Assembly: GCA_964036045.1 (NCBI GenBank)
Contig: OZ038379.1
Span: 8,866,001-8,930,000, forward strand
Source: Eutreptiella sp. 'Long Island Sound 2002'
Taxonomy: Eukaryota > Protista > Euglenida
Direction of reading: 5' to 3'
Length of the DNA: 64,000 nt
Part shown: positions 1-64,000 of the stretch, piece after piece
Layout: the number at the start of each line of letters is the position of its first letter
How positions within the stretch are numbered: the first letter of the stretch is position 1
Program-made: the position numbers and the translations under genes
The notes under the pieces: generated by a model
Told to the model about the DNA's origin: nothing
Databases searched by the model: none
The model's input: only the letters and a program-made list of their open reading frames with translations

Positions 1-1470
1 GAATCCTTATCCCATCTGAGAATGGGGCAGACACCGACTCCAAATACTTTTATTACCCCCAGCGTGATTGCCGCAGTGGTGTGCCGGAGCCTCTGACGGT
101 GTCCCCCCCGGCCCCCCTTCCGAACACTCCTCTCAGCTGCGAGGGGGCCGTGCACAAGGTCCAGGGGTGCCTGCCCACAACCGCCACAGGGCGGTGAGGG
201 GTTTCAGGGGCAGGATTGTGCTGCGATGGTCCCGGAGGTCTGTCGCATTTGGGTCCTTGGCGGCCCACCGACCTGCACCATCATCTCCTCAGCGGGGCAT
301 TGGGCCAGGGATCGGGAATCAGGAAGCCCCCCCCCCCCCTTCCCGCTGAAGAACGACAAAGGTGTGCCCCTGCCTTGAACCCCCCCCCAGGACCCCCCTG
401 CCCGGCACGCCCCCCCACGGCACGCGCGCCTACACATACAGGCACGTCAGCGCCTTGACGAGGTACGGGGATCGTCAGCAGTCTGGACGGCTGTGAGACC
501 AGACAACCAGGGGGGGTACCCAGTCGAGCCGGTGAGGTACGGGCACACTGGCCGTGGGTCACCACCTTTGGCGCAAGCCGAGACCCAAACCAAACCAAAC
601 CCCCCCTTCCCGCAGGCATCTCATATGCCAACCACGGAGATGCACCAAAGCTGCCCGCGGTGTCAAGGTCCCAGGGGGGGTGGATGACGTCTGTACATCT
701 GTACACGCAGCGCGTGAGAGGCAGGCGGCCCTCCGCTCAGGTGCAGGGGCCCTGCAGCTGGTGCGGTGCGGCACACGCCGAATGGCAAACGAACACCGCG
801 GGCCTGCCTGCCTGCCTGGCACCGTACGGGCCGAAGCATGCAGCCCCCCGACGGGCCCGCATCGCCTCCAGCCGTCAGCTGCAGCACCGCGTGCGGGCCA
901 GACCCCCCCACAATTTTCGAGATTACGGAAAATTACGCAAAGTTTACAGCCAATTTTATGACAAAAACCGTGACCACTTCCAAAACTTAGATAACATTCA
1001 CGAGTGCTTTGCGTTGTACACATCGGTGGTCTGCCACCAAAGCACATCCAGACCGGCATCTGCCACGGAGGGCTCATTGCTCACGGCTCAAGGTAGACGC
1101 AAATCTGTGCAGGTCCCGCCGGCAGCGCTAGTCGCGCTGTGCTCCAGCCCCTCCCTTGTGACGAGAACGGGCCGGAGCTGTCCTACCCGGTGCACGCCGC
1201 GTCCAGCAGAAAAACAAGCCTTGATTCCGGTGCCTGTCCCGTCGGTAGAGGAAGGGAAGAGGACCCAGTTGGGCTCTGGGCCCACCCGCCATCAACAGTC
1301 GCAGAACCGCCTGCGACTCGCGCGCCGGTGGACAGCCCACCTGGGGGGGCTCTCATGCCCCACCGTCCGTGTGGTCCAATCGATGGATATATAATCACTC
1401 ACCCCCGCTCTGGAATCACCCTTGCGCCAATGTCGTGACACAAGAAGCAAACCAAGGCCACGGGTTGGAA

Positions 1471-1540
1471 AACTTGCCCCTGGCGGGGCTCGAACCCGCG
1501 ACCTTTGGCCAGTTGGGGAGGGAGGCTTGAGCCGTGGCGA
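1471..1540 (-). mobile_element. tRNA-derived SINE head (3' half)
   Basis: T-arm/B-box GCGGGTTCGAGCCCCGC followed by GGGCAAGTTTT, like the 9.5-kb copy (GGGCAATTTTT). Confidence 0.5.
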
Positions 1541-1850
1541 AAAGTTTGGGCAATAAAAACTGTCGCAAAAAGCTGGAAAAAAAAATAGCATCGGCCGTGC
1601 GAGGAGGGGCCGAAGCTGCTGACAAACGGCATCAGCAAACCACACATCCTATGTTGGTTGTCGTATCACAATATTACCAACCAAACCACTCGTGGAGGTT
1701 ATCACAAGGTCAACAGGGAGGGCGGGGGTCTCTAGACGGGCTGGAGTCGCCATGCGGTCTACTCACCACCTCTTACAAGAAGGCGGCGGTCCCTTCGGTC
1801 GCTCCTGCATCGCTCCTGCTGCGCAGAAGAGGCACAGGCGCGGCCGTGGG

Positions 1851-2011
1851 TCAACCCTCGCAGGCGTCATGAGTGGGGGGCTCCGTGCACGTCGAGGTCG
1901 TCCGGCTCTCGACTTGGCTCACCCAGCGGCCGCCTTCGCACGAGCGGACGCTGGGCATCCAGGCCTTCGTGGAGTACCAGTGCGTGAACACTTCGCTGGC
2001 GGCGAAGGCCC
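1851..2011 (-). CDS. Probable terminal exon ([14 protein letters not shown]...HDACEG*)
   Basis: GTTGCAG| acceptor in phase 1 completes YRRLG. An internal GTGAGC could be a further donor. Confidence 0.7.
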
Positions 2012-5000
2012 CTGCAACGGCAGAGGGGACGTGCGATGAACATGGGCTGCCTGGGCCCCGGGAGATGGGGTGCCAGCGCTGGAGCCCGAGAGGGGGGGGG
2101 GGGGGCAGGGCTTTGCTTGAAGGAGAGGGGGGGCCATCGGGGCAATCCCAGAGCGGTTGCAGAGCGGTCACAGGGGATGTGAAAGCGGTCGGGGGAGGCG
2201 GTTTCTGGCGGTTGGAGATGCGGTTGGGGTATGGGAATGCCTTTCGGGTAGAGTCAGCGCAGGGGGGAGGGGGGAGGGGGGAGGGGGGTAACCCCCCCCC
2301 CTTCAAGCGATTCCCTGGGGGGGGGGGGGTGGCGGGGCGGGCAGCGGAGCCGGCGGGGGCTTGCGGGTCAGGGGGGGGGGGGCATCCTTCGGGGGATGGG
2401 CTGACCGCGGGCACACACTGTCGCAGCATCCGGCGCCCAAACAACGGAACAAACAACGCAGAACGACGAGTCCTTGCGTTGCGACGCGCGAGTTGCCACC
2501 CGGTTTTTGCGATTTCGGACGGAGTTCTCCGATATTGTGGGGGTGCCGACCGCTGACCACAGCATCTGCGTGCAGTGCACCGCGCGGCGCAGAGACCCTC
2601 ACAACACACGTCCCTCAACATGATGTCACTGGCCTACCGATGGGCAGGGGTGGGTGGGTGGAGGGATGAGAGGCTGCGGGCATTGTCCGGGGGGGGCAAA
2701 CCCTAATTGAGGTGAGCTAAGCGAAGGTGTGGGTGAAACTTTTGGTGGACGTACCGCGTTTAATATGGGCCCCCACCAAGAGCCACTGGATTGCAACCAC
2801 TCAAAGGCACATACCTTGCCCAGGCCACTGCCCCGTGACACTGGGGGTGGGGGCGGCTAAATTGCCCCCCCTCCCCCCCCGATTTTGGCTGACCCAGCCC
2901 CCCCACCCACCTGCCGGATACCCTGAGGGGGGGGGGGGGTGTCACAGAGCTTGGTCTACGGCCAACTTTGCCCATAGATATACAGATACCTGCAAAGAAT
3001 GAATGCCCTTGAGCTACAGTACGGAGGAGGGACGCCACGCCACTCGGGACAAGTACCTGTCCCCTATACCCCAAGTTGATCAAGGTGAGCGTTGGGATGA
3101 TCCCTGATGATCATGCCACATTCACCTTGTTTTGTGGCCATGACCAAAGTGTAAACCAAAACGGGTCTGCACAAAGTGGCAGCACCCATATGTCACAATG
3201 TGCCTCGGCCCATGAACAACGTTGGCGGTCCACCACGCTCAGCAACCCACCCACCCACCCACCCAAAAGAGCTGACACTCCCCCCCAACCCGGCCAACCA
3301 CCAAGGCCTTGTGCCGAAACCCCCCCCCCCCCGGAGAGGTATCTGCAATTTTCCCAAAATCGGGGGGAAACCAGACAAAGCCACCCACCCCCATCCTCAG
3401 ACCCTCCCCCCCCTGGTAAAGTATCAACCAGCCACTCAGCAATTACCCCCCCCCTCCCTTGAACCCCCCCCCCAATGTCATGACGCCCCCCCCACTAGGG
3501 GGGGGGGGGGACGGGAACTGCACCACATAATGGTAGCACTAAAACTGCAGCAGCCCCAGTATAATCTCAAGAAAAATTTTCTTCAGCATCTAGTATTTCC
3601 TTTGCTTTTTGGGCCAAGTGACGATCCTGGGGGGGGGGGGATCGCAGTGGGAGGGGGGGGGGGCAAGGTAACTTCAAACAAGAGTGGGAAAGACAGACGA
3701 TGCAAGTTGGCGTGCGAATTACACACTGCAAAAACACACTGTCAGAGCAAGAACCTCCTGAGGCGCGCAGCACGGCATACAGAGAGCGTTGCGGGTGACC
3801 AAGCGGTGCGTGCATTGCCCAAAGGGGGGTTGGGGTGCTTACAGGCCATGCAGCCCGCACTTCCTGTGCGTGGGTGCACTCTCGTACAACACCATGCTCA
3901 CGCTCGACCGATCAACGCACCCACCCAGTCACGCATTGTGCTCATCGATTCCCTGTGGCCCCCATGGGGGGAGGGTGTAAACAAGATCCAGCATGGCTGG
4001 GTGGATTGGTGACTGGGAGGGTGGGTTGGAACGATGGGTTGACGACGGTTGTGGGTGAGTGTCTGCACGGTGCAACGATGCAACCCCACGAGGCCTCCCG
4101 CCATGCGAACCCTGAAATCCAAACAATGTCGAGCTCACACGTGGGGGCATGGGGGGTGGGGGTGGGTTGGGTTGGGCTGGCGGCCTCATGCAGGAGCAGG
4201 CCCTCGGGTGTGGGCTTCCTTCCCTGCCCCACCACGAGACTGAACTACCTGACTGTCCGGTTCCAAGGCCGAGCGGACTATCGACAGCCACCAGACCACA
4301 CCGAAGCGCAGGTGGGCGGAAGATACCGTCGTCCTGTGTGTAGGCGCGCGTGTGGGCAGGGGTGTGGGCGGGGGCTGGGCCTTGCGTGTGGGGGGCATGG
4401 GGGTTGGGGGTGATGGGGGTGTGGATGGGGGTGTGGATGGGTGTGTGGATGGGGTGTGGGTGGGAGGCGGGTGGCACCTAATCTCCGGTACGCGTTGAAC
4501 GTGGTGTTGTTGAAGGCCTGGTAATTCGTGGAGTGGTGGGGGAACGCCGGGTCGGACATGGCAAACAGTTTGATCCACTCGGACTCCTTCCCGGTCAGCG
4601 TGGCTTTGCAGTACCACAATTTGCCCTTCCGCCCCGGGGCTGCGATGGTGCGGGGGTACACCACGTTGAATGCAATGAAGCAACTTTCGGACATCTGGGA
4701 ACACAAAAAAGAAGGGGACAGGCAGCAACACAACAGTACAACAGCAGGCCTCTGGTGCAGCACATCCCTCCCGCTCATGGCCCTTGGGTTTTCACAGACT
4801 CACAGGACTCACAAACTCTCGAAGGGCTTTGCGCCCATCAGCCGCGGAAACCAACTTTTTGGCCTGATTTCCCGTGGGTTGCTGTGTCTTTCACTCAGTC
4901 CCACTGGGCTACAGCCTCCTCGCGGGAATCCTGGCCCTGTAATTGTAGACCGGGCGAGTCCCCACTATCTTGGGGCCCGACGAGGGGGGGGGGGGGGGAC

Positions 5001-8000
5001 GCTGGCCCTGGCAAAAGGGAAGGGGCACCACTCCACAGCTCGGCTTTGTGACCCAAAGCGGGGTGTTCCCGCCGGAGTTGGCGTGTGTGTGTGTGTGTGT
5101 GTGTGTTTTATAATCCCCCATAAGAAAGCGCTAGTGCAGGGGGAGGAATCGAAATGGCTACGTCACCCATGTCGGCCTGCCGTCTGGGGGTCTGTACATC
5201 GGGGAAGAGGTGGCCCACAGCTCTCGGCCAAGTGGCACTATCATGGCCCGGAGGGCCCTTCAGAGGAGGTGGGGGGGGGGGGGGGGTGCTCAGGTTGGCT
5301 GAGCCGGGACCCCGGGCAGCCTCCCATGTGCTGAGCTTTATTTTCCGGGTGTCTTTGTTTGCATTTGCTTCTCAGTGAACTGCACGGACTACGTCTTTGC
5401 CTGCCATTGTCTTATTTGGTCCTCTTGGAAGGAGTCCCACTGACCGATTCTGCCCGCCAGCCAGAGGTTGTGCCGGCTTTTTCCGTCGTGGTGGAGGCAG
5501 GATTAGAGGCAGCCACCCGGACGATCTGCAGGAGCAAGCGAACCGTTGCTGGCCCCTGGCGGCTCGCGGATCCAGCCAGGGCAACCCAGCGCCCCGGCGG
5601 CTCAGTGGTATTTCTTCTGCACCCCCCGGGATTCGTACTGAGTATGCTCTGGTCTGACGTTCTGTGCGATGGCATCTGAACCGCATGACCTCCGGGAGCA
5701 CCCCGCGGGCAGTGCTACAACGCCCCGATGCGGGTGGCGGTTTGCAACCAATCGGAACAACAGGGGGACCTCCCTGGTCCTGAATTGCACACTTCTGTTC
5801 GCCATGTGCCCCATATGCTCAACCCACACACTCCACAAGGGTGGCCATGGGGGCCGCCGCCGCCGCCGCGCTGCATGCCCCTCCTGCACGGGCCCAGATT
5901 TGTTGTACGGACTGCAGGGCAGACCCTTGACAACGACAAGCGCGCACGGGGCTGAGGAGGGCTGGTCCGCACAAGAACAAACACACGCCAACACAACAGA
6001 ACTGCCGCGTGGACCGCGCTAGAAAATTCCGCCAACACGGGGCACAAAATTGGGGCGAATCGGGGGAACCAGCCCCGGCCTGTGGGTGTGGCTGGAGGCA
6101 GGGGCCAGAAGAGGCAGGACGGACTCTGCGGGTCTCAGCAGCCACGCACGTTGCCAAAACGCAAGCATGGCCCAGACGACGCCTCTCAAGGCGGCCTGTC
6201 GCCATCACAACGAGGGCTGAAGGTTGGCACTGTGATGGTTTGGCTGACGGGGGGCGCACAACATATCATACCTCAAATCAGCCGCCACGCTGGAGACATG
6301 TATGTTGGGGGAAAACATGGCGGGGGTGAGGGTGGGGCGGGCATGACGGCTGAGTGAGTGTGCCGGTTGGTACCTCCGGGAGCACGTAGTTGTTCAGCTT
6401 TCGAGGAGGGAATCCTCCGCGCGTGGACGGGTAGCTTGGTTGTCCACCCACCGGGTCGGGGATGAAGGGGGCGGGTTCAAATGGCGGGGAGGGGCAGGAC
6501 CTAAGCTGAGCGAGCTGAGCGAAGGCGTCAGTGAAACACCGAAGGGGGGGGCTTCCTTGGTGGTCACTGGGCCACACGCTTTCAAAACTGGGAGGGGTAA
6601 GACCTAATTGAGGTGAGCTAAGCCGAGGAAATCAAAAGAAAAAGGTTGGGGGGGGGGGAAGGGGGTTGCCTCGAGCACGGCGCCCCCAGCCCCCCCGCGA
6701 CTGAGCCAAATCACGGAGCAGTCGGCAGTCGGCACCTGTGCAGAGCGCATTGCCTGAATCCGAGTGAAGGCATCGCCGGAGGACAACTTGGCGCTGCTCG
6801 GGGGCTTGCCCATGCGGGGCATGGCCCCCGGGGGCGTGGCCCCCGGGGGCGTGTCTCTCTCAGGGTGATGGTGCACTTCGAAGTCCACGCGGATCCCGAG
6901 CTCGTCCTCCGCCAACGTCAGGGTCTCGAAGAGGCACCCCAACTTGAGTTCGCCGTCTTGAGAGGCGTCGAAGATGAATATCTCGTGGCAGCCACGCGCC
7001 AACAGCTGCACAAGCGGCACATGGGGGACGTTGGAGGGGGAAGGGGGGGGGGGGGGGGTTGTTGACACTGCTCATGACAGGGCAAAGGATTTTCGGTGGT
7101 ACAGGACACACTGGGAGACATACAGATGGGCAGTCACTGTGCAGGAGGGGGCCTCCGGGAGACTGACCCTGTTTGACAGGGCACACAGAAGGGCAGACTG
7201 ACAGACTCGCCCATACCCACACACGCACACCCCACACACAAAGCCATTGGCCTTGTGGGGATGCCTGACCAATGGACACCCATACTGGCCAACCTCCAAG
7301 GACCGGAGAGTTTGCAGCCAAAACCATGTTGCCCTTGAGCCATGGCCGACCTATCCATTTGCCAATGCACAACTTTAGTGTCAGGGTGGTACGATTGTCC
7401 ATGAGCTGCCGCACCTGTTGCATGTCCAACAAGTCCTTCCCCCCCCCCCCTTCCAAGCAGCCAGTAATCCAAGTCAAGCTAAGTGGGGCCTACTGAAGCC
7501 AAGTATACCATGAAAACAGAAGAGGCTGAGACCCCCAATTGTGCATGCACCGGTCCTAACCTCAAATCTTCACCACATGGCTTCCTCTATGAACATCGGG
7601 TATATGGAGACGGTTTCCTGGTTGTCAGCACTTTGTACTTCACGTAGGGCACCCCAATTGGTGGCAAGGCATCACCATTTAGATGCTCAGGCCATAACGC
7701 AATTTCACACCAAAAGAAACGTCAAAACAAATCCACTCAACACTTTCACAAACACAATGGCATTCGTGCTTTTTGGTATTCGGCATCTCCATTTGCGGGA
7801 TCATCCATCCCCCTCACTGTTACCAGCTTCGATTCTCAAGCCTGAACTCACTTTCGTTCCAAACAGACATCAAAATAAGCCCACTCTAGGCAGTTGTAGA
7901 CATAGCTGCGTAAGTGGTTTTTGTAAATTGGTTCACTTTCGGCGTCTTCAATTTTGGGTTCATCCATCATCCCTCATCCCATCCTCAATCAAGGTCAGGA

Positions 8001-11000
8001 ATTTCGATTCTCATTCCCAACCCCATTTCCACATCAAACCAACATTAAAACAGGTCCACTCTACATTGTTGCACTGTTGCAGACACAACCGTATAATTGG
8101 TTTTTGCGATTCTACATGTGTTATTTTTGGGTCATCCATCCTCCTCATCGTCACAATTTTAGAATTTCGAGCCAAACCTCACTTGCATGCCAACCAGACT
8201 TCAAAATAAGTCCACCATAGACCGTCGAAGACACAATTGCATAGCTAGTTTCTGGAAGTTGGTTCAGTTTCAACTACTTCGATTTTGGGTTCATCCACCA
8301 TCATCATCCATCATCCCATCCCCCAAGAGGGTCACAGTTTTAATTTTGTAGGCCAAAACCCACTTTCATCTCAAACCAACATCAAAAACAGGTCCACTCT
8401 ACATTGTCACAAAACCAAAATGGTTTTTGAGATTCAGCATATGCGATTTTGGGATCATCCATCATCATCATTCAGCGCCCAAACCTCAATCAGGGTCGCA
8501 ATCTCAGATCCTTATGCCCTATGCCAAAACCCACTTTCACTTTCGCACAAAAAACAAACTTCAAAACGAGTCCACTCTACACCGTTACAAACACAACCCT
8601 ACAATCGGTTTTTGGGATTCACCAACTCCGTTTCAGGGATTCACAAACTCCGGTTTTGGGATCATCAATCATCATCATACATCATCCAAACCCCAATCAT
8701 AGTCACAATTTTAGATTCTTCGGCCAAAACTCACATGCAAAAACAACCAACCCCGAAACTGGGTCAACTTTAGTGTGTCGTAGACATAGCTTTACAGATA
8801 GTTTTTGGGTTGGTTCCAATTCAGCATCTCCAATTCTGGGATCATCCATCGTTATCATCCATCATGCAAACCCCAATCAGGGTCGAGGTTTGGAATCTTG
8901 GGCCAAAACTCCCTTTCACCCCAAATCACCGTCAAAACAGATCCATTCCAGAATAATGTAGACACAATTAGATTAGATTCTTGGGCCAGAACCAACTTTC
9001 ATACTAACCCGCTATCAAAAGAGGGCCCCATAGGTTAAAGTGCCCGATCGTCACCAAATGCACCCACTGATGGCCCAAGGGTCCCTAGGGGTTGTTGGAG
9101 GTCACCCAAAATTGTGTTTTTCAGCCAACCCCTGGGCCCCTATAGGGGGGCCAATGTGGGAAACTTGGAGATAGAGCGTGTGACCCCGCCATTGGTAAGG
9201 GGGTCCATACAATACTGCAAGTTGCAGCGGTTTCCCTCGCACTCGTGGCACTGTGTATGTGTGTGTGTGTGTGTGTGTCATGATCAAGCACCAACGGTCC
9301 CCAAGACAATTTTGGCTCGCTGCGGCATGCTGCGGCACGCTGCGGCATGCTGCGGCATGCTTGAAGCTGTTGGTCAAGGGTACCTCCTGTGATCCCTCGG
9401 TTGTTTGAGTATCCTCAGGACTTGACATGTCAAAACAACACCAAAAAAGCGAAGATCTGTGCAACAATAGAGAGGAACTGACAGGCAAAAAATTGCCCTT
9501 TCCGGGAATGGAACCCACAACCCTCCAAACTGGGGCTTGGTACATAGACCACTGAGCTACCACTCAGTTCTGAGATGCTTGTGCAACAAAGGGTTCAGAG
9601 GTTTGACATGTTATGAAAAAAAAGTCCGCCATGTGAAAATTTTGGCTCGCTGCGGCATGCTGCGGCATGCTGCGGCATGCTGCGGCATGCTTCAAAACCC
9701 CCACCAACAGCTCCCAGAATCTGGCGCTGCGGCATGCTGCGGCATGCTGCTGCCGTTGGTGCTTGCCGTTGGTACTCATGATGTGTGTGTGTGTGTGTGT
9801 GTGATGTGTGTCGGGGGGGGGGGGGGGGGGTCGGACCTTTGGTGCAGCCTACCCCTCCAAGAAGATAGTGATGTAGGTGAGACGCCACACCAATTTGCTC
9901 ACTGTTGGAGAGGGATGACTTGGGTGAACCCAAGTTGCAGTGGGCCAAGAGCACCAATCGCTGATTGTGAGCTGTGTTGTTGTGCTTCCTGCCGGCTGTA
10001 TGCATGTGTTTGTTAGGGCTGAGCTTTACCCCATTCTGTTTGTGTACTGCCACGTTCCAACTACATTCCCTGTACTCTAGAGCATCCATTCTGCAGTGAG
10101 AGTTCTCTCCTTTGCACCTCTGTTTTGGTTGTAAGAAAGTGTGTGAAATGGCCATTGGCAGTGGTAGCGAAATACTGGTGAAATGGCCATTGACCACTTA
10201 GCACATCGACCAACCTCACAACCCCACAGCACACAGTACATGAGCCAGAGTATCTGGACTGGTGAAAGAAAGGATTGCTGGCACCAACCGCTGGTCCCAG
10301 AACTACCACTCCTAAGGGTAGAGGGGTGCACCGGACCCCCATTTTACCAAGGGCAGGGCTGTGAAGTCGCGCAGAACGCTCCTTCAACTCGGTGGGCGGC
10401 CTGAGTTGAGCCGCGAGGAGGGCAAAAGCGGCTGGAGCTGATCATGGGCAATAGGGGGCACAACAGGCAAGATAGCATAAGAGCCACAGGCAATGGTGCA
10501 GCAACAAACAAGCAAGGCAAAGGCAAGGGAAGGGGACACGTGGTGCACGGGCCTGTCCACAGGGAGGCCACCGGGTGGCCGGGTGGCCACCCTATCTCCT
10601 TTGTGATCTGTGCTGTCAGCTGCATGTCAGTGGGCGCAAGGTGCTATGCGATGTGTCAGGGGTTGTTTAGGGGCTGACCAAATAGGGTGTTGGGGGAATG
10701 CTCACGGGAGGCCACAGCCACGCAATGGCCCGGAACAGCCCCAACCAGCCCTACCCTGGGGTCTTGGGCAAAGCTTTCCCTTGCCCTGCAAATGGGCAGG
10801 GAGATAGGCCCTGCCTATCCTCCACGCCCCACCCATTGGGGGCAGCCCTCCTACTAGGGGAGGTCAGAGCCTGCAGAGGAGACTGCACGGGACAGCACAG
10901 CGACGCAGTGGCGCAGAACAGCCCACCTTGCAGATAGGCAGGGAGACAGGCCCAGAACATCCTCCCTACCCCGCCCCCCCCACCCTAGCCCCCGTCACCC

Positions 11001-14000
11001 TGTCACCGTGTCACCCTGTCACTCTAATGGTAGTTCCAGAAGTACCTCCGCAAGCTTTGACCTCCCCAAAATAGGAGGGCGGGTGGCCATGTTGGGATGG
11101 GGCCGGCTCCAATTTTATTTGGCAAGGGGGGGGGGGGTCCCACCCCACCCCAAACCCCCCCCGTCCCCTCTAAGGGCACCCCCCCCCCCCCCCGCTGCTT
11201 GTATTGTAACGGGGTGGGGTGGGATGGAGCCAAATCGTTTGATTGCCAAAATTGAAAATGGAAGGTGATAGTATTTTTGGCCTAGCTAGATGGTTGCTGT
11301 TTATTCTTGGTTCAAAACCTATTCAAAATGTTGATTGTTGCCATCTGCAAAGCATACACACACCTGCCTTTGATGCACCCTTCATCCCAATTCAAAATGC
11401 ACAGTGGTAAGGCATGCCATCCCATCCCATCCCAACCCCCTCCCCCTTGTAAAAGCAGCCCCCCCCTCCTAACCGGGGTGGGGTTGGAAGGCCCCCCTCC
11501 CACCATGTGAAATTGGCCCCGCCCAGGGGCAGGGAGGATGGGCAGGGTCTATCTCCCTGCCCATTTCCAAGGTGGGGGGAAAAATTTGCCCCAGGCCCGA
11601 GGACGTGACTGGTTGGGGCTGTTTTGGGCCATTGCATGGCTGTGCTCTCCTGCGAACATTCCCCTGCAGGCTTTGACCTCTCCAAATAAGAGGACCAGTA
11701 GCTGCACAGAGCCTGTGGAGTCCTGGAGCCAACCCATGCCTAGATATCCTACATGAGAAGGAGGGCGAACGGAAGCGAACGGAGAACGGGAAACAAGTGG
11801 GAAATGAACGGTGCACAGGGGGGAGTGAGCCGCAAACACTCAGGTGGTCTAAACTGCCCCCCTTTTGTAGACCCCAAGAGCCACGGTGGTAAAATCTAAA
11901 CACAGACGAAATTTTTTTTCACGAGAACAAAACGAGACGCCAGCAAAAATCATTTGACCCAGTTTTGCACCAACGAAATCAAAATAATGTTTTTTTCATG
12001 GTTTAGTGCGCGAGCCAAATTCCAGAAGGTTGGGCTCTTCGAACTCTTGTTAGAATGAAAAATGATGGCAACAGATGTCACAGTAGCACACCAATCGCTC
12101 AAGAACCAGGTTTGTTGCCGCTTTGGGTGCGGGAGGCCAGACTTCAGTACAGGCAAGCATGTGCCATTATGCAAATGCAGTTCAACGAGAGCAAGCTGCG
12201 AAACAATTGTGTGATATTGCTTGAAAAGTGTGCAATACAGTACCTTCGGTGTGCGAGGGCTCGGGCACTCAAAGGGTGCAATTTACATTTGTAGAGCCAG
12301 TCATGAAGGTACTTTGGACATAATTTTTTTGAGCTCTTGTTGGACATATCACCAATGTGCAACACTGGGGGCGAAGCCATTACAGATTGCCCCTCCTTTG
12401 CTACATCTGTAGAATGGTGTAGTGGAGACTCTGAGCCATTCATGGGAGTACAGAATGTCTTTGGGATGGGCATTGGAACCCCATTTCTGGACAAAGAAAC
12501 GGTCAAAACCACGATTGAGGCCGTTTTCAGGAACACTTGTCTGATACCAATGTCTACATTTGCTGGGTCAAAAAAGACGCACAGAGATCTTCAAAAAATT
12601 GAAATGCAGGTGGCTGCAAAAGAAAGGGGGCCCCAAATAGATAATTTACTGAAGTCAATAATGACGAACAAAGGGGAACCAGTGGAAAACCGAAGGAGAC
12701 GTAGGCAAGCAACGGTGTACGAAGAAAAGTGAGAGGAGTTCAAGGGGAGACAACTGGGAAACAAAACGGACAGAAAGACACGCACGCACACACACACACA
12801 CACCCACACACACACATTGCAGCGCGACATCCCCTATGTCAGTTACACACACAAGGGGACACATGCGAATCGCGCCAACCGCCACCCTTGTGACCATCCC
12901 GAACAAACCACTGACAAGCCCCCCACCACATGCCCCCCGGTATCCCCGGCCATGCAGAAACCATGGGCAGCTGGCGGCATCGCATGGGCAAGGCAGGACC
13001 TGGTAAAGCCCCAGATTGTCATAATGGCCCCCGTCGCTGACGTACAAGTAGGGGTCGTGTTGGTACGCCACAATCCCACTTATTTGACACAATCGGCGGT
13101 AGTACGGGATCCATAGTGCGAAGTTGCCCCAGGGCTTTGCCGTGACTCGGAGGACCACCATCCACAGCAGCATCAGCAGCACGGGCCCGAAGTAGGTCGC
13201 GAAGGCCAGAAAGTACAGGGGCAGCCTGAGATACAGGGACAGGGCTAAAGCACGTGCAACAGAGTGGCGCCGCAGCGTGGTACACCAGCATCCTCCTCCA
13301 GGTGCCCTCACAGGGGGAACGCCACACCCCAGAGCAGAGCATGGCTGTCAGCCATCATTCAGTCGGGGGGGGGGGGGGGGGCTGGGATGAGAGGAAAGAG
13401 GTGAGGGACATCAGTGCAATAGTGGTGGGGGGTGGGGGGGTGGCCATTGGGGGCAACCTGTTGCTATTGCAGACCTTTTCGAGACCCCGACGAAGTTGCG
13501 GGAGCAGGGTGCCCCAGAGGAGGCAGGCAGGTGGGCGGGTTTGGGGGGGGGGGGGGGGGCAACCCGGAGAACCGGGGGAAGCGCCCCGGAGGCTGTACCG
13601 AACATGAAAATGTGCCTTGGGGTCCTTCCTGGCAACATAACGAAGTCGCCGCTTTCCCAAGTGCTCTGCACACTGCGATGCAACCTCCAGAGGGAGAGGG
13701 AGGGGAAGAGGGAGAGGAAGGGGAAGAGGGAGAGGGAGGGGAAGAGGGAGAGGGAGAGGGAGAGGGAGAGGGAGAGGGAGAGGGAGAGGGAGAGGGAGAG
13801 GGAGAGGGAGAGGGAGAGGGAGAGGGAGAGGGAGAGGGAGAGGGAGGGGAAGAGGGAGAGGGAGAGGGAGAGGGAGAGGGAGAGGGAGAGGGAGAGGGAG
13901 AGGGAGAGGGAGAGGGAGAGGGAGAGGGAGAGGGAGAGGAAAGGAGAGGGGGTCAGGCCAATGCACTGAGACGCAGGGCAGTGCGAATGCCACTGCCCTT

Positions 14001-17000
14001 GCACTACCCCCAATGGGCGCCGCATGTCCCTTGTCGCAGCACGGCCAGTGTGCACGGCCAGTGTACCCCAGCCCTTGGTCCCTAGGAGGCCGTGACCTGA
14101 AAGAGTTCAGGAACGATTGCTGGGCCAACAAGAGCGTGAGCATCGGAACGGCGGCCACCAGAAGGACCAGGTGCTGCTGGAGCGGTTTGCGTGTCCGGAA
14201 CAAGAACCACTCTCCCAAGTCAATGCCTTCAAAGGACAGGGACGGGGCTGCGGTGGTAGCGGCAGTGGTAGTGTACCCGGGTGCCTAACAACTGGTGAAT
14301 TGTTACTCCCCCGGCGGGTATTTTAATTCAAAAAAAAAAAAAAAAAAGCTGGTGTGTCCGGTGGTCAGCAAAATCTGCACAGCTCCAACCGATGGTACTG
14401 AAGGGGTAACCGACGGCGGTCGGAGTGCAACCGACGGCGGTTGGAGGGTAACTGACGGCGGATGGGGGGTAAACGAAGGCGGTTGGAGAGTAACCGGCGG
14501 CGGTTGGTGAGTAACCGACGGCAGTTGGAGGGTAACCGACGGCGGTTGGAGACAAAGTGCTACTAGGCCAAGACCAGGTTTTTCAACTAAAAAAAAAAAC
14601 CCTTGTCCCCTAAAAACCCCATGTATTCCCCTGGGACCACTCAGCGTTTGTGATCCGCATCGGGGCCACGTGGCATAGATTTGGGGGTCTGAAAGGGGAG
14701 GGGGGGGCACTAACCCGAACCAGCTCTCAATGCTGGGACCGAGCTGGTGTCGACACGAGCATTGCACACCACAACGCATGCACCCCACGGGCAGCAACCC
14801 GCGAACTCGGTCCGTGCCCCGGTCTCCCTCCCTATCTGTGCCCATGGTTGTGACCCCGCACATGCAGACGGCTGCAGTGCATTGGTGCACCGAGCATGTG
14901 GCAATGCATGGGCCAAGAGGCTGAAAGGGGTGAGTGGGGGCTCCAATCGGGCCACAAGCACTTGCACAGGCATCCCAAGTGGTCCGGGTTCACTTGTGGA
15001 AGGACGCATTTTTGAACCCTTTGGAAACCTGTTTCAATCTTGAGGTGGCCCATTGTCGAGCCTTTGTGGGACGTTTGGGGCGCCAAAACGGGTTACCACG
15101 GGCTCAAAACGGGCTACAAACGTTCGTCTGGGCGTCCCAATGGATGGAGGACCACAGTTTGGACATACGCTTTCTGGACCCCTGTGTTTCGGTCCCAGAG
15201 TAAGCCAATCTGAAGCCTTTTTGGATCCTTTTGGGGGGCCAACAATGGGTCACCACAGGCTCAAAAAAAGGGGGGGGGCAAAGCCACGGACAGCCGTTGG
15301 CGACGGTTGGTGGTAAGTGATAAATAACTGAGGCGGCCGGATGTGGGCGCTTAACCGCCAGTGGTTGGCCGAAAACCTCCGCCCGTTGGCCAGTAACCAC
15401 GGCCCAGAGGACCGTCCTTGGGGACCGTCCGTAGTAACCGGACGGTTCCTGAGGGACCCCGGTTCGTGCAGACGCCGCACAAAGACACTTCTGGCGGGCA
15501 AGTGGTCAGACGCATCAAACAACAGCCGCAGGCAGATGGCAGGACGCGCGCCTCTTCTGTCGGGGCGGAGGTGTACACAGCCGCCCCGACATGAGCACAA
15601 GCACCGCGTTGGGGGACTACCGAGCAACAACATTCCGATCCTCAGCAACACGTTTGTGCCGGCCCCCGTCGCCAATGCAGCCCCTGACAACGCCATGCCT
15701 TTGGCCAGGTGCACGTTCACAGCCCTGTGAGATGAGCAGAAGGCAAATGGGACCAGGCCCTCTCCGTTCATGGCAAACCACCACCAACACCGGGTCATGG
15801 GGTGATGGGGCATAGCCATCAGAGCCTCTGCATAAAATGTGGGGTGGACACACATGCTGGATTACAGGTAGTGGCATGCACGCCACTACAGCCACGCGAG
15901 AGGGTCGAAGACCATGTGATGCCATATGGAAGGACCAAAGCAAGCCCTAGGGAGGGATATCAGGCGGCGGCGAAGGGAGGGTACAAAATATTGCATCTCT
16001 GCTTCATATCATCTTTGCCACAGCATCCCGTCTTGTTACCGGACCACCAGACCGGGGCCACCGTCTCCACTCACTCCGGCAGCATCATCATCCCAGTCAG
16101 GCTCCTGCAATGCCCCCATCCCCATGTCCAACGTGATGCTGCAAAGAGGCACGTTCCGTTCAGCCCGACCACAGAGCCCCAAATGCCCAAGGGGTGTGGG
16201 GAGGTCCGTATGTAACTGCTTGCTCTGCATCCCTTTCCCCCCTCACGCCGCGTGTGTTGGGGTCCGAAACCACACTGAAACGCCCGCCCCCCGACACAGT
16301 AGCACCATCGTATAGGGGCAAAACCTTGCTGCCCATCAACATCGTGACCACACCGTCCAACTGGGCAACAGAGCACAACGTCTGCACACTCCACAAAGGA
16401 CGACCTAAAGGTCGAACAAATATGGCTCCAACGGGATCCCTACTCCCCGCCCGTCCAAAGATATATACAAAGACCACTGCCAGTGGGCCCCAACAGACCT
16501 ACAGCACTGGCTCTACAGGCGACAATCCGAGCGCAGATGCGCTACAAGAGCCGGTGGGGCGGCAACTGTAAACTGGGAACGGGGCTGCCGCTAGATTGGC
16601 TTGACCAACACCAGTAACGCCAAATCGCGGCCCACCACCTGCAAAACCGTGCTGGCGGAGCAGGTGGCATATCGACAGATGGACCTCGATGCCACACGCC
16701 TCCTCTGCGGGGTCCCCCACCCAAGCATGCGCCAGCCACTCAGCGCCGGCAGTGACTTCGTTCGTGATTGCACATGGTCGACGGTCCAGTGCAACCATCC
16801 TTTGCATACAATGTGTTGAAATTTCCCAAACCAGCCTGCCGAGTCACTGTTGTGGGAAGAGAAAGGCACACGGAATTTCACTGGAGGGCAGTTTGATGAA
16901 GCAGCTGAACACTCGCATGGAAACTTGTACCACACACGAAGCAACGAGGGTTGCATGGATGCAGCAATGGGTCCGAAGAGCCACTAGCCCTTTTCAAAAG

Positions 17001-20000
17001 ACTTGATTCTTGCAGAAGGCTGCAGAGTTGGCTCTCACTTTCAAGCTCTCATGCATTGGTACCGAAGGAGGGGGTGGAGGAGGAGATGCGGTCCCCCGGT
17101 AGGGCGCACCCGCGCACCATCCCCATGATGCCAGCCGGCCCCCACCGATCTGGACCGGCGATCGATGAGGGGGACCCTGACCGTGGGCCCAGTCTGGTTC
17201 AGCATCATGGCTGGGGGCTCTCCTCTTCGTCTCCTACCCATGGGCTCCAGCCCTTGCCACACCCCGACCGCGTGTAGTGGGTACCACTCAGGAGCCTTGG
17301 AGGGGGGGTTCGAAACCTGCTGCACACACGCGCGCGCGCGTTGGGAACCGCAAAAAACCAGAGCAAAAGCACAAGAAAAGCGGTTGGAGATGCCTCCTCA
17401 AGAGCTGCAGAGCAGCCCTAGACGTCTTTCACACGCACACATACACGCACACACACATGACACACGAAGCGCACACACCACACACAGCGCAAACCTCGTG
17501 GCCCGGAAACCCGTGTCCACACTTCCACAGAAATCCTTTGATAGAAAAAAGGGCTGGGGCGTGTTCAATTCAATTTTTGAGCGCTGCGGCTTGAGCTTCA
17601 CGGTGCAATTGCAGATGAAGTATGGTCTCGAGGGGATGTCGGCCAGGAGCATGTCTTCCCCGTTCTTGTAAAATGCACCGACCAGTCGCCTGCACACGAC
17701 ACACATGGGCATCCGCCTTTTTCGCTTTAGGAGTAGACCAGGTGTGCCCTATCGCACCTCATCCCCAGGCTGGTCTTGACCCATTGGCAGAACTGCTGTT
17801 CCGCATTGGCGCACGTTGGGGGGGGGGTTGGCACAAGGCCAAGGGGGGGGGGGGGGGACAGTTAAGGGGAGCTAAGCGAAGGTGTACGTGGGACCTTTGG
17901 TAGACTCCCCCTGCTGAGCACAGCCGCCGACCAAGAGCTACTGAATTGCCACCACTCCAAGGCACACAACTTCAAAGAGGAGTGGGAAGGCAACACAATG
18001 CAAAGCGGTGCGTGAAATGCGCTGCGTGTGGGGGGGTGGGGGTGGGGGCCCAGCTGTACACGCAACCGCCCCCCCCCCAACGTGTCGTCATGCTCAGAGA
18101 AAACGAAGTCTGGCGTAGGCCCAACCCCAGAACGGCGCTGCACATCACTCGCCGGCCTCTGTGAACGAGACCCTTCGCCCCCCCCCACCCCCAAAAAAAC
18201 CACGAAGCACGACATGCGTCTGTGGAGCTGAACACGGCCTGTCCACACAATGCAAAGGGCGCCGTGACACTCGGAGCACTGCTTTATGTAGCGGGACCAA
18301 ACCATCCAAAACGGTCTCTAGTGTGGACCCGGTTTGCACTCTCGGGTATGGGCGTTTCACGGCCCAAACAGACAGATACGGCCAGTACGCAGGTTCACAC
18401 AGTAGACGCGGCCCCCTGTATCGTCGACATCTCGTCGAGGCTCTCGACGCAACCAGCTCCACTTGCGTTTCAGCGCCATCCCCCCACAACAAAGTGAGTG
18501 GGAGCCAACGGGGCGGGGGACAGTCCGCCAAATCACAACACAACCACCGTGACCCAGTGAAACGGCCAGAAGTGCACGAAAACCGAACATCATCGCCCAC
18601 ATTTACAGACCGGGACCCCAATAAACGAGGTCCCCAATGAATGCGCTCCGTTTCTTAGAAAAGCCGTATCTCAGACGCGGGGCGTTAGGGCGGGGGGATA
18701 TGTATAGTGGCGTTTGACCTTCTCCGCGACTCCCAGTCGGCCGTACCCTCTGCACACCCTTTGCTGAGCAACTGGTGGACTTGTTCAGCATCCTTTGCCC
18801 GGCACAACCCTCCCTCGGTGGCCGGGGCCCTCACAGCAGGACACTCTGGGCTCCCCAAACCGCTTCCGGGGCGCTTCTGGAAAGCCTTCGGGGTACGTTC
18901 CGTTGGGGACGACGTCGGACAGTCTCCAGCACAACTGACATGGCAAGCCCCCCTGTGTGACATTCCGTCCGGTTGTTGTTTCTTTACGGGGCCCTGGACG
19001 GTCACCCGTTCTTCCCTTCGCATGTTGCGTCGGGTCGCTACTTTCTGTCGGCCGCTGCGGCCGGTGCTCTTGCTGGTGTTGTTTGCGCGTCAGCGGCGCC
19101 CAGTAGTTGGCGTATTGAGGATGTGCTGGTTGTTGCCGGGGTCGTTTGACTGTGTTTGCTGTCCACACACCTCTGTCCACAGGCCGTCCGTAGCCTGCCT
19201 CGCTGTGTTTCCGTGTGCGTGAGGCCCAGGTGACCTGCTCCTCCACGCGTTGTCCCGACCGTCCACCACATGTCCCTTTCCCCCTCACGGCTGGTCTGCC
19301 CCTGGTGCCCCCCTCCCCCCCCCCCACACACACCGGCGGATGCTGCGCTGCTGTGCAGCGGAGCGAGTGGCCCCAGTGCCGCAGCCCAGGCCGTGCGGTC
19401 CGGGGAGCGGGGCGAGCGAAGGGGCGGGGGGGGTGGGGGGGCAGCGTGGGCAGTGCGACAGGGCATTGCACGTGCTGCGGCATTGTGCTGCTCTGGCCCG
19501 GCCGCGACCACGAGCAACCGTTCTTGCCGGAACGGGACCTGGCGACTGCCACCATGACACCATGACACACACCGGCGGACACGGTAGGCAGAAGGGTGGC
19601 AAAGACAGGGAAGAGGCGTCCTTCGCTCATGGCCCTCGTTTGGCGTCTTTTCCAAACCCCTGACAAAGAGGACATGATTCAGCTGCCGTCGCACAAGACG
19701 CCTGACTAGAAGGTCCCGGGACCCAGCCCCAGCAAGATGGGGCCTGAAGATTGTTGTTGTTGTCATCGTCGTCGTCGTTGTCGTGGTCGTCGTTGTTGGT
19801 TGTTGTTGTTGCTGTGTACAAAAGCCAAACCCTACGAGGCCCTGGGATGACCTCCGCGACCCTGCGGAGGGAACAAGAAAGGTTCGCTGGCACCCGGAGG
19901 TCCCCCCGATGTCCTACCTCTACCTCCACCAAACCCTCTGACCCTGATCCTCCGACGCTGTGTAGAGGCGGGGACACACCGTCGGTACATGTCGTGTGCC

Positions 20001-20245
20001 GCCTGATCCAGCGGGTCTTTGATGAACACCTCGATCAGCAGCAGCACCGCTGTGCACATGTACAGCAGCCAGTCGGGCATTGGGTCCCTGCAGTGGTTGA
20101 CAGGGCGGAGGATGACCCCAGAGGAGTCCCGCGGCGCTTGGGAAGTTCTGTGCTGCACCGTGCACAGGGCTGTCACCCCGTGGACTTTCCAAACGACAAA
20201 CAACAACAAGGACAAACACACAACCACCACCACCACGACCGCCAC

Positions 20246-20283
<38 letters not shown>

Positions 20284-23200
20284 TCCGTGCCCACTTCGTG
20301 TTGGGCACTATGTCCAATACTGAGATCCATACTGAGAAAGTGGGTCTAAGGGGGAGTATCCGCACCGCGCGTGCACCGCGCGCGCACAGCGTCAGGTATT
20401 TGAACAACTTCCCTAGGAGATGGTCCTGGTGGGCCTTGGATGGTCATTGTTATTTCCTCACAGGCTCTGGATGCGTTCCTGGTGGGCTCTGGATGGTCAC
20501 AGGGCTTGGGCTTAGGGCTTGTTAGAATGTTGAAGAAAGATACATTGGCCTGATGTGTCAAAATGTGTGAACGCAAGACAAAACAAAACAACAGCGGTCT
20601 TTCCAATAGTGCCTCTCACTTTGGGTGCACGCACTGGCGGGCGTGCCACCTGCCGCATATGCTGAGGCGCAGACCTGACAATGGGCACAGCAAGCGCTCG
20701 GTCCTCTGGCTTAGGGCAGGATATGGTCCGCCGAGGCGATGCCAGTGCACGACCTCATGCAGCACGTTGTGGGGAGCATGCGACAGAGGCCTACCCCCGG
20801 ACTGACAGCCCGTGCCAGTAAGCGTGCTCGAAGGGGTTGGTGTCGGGGAAGGAGTGCCCGTAGGTGTCCCTGTAGGTGTCGATGTTGGTGTGGTTGATGG
20901 TGTTGTCGGGGGTGTAGGTGAGGGCGTGCTTGTAGGTGTTGGTGTAGGAGTAATGGATGGACTAAACGTTGGAGTGATTGTGGGCGTGGGGCTGGGAGTG
21001 CTGGGCCAAAAGGCAATGGCGCGGCCACCGGTGCGGACGTGCGCGCCAGTCCCCGACGGAGGAAATGGTTGCGGGGCCGACGTGCGGTGGCGAAGTGCCT
21101 GCCGGGATGCGCCCCGGTCATGCTACCCGCCACTCACGCCGCCGAAGGGGACGTGGCCCGCCAACCCTCAGCACATGAAACGTGCCGTGACGATTGGCGG
21201 AGTGTATGATTTCGGGGAAGGGGGTAGGACAGGGCTGCGCTACGGCGGGGGTGATGCCATCCGTCCTTGCCTCCCCATCTTTGGGGACCCGACTCCCGGA
21301 AGAGGGGGGGGGGGGGTGCCTGTCCCAATGCTCACAGGCACCGCAACACACGCCTTCCAAAAACGTCACCTCCGGCGCCTTCGGAGCCTTCGGTTGCGCA
21401 ACTTCAGTTGGGGCGGGGGCACTACCTCTCGAATAGGCGTGTGTGCGGGGAGGTGGGCGGGGGGGGGGGGGGGGCACTAGGACCGCCCCTGTGCCCCTGC
21501 CACGTTCGGGTGCCCGGTGTCTCCAGATCTTTTCGTGTTTGCCCCCCCCCCAAAACAGGCCACAGTGCGGATCTGAGGGGCGGGGGGGGGGGGGGGTCCT
21601 GCACCGACCGCGGCGCTCCACAGGACCCCGCGTTGCTGGTGCAGACCCCCGGGCAGAAGGGCACACCCGCAGCCTATCGAATCCTTGGTGATGTTGATGA
21701 CATTGGTCCCGAACCAAGAGCAGCCAAAGAGCTTCCACACCAAGATCGACGCCACGACGTACAACACCAACAGGCAGCAGCCGATCCCAAATATTGTCAT
21801 CAATACCGTCTGGAGGATGCTGCGCGGACAATGTGATCGAAGTGACCCCCCGCACGGGACGTGCTCACCGAAGCGCGCCACCCCCGATGTGTATGCACTG
21901 CACCCCCTGACTGAGATTTGTCGAATGAGCGGGAGATGGTTGTGCGAATACAAGTGATGAAGCACGAGCTGGTGATGACATCATTGTAGAAGAGTTTGCA
22001 GAGGTTAGTGACGATGAGGTGGTCCAGGACATTGACACATACGATGCATGTCCTCAGCCCAATACAGAGTGACGCAAAGCTCTTGTTGTGGATCATTGCA
22101 AGAATAACAAATGGATAACACCTCCCGCTTTTTGTGTATCAAATGGAGGTGCTGGATATTATTTTGAAGTGCTGGATATTGTAAACGGGGGCAGTTTAGT
22201 GACCGCGTCTCATCTCCAGTCCTGCCACATGCCTCTATACAGTACTCCCCGTCTACTCGTGTCTACTCCCCGTCTACTCGTGTCTAATCCCCGTCTACTC
22301 CCGGTCTACTCCCCGCCTAGTCGTGTCTAGTCCGGGCACCACAGTACAGAGATGGTGCAGGCATGGCAACAACAGGAACTGGTTGCTGCAGCACACGTAC
22401 CATCACGACATGCAATGCCTCCAAAAGGCTGCAGCCTGAGCCTTAGCGAGACACACCCGCTGATGTCGGTCTTGCCAGTGCCCAATGCACGCGTACTTAC
22501 CAATAGGACGCAGATGACCTCCAAAGACAGCACGAGGCTGCGATGGTTCACGTACTTGTTCACCACCAACTCAATGACCTCTGTGTCCTCCTTGACGGGC
22601 GGTGCTACAGTGTCGAGGAATGAGTTGGAGGCCTGTGAGACAGGGGGCGATGTGCGCGAAGAGCACAGGACGTCGGCTGGGGGGGCAGGGTGGCCCTGAG
22701 GGCACCAAAAAAGAATTTCAGTCGCAACGCGCTTTGGGTGGGAGTGGGTGTGGGTGTTTGTGCGAGTAGGTGTAGTGGGTAGTGTGTGGTGTGCGTGCGT
22801 GCGTGTTGTGTATAGGGCAGCCGTGGCAGTGTGTGAGTGCATTCGGCTGCACGGCCACACGTCGTTTGAGACAAAGCACTGGAATAGCTGCACCACTGAT
22901 GTTGATCCGGCGTCCCTGACAGACATTCCTCTAACGCCCAGGCCTTTGTAGCGATGATTCTACGGCCGAAGTCTCATCCCAAGGCGAAGATGGGGGGAGG
23001 GGGGGGGGCTGGACCCCCACAGGATCCACAGGGTGGGGAGAGGGGAGGGGCTAACACGTAAGTAAGGTGGGCTAAGCGAAGGTGCAGATGGCCGGGGGGG
23101 AGGGGGCAGGCGGGTCACAGCTGGTTCCCTGGATGGCCACACAACTCCACTGCATGTCTTGGATGTTCTCCTCCCTCTACATGTCTTGTATGCGGTTTGT

Positions 23201-26200
23201 CTTCCTACAAACCCTGCTGCCCATCTGGGGGGTGTCCAGGAGTACCACTCAATGTGGTGGCTGGCCCCAAGACGGGTGCATCTGGGCGAGCATCCTCCAC
23301 ACTTCACTGTCATGGGAATGACTGAATGTGAAGCACTGCCGGCGCTGGCGTGAGGGGGCGGACAACGGTCCCACCCTAACCAAGGGGAGGAACAGCTCCA
23401 TTGCGACTGGTCGTAATGGTACGGGTGCGCCCTCGTGTCAACACGCCTCGATGGCGCGAGGATACGATGCCCCACCGCAGAGGTGCCGCTCCACGCCCAC
23501 GTGTGTGAGATGAACACTGACAACTGTGTGGGCCGTGGCCTGCGTTCACTTCACTGGTCGGCCCGTTTTGTGTGGGCCCTTGTCGGAGGCCCTGGGGGGC
23601 ACCCACACTGACTGGGTACCGGTGGTCTGGGTGAGGTATGGTGCTACCAAAGGGCCATTACGCCCCCGTTTCGGGTGAATGGTCCTTCAACGAGGGGAGC
23701 AAGAAAAGGTGCGGGGGCGACCACCGTGGCCCGTCTTTCATGCCTGTTCGTGTGGCGCAGGCCCCCGGTGTTGGGGCCGTGTGGGGGCCCCAGGGAAGCG
23801 CCATCACAGGCCGGGTGCCGGTGGGTTGAGGCCTGGTTTGACCCCAGGCCCATGATGCCCCTGTTTGGATGACTGTTGTCTGTTGCCGTGATTCTTCGTA
23901 TGCATCTTCCGTCATGGAGGCGAAGGGGCGGGTTTCTTGACGTTGCGCAATGTGACGCTGAGGCGTTCTCCTCTTGGTTGGGGGGTGTCGTCATGTTGAC
24001 GCGTTTCGATGCCATGTGAATACTTTGTTCGTGAATCTCCGGTGACAACACCCGCCTGATCGATCGCTCCTGATCCCTCATACGGTCGCCGGGGGGGGGG
24101 GTCCTTCATGGCCTATGCTACAGGGCTCCGGGGGGTGTCGAAGCATGAGGGTGGGGTAGATTTGCAGGGCAGCGCTTGGTATGACGCACTCGGTTGTGTT
24201 TTGTGGAGGCGGGCCTCCGGGCGGTAGAGGGCCTTGGCGCCGGAGACACTTGGCGGTGCAGTGATGCAGCTGCGCGCTGTGCATCGTGTGTGGGTGCTGA
24301 CCAGAATCGCGGGCACACATTGAAGCGTGCTCCTGGCGTCAGGTGTCGGCCCGCATCTCCTGACGAGGGCGTTTGTCGGGAAGCACACAAGCCTACCATA
24401 CCGGACCATACCGGGTGGTTTCGGACGGGGGCCACAGGGGGTTTTCTAGTTCGTGTGCCGGTTGGCATTTCCGAGTGTGCGCACTGCATTGCATGTCCCA
24501 AGTCGCTTGGGGAAAAGTATTTTCAGGGGGAGTGGTTTTCGAGTGAAGTGGTTTCACAAGTGTCCCATATGCACACGGCTGATGCACCGAACGCGGTAGC
24601 CAGGCCCCTGCGCGGCATCGAGGAGCCCTCATGCCCTGCACGACACCCCCGCTGTTGCCTAAAAGAGCCGCTCGCCACACGGCAAGTGGTCCGGGGACAG
24701 GGTCTTGAGGTGTTGTAGGGTTTGCGGTGGGAGGCGACTGCGGTCCAAGCCCCAACAATGTGCTGCTTTGGGGCCTGCCTTTTGGCAGGAACAGCCACCC
24801 CAAAAGAATGTCCAGGGGCCCCGAAGTCACGTGGTCCACACACCCACTGTGCCTTGGACAGGGGACGGGGAGACACAAAGCCGCGACCACCAGCAAAAGC
24901 CTTCGCGGCCACCGAACGCACTCGCCTTGTTGCGCGACCCAACTTCGACCTCTTGTTGTGGGCACGGGGCAGTCGCACAGCCGCAGGGCTCAGGGCTCTG
25001 GGGGGGGGGGATCCGTGTCATTGGGGGGGAGGGGCCCAGGGACGGGGCATGTCAGCCAGATAGTGCGACGCCACGACGCAGGTGCCGCACTCTGCGAGTG
25101 GCGGGGCACGTACCTTGTTTGTTGCAACGGACGCCACCGTGACGATGTTCCGTGCGATGGAGATGGTGAAGAAGCAGCAGAAGGCGATCACGCAGCCGAC
25201 CACGAACACCTGCGATGACGCGGTGGTGTGCGCTACCCATGGACGAGGCAGGCGCGCACGCGCCCTCCATTCGTCAACGGGTGGGCGGGTCCAGAGAGCA
25301 GGCGACCGGCGCGCAACTGGCAGACTCGATGGCCAATGCCCCTCGCAGTACCGCAGCAAATGGGAGAGGGTGGCATAGGGCGGTGGGGTGCGCGGGGCCA
25401 ACACGGTAGCCCTGCTGGCTACCCCTTTGAGAAGAGGCCGAATGAAGGGGGGCCGGCGGCATATGCCCATCTTCTTGAATGCGGGGTACCCAAGGGACAG
25501 CCATTTCACGGCCCGGAGGGCCAGTCGGGGCAAAGGGTCGGGCCAGGGGTTCCAAGGGGGATGCCCCCCCCTGCACGACAACGCATCACCTCCATGGGAC
25601 CACGGTGTTGCGGACGGACATCCGCCCCCCCTTTATGACATTCCGTCTGGTTGTTGCTCCTTTACGGGGCCCTGGACGGTCACCCGTTCTTCCCTTCGCA
25701 TGTTGCGTCGGGTCGCTGCTTTCTGTTGGCCGCTGCGGCCGGTGCTCTTGCTGGTGTCGTTTCCGCGTTCGCGGAGCCCAGGATTTGGTGTGTTAGGACT
25801 GTGCTGAATGTGGCATGGTGTGCCGTTTGCGTGTCAGCGGCGCCCAATAGTTGGCGTATTGAGGATGTGCTGGTTGTTGCCGGGGTCGTTTGACCCCCCC
25901 TTGACCTTCTTCCCTCCCTCCCCCCCTCCCCCCAGGGAGGAAGAGGAAGGTCAAAGGGTGGTGAGAAGGCGATGGGCACCACCGCCTATGGAGGGAAAGG
26001 GTCCAAGGGAAGGGCTGCGAATGGCGATCGGCCAGTAGGCGCCGCCAGCTGCAGACGAGATCATCACACCATGGCGTCATGCCAAAACCCCCCTCCCCCC
26101 GAGGCCCGTACGCCCGCACACCTGCAGGCTGTAGTACAGCACGTACTGGTTCAGGATGTTTTGAGTGCCCGCGGGCTCGATCTGGTCCACATCCTGCAAA

Positions 26201-29200
26201 ACGCGGGAGGCCGCGGCTCAGCGTCCCGGCAGAAGGGGTGGGCAAAGGGCCGTACACACCCACCACAGACTACGGCCCTGCCTCAACAGTTCGCCAGACG
26301 CACTGGCCCTTCAACCGACCATTCCGAGCTCAGATCTGCTGCCGCGGGCATTCCGCGCGGAGCCGGCGGGGACCTCAAATTGAAGTCCACCCGCTGCCGC
26401 AGTGAGGCCAAGGAAGCAGCCGTGGGGAAGTGGATCCAAGTCCGAATGGGCAGACTTTGGTGTGCCAATGGCAGCCGGCAACGGGTCCGCCCATTCGGTC
26501 CACCCCATTCACATGCACCGCTTCGTTGTAGGCACACCGGCACAGGGGGTTACCGTGTCACACAGGTGTGCACGCCGATGGGGCCAGGCCAGACCTGAGA
26601 CACTGTGGCCAGGCCCGGTGCCCCACGAGCAACACGTCCTGTCCATGGCCGACTGTGACATGTAGAATGCCATCCACTGTGTTGGCTCACGCATGCGCTC
26701 GTCCCGACAGCGCATTCGGCTCAGGGGTCGGTGGTGCTTTTGTACGGAGTCGGTATCTGGTATCCGCCTTCAAGCGTCCGTTTCTGGGCGGTCCAATGTC
26801 TCGATTTGGGCATGACCGTGGAAACGGGCCGTTCGGCCCCTTTCCGGGGTCACGCCCAACTTGGGCACCTGCGGCAGGGCCACCGCTCCATCCCCCAACA
26901 GCAGAGCAGAGGTTGCGCCATCTGCGCCCCTTGTCTGTACCGCGCCGGTCTCCCATTCTCATATCAGAGGGGCAGAAGAAGATAAAATGAAGCGAAGATG
27001 GAAGGAGGATGGTAGAGATCGTCATGAAGAGGTATTGCGTGACAGGTACGGAGGACCAAGAACGTACAAAGGGAGGCAGGTGAGGGATCGAAAAGATGTC
27101 AGCAGATACAGAGGAAGGGAGAGGAAGCAGAGAAGTGTTGATGGGGTAGACAACGAGGGTGAAGAGCAAATGCCACACAGGCACGGGCACGGGCCCATGA
27201 ATGCGGGACAGCGTCGGGCTGCCGCGACGTCAAACACGGACCGTCACAGCGCGGCACAGTGCACAGTCTCTGAACCGACGGACACCGCACAGAAAGGAGC
27301 TGGTTGGCCCTTCCACCGAAAGTCACCCCATCCCACTTCCCGACGCTCAATGCCCCCCCCCCCCTTCCCAGAGGTGGTGCTTCCTGCGGAACGGCACCAC
27401 AAAGTGCAACGGGGCGGCGCGTGTACCTCGTCATCCTCTTCAATATCATCTTCAATGGCGCTGCCGTCGTCGTCCTGGCACACAGACGCACGGGTGGCAC
27501 GACAACCCCCACAAGACCAGACCGATCGCACTGAGGGGCGTACGGCGGCTGGGAAACTAACTGCCGTGCAGTGTTCTTTGCCATGGGGCGTGTGATGGGG
27601 CATGCAGAGTGAACAGCAGCAGACCGCATGCCTGAGCAGGTCTATACCTAACCCCACCCCACTATCTGGGGATCCGCTGATTTTTTGGGGTGGGGGTCAA
27701 CGGCTGGCCCAAGGAATCGGGGCGCGGGGGGGGGGGGGGGGCACAGAGGCTGAGTAAGTGTGCCAGTTGATACTTCCGGGTGAGGTGGTCGGTGATGGCC
27801 AAGAATAGGAGCCCATTCCTTTGTGAATCACTGGCGACCAGGGCTGGATATAGTGAGGGGGGGGGGTTCCCCCCCAGCCCACTTTGACCCATTTTTACCA
27901 TTTTTTGTCATTTTTGACCCCAACCACACATATCTGCATGTTCAGTGCATTCCGCTGATCAATTTGATGGGTGCCATGATTTTTTTGGGAATGATTTTTT
28001 TTGTCAACTGGGACCACTGTTGGCCCCTGCAAAAAAAAAATTGCCGGCTTTGCCTCCGAAAACCACAGGAGATGCATTGGGGAAATTTCGTGATCCTCAT
28101 TTCGTCATCTCAGGCTCAACCCCCCCACCACCACCAAAATAATTGCCTCACTAGCACATCCAGCGCTGCTGTCCACATCACTGGTGAACAGTTTTGGAGC
28201 AGAGGAAAAAATGACAAGCGTCCCGCCGTGACATGCGAGATACACTGAGAGTTGCCCGAACCCAGGAATAGCACCCAGCGCCCTGGTCCTGAAGGCAAAA
28301 GTGCAGACCAACTCAACTCCCTCAGGATCTAATTTCCTGAGGCTGAACTGCGACATGCAGTCGGTGCATGTTCCCCCCCCGAAAAAAAACGGTGCCGACA
28401 CTCAACGTTGGCTCAAGCACTGGACGTCGCTACACTATCTTGCGCCCGCACGGACGCAGGTAGACACTAGGCCCGGACCGTAGTCCCGGGCACAGACCAC
28501 GTATTTCGAGCATTGCCTTTGGATCAGCAGAGCGGCTGAGTGGTCGCAACGTGCTCTACAGTGCACAGTGGCAGCGTTGTGTGCTCATTGCAGAACATCC
28601 CTGAGCCGCAGCCCCGTCACCGCAGCCGCTTCAGCCAATGCCCCTGCGCAGGTGCCGTACCTCGCCAATGTCGAACTGGTCAAACACGGACCGCATGGAC
28701 CTTTGCTCCGAAGGAAAAGAAACGCTGCGGAACGAGGCCTTCATCTTCGGCTTCGGTTGCCGCTCCTCCTGCCCCGTCTCCCAACTTCGTGACCTGGGGT
28801 GCTTTACCTACACAGAAATGCACGGGTGCCTCACGAAGCAACGCGGAGGGCAGTGAATGGCAACGGTACCAAAAGCGGGGATGCAGTGCCTCATACACGA
28901 CTGTTTTCTTCACCAGCCATCTATTTCCCAAGTCTTTCCGCGTTTTGGGCGTGTGAAAAAGCTGCCGATGTAACTGAGGTTATTGTTTTACACTTGATGT
29001 TTTTGACCACGTTGAATCGACTCAATTTCTGGGTTAAGACAGTATATGCAATATTATTGTATAGTATTATTATATCATTATTTTCATATCATTGTATTCT
29101 CATATATGTTACTACTATCATATCCATTCAACACAAAAGCAGAATGGCAGCTGCTTTGCTGTGCTTTGCCGCAGGATTTAGGTAAAATCCCACACACAGT

Positions 29201-32200
29201 GGAGTGCAGATTGCAGCAAACTGTAGTGCATGCCAGAGATATTGCAGATGAAATCTTTGCTACGTATCTGCTGCCACATCGAGGCCGCCAAGTGGAATGT
29301 TGGGGTTGGTTGGTGGGGGGGCCGGTGGTCCTACTTACTGCAGCGGTTAGTGTGCAATGCATAGCGGACAGTGCGTGGAATGTGTAGTCTGGAGCGTGCA
29401 GAGTGCAGTGTGCGTGCAGAGTGCGGGCAGTGGCGGCAGTGCGGCTGCAAACTGCACAGAGTGCAGCGCGCAGAGTGTGCAGTGCCCCCCCTATGGCCAT
29501 GGACAAGCACAATCTGATCTTTGGTCGGCATCCCCCGTAGTGCCGTCGGTTATTTTTCCGCTTTGGCGCGACAATGGAGCGTGTACACACCAATGACAAA
29601 CACTGTACTGTTGTGGTCCTTGCGCCCTCGGGTATTCAGCCCCACATTTGGGCACAGAGAGAGACCACAGTGGTCTGTTCACTTGGCATCATCCGGGGGC
29701 TGAGGACGTCCGTTCTGAGTCGACCGACGGCGGTTGCGCGCCAACGGACGGCGGTTGCGCGCTAACCGACGGCGGTTGAACGGGATGGTTTTGAACAGAG
29801 AAAACGATCCTGTCCGGTAAACATATCCTTGGGGTGATGTGGGGGCTGGGTGTGCAACATGGCTGGGGAGGTAGGGGTGTGGGTGCAGGGGTGAGTGGGT
29901 GTGCACACCGACGTGCGCCTCCGAGTAGTGCCCTGGGCCTGCGGGGGGTCTTCCACATCATCTGCGTCCGGTTTGAACGTGCCGTACCCCGGGAGGTCCT
30001 CGTCCAGAGCAGAATCAGACCGTGACTGCCGCATTGGCGCGCCCTGCGGGTCGTGCTGCGGAACGTGGACACAAGGGGCAGACACCTCAAAGAGGGCTCC
30101 TGGCTCGAAGGGTTCTCACTGTGCACACGCGACCTCATGCATCTGCGCACGAACCTACTGGACAACCACATCCGCTGAACCGCACGCACATCCTCAACCG
30201 CAAGCTTCTGATCAACCCGCGCACACAAGCCCACAGTCGTCACAGGGATTCGCCACGGGGCGCCGTGATGCAGTAAGTGCACGGCGGAATGAAACCCCAT
30301 GCGCCCACTATACGCCCCCTGTGCGGCCACTAGCCCCCCCCACCCCCTGTGTGACATTCCGTCGGGTTGTTGCTCCTTTACGGGGCCCTGGACAGTCACC
30401 CGTTCTTCCCTTCGCATGTTGCGTCGGGTCGCTGTGTTCTGTCGGCCGCTGCGGCCTGTGCTCCTGCTGGTGTCGTTTCCCCGTCAGCGGGGCCCAGTAG
30501 TGTGCTGTAGTAGTGGTGTGCTCGTTGTTGCGGGGGTCTTTTTACGGTTTTTGCTGCCCACTCCCCTCCACGTTCAGGCGGCCCACCACACGCCTCGCCC
30601 CGTTTCCGTGTGTGAGGCCCCATCGCTCCACCCCTCCACGTATTGTCCTGGTCGTCCACCAGCCCCTCCCCCTGAACCCGTCGGTCGCACCCAACAGTCC
30701 CCAGTAATTCAGCGGCAGCCTGAGCGCAGGGCACGTGCAGGAGGGGGCTGAGGATGGTGCACGGACATGCTGTGCGGGAGTGGCTCGGATGGGGCTCTGC
30801 CAGGGCTCCTTTTAAGGGGGGCTGGCTGGGTGGATTTGGGGGGGGGGGGGTGGCTGGCTGCCCCCGCCCCAGTGGTGCTGAGTTTTTCGGGGCGCCAAAA
30901 GCGCCGAAGAAAATTTGGCCCAACCTTTTAGGGGGGCGGGAGGGGGACACCCCAGTAGTGGCGACTTGTTAAAAGGAGCCCTCGCCTCTGGGCCAGGACG
31001 GCCGTGAGGAGCAGGAGCGCCACGCCCGACCACGGAGGGTGGTCGCGGATCGACACAGCGCAACTGAAGTCGCCAACGCCAACGCCAGGGGGATGATAGC
31101 AATCGTGGACGCCATGAAGCAGCACCGACCGTCTACCGGCGTTGAGCATCCGGGACCTCGCTGTCACCAACGACACTAGGATCGCCATCGCTGACGGGGG
31201 GTAAGACCCGGGCCCACTGCGTTTGTGAGCGGGGGAGAGGTGGGCGGGGGGGGGGGGGGGGTTATCCAGGAATCCAGTGAGAAGCTGCAGCACCAGATGT
31301 CCTCCCGGACGCTCTCTGGCAACAAACAAGAGCGGCCAAGCGTTCACGGCCCCAGTCCCAGCCCAGTCCCAGCCCCTCTCTGATTCCCAGTCTCTCAGAC
31401 TTCCCAGTGGCCGATCCCCGCTGCCAGCCCCCGCTGTTGCAAGAGGGGCGTCCTTAGTAGGATTTGCCCGGAAACCCGCCACCCCCGTCCCCACAAAACG
31501 CGGTGCTTTAGGGCAGATACCACCGCAAAATCGCCGAATGAGGCGTAGCTTCTGAAGTCGGAGATGATCGGATTGGACTTGCGGGTGCGTTGCGGAATGT
31601 GATGCAGTTCGCAGGGGAGGGCTTCGCACTTGTTGCTGCTGGCCTTCCGCAGCGACCGAATGGGGGCAGAGACAGCCCCGCGCTTCACTGTCAAACCGTG
31701 CGGGTGCATCTTGGGTGAAGGCATACGACAGAGAACAAGAAATGGTGGGCTTTGGCTGAGAAGTGGCTGAGAAGGAGTGGACGGGTCCCAGTTTGCCACT
31801 GGTGACGACACACGCTGGCAGGATACATATACACGAGCACACACACACACACACAACTACACGGAACCACAAACACCAGCTACACAAACAGAAATACACA
31901 CGCAAACACGTAGACATACACAAAAGCAAACAAACATCCAGACAGACACACGCACGTCGAGAACCGTAACGTCAAAACGAGAGCATAAGAAAAACGCTGG
32001 ACGTCTTTCGATCTGTGGCGGAGTTGAAAGAGTATGCAGAATGTCCCGTGACCAATGCATGGAACAACAGGGGTCAGGTCAGCCCCCCCTTCAGTCCCTA
32101 CAGAGCCAATCTGTCCACAGCCTGTGTGTTGCCTCCCATCGTTGGGTGCAATCAACCACGCGCACACAGCCCCAGGTCAGGGGCAGACCGCGAAAGCCAG

Positions 32201-32409
32201 CTACGGATCTGCCACACACGCTGAGAACCGCGAAACAAGAACATAGCAAGACAAGCGGTTGGAGAAAACCCTCCGGAGCTGCAGAGCAGCCCGAGACGTG
32301 TTTCGGTCTGCCAAAGAGTGCACAAGATATGGCAATCATCAAGCAGACGCAGCCGTTCACCAGACCTAGATACATCCATGGAGGAGTTTGTGATTGTTCA
32401 CATCTGCCC

Positions 32410-32440
<31 letters not shown>

Positions 32441-35400
32441 ACACACACACACAAAGTAATGCACAGCTCCCAACACAAAAACCCTGAAAACAATAGGGCA
32501 CCGTACTGGACAGCTTCAACTTCTTGTCAGGCCACAAAACATAGAGTAAGAACAGACCAGGAGGCTGGGCGCCTTTCTAAGTGACGGTGCAACCCTGAGG
32601 ACACCCGTGACAATGCCAACAAGTAAAAGGCATGCCACACGCACACGCACACGAGGACACACCATTCGGAAACAAGGAGCTGAGTGACTTAACCGACCTT
32701 CTTTCCACACGACCTCTGGTCACAGGACACCCCTGCCCCAGTCCGGGGAGTTGGGAGATCGCGGGTCCCAGCTGTCGTCACAGGTGTGTCAAACCTCCTG
32801 CGGTTACCGAGGGCTTTCCTCCGTGAGAAAAACAGAAAAACAACAACACAGCCCATCTCATCACTGGGCAGTCCAAAATTGGTGCCACTCTCTTTCAATG
32901 GGCCGCAAGGAAAACTGCAGTGCATAGCCAGCGGGCAGAAGGAGGCGGGCAGCGCATGACGGAGAGACGTGCCTTACAGGGACACAGAGCATTCCCACTT
33001 GGAGAGGGGGATTGGTTTGACTGAAACCTCCCACCCATCCACACACACACCCTTGGACCAACAGGAACCCCCCCAAACAGCCCAAGAACAGACATATACC
33101 TTTGCGGCCCTAATCTCAGTCGGGCGTTCGAAGGACGCCACAGTTTGAGACTGTTGGCAGCCCCCTTACACCCCAACGAACGTTGTTCTCAAGTGATCCA
33201 CAATCAACCATCCGTGTAAAATCTCGTCTGAGACCCTTGGCTGACCCATGAAGCCCACAAAAACAGGACCTAACCCCCCCCCCCCCCCCCACCGGAGGGT
33301 CCTGTTTGGCCAAAAATGCCCAGAGGTGAATCTGACCCAGCCACACACCCATGAACACAGCCTTGACCAGCCCCCCCCCCCCCCCCTGTGTGACATTCCG
33401 TCTGGTTGTTGCTCCTTTACGGGGCCCTGGACAGTCACCCGTTCTGCCCTTCGCATGTTGCGTCGGGTCGCTACTTTCTGTCGGCCGCTGCGGCCGGTGC
33501 TCTGCTGGTGTCGTTTCCGCGTTCGCGGAGCCCAGTAGTTGGCGTGTTGGGACTGTGCTGAATGCGGCATGGTGTGCCGTTTGCGCGTCAGCGGCGCCCA
33601 GTAGTTGGCGTATTGAGGATGTGCTGGTTGTTGCCGGGGTCGTTTGACTGTTTTTGCTGTCCACACACCTCTGTCCACAGGCCGTCCATCGCCTGCCTCG
33701 CTGTGTTTCTGTGCGGCCCAGGTGCCCTGTTCCTCCACGCGCCGTCCGGGCCGTCCACCATATGTTTTTTTCCCCCTCACGGTTGGTCTGCCCCTGATGG
33801 GCTCCCACTCCTGTTGCGCAAACAGCCCATCTGGGCTGCGGGAGACACCCTCCACCTGATGCCGGTTGAGCAGGGGTTGCCCTGGCACCCGGTAGCGACG
33901 GGGTTGGCTGGCCAGGCCATCCCCTTTATTGTCGCTGCCTCCCATGCGCACGCTCTGCCATCCGCTCCATTCTGGTTCTCTGTTCCCGCTGTTCCCCCTT
34001 CAGGGGATGGAGGTTGGGGTGGCGTCCCCTCACTAAGACATCGCTTGTTGTGGAGGTGTGGCGTCCGGGTCGTAAGGACGGGACTGTGGGGCATGAGGCG
34101 TGGGCAATATGGCGTGGTTCTCAGGTGCGGTGACCCACTTCAGCAGATGCCCTGACTGAAACTCACAACGGTGCCGAGGGGTGTGACCTTCGGCGTTATA
34201 GACGGCAAACGCGCCGTAGGACAGCACCCACAACAGGCTCATGCTGGCGAGCACTACCACCAGCCAATAGATCAACTTGCTTTGCCAGTCCCAATTGCTG
34301 AAGTCCGTAACTCCCGACGTTTGATAGAAGATGAAGCCCAATGCACCCTACAAAACAACACGATGCGCGCGCTGGTGGTATCAACGACTGGTGGAGACGA
34401 CCACAAAGTCACTGCCTGGCCGATGCAGAGTGCTCAAAGGACGTGGATGGTTTGGGTGGTCTTTATTACAGGGCCGCCCGTACGGATCCAGATTTATCTT
34501 TTCCCCGTTAGAAACAGGGATGTTGGACGGCGCCCCGTTGGTGGGTAACTGATGGCAGTTGGCGGTTGGAGGGTAACCGACGGCGGTTGGCGGGTAGCCG
34601 TGAGCATTCCATTCTGTCAGCGTGACGAGCGGGGGGCTTTAAGGCGTGGCGGGGGGGCGACCTCGCTGGTCTGTGGACGCGCTCCCGATGTCACTGGGTT
34701 GGGCCGGGCTCTGGCTTGGCCAGAGGCGGAAGGACAATTTTGTCCACGGCTGCCTACAGCCACGTCATTGCGCTCCGCTTTGGGGACCCCAAGGACGGCC
34801 TGCCCCCCCCGACCTTGCTCTGTCGGCCCAAATTTCAGCCACCACAAAGCGAGGGTGCAGGCCGTGGGCTGGTTCCCCTTGGGGACCAGGAAACTGGGGA
34901 GCAGACTTTTTGCTGCCCCTACCCCCCCCCAACAGAAATGGGGCGGGACCAAAAGCAGACCCGCCCCCCCCCCCCCCCCCCAGCATGCCCTCGCACCCTC
35001 ACTGCAGGCTGGCACATGGTGAACAAGGTCCCTCCCCTCGCGGAAAAGGGGCGGACGCTGAATGACAAGTTTGTCGGGATCTGGGACCCGCATGGTAACC
35101 CAGCAGGTGGTCCTCCTCTCCCAAACCCAAGTGAACACCATGGGCCAATGAACGGACAGGTAGACCCATCCACCACTCAACCCCCCCAGCCTGCGCCCCC
35201 GACGGGAGGGGTGCACGGAGTCGGCGCCCTCAGGGCCTGAAAAGTGGAGGCAGTGAAGGGCTCACAGCTTGACCGCTGTGGGCATCCCTGGGGCGGCCTG
35301 CCCAGGGAACCTCCAGGTGTGCACGCGCCCCTCCAACCTCATCACAGACGCCTAGGCCAGCACAGCCCCGTGCACTGCAGTGCAGTTGTGGGCGACCCCT

Positions 35401-38400
35401 GGAGGCCAGACAGCCACCTGCCGACCCCTGCCCCCCACCCCCCCCCCTTCCCTTGGAGGGGCCAGTCCGGTGGTGTGCCCTACGGGCGCCTAGGACTAAC
35501 GGGGCAGCAGCGCCGCACCCGGGAACCTTCCCGGGCAGGTCCCAAGGCAGGGAAGCGCTCAGCGCGCCCTGGGACCCCTCCACCTGCCACCAGCGCCCCA
35601 GGCCATGGGAGTGCGGGACCCAGCTAGTACAGCAGCGCCACCTGTGCCAACAGGCAGTCAAGGAGCGCGGGTCCCCCCCAGTCGTGCCCGGCGCACACCC
35701 GTCCCCGTGCGTACGCAGTCGTGGGACGGGCGGGCAGCGTGTCTCTGTGACCAGGAGGATGCGATGCCCTGGCCCACTACTCCCCGGTGGGCTCAGCGTC
35801 AGGCTCCCATGGCCTGCCCCACCGGGCCTGGAGCACCAGGCCACACTTGCCCCCCACACGCAAGGCCCAGCCCCCGCCCACACCCCTGCCCGCGCGCGCG
35901 CCTACACACAGGACGACGGTATCTTCCGCCCATCTGCGCTTCGGTGGGGTCTGGTGGCTGTCGATAGTCCGCTCGGCCTTGGAACCGGACAGTCAGGTTG
36001 TTCAGCCTCGTGGTGGGGCAGGGAAGGAAGCCCACACCCGAGGGCCTGCTCCTGCATGAGGCCGCCAGCCCAACCCAACCCAACCCCCCCGACCTTGCGC
36101 CCCAGTGCGTACCCCCGTAGCAGCACTGCGCTCATGCGGTTCAACGACGTTGACTGTTGGCTAATGGTCCCGTAGCCGACTGCACTCGGTTCGCCGCTCT
36201 GGAGAGGTCCACGCGTCCGGGAGTCCAAAAGAGGACTTTCGGTGGTGTTGAGGCAGAGGGTCGTCCGTCAGGGGCCAAAAAAAAAAACCAATCAACCAGC
36301 GATCAGTCACGATGAAACGTGCCGCAGGTTGGGCCTGGAGGCGCAGGCAGACGGCACCGGAGCAATTTTGTTGTGGTCCAAAAAGCGTCATTGTTTCACT
36401 AAACCCCAGACAAATGATGTGTTTTGTGGGACCCGTTGTCGCGCCGCTTCCAGAAATTGCAGCCCCACACTTCCGGCGATTCGGGGGCAGGTCCCTTGCC
36501 CCGGGCCCTACGCCCCCCCGTGTGACATTCCGTCGGGTTGTTGCTCCTTTACGGGGCCCTGGACGGTCACCCGTTCTTTCCTTCGCATGTTGCGTCGGGT
36601 CGCTGCTTTCTGTCGGCCGCTGCGGCCGGTGCTCTTGCTGGTGTCGTTTCCGCGTTCGCGGAGCCCAGTGGTTAGTGTGTTGGGGCTGTGCTGGATGTGG
36701 CATGGTGTGCCGTTTGCGCGTCAGCGGCGCCCAATAATTGGCGTATTGAGGATGTGTTGGTTGTTGCCGAGCCCCCCCCCCCCGCCGCCGCCCGCCCACA
36801 CACGCAACGGAAGGTCCGTCTTCCCCGGCATATCAGCCGCACGAGCGTACACCTGCGTGGCGCCTTCCTCGCCGCACGTCACCTGAAACGCGTACAACAC
36901 GAACTCGGCGATCACGACGGCGTAGCACAGGACGCAGATGGCGTTCTTGGCGACTCCTGCGGACCGAGACATTCGTCGCGGGCCACCGCCCATCGACGCA
37001 AACAGTGGCCAAAGAAGACGCCCACCTCGTCTAAAACGGCGACCGCCCCACACGTCGCCAACCACCCCCCGCTACACGGGACGGCGCTGCGCGCCTCATA
37101 CACGGGGTCCGGGTGCACGGGCAAAAAAAAGTCACCGGCACGCTCAGGCGACGACTTTGTGGGTGGCTGTATGCAGTACCAGCCACGCGCGCGCGCGCGC
37201 GTAGGTAAGTGATTGTCACGCGTGCGTGTTACACGCGTGCATAACGGTTACTGATCGCCTATGCCTTCGAACAACGCAGCGGTTGTCTGCCCATCCGCCC
37301 GTATTGATCCTGAAAGATCGGTCGAAGCACAGGCGAACAGCATGCCAAAATGTACGGACAGTATGGCAATAGCACCATCGATGACGTCGGGGCTGTCGTT
37401 CAGCAGAGGGGGAAAACGAGAGCCGTCTAACTGGTCCAGAGCGCCCAGTACAGGGCGGTACGGGGCGCGCGCGCCACAGAGCTGTCGCATGCGCTACAGA
37501 GCTGTCAAAGGCAACGACACCTGCCAGTGCACTCATGATGAGGTCACACTTGGAGAAGGAGGTGCCGACGAGGTAATTGCAGCGCGCTTTGATGCGGCGC
37601 ACCAAATTCCGCACCGGGTGGTGATCCGAGAGGCTGCGGGTCATGAAACCGCTGGCGGTGAACCTGGAGAAGGGCGCGGAATGGAGGCGATGCAGAAGCA
37701 CCAAGGCGGAATTGGAGAAGTGCCGGGCTAGACTGGAACCCCTGGGATGTGGGTTCTTCGCCTACGATCCAACGGCCTGGATTCGCGGCGTGGAATCCAC
37801 AGGGGTATCGGAGGATACACGCGTGTGGCTCTGCCCACCGTTCAAGGTGAACGACTGGGACCCATTCAAGGCTTGCTGGGTTGCGGACGAGAGTGAGGGT
37901 TCGTGGCTGTTTGGGCGACGCCCTCGGGTTGATCGCATTGGGACTCGGTTGGGGCAAAGCACTTTGATAAAGAGGTCAGCAGAGTTCCAGTTCCACTCAA
38001 AGAGGGGGGGCGGGGGGTGGTTCTGAAATTTTGGAGGGCAATCGTTGGGCCAGCCGTCGCTGCCATCCGGTGTTGCCCAATGGGGACGGGAGGTCCGGGC
38101 TTTTTCGAAAACCTGCACAGGCAAAAAAGGCAATATGAACCCCAACAACAGGACAAGAAAAGGCCGGGGGACAGCGGCATGTGCAGGGGGTACTATCAGC
38201 CACACCGATTGCTCGGCGCGGAGGAAAACTTCACCCGATCACTTAAGACTGGGGGGGGTAGGGGGTAGCTCAAGGGGTCTGGGAACCCCCCCCCCCCGGA
38301 TGCTGATTGTTACGTGGAACACCCACCCTGTGGGTAAGACCTAATGAAGGTGAGCTAAGCGGAGGTGTGGGCGGGACATTGGGTCGGCTTACCCTTTGAT

Positions 38401-41400
38401 AGGGAGGGGGCGGGGGTTGCTGTAGGCAGGCAAGCAACGGCAGTGTGCAGGACCCGCGTCCGAGGACACGCTGCGAACAACTCGGCGTGGTTCCAATCGC
38501 CGGCAAACCCACAGTGCGGCCTCCGGGCATTTCGGGACCCTCGGCTGTACTCCCAGATCGGTCAAGCAGCTGCGCCCCAGCCCCTGCGATCCCGCGACAT
38601 TGACTGCAGGAGTAGGGGGCTGCACCCACTCAAGCCTCACCTAAGCCTCACCCAAGTCCCACCAAACGGGGTGCGGACTGCAGGCGCCGCAACGCAAGAA
38701 TTATGCCCTTCCAACACAGAAACACCCACGCCTACCACAACAAGAAAAATCCCACCATTCAACAACTGTTTGGAGTCCCCATCCACAAAAAAAGCGGACG
38801 GGGATCTGTCGACGCCATCGCTCTCTACAAAGGAGAGACTACAGCCGCAGCTCAATGTGCCACGCGGACAAGGGACCTGTGGTGGAACCCGAAGAAATCC
38901 GTGTACAGGGGGGGGGGGGGGCTTCGTACAGGGATTATTTCGCCAAGGATAAATTCGGGGGGGCGGGATTTCGCTACGCTTGTGAATCCCCGAGCCCCAA
39001 CTGCACTGCACTGCACTGCACTGCACTGCACTGCCGACACCCCTGAATCTCGCCAGGGGAAATTTTCGCCACCTTCCTGCAACAGCAAAACGAAATTTTC
39101 CCACGAAGTTCTCCCCCCACGAAATCCCCCCCCCCTCTGTACGATATGAAAATGCGTTGCACACTCCATCTGCCAGCCGACTTATCGCGAAGGCCCACGG
39201 CAGGTGTACTGCCGGGCGCTCCGCAGGCTGAGCATCCCCAAGCCTCACCCCCCCCCAAAGCCCCAAGCCCCACCAGCCCCATCCCCCCATCACCCAACAC
39301 AGCACCCACGCCCCCCGAGCATCACGGAATGCTCAGCTTTTGTGTGTCGCCTGTTCATTGCATACATCATAGACCTTTGCCAACATGCCGCTTCACTGAC
39401 TGTACGTATCATTACCCTATGGTAACTACAATAAAGCGCTATGCTGCAGGTACATACACCTTCTGTGTGAACAGGGCCGTCCACCAGCCGCCAGCCCCAC
39501 CGACCCTTCCAAAGGGCTCCTTTGGCCACACAAAGGAGCACATACCCACCGCCGGAGACCGAACTCATGTAGTCAAACAGGTGCAAGAGGTTGTTGTCCT
39601 CCAACGACTCCATGACCCCCGCCATGTACGAGGCCGCCCGGATACCACCCCCAGAAAAGCAGATGCCTGGCATCACAAAGAGGGGCATGCGCAATGCAGA
39701 GGGGCTGGCCTTGGCCCTCGCCCTGACCCCGGGCCCGATTCTTCACATGGGCCCTCGCCCCAGGGAAAGTTCGGGCACCGTCACAGCTGTGGTGCCTCTT
39801 GGGCAGCCAAGTGCGGGAAATGTCCGCAGATCCAAAGTAAACCCCGCGGAACAGTGCATGCGAAATCAGCAGCTGTACGAGGGCCCCAAACAGAGAGACC
39901 AAGGCCGTTGTTTCAGCTGCTGCCCTGAAGGACGTCACGTCGCTTGAGGGCAAGCGCAAGTGCAAGTGCAGGAACCTGCGTTCGTGGCTGGGGGGGGGGG
40001 GGGGGGGATGGCGGCACCAATCTGAAAAAATAAATTTTCACCACGAAATTGACCCCTGCTGAACCCCCTTCCCCCGTGATTGACCGATCTGTGTACCAAG
40101 TGATACACCACGCCATGCCGGTAGCCCTTGCCGTAGCTTTTGCCACAGCCCTGTCCCTGGTCCTACACTTCAGCGTAGCCGTTGCCCTGGTCTTCGACTT
40201 AGCCCTTGCCCTGGTCTTTGCCGTGAAAACAGCCGGCGCCATGTGTAGCGAATCACGTACGAGTGCCCGGGTGCCTTCACAGGCAAGCACCATTGAAACT
40301 TGCTCGCCGCTGTACAAACGCACTGGCGGTTCAGTAGCGGGAAATGGGGGGGGGGGGGCAGGGATACGCTTGAGGCCGAAGGGGGGTTTCAAAAGATGGG
40401 ATCCACTAGGCTCGAGAGGGGGGGGTGAGACCTAATGAAGGTGAGCTCTCGAAAGGGAGGGTTGAGACCCCATGAAGGCGAGCTAAGCTCGAAGGGGGGG
40501 GCACACCTTCACAAAGCCTGGCCTTGTCAAAGCAAATCCCTATCATCGCAACGGGCCGCACATCATTTTCACGCACCACCAGCGTTCTTGCGTACCTTCC
40601 CATGCCTTCGCAAGGGCGTGCCCCAAAGGTCCAGCCGAAATGTGCCACCATCACAGGGCTCGTCCACCTACTCGGCGAGGCTATCAAACACCAGGCGACA
40701 CCACAAAGCGGCAAAGCGCTGTGCCGTCTTCCATCAACGTTGTCACAGCAACGCGAGGGTTGGGTGGGGGGGTGTTCCAGAAAGGCTGGTGGGGTCCGGT
40801 GCAGTACACCCCGTGCCCAGATGTCTGTTGTGTGCCCTGCTGTTGTTGATGGAGGTTGGGTCTGGGGGGCAGGATGTGGAGGGAGGGGGTGGGGGGGTCA
40901 TCAAAGGTACCGTGGGTGTGCCGTCGGTATGACGCACTCCGTTGTGTTTTGTTGAGGCGGGCCTCCGGGCGGTAGAGGGCCTTGGCGCCGGAGACACTTG
41001 GCGGTGCAGTGATGCAGCTGCGCGCTGTGCATCGTGTGTGGGTGCTGACCGGAATCCCTCACACGCCGAAGCGTGCTCCTGGCGTCGGGAGTCCGCCCGT
41101 ATCTCCTGACGAGGGCTAGTGGGTCAAGACACGGACGTTGGGGGGGAGGGGGCGGGGCAATTGGGGGGATTGGGGGGTCGGGGGAGCAGGGCCTCACGCA
41201 TGGGGCAGGGTCCCAGGTCACGGCCACCTTCCCTGCGGGACACCGGGGCTGAACCGCCTGCTGGTCCAGTTGGGGGGGGGGGGGGGGGGAGCAAAGCCAA
41301 AGCCCCCCGTTGATGATCCACCGCAGACCAAGCCATAGCACATGGCAAACACTCCCCTCGCGGCATTCCACGGACCCACACCGGACGGCTACAGGAGCCT

Positions 41401-42824
41401 GGGAAGCCCGGAAGGGCGGGGGGCACGCCGTGGGGGTGCGGACCGGGACGCCTGCCCGGCCCCCGACAAAGCCCGGCACAGGGGGTGGGGGGTGGGGGGG
41501 CGGATGTGAGGCACAATGACCCCATGACGCACTGATCATTTTGAGGCGTGTATCATGGGGCCATCAGACGGGTCGGCACAGAGGCCCATTTCACCAACAC
41601 CCCCTTCCCCGCCCCCTCTCCTTCGCAGGCGCGGCGTGTGCGTTTGACCCGACGTGCCTTTGATGGGGCGGCAGGTGCCCCGCGTTCGCGCCCCCACACA
41701 CGGGCCCGACGGTGTCTCCCGCCGGCGGGGTCCGTGGGCGGCTGTGTACAGTCCGTTCGGCCTTGGAACTGGACCAGCATGCGGTTCAGCCTCAGTGTCC
41801 GGCGGGGAAGGCGGCAGTGACCTGGGACCTGGGACCCTGTGTGACGCCCTGTCCCAGCCCAACCCAACCGCCCCACCTTCGCCGGGCCTCCGTGCCCCAG
41901 CCCCGCCCCCTGTGTGACATTCCGTCTGGTTGTTGCTCCTTTACAGGGCCCTGGACGGTCACCCGTTGTTCCTTTCGCATGTTGCGTCGGGTCGCTGCTT
42001 TCTGTCGGCCGCTGTGGCCGGTGCTCTTGCTGGTGTCGTTTCCGCGTTCGCGGAGCCCAGTGGTTAGTGTGTTGGGGCTGTGCTGGATGTGGCATGGTGT
42101 GCCGTTTGCGCGTCAGTGGCGCCCAATAGTTGGCGTATGGAGGATGTGCTGGTTGTTGCCGGGGTCGTTTGACTGTGTTTGCTGTCCACGCGCCTCTGTC
42201 CACAGGCCGTCCATAGCCTGCCCCGCTGTGTTTCCGTGTGCGTGAGACCCAGGTGCCCTGCTCCTCCACGCGTTGTCCCGACCGTCCACTACATGTGCCT
42301 TTCCCTCTCACGGCTGGTCTGCCCCCTGATGGGCTCCCGGTCCTGCTGCGCAAACAGCCCATCTGGGCTGCGGGAGCCCCCCCCCCCCCCCCCCCGGGAT
42401 GCATTAGAGGGGAAGGGACCTCAGAGCCGGCCTAGAGGCGGTTTGATAGGCGATTGGAGGAGGTTGCCAAAGCAGTTGGGGGCGGTTACTGTCGGTGATG
42501 CTGCCGTCAGGGAGACAGTGACTGGGCGTGGCTGGGCGCCCCCCTTCCAATGCATCCCTGCCCCCCCCCCCCCCCATTCCCGTCATGAAGCGATTTCCCA
42601 GCGTCGTCTGCCCATGGCAAGCGGTTGTCAACGGCGGACCTCGCACGGGCTCCTCAGCGCGCAGCCCCAGCTTGACCCGTTCCGTCACGATCCGCTTCCA
42701 CTCCACGTCCACGACCTTCTGGAACTCCGTCGGGTCCGTGCCCAGCGGCGTCAGGGCAAGCAAGGGATTGTGGTGCATCTGCTCGTCAAACCGGGGACTC
42801 TGCTGCGGCACTTCCAGTTCACTT
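1851..42824 (-). CDS. Multi-exon gene for a membrane-embedded patatin/cPLA2-like phospholipase (21 exons identified; 5' end and one internal segment between 39546 and 36956 unresolved)
   Basis: Motifs occur in the expected order on the minus strand: [13 protein letters not shown] and [11 protein letters not shown] (39.6 kb), HDMYRR|RL..AF (20.0/17.7 kb), [11 protein letters not shown] (17.5 kb), GMALSGAA (15.7 kb), LGEW (14.2 kb), [10 protein letters not shown] (13.0 kb), [14 protein letters not shown] (7.0 kb), [29 protein letters not shown] (4.6 kb). Nineteen consecutive exons from 36956 to 1851 join with AG/GT ends and matching phases. Confidence 0.85.
2106..2317. mobile_element. MITE with CAGGG-type terminal inverted repeats (TIRs), in a G-run
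   Basis: CAGGGCTTTGCTTGAAGG ... CCTTCAAGCGATTCCCTG (15/18 inverted match). Confidence 0.7.
4160..4400. repeat. About 240-bp dispersed repeat, near-identical inverted copy at about 35845-36090
   Basis: Direct comparison of the two regions. Confidence 0.9.
4478..4694 (-). CDS. Lipase gene exon (VVYP...[14 protein letters not shown]...[22 protein letters not shown])
   Basis: TTCCCAG| acceptor, |GTGCCA donor, conserved C-terminal FPH.ST..Q.F....F..YR.LG motif. Confidence 0.9.
6877..7005 (-). CDS. Lipase gene exon ([17 protein letters not shown]...[12 protein letters not shown])
   Basis: TGTGCAG| acceptor in phase 0 and family motif LL.R.c..Ii..Da..D; the donor position is less certain. Confidence 0.85.
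7770..9010. repeat. Degenerate AT-richer tandem repeat, about 7 units of roughly 160-210 bp
   Basis: Recurring TGGG(A/T)TCATCCATC at about 7797, 7954, 8127, 8285, 8449, 8657 and 8836, with recurring GTCCACTCTAC. Confidence 0.8.
9308..9750. repeat. 10-bp repeat (TGCTGCGGCA)n in three clusters, two sharing an upstream AATTTTGGCTCG
   Basis: Read directly at about 9318-9360, 9647-9690 and 9725-9750. Confidence 0.9.
9493..9565 (-). mobile_element. tRNA-derived SINE head or tRNA pseudogene
   Basis: A-box TAGCTCAGTGG and B-box-like GGTTCCATTCC; no acceptor stem. Confidence 0.55.
10690..11700. repeat. Foldback-like element with long imperfect inverted arms
   Basis: AAATGGGCAGGGAGATAG and ACAGCCCCAACCAG at 10.7-10.9 kb recur inverted at 11.5-11.7 kb. 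Confidence 0.6.
13000..13225 (-). CDS. Lipase gene exon carrying the catalytic Asp ([17 protein letters not shown])
   Basis: TCTCAG| acceptor, |GTCCTG donor, DGG...NLG motif. Confidence 0.9.
13690..13948. repeat. (GGGAGA)n homopurine microsatellite in an intron
   Basis: Read directly. Confidence 1.
14097..14226 (-). CDS. Lipase gene exon (GIDLGEWF...[24 protein letters not shown])
   Basis: TTTGAAG| acceptor, |GTCACG donor, LG.W motif plus TM helix. Confidence 0.85.
14408..14548. repeat. 21-bp tandem array TAACCGACGGCGGTTGGAGGG (about 7 units)
   Basis: Read directly; shorter arrays at about 29720-29780 and 34550-34590. Confidence 0.9.
15621..15724 (-). CDS. Lipase gene exon ([22 protein letters not shown]...)
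   Basis: CTCACAG| acceptor, |GTAGTC donor, L..aMAiSGAA motif. Confidence 0.9.
16400..16900 (+). pseudogene. Possible decayed LINE ORF2 C-terminal relic
   Basis: Stop-interrupted frame MDLDATRLL...MRQPLSAG...CNHPLHTMC*...ESLLWE loosely resembles the region around the LINE zinc motif. Confidence 0.3.
17495..17689 (-). CDS. Lipase gene exon ([10 protein letters not shown]...PYFICNCTV...[19 protein letters not shown])
   Basis: GTGCAG| acceptor, |GTTTGC donor, family motif PF.fS..yCGS..tGy. Confidence 0.9.
18954..19303. mobile_element. Dispersed repeat family A, copy 1 (TGTGTGACATTCCGTC... after a C-run)
   Basis: Near-identical to five other intronic copies. Confidence 0.85.
19980..20319 (-). 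CDS. Lipase gene exon, two TM segments ending in HDMYR
   Basis: TCTCAG| acceptor (alternative start at 20331, same phase), |GTGTGT donor; HDMYRR|RL motif is completed with the next exon. Confidence 0.8.
20795..21000 (-). CDS. Lipase gene exon, Pro/Thr/Ser-rich mucin-like linker ([15 protein letters not shown]...GTGCQSG)
   Basis: GGCCCAG| acceptor and |GTAGGC donor; phase 2 to 1 fits both neighbours. Synonymous variation among the PT codons indicates coding sequence. Confidence 0.7.
21667..21809 (-). CDS. Lipase gene exon, TM segment ([28 protein letters not shown]...DSIGCG)
   Basis: CTCCAG| acceptor, |GTGTGC donor, phase 0 to 2. Confidence 0.8.
22243..22330. repeat. Short tandem repeat of CTACTCCCCGT / CTACTCGTGT units
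   Basis: Read directly. Confidence 0.85.
22501..22632 (-). CDS. Lipase gene exon ([26 protein letters not shown]...LEVICVLL)
   Basis: TCTCACAG| acceptor, perfect |GTAAGT donor, 44 codons. Confidence 0.8.
24177..24370. repeat. About 190-bp dispersed repeat, direct copy at about 40925-41115
   Basis: Direct comparison of the two regions. Confidence 0.9.
25114..25209 (-). CDS. Lipase gene exon, TM segment ([32 protein letters not shown])
   Basis: ATCGCAG| acceptor, |GTACGT donor, phase 0-0. Confidence 0.8.
25632..25891. mobile_element. Family A copy 2 (truncated)
   Basis: Shared left end, C-runs on both sides. Confidence 0.85.
26122..26193 (-). CDS. Lipase gene exon ([24 protein letters not shown])
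   Basis: TTTTGCAG| acceptor, |GTGTGC donor, phase 0-0. Confidence 0.75.
27427..27474 (-). CDS. Lipase gene 48-nt exon, acidic ([16 protein letters not shown])
   Basis: GCCAG| acceptor, |GTACAC donor, phase 0-0. Confidence 0.7.
28661..28793 (-). CDS. Lipase gene exon, polar loop ([10 protein letters not shown]...[10 protein letters not shown])
   Basis: CCCCAG| acceptor, |GTACGG donor, open frame. Confidence 0.6.
30086..30207 (-). CDS. Possible lipase gene exon ([19 protein letters not shown]...QEPSLR)
   Basis: GATCAG| acceptor and |GTGTCT donor; phase 0 to 2 closes the chain between neighbouring exons. No diagnostic motif. Confidence 0.4.
30348..30660. mobile_element. Family A copy 3 (diverged)
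   Basis: Shared left end after a C-run. Confidence 0.8.
30801..30983. mobile_element. MITE with CAGGG-type TIRs (hAT-like)
   Basis: AGGGCTCCTTTTAA ... TTAAAAGGAGCCCT (14-bp perfect inverted repeat); flanks GGCTCTGC / GCCTCTGG resemble a decayed 8-bp target-site duplication (TSD). Confidence 0.7.
31065..31132 (-). CDS. Probable lipase gene exon, TM segment ([23 protein letters not shown])
   Basis: GGTAG| acceptor in phase 1 matches the previous exon; the donor position is uncertain. Confidence 0.5.
33387..33844. mobile_element. Family A copy 4 (long form)
   Basis: Shared left end after a C16 run. Confidence 0.85.
34188..34347 (-). CDS. Lipase gene exon, TM segments (GALGFIFYQ...[29 protein letters not shown])
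   Basis: TTTTGTAG| acceptor, |GTCACA donor, phase 0 to 1. Confidence 0.8.
36520..36770. mobile_element. Family A copy 5 (truncated)
   Basis: Shared left end, C-runs on both sides. Confidence 0.85.
36883..36956 (-). CDS. Lipase gene exon, TM segment ([24 protein letters not shown])
   Basis: CCGCAG| acceptor and hydrophobic helix. Donor is either GTGACG (exon end 36883) or GTGTAC (exon end 36853); both are phase 0. Confidence 0.6.
39546..39666 (-). CDS. Lipase gene exon with oxyanion loop and catalytic Ser ([10 protein letters not shown]...SSVSGGG)
   Basis: CCAG| acceptor, |GTATGT donor, patatin/cPLA2 motifs. Confidence 0.9.
41911..42375. mobile_element. Family A copy 6 (long form)
   Basis: Shared left end, C-runs on both sides. 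Confidence 0.85.
42394..42560. mobile_element. MITE with CAGGG-type TIRs, in a C-run
   Basis: GGGATGCATTAGAGGGG ... CCCCTTCCAATGCATCCCTG. Confidence 0.65.
42640..42824 (-). CDS. Lipase gene exon (most 5' exon found): SELEVPQQ...[13 protein letters not shown]
   Basis: Acceptor CTGCAG|, donor |GTCCGC in phase 1, joining to G|GC ATC of the SGGGIR exon. Confidence 0.65.
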
Positions 42825-43352
42825 CTGCAGACCCACAAGGCGTTGCCGGGACGGGCCGATGGCAGGGGATGCCCTGGGGGCAGGCACCGTCCCGTGCACG
42901 TCGCCCGAGGTTCGGGGAAGGTGAGGCCATGCCGTGGACGGGCCATTCCTTGCCAGCCGCACCCGCACACGGCCCAGCCCCCCCCCCCCCCCAACCCGGG
43001 ACCAACCGTTTTCGAGGCGCCCCCCCCTCCCGCCCAACATCCCCAGAAACGAGCGCTCATTTCGTCTGCCCCCCGGCCAGTGGGGCAGTATGCGCGCTGC
43101 TCCCGTGCGCCCCGCCCAGGGAGAGGGTGCCAACAACTTTCCCGTTGGCACGTGCTCACCGCCTCAACACCAAAACACCCAAACACATGCACATCGCGCG
43201 CGCACTCTGGCCATGCCCAAGCCGCAGGAAAGGCACACAAGTGACCGTGGGCATCGACACAGAAACACACGCAGACCCGGATTAGATGTTGTCCTGATGA
43301 AAAGGGAATGGGGTGTCCCAACACAAGGGCGGTCGCGCAGGTTCCGTTATAA

Positions 43353-43377
43353 GTGTGTTGTGTGTGTGTGTGTGTGT

Positions 43378-43459
<82 letters not shown>

Positions 43460-43484
43460 CGTGTGTGTGTGTATGTGTGTGTGT

Positions 43485-43532
<48 letters not shown>

Positions 43533-43553
43533 TGTGTGTGTGTTTGTGTGTGT

Positions 43554-43590
<37 letters not shown>
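43353..43590. repeat. (GT)n microsatellite
   Basis: Read directly. Confidence 1.
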
Positions 43591-43591
<1 letters not shown>

Positions 43592-43721
43592 TCTGTACTT
43601 TTAGAGGTGGATCCTTGTGCAGCGTTGGGCTGGACGCCTCATTTGGCTCAGGTCTGCTGAGGCCTCTTTGTGACGTTGTTTCCCTCCCTTCTGCGGAATC
43701 AGAACCTCTGTATTTTGCTGG

Positions 43722-46700
43722 CTAGGTATCCAGAGTGTTTGCTCTCCCGTGCCTCGTCACGAAAAGCGGGCGGGCGACATCCTCGGCCATGGTCTCCTCT
43801 AGCCCCCGTGGAACTGGGGCTGGTGGGGACGGAGGGGGGGGTGTTTTCGGCCTCCTGCGTTTGGGGGCTGGAGGGGTGGGGGGTTGGTGTGGGGACCTCA
43901 GCAGACCCGTAGAGATACGTGCAGGCCCTTGCAGGCGTGGTCGTTTGTGGGGCAGTTGTGCATGTGCAGCAAGTGGGCGCTTCCGGCGCGCAGGCACTGG
44001 GGTGCACACTTTATGGTGTCCCCGCTGACAGCAGTGGCGCACTCCCCTTTGCTTGAGTGTGCACCTCGGGCACGGTGGCAGGCCATGCAGTGGGCACAGT
44101 TGCAGTTGCGGTCTGCGTGCTATGTGGTCATCAGCGTGATGTCCCAGCGCACAGCATGCTTCAGCTGTGCGCCGAAGTCTCTTGCAGGTCGTGCATGCGT
44201 CAGCAGAGTGCTGGGCACACTTTGACGGATCAGCCGGCGGCGCCGGTGGTGGCGCCCTGTGTGTGTTTGCGCGCCTGCGTGTCCCGGTGTAGGGGCGCTG
44301 TGGGAGCTTCCCATCCCCTATCACAGGGAAGAAATCAGCTGCAAAGGAGGAGCAGCCCCCCCCCCCCCCCTTTGGCAAAAAGGGTCTGCTCCGAGGACGG
44401 AGCCAGCCCCAACTGCAGATTCCCCTGGAGTGCACGTTGTAGTCGATGCTCCTCCACTTCCTGCGCTGTTCTGCGTGGCCTATGTGTGTACGGGCGCAGT
44501 TTGTGTATTCTGTTGAGACCAACCTTGGTGGCCCACGTGCGCTCACAGTATGCCGCTAACTGCTGAACGTGCATGTTCATGGCACTGCGGCAGGTGAAAT
44601 AGGGGCGGCAGTTCAGGCCGCAGAGTGCCGGCCCCCCCAAAGGAACTAAAGAGCTGCAGCGTGTGACCACACGCGCTGGATGCAAATGGCCTTTGGTGAC
44701 CAGACGCTGCGCATTTGCCATTGCCAGTCGTAAGACCCGGCCTCTCTCTTGCAGTGAAAGGGTGGTGCCCTTAAATTTTGCCTGTGGAGCGTGTGGGAGG
44801 GTGCGTTGCGCAAATTCCTCAAAGTCCAGTGCGAGTTCCAAGAACGTCACTGTGCCTGGTTTAGGGGCCCAGTGCACTTCCCTCAGCCAGCATAGCAGGT
44901 CCGCCAAAAAGGGCATTTCCCACTGCCATTCCACCTTCTTAGGGGTACGCAAAAGAAGTAACCCTTTGTCTTCCGGTCTGGGGAGGGGTCCCACCAGTTG
45001 GTGGTACGGGTATTGCCGAAGCTGCTGTGAGAGGCTCGACCCCATGAAAAGCATGGGGGATTGTGTGTCTCGTAACTTGCGGGCCTGCAAAACGGCTACT
45101 AACATATTGTGCAGAGCTGTCATGAATGCGAGCGCTGTCCCTGACTTGACGCTGTCTGTGTCTAACTCTGGGGCTAATCCACAAAGTCGTAAACATGGGG
45201 GCCACTGGTCCATGAGGGGAAGGCCTGTGATCTGTGCTGCCGCCGTGCTGATGCCCGGCAGGTGGGTGTCCCGCACCGTACTCCAGGCTGAGCACTGCCA
45301 AAAAATGTGCTCCTCGTTTTCCGGAGCATTGCCACAGTACGGGCACGTGGACGTGGCTCTCATGCCACGTTGATAGGCCCGGAGGGCTGTCCAGGTTGCT
45401 CCTGATAGGATGCCCCGCAGGATAGAGCGCTGTAACTCTGTGGCAAATGACGCTATGCTGGGCTGGACCAGGCGCCGGCATGTGGTGTAATGAGCCCCCG
45501 CGAAAAGGCGGGGACGCCTCTAAACTAGGCTGTCCAGCATTTGCGAGCGCAGCTGTTCACGCACCTCGTGCTTGACAGTGTTTTTATCCCCGTATAGGAG
45601 GAGGGGTTCCTGGCGCCCAGGCACTTTCCATCCCCACCATCCCTGCGTAGCGACCCAGCCACACTCCTGTGCTGTGGACATGGCTTGGCCGTATGGGCCG
45701 GAGCCTTTGTGAAATGTTGTCATCTCCCAAATGGCTTGGGCTGTGATCTGTCCAGCACCCCTGGTGCGACACAGCTGGGATAACCACAGGATGCGATGAT
45801 ACTTAAGTACCAAGGTAGGTGCAATCCGGTGTCCTTTGCACAGCAAGGTGAAAAAGATTTCTTTGGCCCTTCCGGGCCGTGACCGTCCCCAAATGGTCTG
45901 CATGACCTTAGTCTCGAAGGGCAGAAGGTCTTTGGGCTGAAGTGGCACTATTTCTGCTGCGTGCAGGCCAGTGGCCGTGATCATTGTGGAGATGATGTCG
46001 CATCTCCTTTCAAAATTGCCCTGAGCACCATGCACCCTATCCAGGAGGCTGCAGGCTCTGGAAATCCTTTTCTTGATGAGCGGTCCCGAACAAGTCGCGT
46101 CCGTGGTGCGGACCCCCGCGCCCAGGGACTTAAACTCAGAAGAGATAGGGAAGGGCACCCCCTGTAGTGCTGCCTTCACTGGGTGACGGGCGTCAGACGA
46201 AAAGCCGACAGATTTCTTCGCGTTCACCCCTTGACCCGTGTCCTCAAGCCAGTCAGTGGTGCAGTCTAGCAGGGGGGTGAGGGTATTGCTTCCGGCTGCA
46301 AACCCATAAGTATCATCCGCATACCCAAGGGCAGTTAGGATGAATTGCAGGGCCTGCGCGCGGGCATATCTCTTCCCTAGTGCGCATAGGCTGTCATACA
46401 GCGACATACAGTCTACCAGCGTTGGCAGGGGGCGTATGAGTGGGAGGGAGGGGTCAAGGGCACTGGCCACAAATTCATGAAGCAGCAGGTCCTCACAAAA
46501 GGCCAGCGCCGTTTTGCGCATGCGGCGGCACGCGGCCTGCCACGATAGTTCCACCTGTCTGGGCACCACCCCTGGCCGGAAAACCTGGCTGGCTTTGCGT
46601 TTGGCGGATGCCGGGACTCGTTTGCCCCTGATGCCCAGCTGGGCACGTTGCCACTGGATGACCGAGCGAAGGGCTCCCAGGGTCCCTGTGATTTTGGAAA

Positions 46701-47800
46701 GTATGCGCGTGCGCGGGCCGCCGTTGGGCGCCAGGCCTGTCGGTGCTAGCGTAGTGTCCCGCAACATTCGCTCCGTGCCACGCCCCCGTGGGGCACTCTT
46801 GGGTGCAAATGGGAGTGTGGGGTTGGGGGTGTCCAGTGTAAGATGCGTGCATGTGAGTGCCATGCCTACTTCCTCGGCCAGCCAGGTCCACCTGTCCCAA
46901 ATGTCATTGACATTTCCCTGTTGCAGCAGGGCATTCCAATCAGCCTTGTGTGGCCGGAGCAGCGAGTCACAGATTTTCTGAGTGTCCTCGGCCGATCTGG
47001 GGGGGGGGGGAGAAAGGAGGCAGTTTCTTGATTTTAACAACTTTCTGCATTGGGACGTCAAGCGAGAAAGTGAAGCACACTGGAGCATGCCCAGGGAGGG
47101 AATGAGACTTCAGCGCTGTGACATCAGTCAACGTGCCCGCTTGCGCTGGGGTGACCAGGAGGCCGTCAATGCGGTTGGGGGGTTTGCCTGCCGTCGTGAA
47201 GCCACATGCACATGGTGTGCCATGGAGAACGCTAAAAGTGCGGTCGGCATCCACCAGCCAGCCGTCTGCCAGCGCCGTCAGGAGCGCAGCAGGAACTTTG
47301 TGCAGCAGGTCGAAATTGAAATTTGCGTCCGTTAGCAGGATGCATCCAGCATTGCCTAGTTTGCTCATATAGCAGACCACCTGCTCCCAGAACTCCTGGT
47401 TCAAAGATTCGTTGCCTGGGATGCCATAGGCCACACATATGTTCAGCACACAGTGCCCTGCACCGATTCCTGCCCGTGTGTGTAGCCAGCGCCCTGAATG
47501 CCACAGCCTGCAGGCAATTGGGTCGTCTGGATCTGGTTCAACCTTGCGGACACTCCAGCCCTTCCTGAACAAAAGTCCCACCCCTCCTTGGGGAGCTCCC
47601 CAGATGCCCCCTGTTGGGGAGCCCAGGGGTTTTCCCCAGTGGCATTCCCAGCCCCATTCTTTTGCAATTGCCCTCATGCAGCGTTGCCCAGCCTCAGTGA
47701 GCCGGGTTTCTTCCATTCCAATCACATCTGCCTGAAAATTGAATACGTCCTCGTGATGGACGCGCAAAGAGGTAACGTTTGTCTGAACGAATTTCAGAGG
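43722..47800 (-). pseudogene. LINE copy 2 ORF2 remnants (APE; deleted RT; nonsense codon at about 45520; frameshifts at homopolymer runs near 47000 and 44360)
   Basis: ORF-track pieces 46967-47767, 45520-47088, 44335-45363 and 43722-44546 align in order to copy 1 ORF2. Confidence 0.9.
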
Positions 47801-47837
47801 ACCTGTAACTCAGTGCCATCTTCCAGGGGGGGGGGGG

Positions 47838-49658
47838 TCAGAGAATGCTCTCATCCTCCTCTGCCGCGGGGGCTCCCGCAGGCGAGTCCTCCATTTCTTC
47901 ATCATCAGGCAAGACACACCCCTGGACCGCAGGGAGCGTCGTGTTTTTCCCCACCGGGGTGTATGAGGGGCCAGTGGATTTACGCAGACATAGGTGCCAC
48001 CTACGGACAGGCATCCGCGAATCCTTCGCCGGTGCAGTGCAGCCCTCCCAGTCTGGGGGGACTCCCGTAATATCCATATCAAACACAGGGTTGATCAGCC
48101 CACTGTGCTTCAGGTGTTGACATCGTTGCACTTTGACAGTGTTAGCGCCGAAAACGCGGTCAGCCTCCCTTTGGGCCGCAGACTGCGACCCTGAGACAAG
48201 GCCCATAGAAATACCATAGCCTCTCACTCTCACTCGTGTCATGGGGGGGGTGAGTTGTATGCCCAACAGTCCTGCAATTTCCTCCCTGGTTTCAGGCAAG
48301 ACAGCCCCCCCCCATACTCGTACCCCGAGTCTGTCGTCCTTGTCCCCTGCCATGAGGCCTGCGAACCAAGGCTGCTTGCTTAATCTGCGCCACTGCTCCG
48401 AAATGGAGCGCTTGTTGGATGGAGGGAGCTTGACCCAGACCATGTTGGCCTTCAGGTCATCGACATCGATGGTTTTGCTCATGAACAACCTGTATTCCAG
48501 GCCGACGATTTTGCCACTGCTGCAGAGCACCTGCTTAGCCATGGGCGCTGGTAGCACCACCGTGACTTCATACTTGCTGCCCGTCTTGCCCACTTGCATG
48601 GGTGGGGGACTGGTGAGTGCCGGCTGGAGTAGGGGGGCCGTCAGCTCCCAGCACGTGTTTTCAGCCCAGCGGGATGCCTTGACTTTGGTGTTGTCCTGTC
48701 CCGCGCGCAGTGCGGAAGGGTCTAGGCAGCACACTATCCGAATGGCAGCCTTGTCCTGAGGTAGCACTTCTGGCTCCGTATCCTGTCCTTCGACGCCGTC
48801 TTTGGGTCGCTCCCAGCAAAGCAGGATGGAGTGCTCAGGTGGGATCACAGTCACATCCGGGTCTCTCTTGACTTCCCAAGACATACGTTTGGTAACGACC
48901 TTGATGCTGAGAACGAAATCCTTGACATGCAAGCATTCTCGTGAACTGCCAAGCGCTGCCAGTATGCCTGGCACATTGACCACTCCCCGTCTGCAGTTTG
49001 TCGCTAGCACGTGTGCGCTGACACTCTGGATGCTGTCATATTTTGTTAAGGCCTGTGCTGCTATTGCGTGCGCTTCCGCCAGCGGTTGCCCCACAAGCAA
49101 AACGTGCTCGAAGGCCTTTGCGGTGGCCTCTGTGACCTTCCAATCATGGACAGGCTTGTTTGCTCCTATCTGTTGCAAAGACTTGAGTGCAGTCTTGTGC
49201 TCTCCCTGGTAAATGCGGCGTCCTTGGACCGCAGTGAAGCCGTGTTTGCCCTCAATTTCATGCACCGCAGTGGCTGTTGGCTGCAGTGGTTCTCCCAGGT
49301 CTGGGACATCCTGTACGACAAGACGGCTCTGTGTTTTCATCCTCCGAGTGAGGGCCGCGCGATAGGGGGACTGTTGCTCGTCCACCACGGTCTGCTCCTT
49401 TGGGGGCACCGATTTACCCCCTGCCGCTTGTAGTGCTGCGCGCAACTCGCGGACCGTGCCACGTAGCTCCCAGATGACGCCAAGGAGTTCCTCTTCCCGT
49501 GCAGTAGTCGTTTTCGCCGGCGGCGGTAGATCCTTCTTCCCACTGAGAGGTGGTGCGATGGCTGCGGCCAGAGCTTCCAGGAGCTCTGGTTTACGTAGCG
49601 CTTCCAAAATTTCATGGGTAAGTCCCGACATTTTGTATGACCCGTGGGGTCGTGCCAA
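47838..49658 (-). CDS. LINE copy 2 ORF1 (606 aa, intact; N-terminal predicted coiled coil, no CCHC knuckle seen)
   Basis: Long ORF directly upstream of the APE-coding region, homologous to the copy 1 ORF1 pieces. Confidence 0.9.
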   Translation of the reverse strand: MARPHGSYKMSGLTHEILEALRKPELLEALAAAIAPPLSGKKDLPPPAKTTTAREEELLGVIWELRGTVRELRAALQAAGGKSVPPKEQTVVDEQQSPYRAALTRRMKTQSRLVVQDVPDLGEPLQPTATAVHEIEGKHGFTAVQGRRIYQGEHKTALKSLQQIGANKPVHDWKVTEATAKAFEHVLLVGQPLAEAHAIAAQALTKYDSIQSVSAHVLATNCRRGVVNVPGILAALGSSRECLHVKDFVLSIKVVTKRMSWEVKRDPDVTVIPPEHSILLCWERPKDGVEGQDTEPEVLPQDKAAIRIVCCLDPSALRAGQDNTKVKASRWAENTCWELTAPLLQPALTSPPPMQVGKTGSKYEVTVVLPAPMAKQVLCSSGKIVGLEYRLFMSKTIDVDDLKANMVWVKLPPSNKRSISEQWRRLSKQPWFAGLMAGDKDDRLGVRVWGGAVLPETREEIAGLLGIQLTPPMTRVRVRGYGISMGLVSGSQSAAQREADRVFGANTVKVQRCQHLKHSGLINPVFDMDITGVPPDWEGCTAPAKDSRMPVRRWHLCLRKSTGPSYTPVGKNTTLPAVQGCVLPDDEEMEDSPAGAPAAEEDESIL

Positions 49659-49788
49659 GCAGGGTTTTCACCAGCCCAGGGGGAGGTAGAAGCAGCCCGT
49701 GTGATGACAGAGTCACCGAGGATCGCGCCTGTTTGGCTTTCGGTTGGGTATGCAGTGTCACCAGCTGGCAGGCACCAAACAAAACACC

Positions 49789-49826
49789 TGTGTGTGTGTG
49801 TGTGTGTGTGTGTAGCGTGTGTGTGT
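49789..49826. repeat. (GT)n microsatellite between the LINE copy 2 5' end and the PLE
   Basis: Read directly. Confidence 1.
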
Positions 49827-52800
49827 TTACATTGGTCAGTTGGGCTGTATCACCCAGCCGCGCCCCCCGATTGTGCGCTTCCGTGAACACCATTGCGGAG
49901 GTAAGGCCCTCAGTAAAACCTACACTGGCAAGTCCCACCAAGGAAAAAAGACTTTCGGTGGTACAGCAGTCCCCTCCCTGCCCAGACTCATTGCTAGGTT
50001 TGGGGCTGGTATGTTCTCCATGCTTCCCATGCAGTATGTTACTACAGAACACCCCCTGTGTCTGGAAGGTGAGTGGAATACCCTGTGTGCCCCCACAGTC
50101 AACGCCCGAGACCCGGCCCATGTCCCCCTTCGTGAAGAGTGGTCGACCCTACTCAATGCCATTGCATGCCCTTCCGATTGCAAACAGTATGCAAAACTTG
50201 TAAATACAGTGATCTCCAACCATGCTCAGGTGGGCCACCTAAATGACCTCCTGCTATTCATGGCTGATGTCAATACCTATGTGAAGGGCCCACAGTTCGA
50301 CAAATTGTTTTCGGTAATTGCTAAGCGTGTGAACCGGGAGCTAAGGGTATCCCTACCGAGGCGGATCACCCTCCACCTCCCCTCATACTCCAGCACGTTA
50401 AACTCGTGGCTGCAGGACCTCCTGAAACGTGTATGCATGAAACACTCCGCCCCCTCAGGCATCAAACACTGGCTGATGCGAGCCGTCACAATTGTCCCTG
50501 TAAAAGCTGCCAAAGTAGTTGACGCTGTGCGCAAGCACCAGGCGCCAGTGGTTGCGGAACACACAATCGCGTGGCTCACACGGAACACACCCCTCATGCC
50601 TGAAAACCCCTACCCCAACCAAATCCCCCCGTATCAAAAGCTCCAATCCCCACTAAGCACAGAGCAACTGCAAGCCCTCCGTGCCACGTTGCGTGCAGAG
50701 CTACAGAAATATCACTGCGCCTGCTCTGCGTGGCAGGAAACACACCCGTGTCTCGCGAACCCTACGGGTCATGTGATCATTCGCACGACACAACAGGCGA
50801 ATGCACTCCTACTACCGAATGAAGCAAAGTTGCTCGTTGAGAATGCACGGGTCCCCCTCCTACCAAACCCCACCCACCTAACGGACAGCCTTGCCAGATT
50901 CCGCCTGGATCTGGTTAAAGCGGTGATCCCTGTAGCCATTCCCCACTGTGACCGACCCCTGCCGGCCCCACTTCTGCCGCTTGACCAAGTTGATGCCATA
51001 TGTCACTCCGTGAGAGAGCGATGCCTAACAGAGATCCAAGCATGCCACAGCAGGGCCCCATGGCTCAGTGAAACTACGCGGAGCTCCGTGAAAAGCACCA
51101 TGCGCCATATGCAGCTGGTAGGACATTTCTGGGACAAACAACCAACGAAGGTGTCAGCTCAGTGCTTCAAGTTAAATGAGTTTCGGTGCCTGGACAACAT
51201 CCTAACGGGGAAAAAATTCCGGATCCTGGGCTTTGCCCCCTCGCCCTACCTGGCCCAGGCCCATGGCCTTTATCTCCTTGTCTCCTCTGCGCAGCAAGCA
51301 GGGGTCACAAAAGATGCGAAGCGCCACAACCAGCTACCTGCGGCCTATGCCTCCCCCTCCTCCTTCCAGGAAATGCTGATGCATACAGTACACTCGGAAG
51401 CCCCCCTGCCCCACAGGCCCCCCTCTGTGTACTCTACTCTTAAATGGAAAGCAGATGAGTTGAGCGCCACCACACTGGGTGAGGGACTAAAATGGAGAGA
51501 GATCGTCACTTTCATTGGCCACCCGCTTGAAACCTGGGGCAAAAGTATGGGCCGCTGCCTAAAACTTCTGGTTGAAGCGGCGGCAGAGGCTGTACCTGGC
51601 CTGGGCACCCCCCTACTCCTAAATGTGCGAGATGCTTTCCTGGCCCTGGTGCGCCAAAACCCAGACTGGTCCTGTACGCTTCCTGATGAAGCGGACATGG
51701 ATGACCAGTACTGGAACATCCCCAGGGGAGAAGTTGAGGATGCACTAGAGTGGGCCCTGAGCCTTGTCAAGAAACATGTCCGCTGTGAGCATGTCTGGTT
51801 CTCCCTGGGCAAATTAGACAAGCGATTAGACAGAGTAGGGAAAGCGTGCGGACCGTACCACACTGTGATCTCTCAAGAGGAACTGACTCGATATGTGAAG
51901 TGGGACCTCCATCACAACACAGTCCTCACGCTGGGCTGCCTGCTACTCCAACAAACAGATATTGGTATGGCCATTGGGGGGTTCCTGTCGTCACATGCAG
52001 CTGAGCTTTGGTGTCTCTGGCGTGAGGTACACTGCTGCAAACCGTATGCGATCCCTGAGTTTACCAACTCCATTCTTGATAACATGAGGTGCCAGCTCAG
52101 CCTGCCTGAGTATACCGACCCGGCTGCCCCTGTAGACATTTTTGTGGACCTTGCCCTGAGCCCCCCCAAGCCGTACTTCAATGGCTCGCTCCCCCTGCAT
52201 GCATGTGATCATGATGGCCTGATTGCACATGAAGAGTCCCCCCAGGTGACCCCGAACGACCTAAGTGATGAAGGTTTCCTTCCCTGGTGGTCCCCAGTTG
52301 ATACAGTGTGGGGGCTACTCACCCTCAATGGCCTCTGCATACCAATCCTCTCCCCAGCCCCCTGGGATGGTGCCCCGGCTGGGCGACTGCACAACATCCT
52401 GCAGCATGCTCCCCGCAAGGACAAAGCTGACCTCAGGCTGTTATTCATAGAGGTACATATGCCCAAAATTGCACTCTCCGAAGCCTTAAAGGGCTGGAAA
52501 AATTGGTATCAACTCAGCCTCCTCAACCCCCCCCAGGAGCACACCCCAGCCCTCATGCTGAGCCGGTTCAAAGACAATTGTCGTATATTTCTGATCTCCA
52601 TACCCCCTTCTCTGCATCAGCCATGCCGTGCTTTCTGTTTTGCCTTCCTGTCTGCACTCTACAAGATGCCCCTAAAGTGGGAACACCACCCCCCCCTGGC
52701 CCCATGGGGTACAGCCACGGTCAGCATCAGTAATGCAGGGCCATCCCTCATGCGCAAGGGCACCACGCTATCTGCCAATGCCCCACAGGCGGAATGGCTG

Positions 52801-53082
52801 ACCTGGCCCCCGGTGTATGCCCCGAATGCGCGCACAACCCTGCGCTCCCACCTGCCGGCACTAATGCTTGATTCCATATGGTTTGCCCTCTCCTCAGCCG
52901 ATGTGGTATGCAATTTTAGGTCCATTGCATGGGGGCTGGGGTACTGCAATTACCCATCTGTGTGGTGGCGAACCTCTGCACACCGGTTCTTGCGTAACTA
53001 CGTCCTCCTCCAGGTTGTGTCCACACATCAGTTTATGCTGTGGGTATCGGAAGGTAGAACCACATCTCAAAATCAAGTGTAG
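49819..53082 (+). CDS. PLE polyprotein (1087 aa, N-terminus missing): GIY-YIG half-domain, long linker, PLE-type RT and thumb
   Basis: VYIGQ...RFREH...LEGEW...PTVN (GIY-YIG); PSVYSTLKWK...WREIV, DMDDQYWNIP, QQTDIGMAIGGFLSSHAAEL, RFKDN and ...GLGYCNYP (PLE RT). The called GTG start lies inside the microsatellite. Confidence 0.85.
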   Translation: MCVYIGQLGCITQPRPPIVRFREHHCGGKALSKTYTGKSHQGKKTFGGTAVPSLPRLIARFGAGMFSMLPMQYVTTEHPLCLEGEWNTLCAPTVNARDPAHVPLREEWSTLLNAIACPSDCKQYAKLVNTVISNHAQVGHLNDLLLFMADVNTYVKGPQFDKLFSVIAKRVNRELRVSLPRRITLHLPSYSSTLNSWLQDLLKRVCMKHSAPSGIKHWLMRAVTIVPVKAAKVVDAVRKHQAPVVAEHTIAWLTRNTPLMPENPYPNQIPPYQKLQSPLSTEQLQALRATLRAELQKYHCACSAWQETHPCLANPTGHVIIRTTQQANALLLPNEAKLLVENARVPLLPNPTHLTDSLARFRLDLVKAVIPVAIPHCDRPLPAPLLPLDQVDAICHSVRERCLTEIQACHSRAPWLSETTRSSVKSTMRHMQLVGHFWDKQPTKVSAQCFKLNEFRCLDNILTGKKFRILGFAPSPYLAQAHGLYLLVSSAQQAGVTKDAKRHNQLPAAYASPSSFQEMLMHTVHSEAPLPHRPPSVYSTLKWKADELSATTLGEGLKWREIVTFIGHPLETWGKSMGRCLKLLVEAAAEAVPGLGTPLLLNVRDAFLALVRQNPDWSCTLPDEADMDDQYWNIPRGEVEDALEWALSLVKKHVRCEHVWFSLGKLDKRLDRVGKACGPYHTVISQEELTRYVKWDLHHNTVLTLGCLLLQQTDIGMAIGGFLSSHAAELWCLWREVHCCKPYAIPEFTNSILDNMRCQLSLPEYTDPAAPVDIFVDLALSPPKPYFNGSLPLHACDHDGLIAHEESPQVTPNDLSDEGFLPWWSPVDTVWGLLTLNGLCIPILSPAPWDGAPAGRLHNILQHAPRKDKADLRLLFIEVHMPKIALSEALKGWKNWYQLSLLNPPQEHTPALMLSRFKDNCRIFLISIPPSLHQPCRAFCFAFLSALYKMPLKWEHHPPLAPWGTATVSISNAGPSLMRKGTTLSANAPQAEWLTWPPVYAPNARTTLRSHLPALMLDSIWFALSSADVVCNFRSIAWGLGYCNYPSVWWRTSAHRFLRNYVLLQVVSTHQFMLWVSEGRTTSQNQV

Positions 53083-53422
53083 TGGCAGCCTGGGTGGCAC
53101 TTCATACTGTTCCTTGTTGCTTCCAGCGTTGCTGGCCAGGCGAGGTACCCCCTGTGGCTGCACCCCACTTCCCCACTTCGCCTCTTCACGGGTGTCATTT
53201 TTTGGAGACGGTCATTTTTTAGAGGCGGTCTCAATTCCGGAGGACTCTCCACGACCGCGTGACCTCGTTCTCTTGGCCGGACGCCTTGTTGGCTGGAATG
53301 CCAGTGGCGAGTTCGCTGCGGCGTTCCCCACGGTGTCAGGGCATGGAGACGTCGTCACCGCGTGGAAAGGCACAACACCGTGTGGCTGCCCCCCCCCCCC
53401 TGTCTCCCCCCCCCCCATACAG

Positions 53423-53897
53423 CGCCATCACCTGAAGGTGTGAACAAATGTGATCACACGGACATGGAGTGCGTACACGCATACACAGCCCCGGCACGCA
53501 GTATGCCCCGGGGTACTGATGGTTCGTCTCTGGTGTTTTGTTGCGCTGGTGGCACTGAACTCTGTCCCCTTAGGCCTGCTGGGTCCCTCTGCGCCATCAC
53601 CTGAAGGTGTGAACAAATGAAGGTGTGAAGAGATGGGACCACACGGACATGGAGTTCGTATATGCATACACTGCCCCGGCACGCAGTACGCCCCGGGGTA
53701 AATGAACCACTCAATGCTTCTCGGTGAACACCCCCAGCGCTAGGTCAAGTGGGTTTGTCGTTCCTTCGCTGCCCGTGGCGGCATAGCTCCAGCCCCCACG
53801 CCCCATACGCCATCACCTGAAGGTGTGAAGACCTGTGGTCACATGACATGGAATGCGTATACGCATACACACCTCCGGCACGCAGTATGCCCCGGGG
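53423..53897 (+). repeat. Three 90-110-nt hairpin-rich repeats separated by less similar spacers in the PLE 3' region
   Basis: Units at about 53423-53515, 53592-53700 and 53808-53897 (CGCCATCACCTGAAGGTGTGAA...CCGGCACGCAGTAYGCCCCGGGG). Confidence 0.9.
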
Positions 53898-54498
53898 ACA
53901 AGGGAATTGCGTCCCGTGGGTGGCAGTACATGTGTGTTGTCACCAGGCCACCCCCGAGATGATACGACCGCATGTGTGCACCCACACCTGCATGTTTTGT
54001 TGTTTGTTTGTGCTGGGCCCCAGTGAGCAACCCAGCCAAAGGGCACCCCCAGCGCCAAGTCAATTGGGTTGTCTTTCCTGCGCTGCCTGTGGCAGCACCA
54101 GCCGTCTTGTGCAGGTGCATGTTCCTGCACCCCGTAGTATAGCAAACGCCTTACAGGCACAGTGTCGGTACCTCCCCCCGACGCGCAGTGAAACGAAAGG
54201 CAAAGGCCTGGAGTGATGCCAGCTACTCTATGATGCAGGGTGCTACCCCAGCAGAAACCACAGATGTGATTAATCGTGAGTTGTAGGCACCAGCTGAGTG
54301 GCCCTGACCCAGAGGTTGTGGTGAGGACAGCTCTATCTGACCTGGCCTATCCCTTGACCCTCAGCCGTAAGGGTGCATGGACACTGGTACCCACTGCCGC
54401 GAACTGCACTGGTTCTTTGTTGCACTGTGCTCACTCTACAGCCTCATGCTGCAGCTTTGAGAAGAGCTTTCGTTGTTGTGCTGTGCTTTGTAAACACT

Positions 54499-54720
<222 letters not shown>

Positions 54721-54853
54721 GCTCTGTTCTTTGATGAGGTAGATCCTTGTGCAGCATTGGGTTGGACGTCCCATTCAGCTCAGGTCTGCTGAGGCCTCTG
54801 TGTGACGTTGTTTCCCCCCCTTCTGCGGAATCAGACCCTCTGTGTTTGGTTGG

Positions 54854-57800
54854 TTATGTGACCGAAGTACTGGCTCTCCCATGCCTCGACAAAAAGAGTG
54901 GTCGGGCTACTGCATCCTCGGCTTCGTCACCTTCCAGTCCCTGTGGAACAGGTGGTGGGGGGGATGGGGGCGGTGGTGTTTTCGGCCTTCTGCGCTTGGG
55001 CGCCGGTGGCGTGGGCGGTTGGTGTGGGGACCTCAGCAGACCTGATGAGTGCCGTGCTGGCCTTTGCAGGCAAGGTTTTTTGTGGGGCAACAGAGATTGC
55101 ATAGGGAGAGTACGTTTCCTGTGTGCCGGGACCGGGGTGCATACCTTGTGGTGCCCCCGGTCACAACAATGGCGCACCCCTCTCTGCTTGAGGGTACATC
55201 TCGGGCAGGGGGGTAAGTTATGCAAGGGGCATAGTTGCAACTGTGGCCTACGAGCCACGTGGCTTGCTGCGTGATGCCCGAGCTTGCAGCACTCTTCTGC
55301 CGATTTGCGCAGTCTCTTGCAGGTCATTCATGCCAGCGCTGTGTGTGCCACGCATTTGGAATGGTCGACCCTCGGTGCCAAGTGTGGCGTGGTGTGTGTT
55401 GACACGTGTCTGCGCGTGCCTGTGTAGGGGCGTTGTGGCAAGCGCCCATCCCCAATAACTGGGAAGAAATCGGCCCCAAAAGACGAGTTCGATCCCCCCC
55501 CCTTGGCTGGCATTATCTGCTCTGATGGGGGTGCCAGTCCTGTCTGCAGATTGCCACGGAGAGCCCGGTGCAGCCTGTGTGATTCCACTTCTGCGGCTGA
55601 CCTGCGCGGGCGAGATGCGTATGGCCGTGGCGCATGCACTCTGTGCGCACCCACTTTGGAGGACCATAATTGTTCGCAGTAATCTGCCAACTTTTGGATG
55701 TGGAAAAGCATTGCATTCCTGCCTGCGAAATAAGGGCGGCAATTCAGCCCACATAGCGCTGGTCCTCCCTGAGGGACCAACGAACTGCATCGCGTGACGA
55801 TGCGTGCTGGGTGCAGTTGGCCTTTGGTGACAAGTCGCTGCACACTGTTCATGGCCAGCCGCAGCACCCTGCCCCTTTCATGCAGTGAAAGTGTCGTTCC
55901 CTTGAATTTGGCTTGTGGTGCATGTGGCAGGGTACGCTCGGCAAATTCTTCGAAGTCCAGAGCTAACTCTAAGGAGGTCACTGAACCCGGTTCTTGTGTC
56001 CAGGTCAGAGCCCTCAACCATCGCAGAAGATCGGCAAGGAATGGCGTTTCCCACGGCCACTCATGCTTTTTGGGGGTGCGGAGCAGTAGTGTGTCTTTCT
56101 CCCCACTATATGGTAGTGGCCCTACCAACTGTTGGTATGGGTACTGTCGTAACTGTTGTGACCGGGCGGTTCCTGGAAAAACGGCTGGGGCCTGCGCGTC
56201 GCGCACTTTCCGAGCTTGCAAGACAGCTACGAACATGGTATGCAAAGTGTTCAAGAAGGTGTAGGCCCTCCCTGATTTGATGCAGTCATCTGGGATTTCA
56301 GGTGCCAGCCCACAACATCTGAGGCATGGAGGCCATTGATCTGGGGGGAGAAGGCTCGGTATGTGTGCGGCCGCATCGAGGACGTCAGGCATGTGAGCGG
56401 TGCGTGCAGTGTGCCAAGCAGTGCAGTGCCACAATATGTGTTCCTCGTCCTCTGGTGCATTGCCACAAAAAGGGCATGTCGAGGCCACGCGCATACCCCT
56501 CTGGTATGCCCTGAGTGCCGTCCAAGTGGCTCCAGAGAGGATGCCCCGGAGGATGGACCGCTGTAGTTCCGTGTCAAAAGCAGCTACACTGGGTTGTACC
56601 AGCTGCCTGCACGTGGCGTAATGGACCCCAGCAAAAAGTCGGGGCCGCCGCTGCACTAACGCATCCAGCATTTGGGAACGCAGCTGTTCACGCACTTCGT
56701 GCTTCACTGTGTTTTTGTCCCCGTAGAGTAGCAGGGGGTCGCTTTTCCCTGGTACCTTCCAACTCCACCACCCCTGCACTGACACCCACCCACATTCGTG
56801 TGCGGTGTGAATTGCACGGCCGAAAGGCCCAGACCCCTTGTGGCACTGATCTGTTTCCCAAATCGCCTGGCCGGTGATCTGGTTTGCACCTCTGGTGCGG
56901 CATAGATGTGCCAGCCATAATATGCGGTGGTATTTGTGCACCAGAGTTGGTGCAATTCTGTGTCCCTTGCAGAGCAAGGTGAAGAAAACTTCCTTGGCCC
57001 TGCCGGGCCGTGATGGCCCCCAGATTGTCCTCATGACCTTCGATTCAAATGGCAGCAAATCCCTAGGTCGCAGGGGTACTATCTCCGCTGCATGCAAGCC
57101 TGTGGCGGTGATCATTGTCGAAATGACATCGCACCGCCGTTCAAAGTTCCCTTGTGCCCCGTGTACCCTGCTGAGTAAACTGCATGCCCTAGCGACGCGT
57201 TTGAGGATTAACGGGCCCGAGCAAGTGGCGTCAGTGGTGCGGACGCCCGCTCCCAAAGATTTAAACTCCGTGGAGATGGGGAAGGGGACTCCTTGCAACG
57301 CAGCCTGCACTGGATGTTGCTTGTCAGACGAGAAGCCGACTGATTTCTTCGCATTTACCCCTTGACCTGTGTCCTGCAACCAGGTGGACGTGCATTCCAA
57401 CAGCGGCGTGAGTGTGTTGGACCCCGCTGCAAAACCATACATGTCATCTGCATACCCTAGTGCCGTCAGTACGTAATGCATCACCTGCACTGGCTGATCA
57501 CTGGGGGGGAGTCTCTGCACTGAAACCGTGATGCCTTGCTGCTGGGCATCTAACACACGCTTCCAAACACTCGTCATGAGGTTTATGAGGATAACACTCA
57601 ATGGACAACCTTGAAGTATGCCGTTTGTGGCAGCGAAAAAACTGGCGCAACATCCCATGATTTTAAAACAGCGTGTGAGTGTGTGATACATGCCACTGAG
57701 GGCTCTGTGTGTTCCTGGGTCCATGCCCTGCGCGAGGGCAATGTACAGAACAATGGACTGCGGTATCAAATCAAAGCACTTCACATAATCCAGCCCGAAA

Positions 57801-59956
57801 CCGTGCAAGACTTTCTTTATGAGTTTTTGCAGCTCAACAAGCATCGAGATATGAGAGGCTGCATCTGTGGCTCCCCTCTTTTTCCTGATGCCATACGCAT
57901 GAGGGTGGATCCAGTGTTCCTGCCACTGCATGCATTCCTCCAGGCGTATACCGGCCCAGACTCTGTAAATTTGAGACAAGACTGACAGGGGCCTCTGCTG
58001 CATGGGCAGCATGCCCTCCCCGTTTGGAATGAGGGAGACATATCCCCTCGCCAGGATGATTGGCCAGCAGCCACTTTGTTCTATGAGGTGCAATAACTGA
58101 GACAGCATGTCCAGCAGACGGACAGGCAACAGTAGCAGATCAGCCACACACCACCCATCCAGCCCAGTGGCCGTATGCACCCCCATTTTTCTCAGGCGTT
58201 TTGCGAGGCGGGCTCCCGTGATGGGATTCGCCTGCATGCGCGCTCCTTTTTGGAAAAACCGGTCATACTTTTGCGCAAAAGCGCGCACGTCGCGCTCAGG
58301 TGTGTCCGCATATTTTCTCATGACTTTGTCCCATGAGGCGTGCAAAATTTCATCCATCCGCTGGATATTGGATGTGGGTTGATTGGTGTCAGGGTCCAGA
58401 AGCATGACCAGGGGGGGTTGGTATTCATTTTGGATCCATTTGCACACTTCCTTCGGTTTATCTATCCATGCACTGTCCATTTTGGCTTTCCATTTCTCTA
58501 GTCTGGCGCGTTCCTCATGTCGGGCATATTTTTTCCCCAATAAGCACAGCTGGTCGTACGTATGCATGGTATCGACCAGTGCTGGCAACGGGCGGTCACT
58601 GGGAAGCGTGGGATCAGGGGCCAGCGCAACAAATTCATGGAGTAACAGATCCTCTCGAAAGGCTGAGCCCACTTTGCGCATGCGACGACACGCAGCCTTC
58701 CACGACAGCTCTACCTGTTTTGGTATGGCACCTGGTCTGAAAATCTGTCTGGCCTTGCGCCTGGCCGAGGCTGGCACCTTTTTCCCTTTAATGCCTGCCT
58801 GGCTGCGCTGCCATTGTATCACTGTGCGGAGAGCGCCCAGCGTTCCTGTAATTTTAGAGAGAAGACGTGTTCTCGGCCCCCCTGTGGGGGCTATGCTCCG
58901 CGGAGCCAATGTGGTCTCCTGCAGCATGCGCTCTGTGCCGCGCCCCCTGGGAGTCGCCTTGGGAGCAAAAGGAAGTTCAGGGGCAGGGGTGTCAATCGTG
59001 AGGTGGGTGCACGACAGTGCCATGCCCACTTCTTCCGCAAGCCAGGTCCACTGTGCCCAGATGGCATTCACATCTCCCCCGAGCAGTAGCTGTTCCCACT
59101 CGTCCTGATGCGGACGGAGTAGGGTCTCGCTGATTTTCTGCGCGTCTTTCTCTGACCTTGGGGGGGGTAGAAAAGGAGGTAGCTTCCTCATTTTAATGAC
59201 TTTCTGGAGCGGGGCATCCAGAGAAAAGGTAAAGCATACTGGGACATGCCCCGGAAGGGAATGATCATGCAAAGCCGAAACATCAGCCAGCGTGCCTGCC
59301 TGAGCTGGAGTGACTAGAAGACCATCAATGCGGTTAGCAGACTTGCCGTCCTTTGAAAAGCCGCACACACACGGCTTGCCGTGCAAGATGGCATGGGCTC
59401 GGTCAGCGTCCACCAACCAGCCATCCGCCATCGCAGTCAGTGGGGCCGACGGAATTTTATGCAAGATATCAAAGTTGAAATTGGCATCAGTGAGTAATAT
59501 ACAGCCTGCGTTCCCCAGCCGGCTCAGGTAGCAAATAACCAATTCCCAAAATTCCCGATTCAGTGTTTCGTTGCCCGCCACGCCATATGCAACACATACG
59601 TTCAGCACACATTGTCCTGCACCTATTCCTGCACTGGTATGCAACCACCGCCCTGAATGCCATAGCCCGCAGGCGATGGGATCATCCTCATCTGGTTCTA
59701 CTTTGCGTACATTCCAGCCCTTTTTGAACAAGAGGCCCACTCCCCCTTGTGGTGCACCCCAAATACCCCCAGTGGGGGAACTCAGTGGCTTCCCCCAATA
59801 ACAGTCCCATCCCCATTCTGCTGCAGTGGCCTTCATGCAGCGTTGCCCGGCTTCTGTAAGCCGAGTCTCCTCCATTCCAATGACATCAGCCTGAAAATGG
59901 AAAACGTCCTCATGGCGGACGCGCAGTGATGTGACATTTGTATTGATAAATTTCAA
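54854..59956 (-). CDS. LINE copy 1 ORF2: APE endonuclease, RT, CxxC..HILWHC zinc motif and C-terminal Cys/His extension (one premature stop near 55328)
   Basis: NTNV..L, GMEET, GGVGLL, DANFN, RIDGLL and DHSLPGH (APE); GLDGW, RPLSVLS, DYVKCFD, QGCPLS and YADD (RT); CPFCGNAPEDEEHILWHC. TGA replaces the TGC seen in copy 2. Confidence 0.95.
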
Positions 59957-59994
59957 AGGACCTGTGACTGAGTGCCTTCATCCAAGGGGGGGGG

Positions 59995-61804
59995 TCAAAG
60001 GATACTATCATCCTCCTCCGTCGCAGTTGCCCCAGGGGGTGAGTCTTCCATCTCCTCATCTTCAGGGACCGCACATCCTTGCACTGCTGGAAGGACAGAT
60101 TTCTTCCCTACAGGTGTGTACAGGGGACCAGTGGACTTGCGCAGGCACCGATGCCATCGGCGGACAGGCATTCTCGAATCGCTTGCTGGTGCAGTGCACC
60201 CATCCTAGCCCGGAGGCACTCCGGTAATGTCAAGGTCAAAGACAGGGTTCACCAGTCCACTGTGTCGGAGGTGCTGGCACCGTGTGACCGTGACCGTCTT
60301 TGGTCCAAAAACCCTATCAGCCTCTCTCTGTGCAGCGGACTGCGATCCTGAGACAAGTCCCATAGATATACCGTATCCCCTCACCCTCACACGTGTTACG
60401 GGGGGGGCGAGCTGAATTCCCAGCAGGCCGGCAATTTCCTCTCTGACTTCAGGGAGGACAGGTCCCCCCCACACCCTGACCCCAAGGCGGTCTTCCTTAT
60501 CCCCTGCAATGAGGCCAGCGAACCATGGCTGCTTGCTCAGCTTGCGCCATTGTTCAGCGATAGAGCGCCTGTTGGAGGAAGGGAGTTTGACCCATACCAT
60601 GTTGGCCTGTAGGTCATCTGCATCTACGTCTTTACTCATGAACAGCCTGTACTCCAGGCCCGTCACTTTCCCACTGTTACACAGTACTTGTTTCGCCATG
60701 GGGGCAGGCAACACTATGGTCACCTCATACTTGGCACCCCGTTTCCCTACTTGCATGGGGCGGGGAGCTGTCAGAGTCGGCTGTAAGTGTGGGGCAGTCA
60801 GTTCCCAGCACTTGTCCTCAGCCCAGCGGCTTGCTTTGATTTTGGCCTCGCCCCCCTGCCCTACTCGCAGGACAGCTGGGTCTAAGCAGCTGACAATTCT
60901 GATTGCAGTTTTGTCTTGTGGCAGTTGAGCCGGCTCGGAATCGTTACATTCGACGCCCTCTGCCGGCCTTTCCCAGCTTAGGAGAATCGAGTGTTCAGGA
61001 GGGATCACAGTTGTGTCCGGATCCTTCTTTACTTCCCATGCCATTCGTTTCGTGATCACCTTGATGCTGAGGGTGAAATCCTTGATCTCCAGGCTCTCTC
61101 GTGAGCTGCCCGGCGCAGCAAGAACACCCGGGATGTTGATGACGTTGCGTTTGCACCCCACTGCCAGCACGTGTGCACTCACGCTCTTAACACTATCGTA
61201 TTTCGCCAATGCCTGCGCAGCAATCGCATGTGCTTCCGCCGGTGGTCGGCCAACGAGTAGGATATGCTCAAATGCTTTCGCAGTAGCTTCAGTGACCTTC
61301 CAGTCATGAACAGGTTTGCTTGCACCAATTTGCTGAATGGAATTGAGCTGAGCTTTCCGTGTCCCCGCGTAGAGGCGACACCCCTGCACTGCTGTAAAGG
61401 CGTGTTTGCCTTCAATCTCGCGTACCGCGGTTGCTGTGGGTTGCAGCGGTTCCCCCAGGTTCGGGACATCCTTCACAATGAGGTGGCTCTGTGACTTCAT
61501 TCGCCGAGTGAGAGCGGCGCGATATGGGGATTGTTGTTCCTCCGTAGCCGTTGCGGGCTGCTCCTTGGGGGGGTGCGCTTTTACCCCCTGCTGCTTGCAG
61601 TGCTGCACGCAGTTCACGAATTGTGTCCTTCGGCTCTCGGATGACTCCTAGGAGTTCTTCTTCCCGTGCAGTGTTCGCTGTCGGCTGCGGCTGCGGCTGC
61701 GGCGGCTTCTTTCCACTGAGAAGTGGTGCAACGGCAGTTGCCAAAGCTTGCAGGAGCTCTGGCCGCCGTAGCACTTCCATAAGTTCATGAGCCAAGCCCG
61801 ACAT
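59995..61804 (-). pseudogene. LINE copy 1 ORF1, disrupted by one frameshift (about 61.6 kb) and one nonsense codon (about 60205)
   Basis: The pieces align colinearly with the intact 606-aa ORF1 of copy 2 and both end in ..SIL*. Confidence 0.9.
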
Positions 61805-61957
61805 TGTGTGTGACCCGGGGGGTCGTGCCGAGCAGTGGTTTCACAGGCCCAGGGTGGGGCATGAGCAACCCGTGTGGGGGACGTATCACCGATATGCGTG
61901 CCTGTTTGGCTTTCGGTTGGGATTGCAGTGTTACCAGCTGGCAGGCACCAAACAAAA

Positions 61958-62119
<162 letters not shown>

Positions 62120-62120
<1 letters not shown>

Positions 62121-62767
62121 TCTGTACTTTTAGAGGTGGATCCTTGTGCAGCGTTGGGCTGGACGCCTCATTTGGCTCAGGTCTGCTGAGGCCTCTTTGT
62201 GACGTTGTTTCCCTCCCTTCTGCGGAATCAGAACCTCTGTATTTTGCTGGCTAGGTATCCAGAGTGTTTGCTCTCCCGTGCCTCGTCACGAAAAGCGGGC
62301 GGGCGACATCCTCGGCCATGGTCTCCTCCAGCCCCCGTGGAACTGGGGCTGGTGGGGACGGAGGGGGGGGTGTTTTCGGCCTCCTGCATTTGGGGGCTGG
62401 AGGGGTGGGGGATTGGTGTGGGGACCTCAGCAGACCCGTAGAGATACGTGCAGGCCCTTGCAGGCGTGGTCGTTTGTTAGGCAGTTGTGCATGTGCAGCA
62501 AGTGGGCGCTTCCGGCGCGCAGGCACTGGGGTGCACACTTTATGGTGTCCCCGCTGACAGCAGTGGCGCACTCCCCTTTGCTTGAGTGTGCACCTCGGGC
62601 ACGGTGGCAGGCCATGCAGTGGGCACAGTTGCAGTTGCGGTCTGCGTGCTATGTGGTCATCAGCGTGATGTCCCAGCGCACAGCATGCTTCAGCTGTGCG
62701 CCGAAGTCTCTTGCGGGTCGTGCATGCGTCAGCAGAGTGCTAGGCACACTTTGACGGATCAGCCGGC

Positions 62768-62769
<2 letters not shown>
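62120..62769 (-). mobile_element. 5'-truncated LINE fragment (about 650 bp), nearly identical to the 3' end of copy 2
   Basis: Matches about 43591-44240 and is flanked by (GT)n on both sides. Confidence 0.95.
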
Positions 62770-62801
<32 letters not shown>

Positions 62802-63077
62802 TGTATAGCGTGTGTGTGTGTGTGTGTGTGTGTGTAGCGTGTGTGGGTGTGTGGGTGTGTGGGTGTGTGGGTGTGTGTGTGTGTGGGTGTGTGGGTGTGT
62901 GTATAGCGTGTGTGGGTGTGTGGCCGTGTGGGTGTGTGGGTGTGCGTGTGTGTGTGTGTGTGTGTGTGGGTGTATAGTGTGTGTGGGTGTGTGGGTGTGT
63001 GGGTGTGTGGGTGTGTGGGTGTGTGGGTGTGTGTATAGCGTGTGTGGGTGTGTGTGTGTGTGGGTGTGTGGGTGTGC

Positions 63078-63139
<62 letters not shown>

Positions 63140-63288
63140 TGTGTGTGGGTGTGTGGGTGTGTGGGTGTGTGGGTGTGTGGGTGTGTGGGTGTGTGGGTGT
63201 GTGGGTGTGTGTATAGCGTGTGTGGGTGTGTGGGTGTGTGGGTGTGTGGGTGTGTGGGTGTGTGTGTGTGCCTGTGTGTGTGTGTGTG
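62770..63288. repeat. Compound (GT)n / (GTGTGGGT)n microsatellite
   Basis: Read directly. Confidence 1.
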
Positions 63289-64000
63289 ATCTGTACTATT
63301 TACGAGGTTGATGGCTTTTAATGTCCTGGCCGCTCTTGCGACGGGAGGGTTAGGGGTTAGCGGGTTAGAGCCTGCCTGAAGCCTGCCCTATCCCACCCCC
63401 GGCCCCCCGGTATGTCGCGGCGCGGCGGAAGGACGCCTTCCTGAGGCTATGTGCCCTCCTCGGAGGCCCTCCCGTGGCCCTTATCTGGGCCCCGAGTGCC
63501 GCCGCGGGGCGACGCCGCCGTCCCCTGCCCTGCTGGGCCTCCCCCCTCCCCCCCGGTCACGGGGGCTGGCATAATCGCCGACCCTCCTGAGGGCAACACG
63601 CCTGCTCGCTGCTGTAGCCCCCCCCCCTGCACCGGCAGGCACCGTTGTCCTCCCCCCAACACCCTGGGATGCCCCTCGTGATGGCGGCTGCAGCAATGCC
63701 GCACCCCCCTGTGCCCCTTGCATGACTTGCATGCCGGGGCCCTGTGCTCATCGCACAGGGTCTGCATGGGGCGCCGCGGCTGCCCCACCCGTTTTCCCCC
63801 TGCCCGCTGCGCCCTCTTCTGTGGGGGGGAGGGGGGCAGGGTCTCTCCCTGATGCCCTGTGACTGCCCCTGGAGAGGGGTCTTGCCCCGCCCGCGCGGCG
63901 GACGTCGCCGCCACGGCCCCCCTGGAGCCGTCCCCTGTGGGGTGGGGGTCTGTCGACATCTCCTGTCCCCCCCCTGAGGGGTCCCCCACCGCCGCCTCCG
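63289..64000 (-). mobile_element. 3' end of a more distant LINE family, running off the window
   Basis: Same terminal GTACAGAT(CA)n as copies 2 and 3; ORF contains CDEHRAPACKSCKGHRGVRHCCSRHH, homologous to the ORF2 C-terminal module. Confidence 0.8.

What the first reader, a model, noticed from the sequence alone, without database searches (positions are those of the whole stretch)
49819..53082. Penelope-like RT with N-terminal GIY-YIG, a large insertion in the RT palm and an FKDN active site
Seen: the ORF opens with the second half of a GIY-YIG nuclease (VYIGQ..RFREH..LEGEW..PTVN), then about 420 aa of linker, then PLE-type RT motifs. About 180 residues (about 52027-52566) separate the B' motif (GMAIGGFLSS..E) from motif C, which reads RFKDN rather than RYxDD. 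Known: most PLEs carry GIY-YIG at the C-terminus, while the Naiad/Chlamys clade carries it at the N-terminus; B' to C is normally short. Inference: this is a Chlamys-like or new PLE lineage carrying an unrecognised inserted domain (core GFLPWWSPVDTVWGLLTL...PWDG...GRLHNI). The ORF has stayed open for 3.2 kb, suggesting recent activity despite DD to DN.
Basis: partly seen in the sequence, partly recalled or inferred. Interest (0 to 1): 0.82.

Follow-up and report, generated by a model that had tools for sequence, protein, structure and literature searches.

The report
Truncated Euglena Penelope-like retroelement copy
This is a young but dead, front-truncated copy of a telomerase-related (Penelope-like) jumping gene in a Euglena genome; its whole family has an Asp-Asn instead of Asp-Asp active-site motif, and this branch also has an extra 165-residue domain inside the copying enzyme.

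Summary
The 1087-codon ORF, the half GIY-YIG, the RT motifs, the roughly 186-residue gap between motifs B' and C, and RFKDN are all present.

The ORF is not a complete gene. It is a 4.7-kb, 5'-truncated copy (49824-54506) of a roughly 9.4-kb element. The copy sits in a (TG)n microsatellite between two LINEs, and its GTG "start" lies in the microsatellite. The host is a Euglena, shown by 5,458 matches to its spliced leader.

Predicted structures support the Penelope-like reading:
- CxC and DK motifs, an IFD-sized A-to-B spacing, partial-tandem pseudo-LTRs, 5' truncation and (CA)n targeting fit the Naiad/Chlamys type.

The Asp-Asn motif is family-wide. Every subfamily in this genome, and distant kin from metagenomes, read R[FY][RK]DN; none reads DD. 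The 165-residue insert is an in-frame, confidently folded domain under purifying selection, so it is not an intron. Distant kin lack it, so it is specific to this clade. Its fold remains unassigned.

Pfam detects nothing in this family. The scan has already noted DN-type Penelope-like elements elsewhere in this genome. Verdict: a new variant of a known kind.

The parts
49789..49826 (.). (TG)18 microsatellite, left flank of the insertion. The ORF's GTG start lies in it.
   Evidence: Tandem Repeats Finder; sequence read.
49824..54506 (+). 5'-truncated copy (4.68 kb) of a roughly 9.4-kb Penelope-like retroelement.
   Evidence: It is 98.8% identical to L002/C17 over 49824-54253. The same 3' end, followed by (GT)n, is seen in C12 and in C17 unit 2.
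49819..53082 (+). Open frame of 1087 codons, the C-terminal two thirds of the family's roughly 1590-aa ORF2.
   Evidence: The fused full ORF is seen in L008 and in the family alignment.
49825..50112 (+). GIY-YIG endonuclease remnant. It keeps YIGQ, R..EH, E and N, but the first (IY) strand is missing.
50716..50775 (+). CxC motif (CAC...HP...GHV) in the linker between EN and RT.
   Evidence: Conserved in all subfamilies and in distant kin. It is a diagnostic Naiad/Chlamys motif according to PMC8557442.
51127..51141 (+). DK motif (FWDKQ).
   Evidence: WDK appears in the consensus of alignment A3 and.
51418..53079 (+). TERT-like reverse transcriptase with fingers, palm, an IFD-sized A-to-B region, and thumb/CTE.
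51694..51714 (+). RT motif A (DMDDQYW; family pattern D-h-x-[DE]-M-F-[WP]).
   Evidence: Alignments.
51964..52005 (+). RT motif B' (GMAIGGFLSSHAAE).
   Evidence: Alignments.
52042..52536 (+). Clade-specific inserted domain of about 165 aa between motifs B' and C, mixed beta and helical.
   Evidence: Present in all fetched subfamilies of the window's lineage and absent from P0049, P0066, P0075, P0106 and P0119. Block pLDDT 79-98. dN 0.27-0.38 with saturated dS.
52561..52578 (+). RT motif C, SRFKDN, with Asp-Asn at the beta-hairpin turn.
   Evidence: Strands at model residues 372-378 and 381-387 flank D380/N381. The motif is family-wide.
53083..54506 (+). 3' untranslated region containing three degenerate units of about 190 bp (53422-53900). 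The last 510 bp form the pseudo-LTR seen upstream of the full copy in C17.
54502..54721 (.). (GT)110 microsatellite, right flank. It is also the (CA)n tail of the minus-strand LINE to the right.

Best explanation
The locus is a recently inserted but dead copy of a Penelope-like (telomerase-related) retrotransposon in a Euglena genome.

Full-length relatives have this layout:
- a partial-tandem pseudo-LTR;
- ORF1, with a single zinc-knuckle-like motif (CX2CX4HX4H) in the L021 subfamily (read by eye, no domain match);
- a roughly 1600-aa ORF2 made of an unknown N-terminal region, a GIY-YIG endonuclease, a linker with CxC and DK motifs, and a TERT-like RT.

Inferred mechanism, by analogy with studied PLEs: the GIY-YIG domain nicks the target, which is a (CA)n/(TG)n microsatellite for this subfamily. 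The RT then extends the 3'-OH on the element RNA (target-primed reverse transcription). This often stops early, which would explain why this copy begins inside the endonuclease.

Two features are fixed properties and not damage. The RT motif C is R[FY][RK]DN throughout the family. In the window's lineage, a folded domain of about 165 residues lies between motifs B' and C.

The layout, folds, conservation and copy history are shown here. Catalysis with Asp-Asn, and the role of the insert, are inferred.
For: - Multi-copy family: 5,726 first-look candidates, copies at 90-98% identity, and kin at 30-38% identity with intact 1640-1674-aa ORFs.
- Three fetched copies of the L021 subfamily (L021, L025, L032) are 99.7-99.8% identical with intact 1671-1674-aa ORFs; five loci (these plus L027 and L031) share an exact 3' end in unrelated flanks. 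An upstream 281-bp 3' fragment forms a pseudo-LTR.
- RT fold: pLDDT 92.5, with TERT first in three searches. Atlas neighbours carry GIY-YIG plus RVT_1.
- CxC and DK motifs are conserved.
- (TG)n lies on both flanks of the window copy, and the same 3' end next to (GT)n occurs at two other loci. Craig et al. report (CA)n targeting, pseudo-LTRs and 5' truncation for Chlamys (PMC8557442).
- DN is universal: 42 of the motif matches among the best 150 library hits read R[FY][RK]DN and none reads DD.
- Purifying selection acts between subfamilies, including on the insert.
- The host is Euglena: 5,458 spliced-leader matches against 0 for the reversed control.
Against: - Pfam RVT_1 and GIY-YIG do not reach E=1 on any member, and no PDB sequence matches. 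The assignment therefore rests on predicted structure and short motifs.
- No phylogeny with reference PLEs or TERTs was possible.
- In studied RTs the second Asp of motif C is needed for activity (my own knowledge), so catalysis with DN is unproven.
- No intact full-length copy of the window's own subfamily was seen among the loci fetched. L002 has one in-frame stop and L008 is interrupted by an insertion.
Confidence: 0.85

Rival explanations
1. The family is a separate RT class, sister to PLEs and TERTs and not a member of the Naiad/Chlamys clade. On this view it gained an N-terminal GIY-YIG independently.
For: It is invisible to Pfam and to sequence searches against the PDB. It differs from canonical PLEs in motif C (DN) and motif B' (IGG in place of QG). 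TM-scores to PLE-like Atlas models are only about 0.55.
Against: The set of CxC motif, DK motif, IFD-sized A-to-B spacing, EN without a CCHH finger, pseudo-LTRs and (CA)n targeting matches the published Chlamys description point by point (PMC8557442).
Confidence: 0.12
2. The Asp-Asn RT is catalytically dead. The elements would then be moved in trans by another RT, with the protein kept only for RNA binding or endonuclease function.
For: In well-studied RTs, changing the second Asp of motif C abolishes activity (my own knowledge). The genome also holds many other retroelements: two LINEs flank this copy, and further GIY-YIG-bearing ORFs exist.
Against: Motifs A, B' and C and the whole RT are under strong purifying selection across lineages at 30% identity, and in metagenomic kin. 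Two deep lineages, with thousands of candidate copies each, keep DN. Right-hand polymerases of mononegaviruses work with GDN (my own knowledge).
Confidence: 0.1
3. The 165-residue stretch between B' and C is an unspliced intron or a nested insertion, not part of the protein.
For: Distant relatives lack it entirely.
Against: It is in frame with no stops in every intact copy. It has conserved protein motifs (GF..WW.P.D, WDGAP.GR) at 30% overall identity. It is modelled with block pLDDT 79-98. It has dN well below a saturated dS.
Confidence: 0.02

Closest known systems
Chlamys, the N-terminal-endonuclease Penelope-like elements of green algae, Chara, Selaginella and Physarum (Craig et al. 2021, PMC8557442)
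   Same: N-terminal GIY-YIG without a CCHH finger and with R, H, E and N retained. CxC motif, and DK motif without a fixed third residue. Long A-to-B (IFD) region. Pseudo-LTRs, 5' truncation and (CA)n targeting. No canonical hammerhead ribozyme. Long, structurally varied elements, some with an upstream gag-like ORF.
   Different: Motif C reads DN. The text of the paper that I could read gives no motif C sequence for Chlamys, so this difference is unverified. A 165-aa domain lies between B' and C, whereas the insertions listed in the paper are elsewhere. About 450 extra residues precede the EN. The host is a euglenid. Pfam does not see the domains.
Naiad, the N-terminal-endonuclease PLEs of animals
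   Same: Domain order EN, then CxC, then RT; TERT-like RT with an IFD.
   Different: According to PMC8557442, Naiads have CCHH and CX2-5CxxC fingers and a DKA motif, and are 3.4-4.4 kb. This family lacks the fingers and is 7.4-9.4 kb.
Telomerase reverse transcriptase (TERT)
   Different: No TEN or TRBD match was found. This is a multi-copy mobile element with an endonuclease, it has DN where TERT has DD, and it has a B'-to-C insert.
Mononegavirus L-protein polymerases (GDN motif C)
   Same: A right-hand polymerase that works with Asp-Asn in motif C (my own knowledge). This is an analogy for how DN could be active.

Membership tests
[quoted passage not shown] | GIY-YIG endonuclease N-terminal to the RT | tested here: met
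[quoted passage not shown] | CxC motif between EN and RT | tested here: met
   CxC...HP...GHV is present in all subfamilies and in distant kin.
[quoted passage not shown] | DK(G) motif upstream of the RT core | tested here: met
   WDKQ in the Euglena subfamilies and WDK in the A3 consensus. It is weaker or unaligned in the most distant kin.
[quoted passage not shown] | TERT-related RT with an insertion-in-fingers region between motifs A and B' | tested here: met
   TERTs rank first. The A-to-B' spacing is about 90 residues with extra helices and strands.
[quoted passage not shown] | Partial-tandem pseudo-LTRs, frequent 5' truncation, microsatellite targeting | tested here: met
   There is a 281-bp 3' fragment upstream of the full L021 copy, and a 510-bp fragment in C17. 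Truncated copies appear. (TG)n flanks are shown.
[quoted passage not shown] | Placement inside the clade in an RT phylogeny | not testable with these tools
Chlamys, as opposed to Naiad | EN lacks the CCHH and CX2-5CxxC zinc-finger motifs | tested here: met
   No Cys pair lies within or upstream of the IY...YIGQ core.
Canonical reverse transcriptases | Motif C with two adjacent aspartates (YxDD) | tested here: not met
   The family reads R[FY][RK]DN throughout, and no DD was found among the members examined.
Canonical PLEs (Penelope/Poseidon, Neptune, Nematis) | C-terminal GIY-YIG and hammerhead ribozyme in the pseudo-LTR | tested here: not met
   The EN is N-terminal. Rfam gives no match up to E=1 in 49000-56000.

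The most novel reading that the evidence does not exclude
The DN-type elements form a deep, undescribed Penelope-like superfamily in euglenids and in environmental protists. Their RT would work with an Asp-Asn metal site, possibly with a changed metal or substrate preference. One branch would have gained a new palm-inserted domain with its own role in reverse transcription.
Probability: 0.35. Interest if true: 0.75.

Novelty: new variant of a known kind. Interest (0 to 1): 0.55.

Why it matters
Penelope-like elements are the closest mobile relatives of telomerase. This lineage is abundant and seems to have been active recently. It keeps Asp-Asn at the polymerase active site, and it carries a folded domain inside the palm. 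If activity is confirmed, that would show more flexibility in RT catalytic chemistry and architecture than is assumed.

It would also extend N-terminal-endonuclease PLEs to Euglenozoa. Their origin there is open. Transfer from the green-algal plastid donor is one possibility, but that is speculation.

There is a practical point as well. These proteins escape Pfam, so they probably account for part of the "unclassified" third of the repeats reported for Euglena gracilis (PMC11252322).

Tried and rejected
**Searches that gave nothing**
- Pfam scans of the ORF, ten kin and eight library hits found no relevant family.
- PDB sequence searches with the single protein and with a profile found nothing meaningful.
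- Word-based protein searches found only near-identical fragments from an ENA assembly of what is evidently the same organism. P0066 from ENA is 100% identical to a locus in this genome.
- Foldseek with the whole 582-residue N-terminal model gave no match. The exhaustive VIA search did find the GIY-YIG domain.
- The language-model look-alike search on the insert alone was uninformative: 0.93 with few shared features.
- No row in the whole-model VIA search was confined to the insert.
- The Rfam scan for hammerhead ribozymes was blank.

**Hypotheses rejected**
- A dinoflagellate host, because the dinoflagellate spliced leader has 0 hits.
- DN as a private mutation.
- The insert as an intron.
- The C17 10-kb tandem as purely element-made. 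Its units include a 390-bp LINE fragment plus (TG)n, so a local duplication is involved.

**Steps that could not be run**
The other GIY-YIG-bearing element families of this genome were therefore not compared.
- The text of PMC8557442 that I could read does not state the motif C sequence of Chlamys, and no supplement is held.

Full report
**What is in the window**

One search lists an open frame at 49819-53082 (+) of 1087 codons. The frame starts with a GTG that lies inside a (TG)18 microsatellite.

DNA comparison with other copies shows that homology begins only at 49824 and runs to about 54506, where a (GT)110 tract starts. The same 3' end next to (GT)n is seen at independent loci on C12 and C17.

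Fuller copies (L002, L008) continue upstream. They carry the first GIY-YIG strand (IY), about 450 further N-terminal residues, and a separate upstream ORF. The window therefore holds a 4.68-kb, 5'-truncated copy of a roughly 9.4-kb element. It is inserted in a (CA)n/(TG)n tract between two minus-strand LINEs.

The copy is 98.8% identical to its nearest relative, and the two differ with dN/dS of 0.66. It is a young, dead copy that is decaying neutrally.

**The host**

The genome is 2.28 Gb. A dinoflagellate spliced leader has no match. The Euglena spliced leader, which I recalled from memory, matches 5,458 times, against 0 for the reversed control. Earlier notes from this scan gave me that lead.

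In the library I could search, no paper describes Penelope-like elements in euglenids. The Euglena gracilis genome paper leaves about a third of the repeats unclassified.

**The family**

The own-genome search found 5,726 first-look candidates. These include copies at 86-98% identity (plus one decayed copy at 60%) and kin at 30-38% identity, several with intact ORFs of 1640-1674 aa.

One subfamily has three fetched copies (L021, L025, L032) that are 99.7-99.8% identical with intact 1671-1674-aa ORFs; these and two further loci (L027 with a shorter open frame, L031 at 96-97% identity) all end at exactly the same base in unrelated flanks. The L021 copy is preceded by a 281-bp fragment of the element's 3' end, which is a pseudo-LTR formed by partial tandem insertion. 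The C17 copies show a 510-bp pseudo-LTR of the same kind.

A full HMM search of 1.84 billion representatives found 1,658 proteins at E of 0.001 or better. Nearly all are fragments. A few are full-length and distant: P0049, P0066 and P0075. P0066 is 100% identical to a locus in this same genome and stands for a second deep lineage with thousands of candidates. P0075 comes from a JGI metagenome.

**Identity of the protein**

Pfam finds nothing at E up to 1 in any member, and sequence searches of the PDB are blank. Predicted structures settle the question.

- The RT part (window 51436-53079, with a 120-row alignment) was modelled at pLDDT 92.5 and pTM 0.91.
- Foldseek ranks telomerase RTs first (E 2.6e-4).
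- The nearest ESM Atlas models are clusters whose members carry GIY-YIG and RVT_1, or the PLE-associated HTH_animal and DUF8422 families.
- The N-terminal part was taken from the 98%-identical L002 copy, which has the whole endonuclease, and modelled at pLDDT 85.

The family also has several features that Craig et al. (PMC8557442) give for the N-terminal-endonuclease PLEs, and for Chlamys in particular:

- a conserved CxC motif and a DK motif;
- an A-to-B' spacing of about 90 residues;
- no CCHH finger in the endonuclease;
- no hammerhead ribozyme;
- pseudo-LTRs, 5' truncation and (CA)n targeting.

**The Asp-Asn motif**

Every subfamily in this genome reads SR[FY][RK]DN. So do the distant full-length kin. 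Among the best 150 library hits, the R[FYW][RK]D-x pattern is followed by N in 42 cases and never by D.

In the model, the Asp and Asn sit at the turn of the motif C hairpin. Motifs A (D-h-x-[DE]-M-F) and B' are also conserved.

Between subfamilies, dS is saturated while dN is 0.09-0.38 in all regions. DN is therefore an old, selected state in a family that seems to have been mobile recently. Whether the enzyme polymerises with it has not been shown. Mononegavirus polymerases, which use GDN, offer an analogy (my own knowledge).

**The insert**

Relative to P0049, P0066, P0075, P0106 and P0119, the window's lineage has about 165 extra residues between B' and C, at ORF residues 742-906.

- It is in frame in all intact copies.
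- It has its own conserved motifs.
- It is modelled as a compact domain of beta strands followed by four helices, with block pLDDT 79-98.
- It is under purifying selection.

It is not an intron. Members that carry it also occur on short JGI metagenome contigs.

I could not assign a fold.

**Verdict**

The thing itself is a dead, truncated copy. The interest lies in its family: a Pfam-invisible, Chlamys-like PLE lineage in Euglena with a fixed Asp-Asn motif and, in this branch, a palm-inserted domain. Other windows of this genome have already produced notes on DN-type PLEs. I rate it a new variant of a known kind. The main open points are its phylogenetic placement, its enzymatic activity and the fold of the insert.

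Noticed in passing
window 45520-49658 (-) and 54722-59956 (-): Two LINE copies lie on the minus strand. One has a 1542-aa ORF2 with RVT_1 and zf-RVT hits; an N-terminal AP-endonuclease part is my reading of the sequence, with no Pfam hit. A 606-aa ORF sits directly upstream of the left copy's ORF2 fragments. The right-hand LINE ends in a (CA)n tail, seen as (GT)110 on the plus strand, and the PLE sits in that tract.
   Followed up: partly
window 53422-53900: The 3' UTR of the element holds three degenerate direct units of about 185-200 bp. Copies on C9 carry more units.
   Followed up: partly
L035-L037 (C17:31864000-31893999): Two 10,090-bp tandem units of the element are 99.15% identical. They are separated by a 390-bp piece made of a LINE 3' fragment plus (TG)n, so the array arose at least partly by local duplication.
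   Followed up: partly
L021:304-2337 (+): ORF1 of the L021 subfamily (678 aa) has one zinc-knuckle-like CX2CX4HX4H motif and no Pfam hit. It overlaps the start of ORF2.
   Followed up: no
L008:1468-5490 (-) and the first ~460 residues of L021:2304-7325 (+): A conserved region of about 450 residues precedes the GIY-YIG domain in full-length ORF2 proteins. It has motifs such as LTGGAEDF and WEWWL.DGG and no Pfam match. It is absent from the window copy.
   Followed up: no
G000, for example C13:30519301, C15:10973891, C1:136514980: The Pfam GIY-YIG model hits 96 places in the genome above its cut-off. Some lie in open frames of 1000-3500 aa, which suggests other endonuclease-bearing element families. 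The loci could not be fetched.
   Followed up: no
L033:2148-8986 (C3:179126147-179132985): The C3 copy of the element is interrupted by an insertion of about 6.8 kb at the point that corresponds to window position 52305.
   Followed up: no
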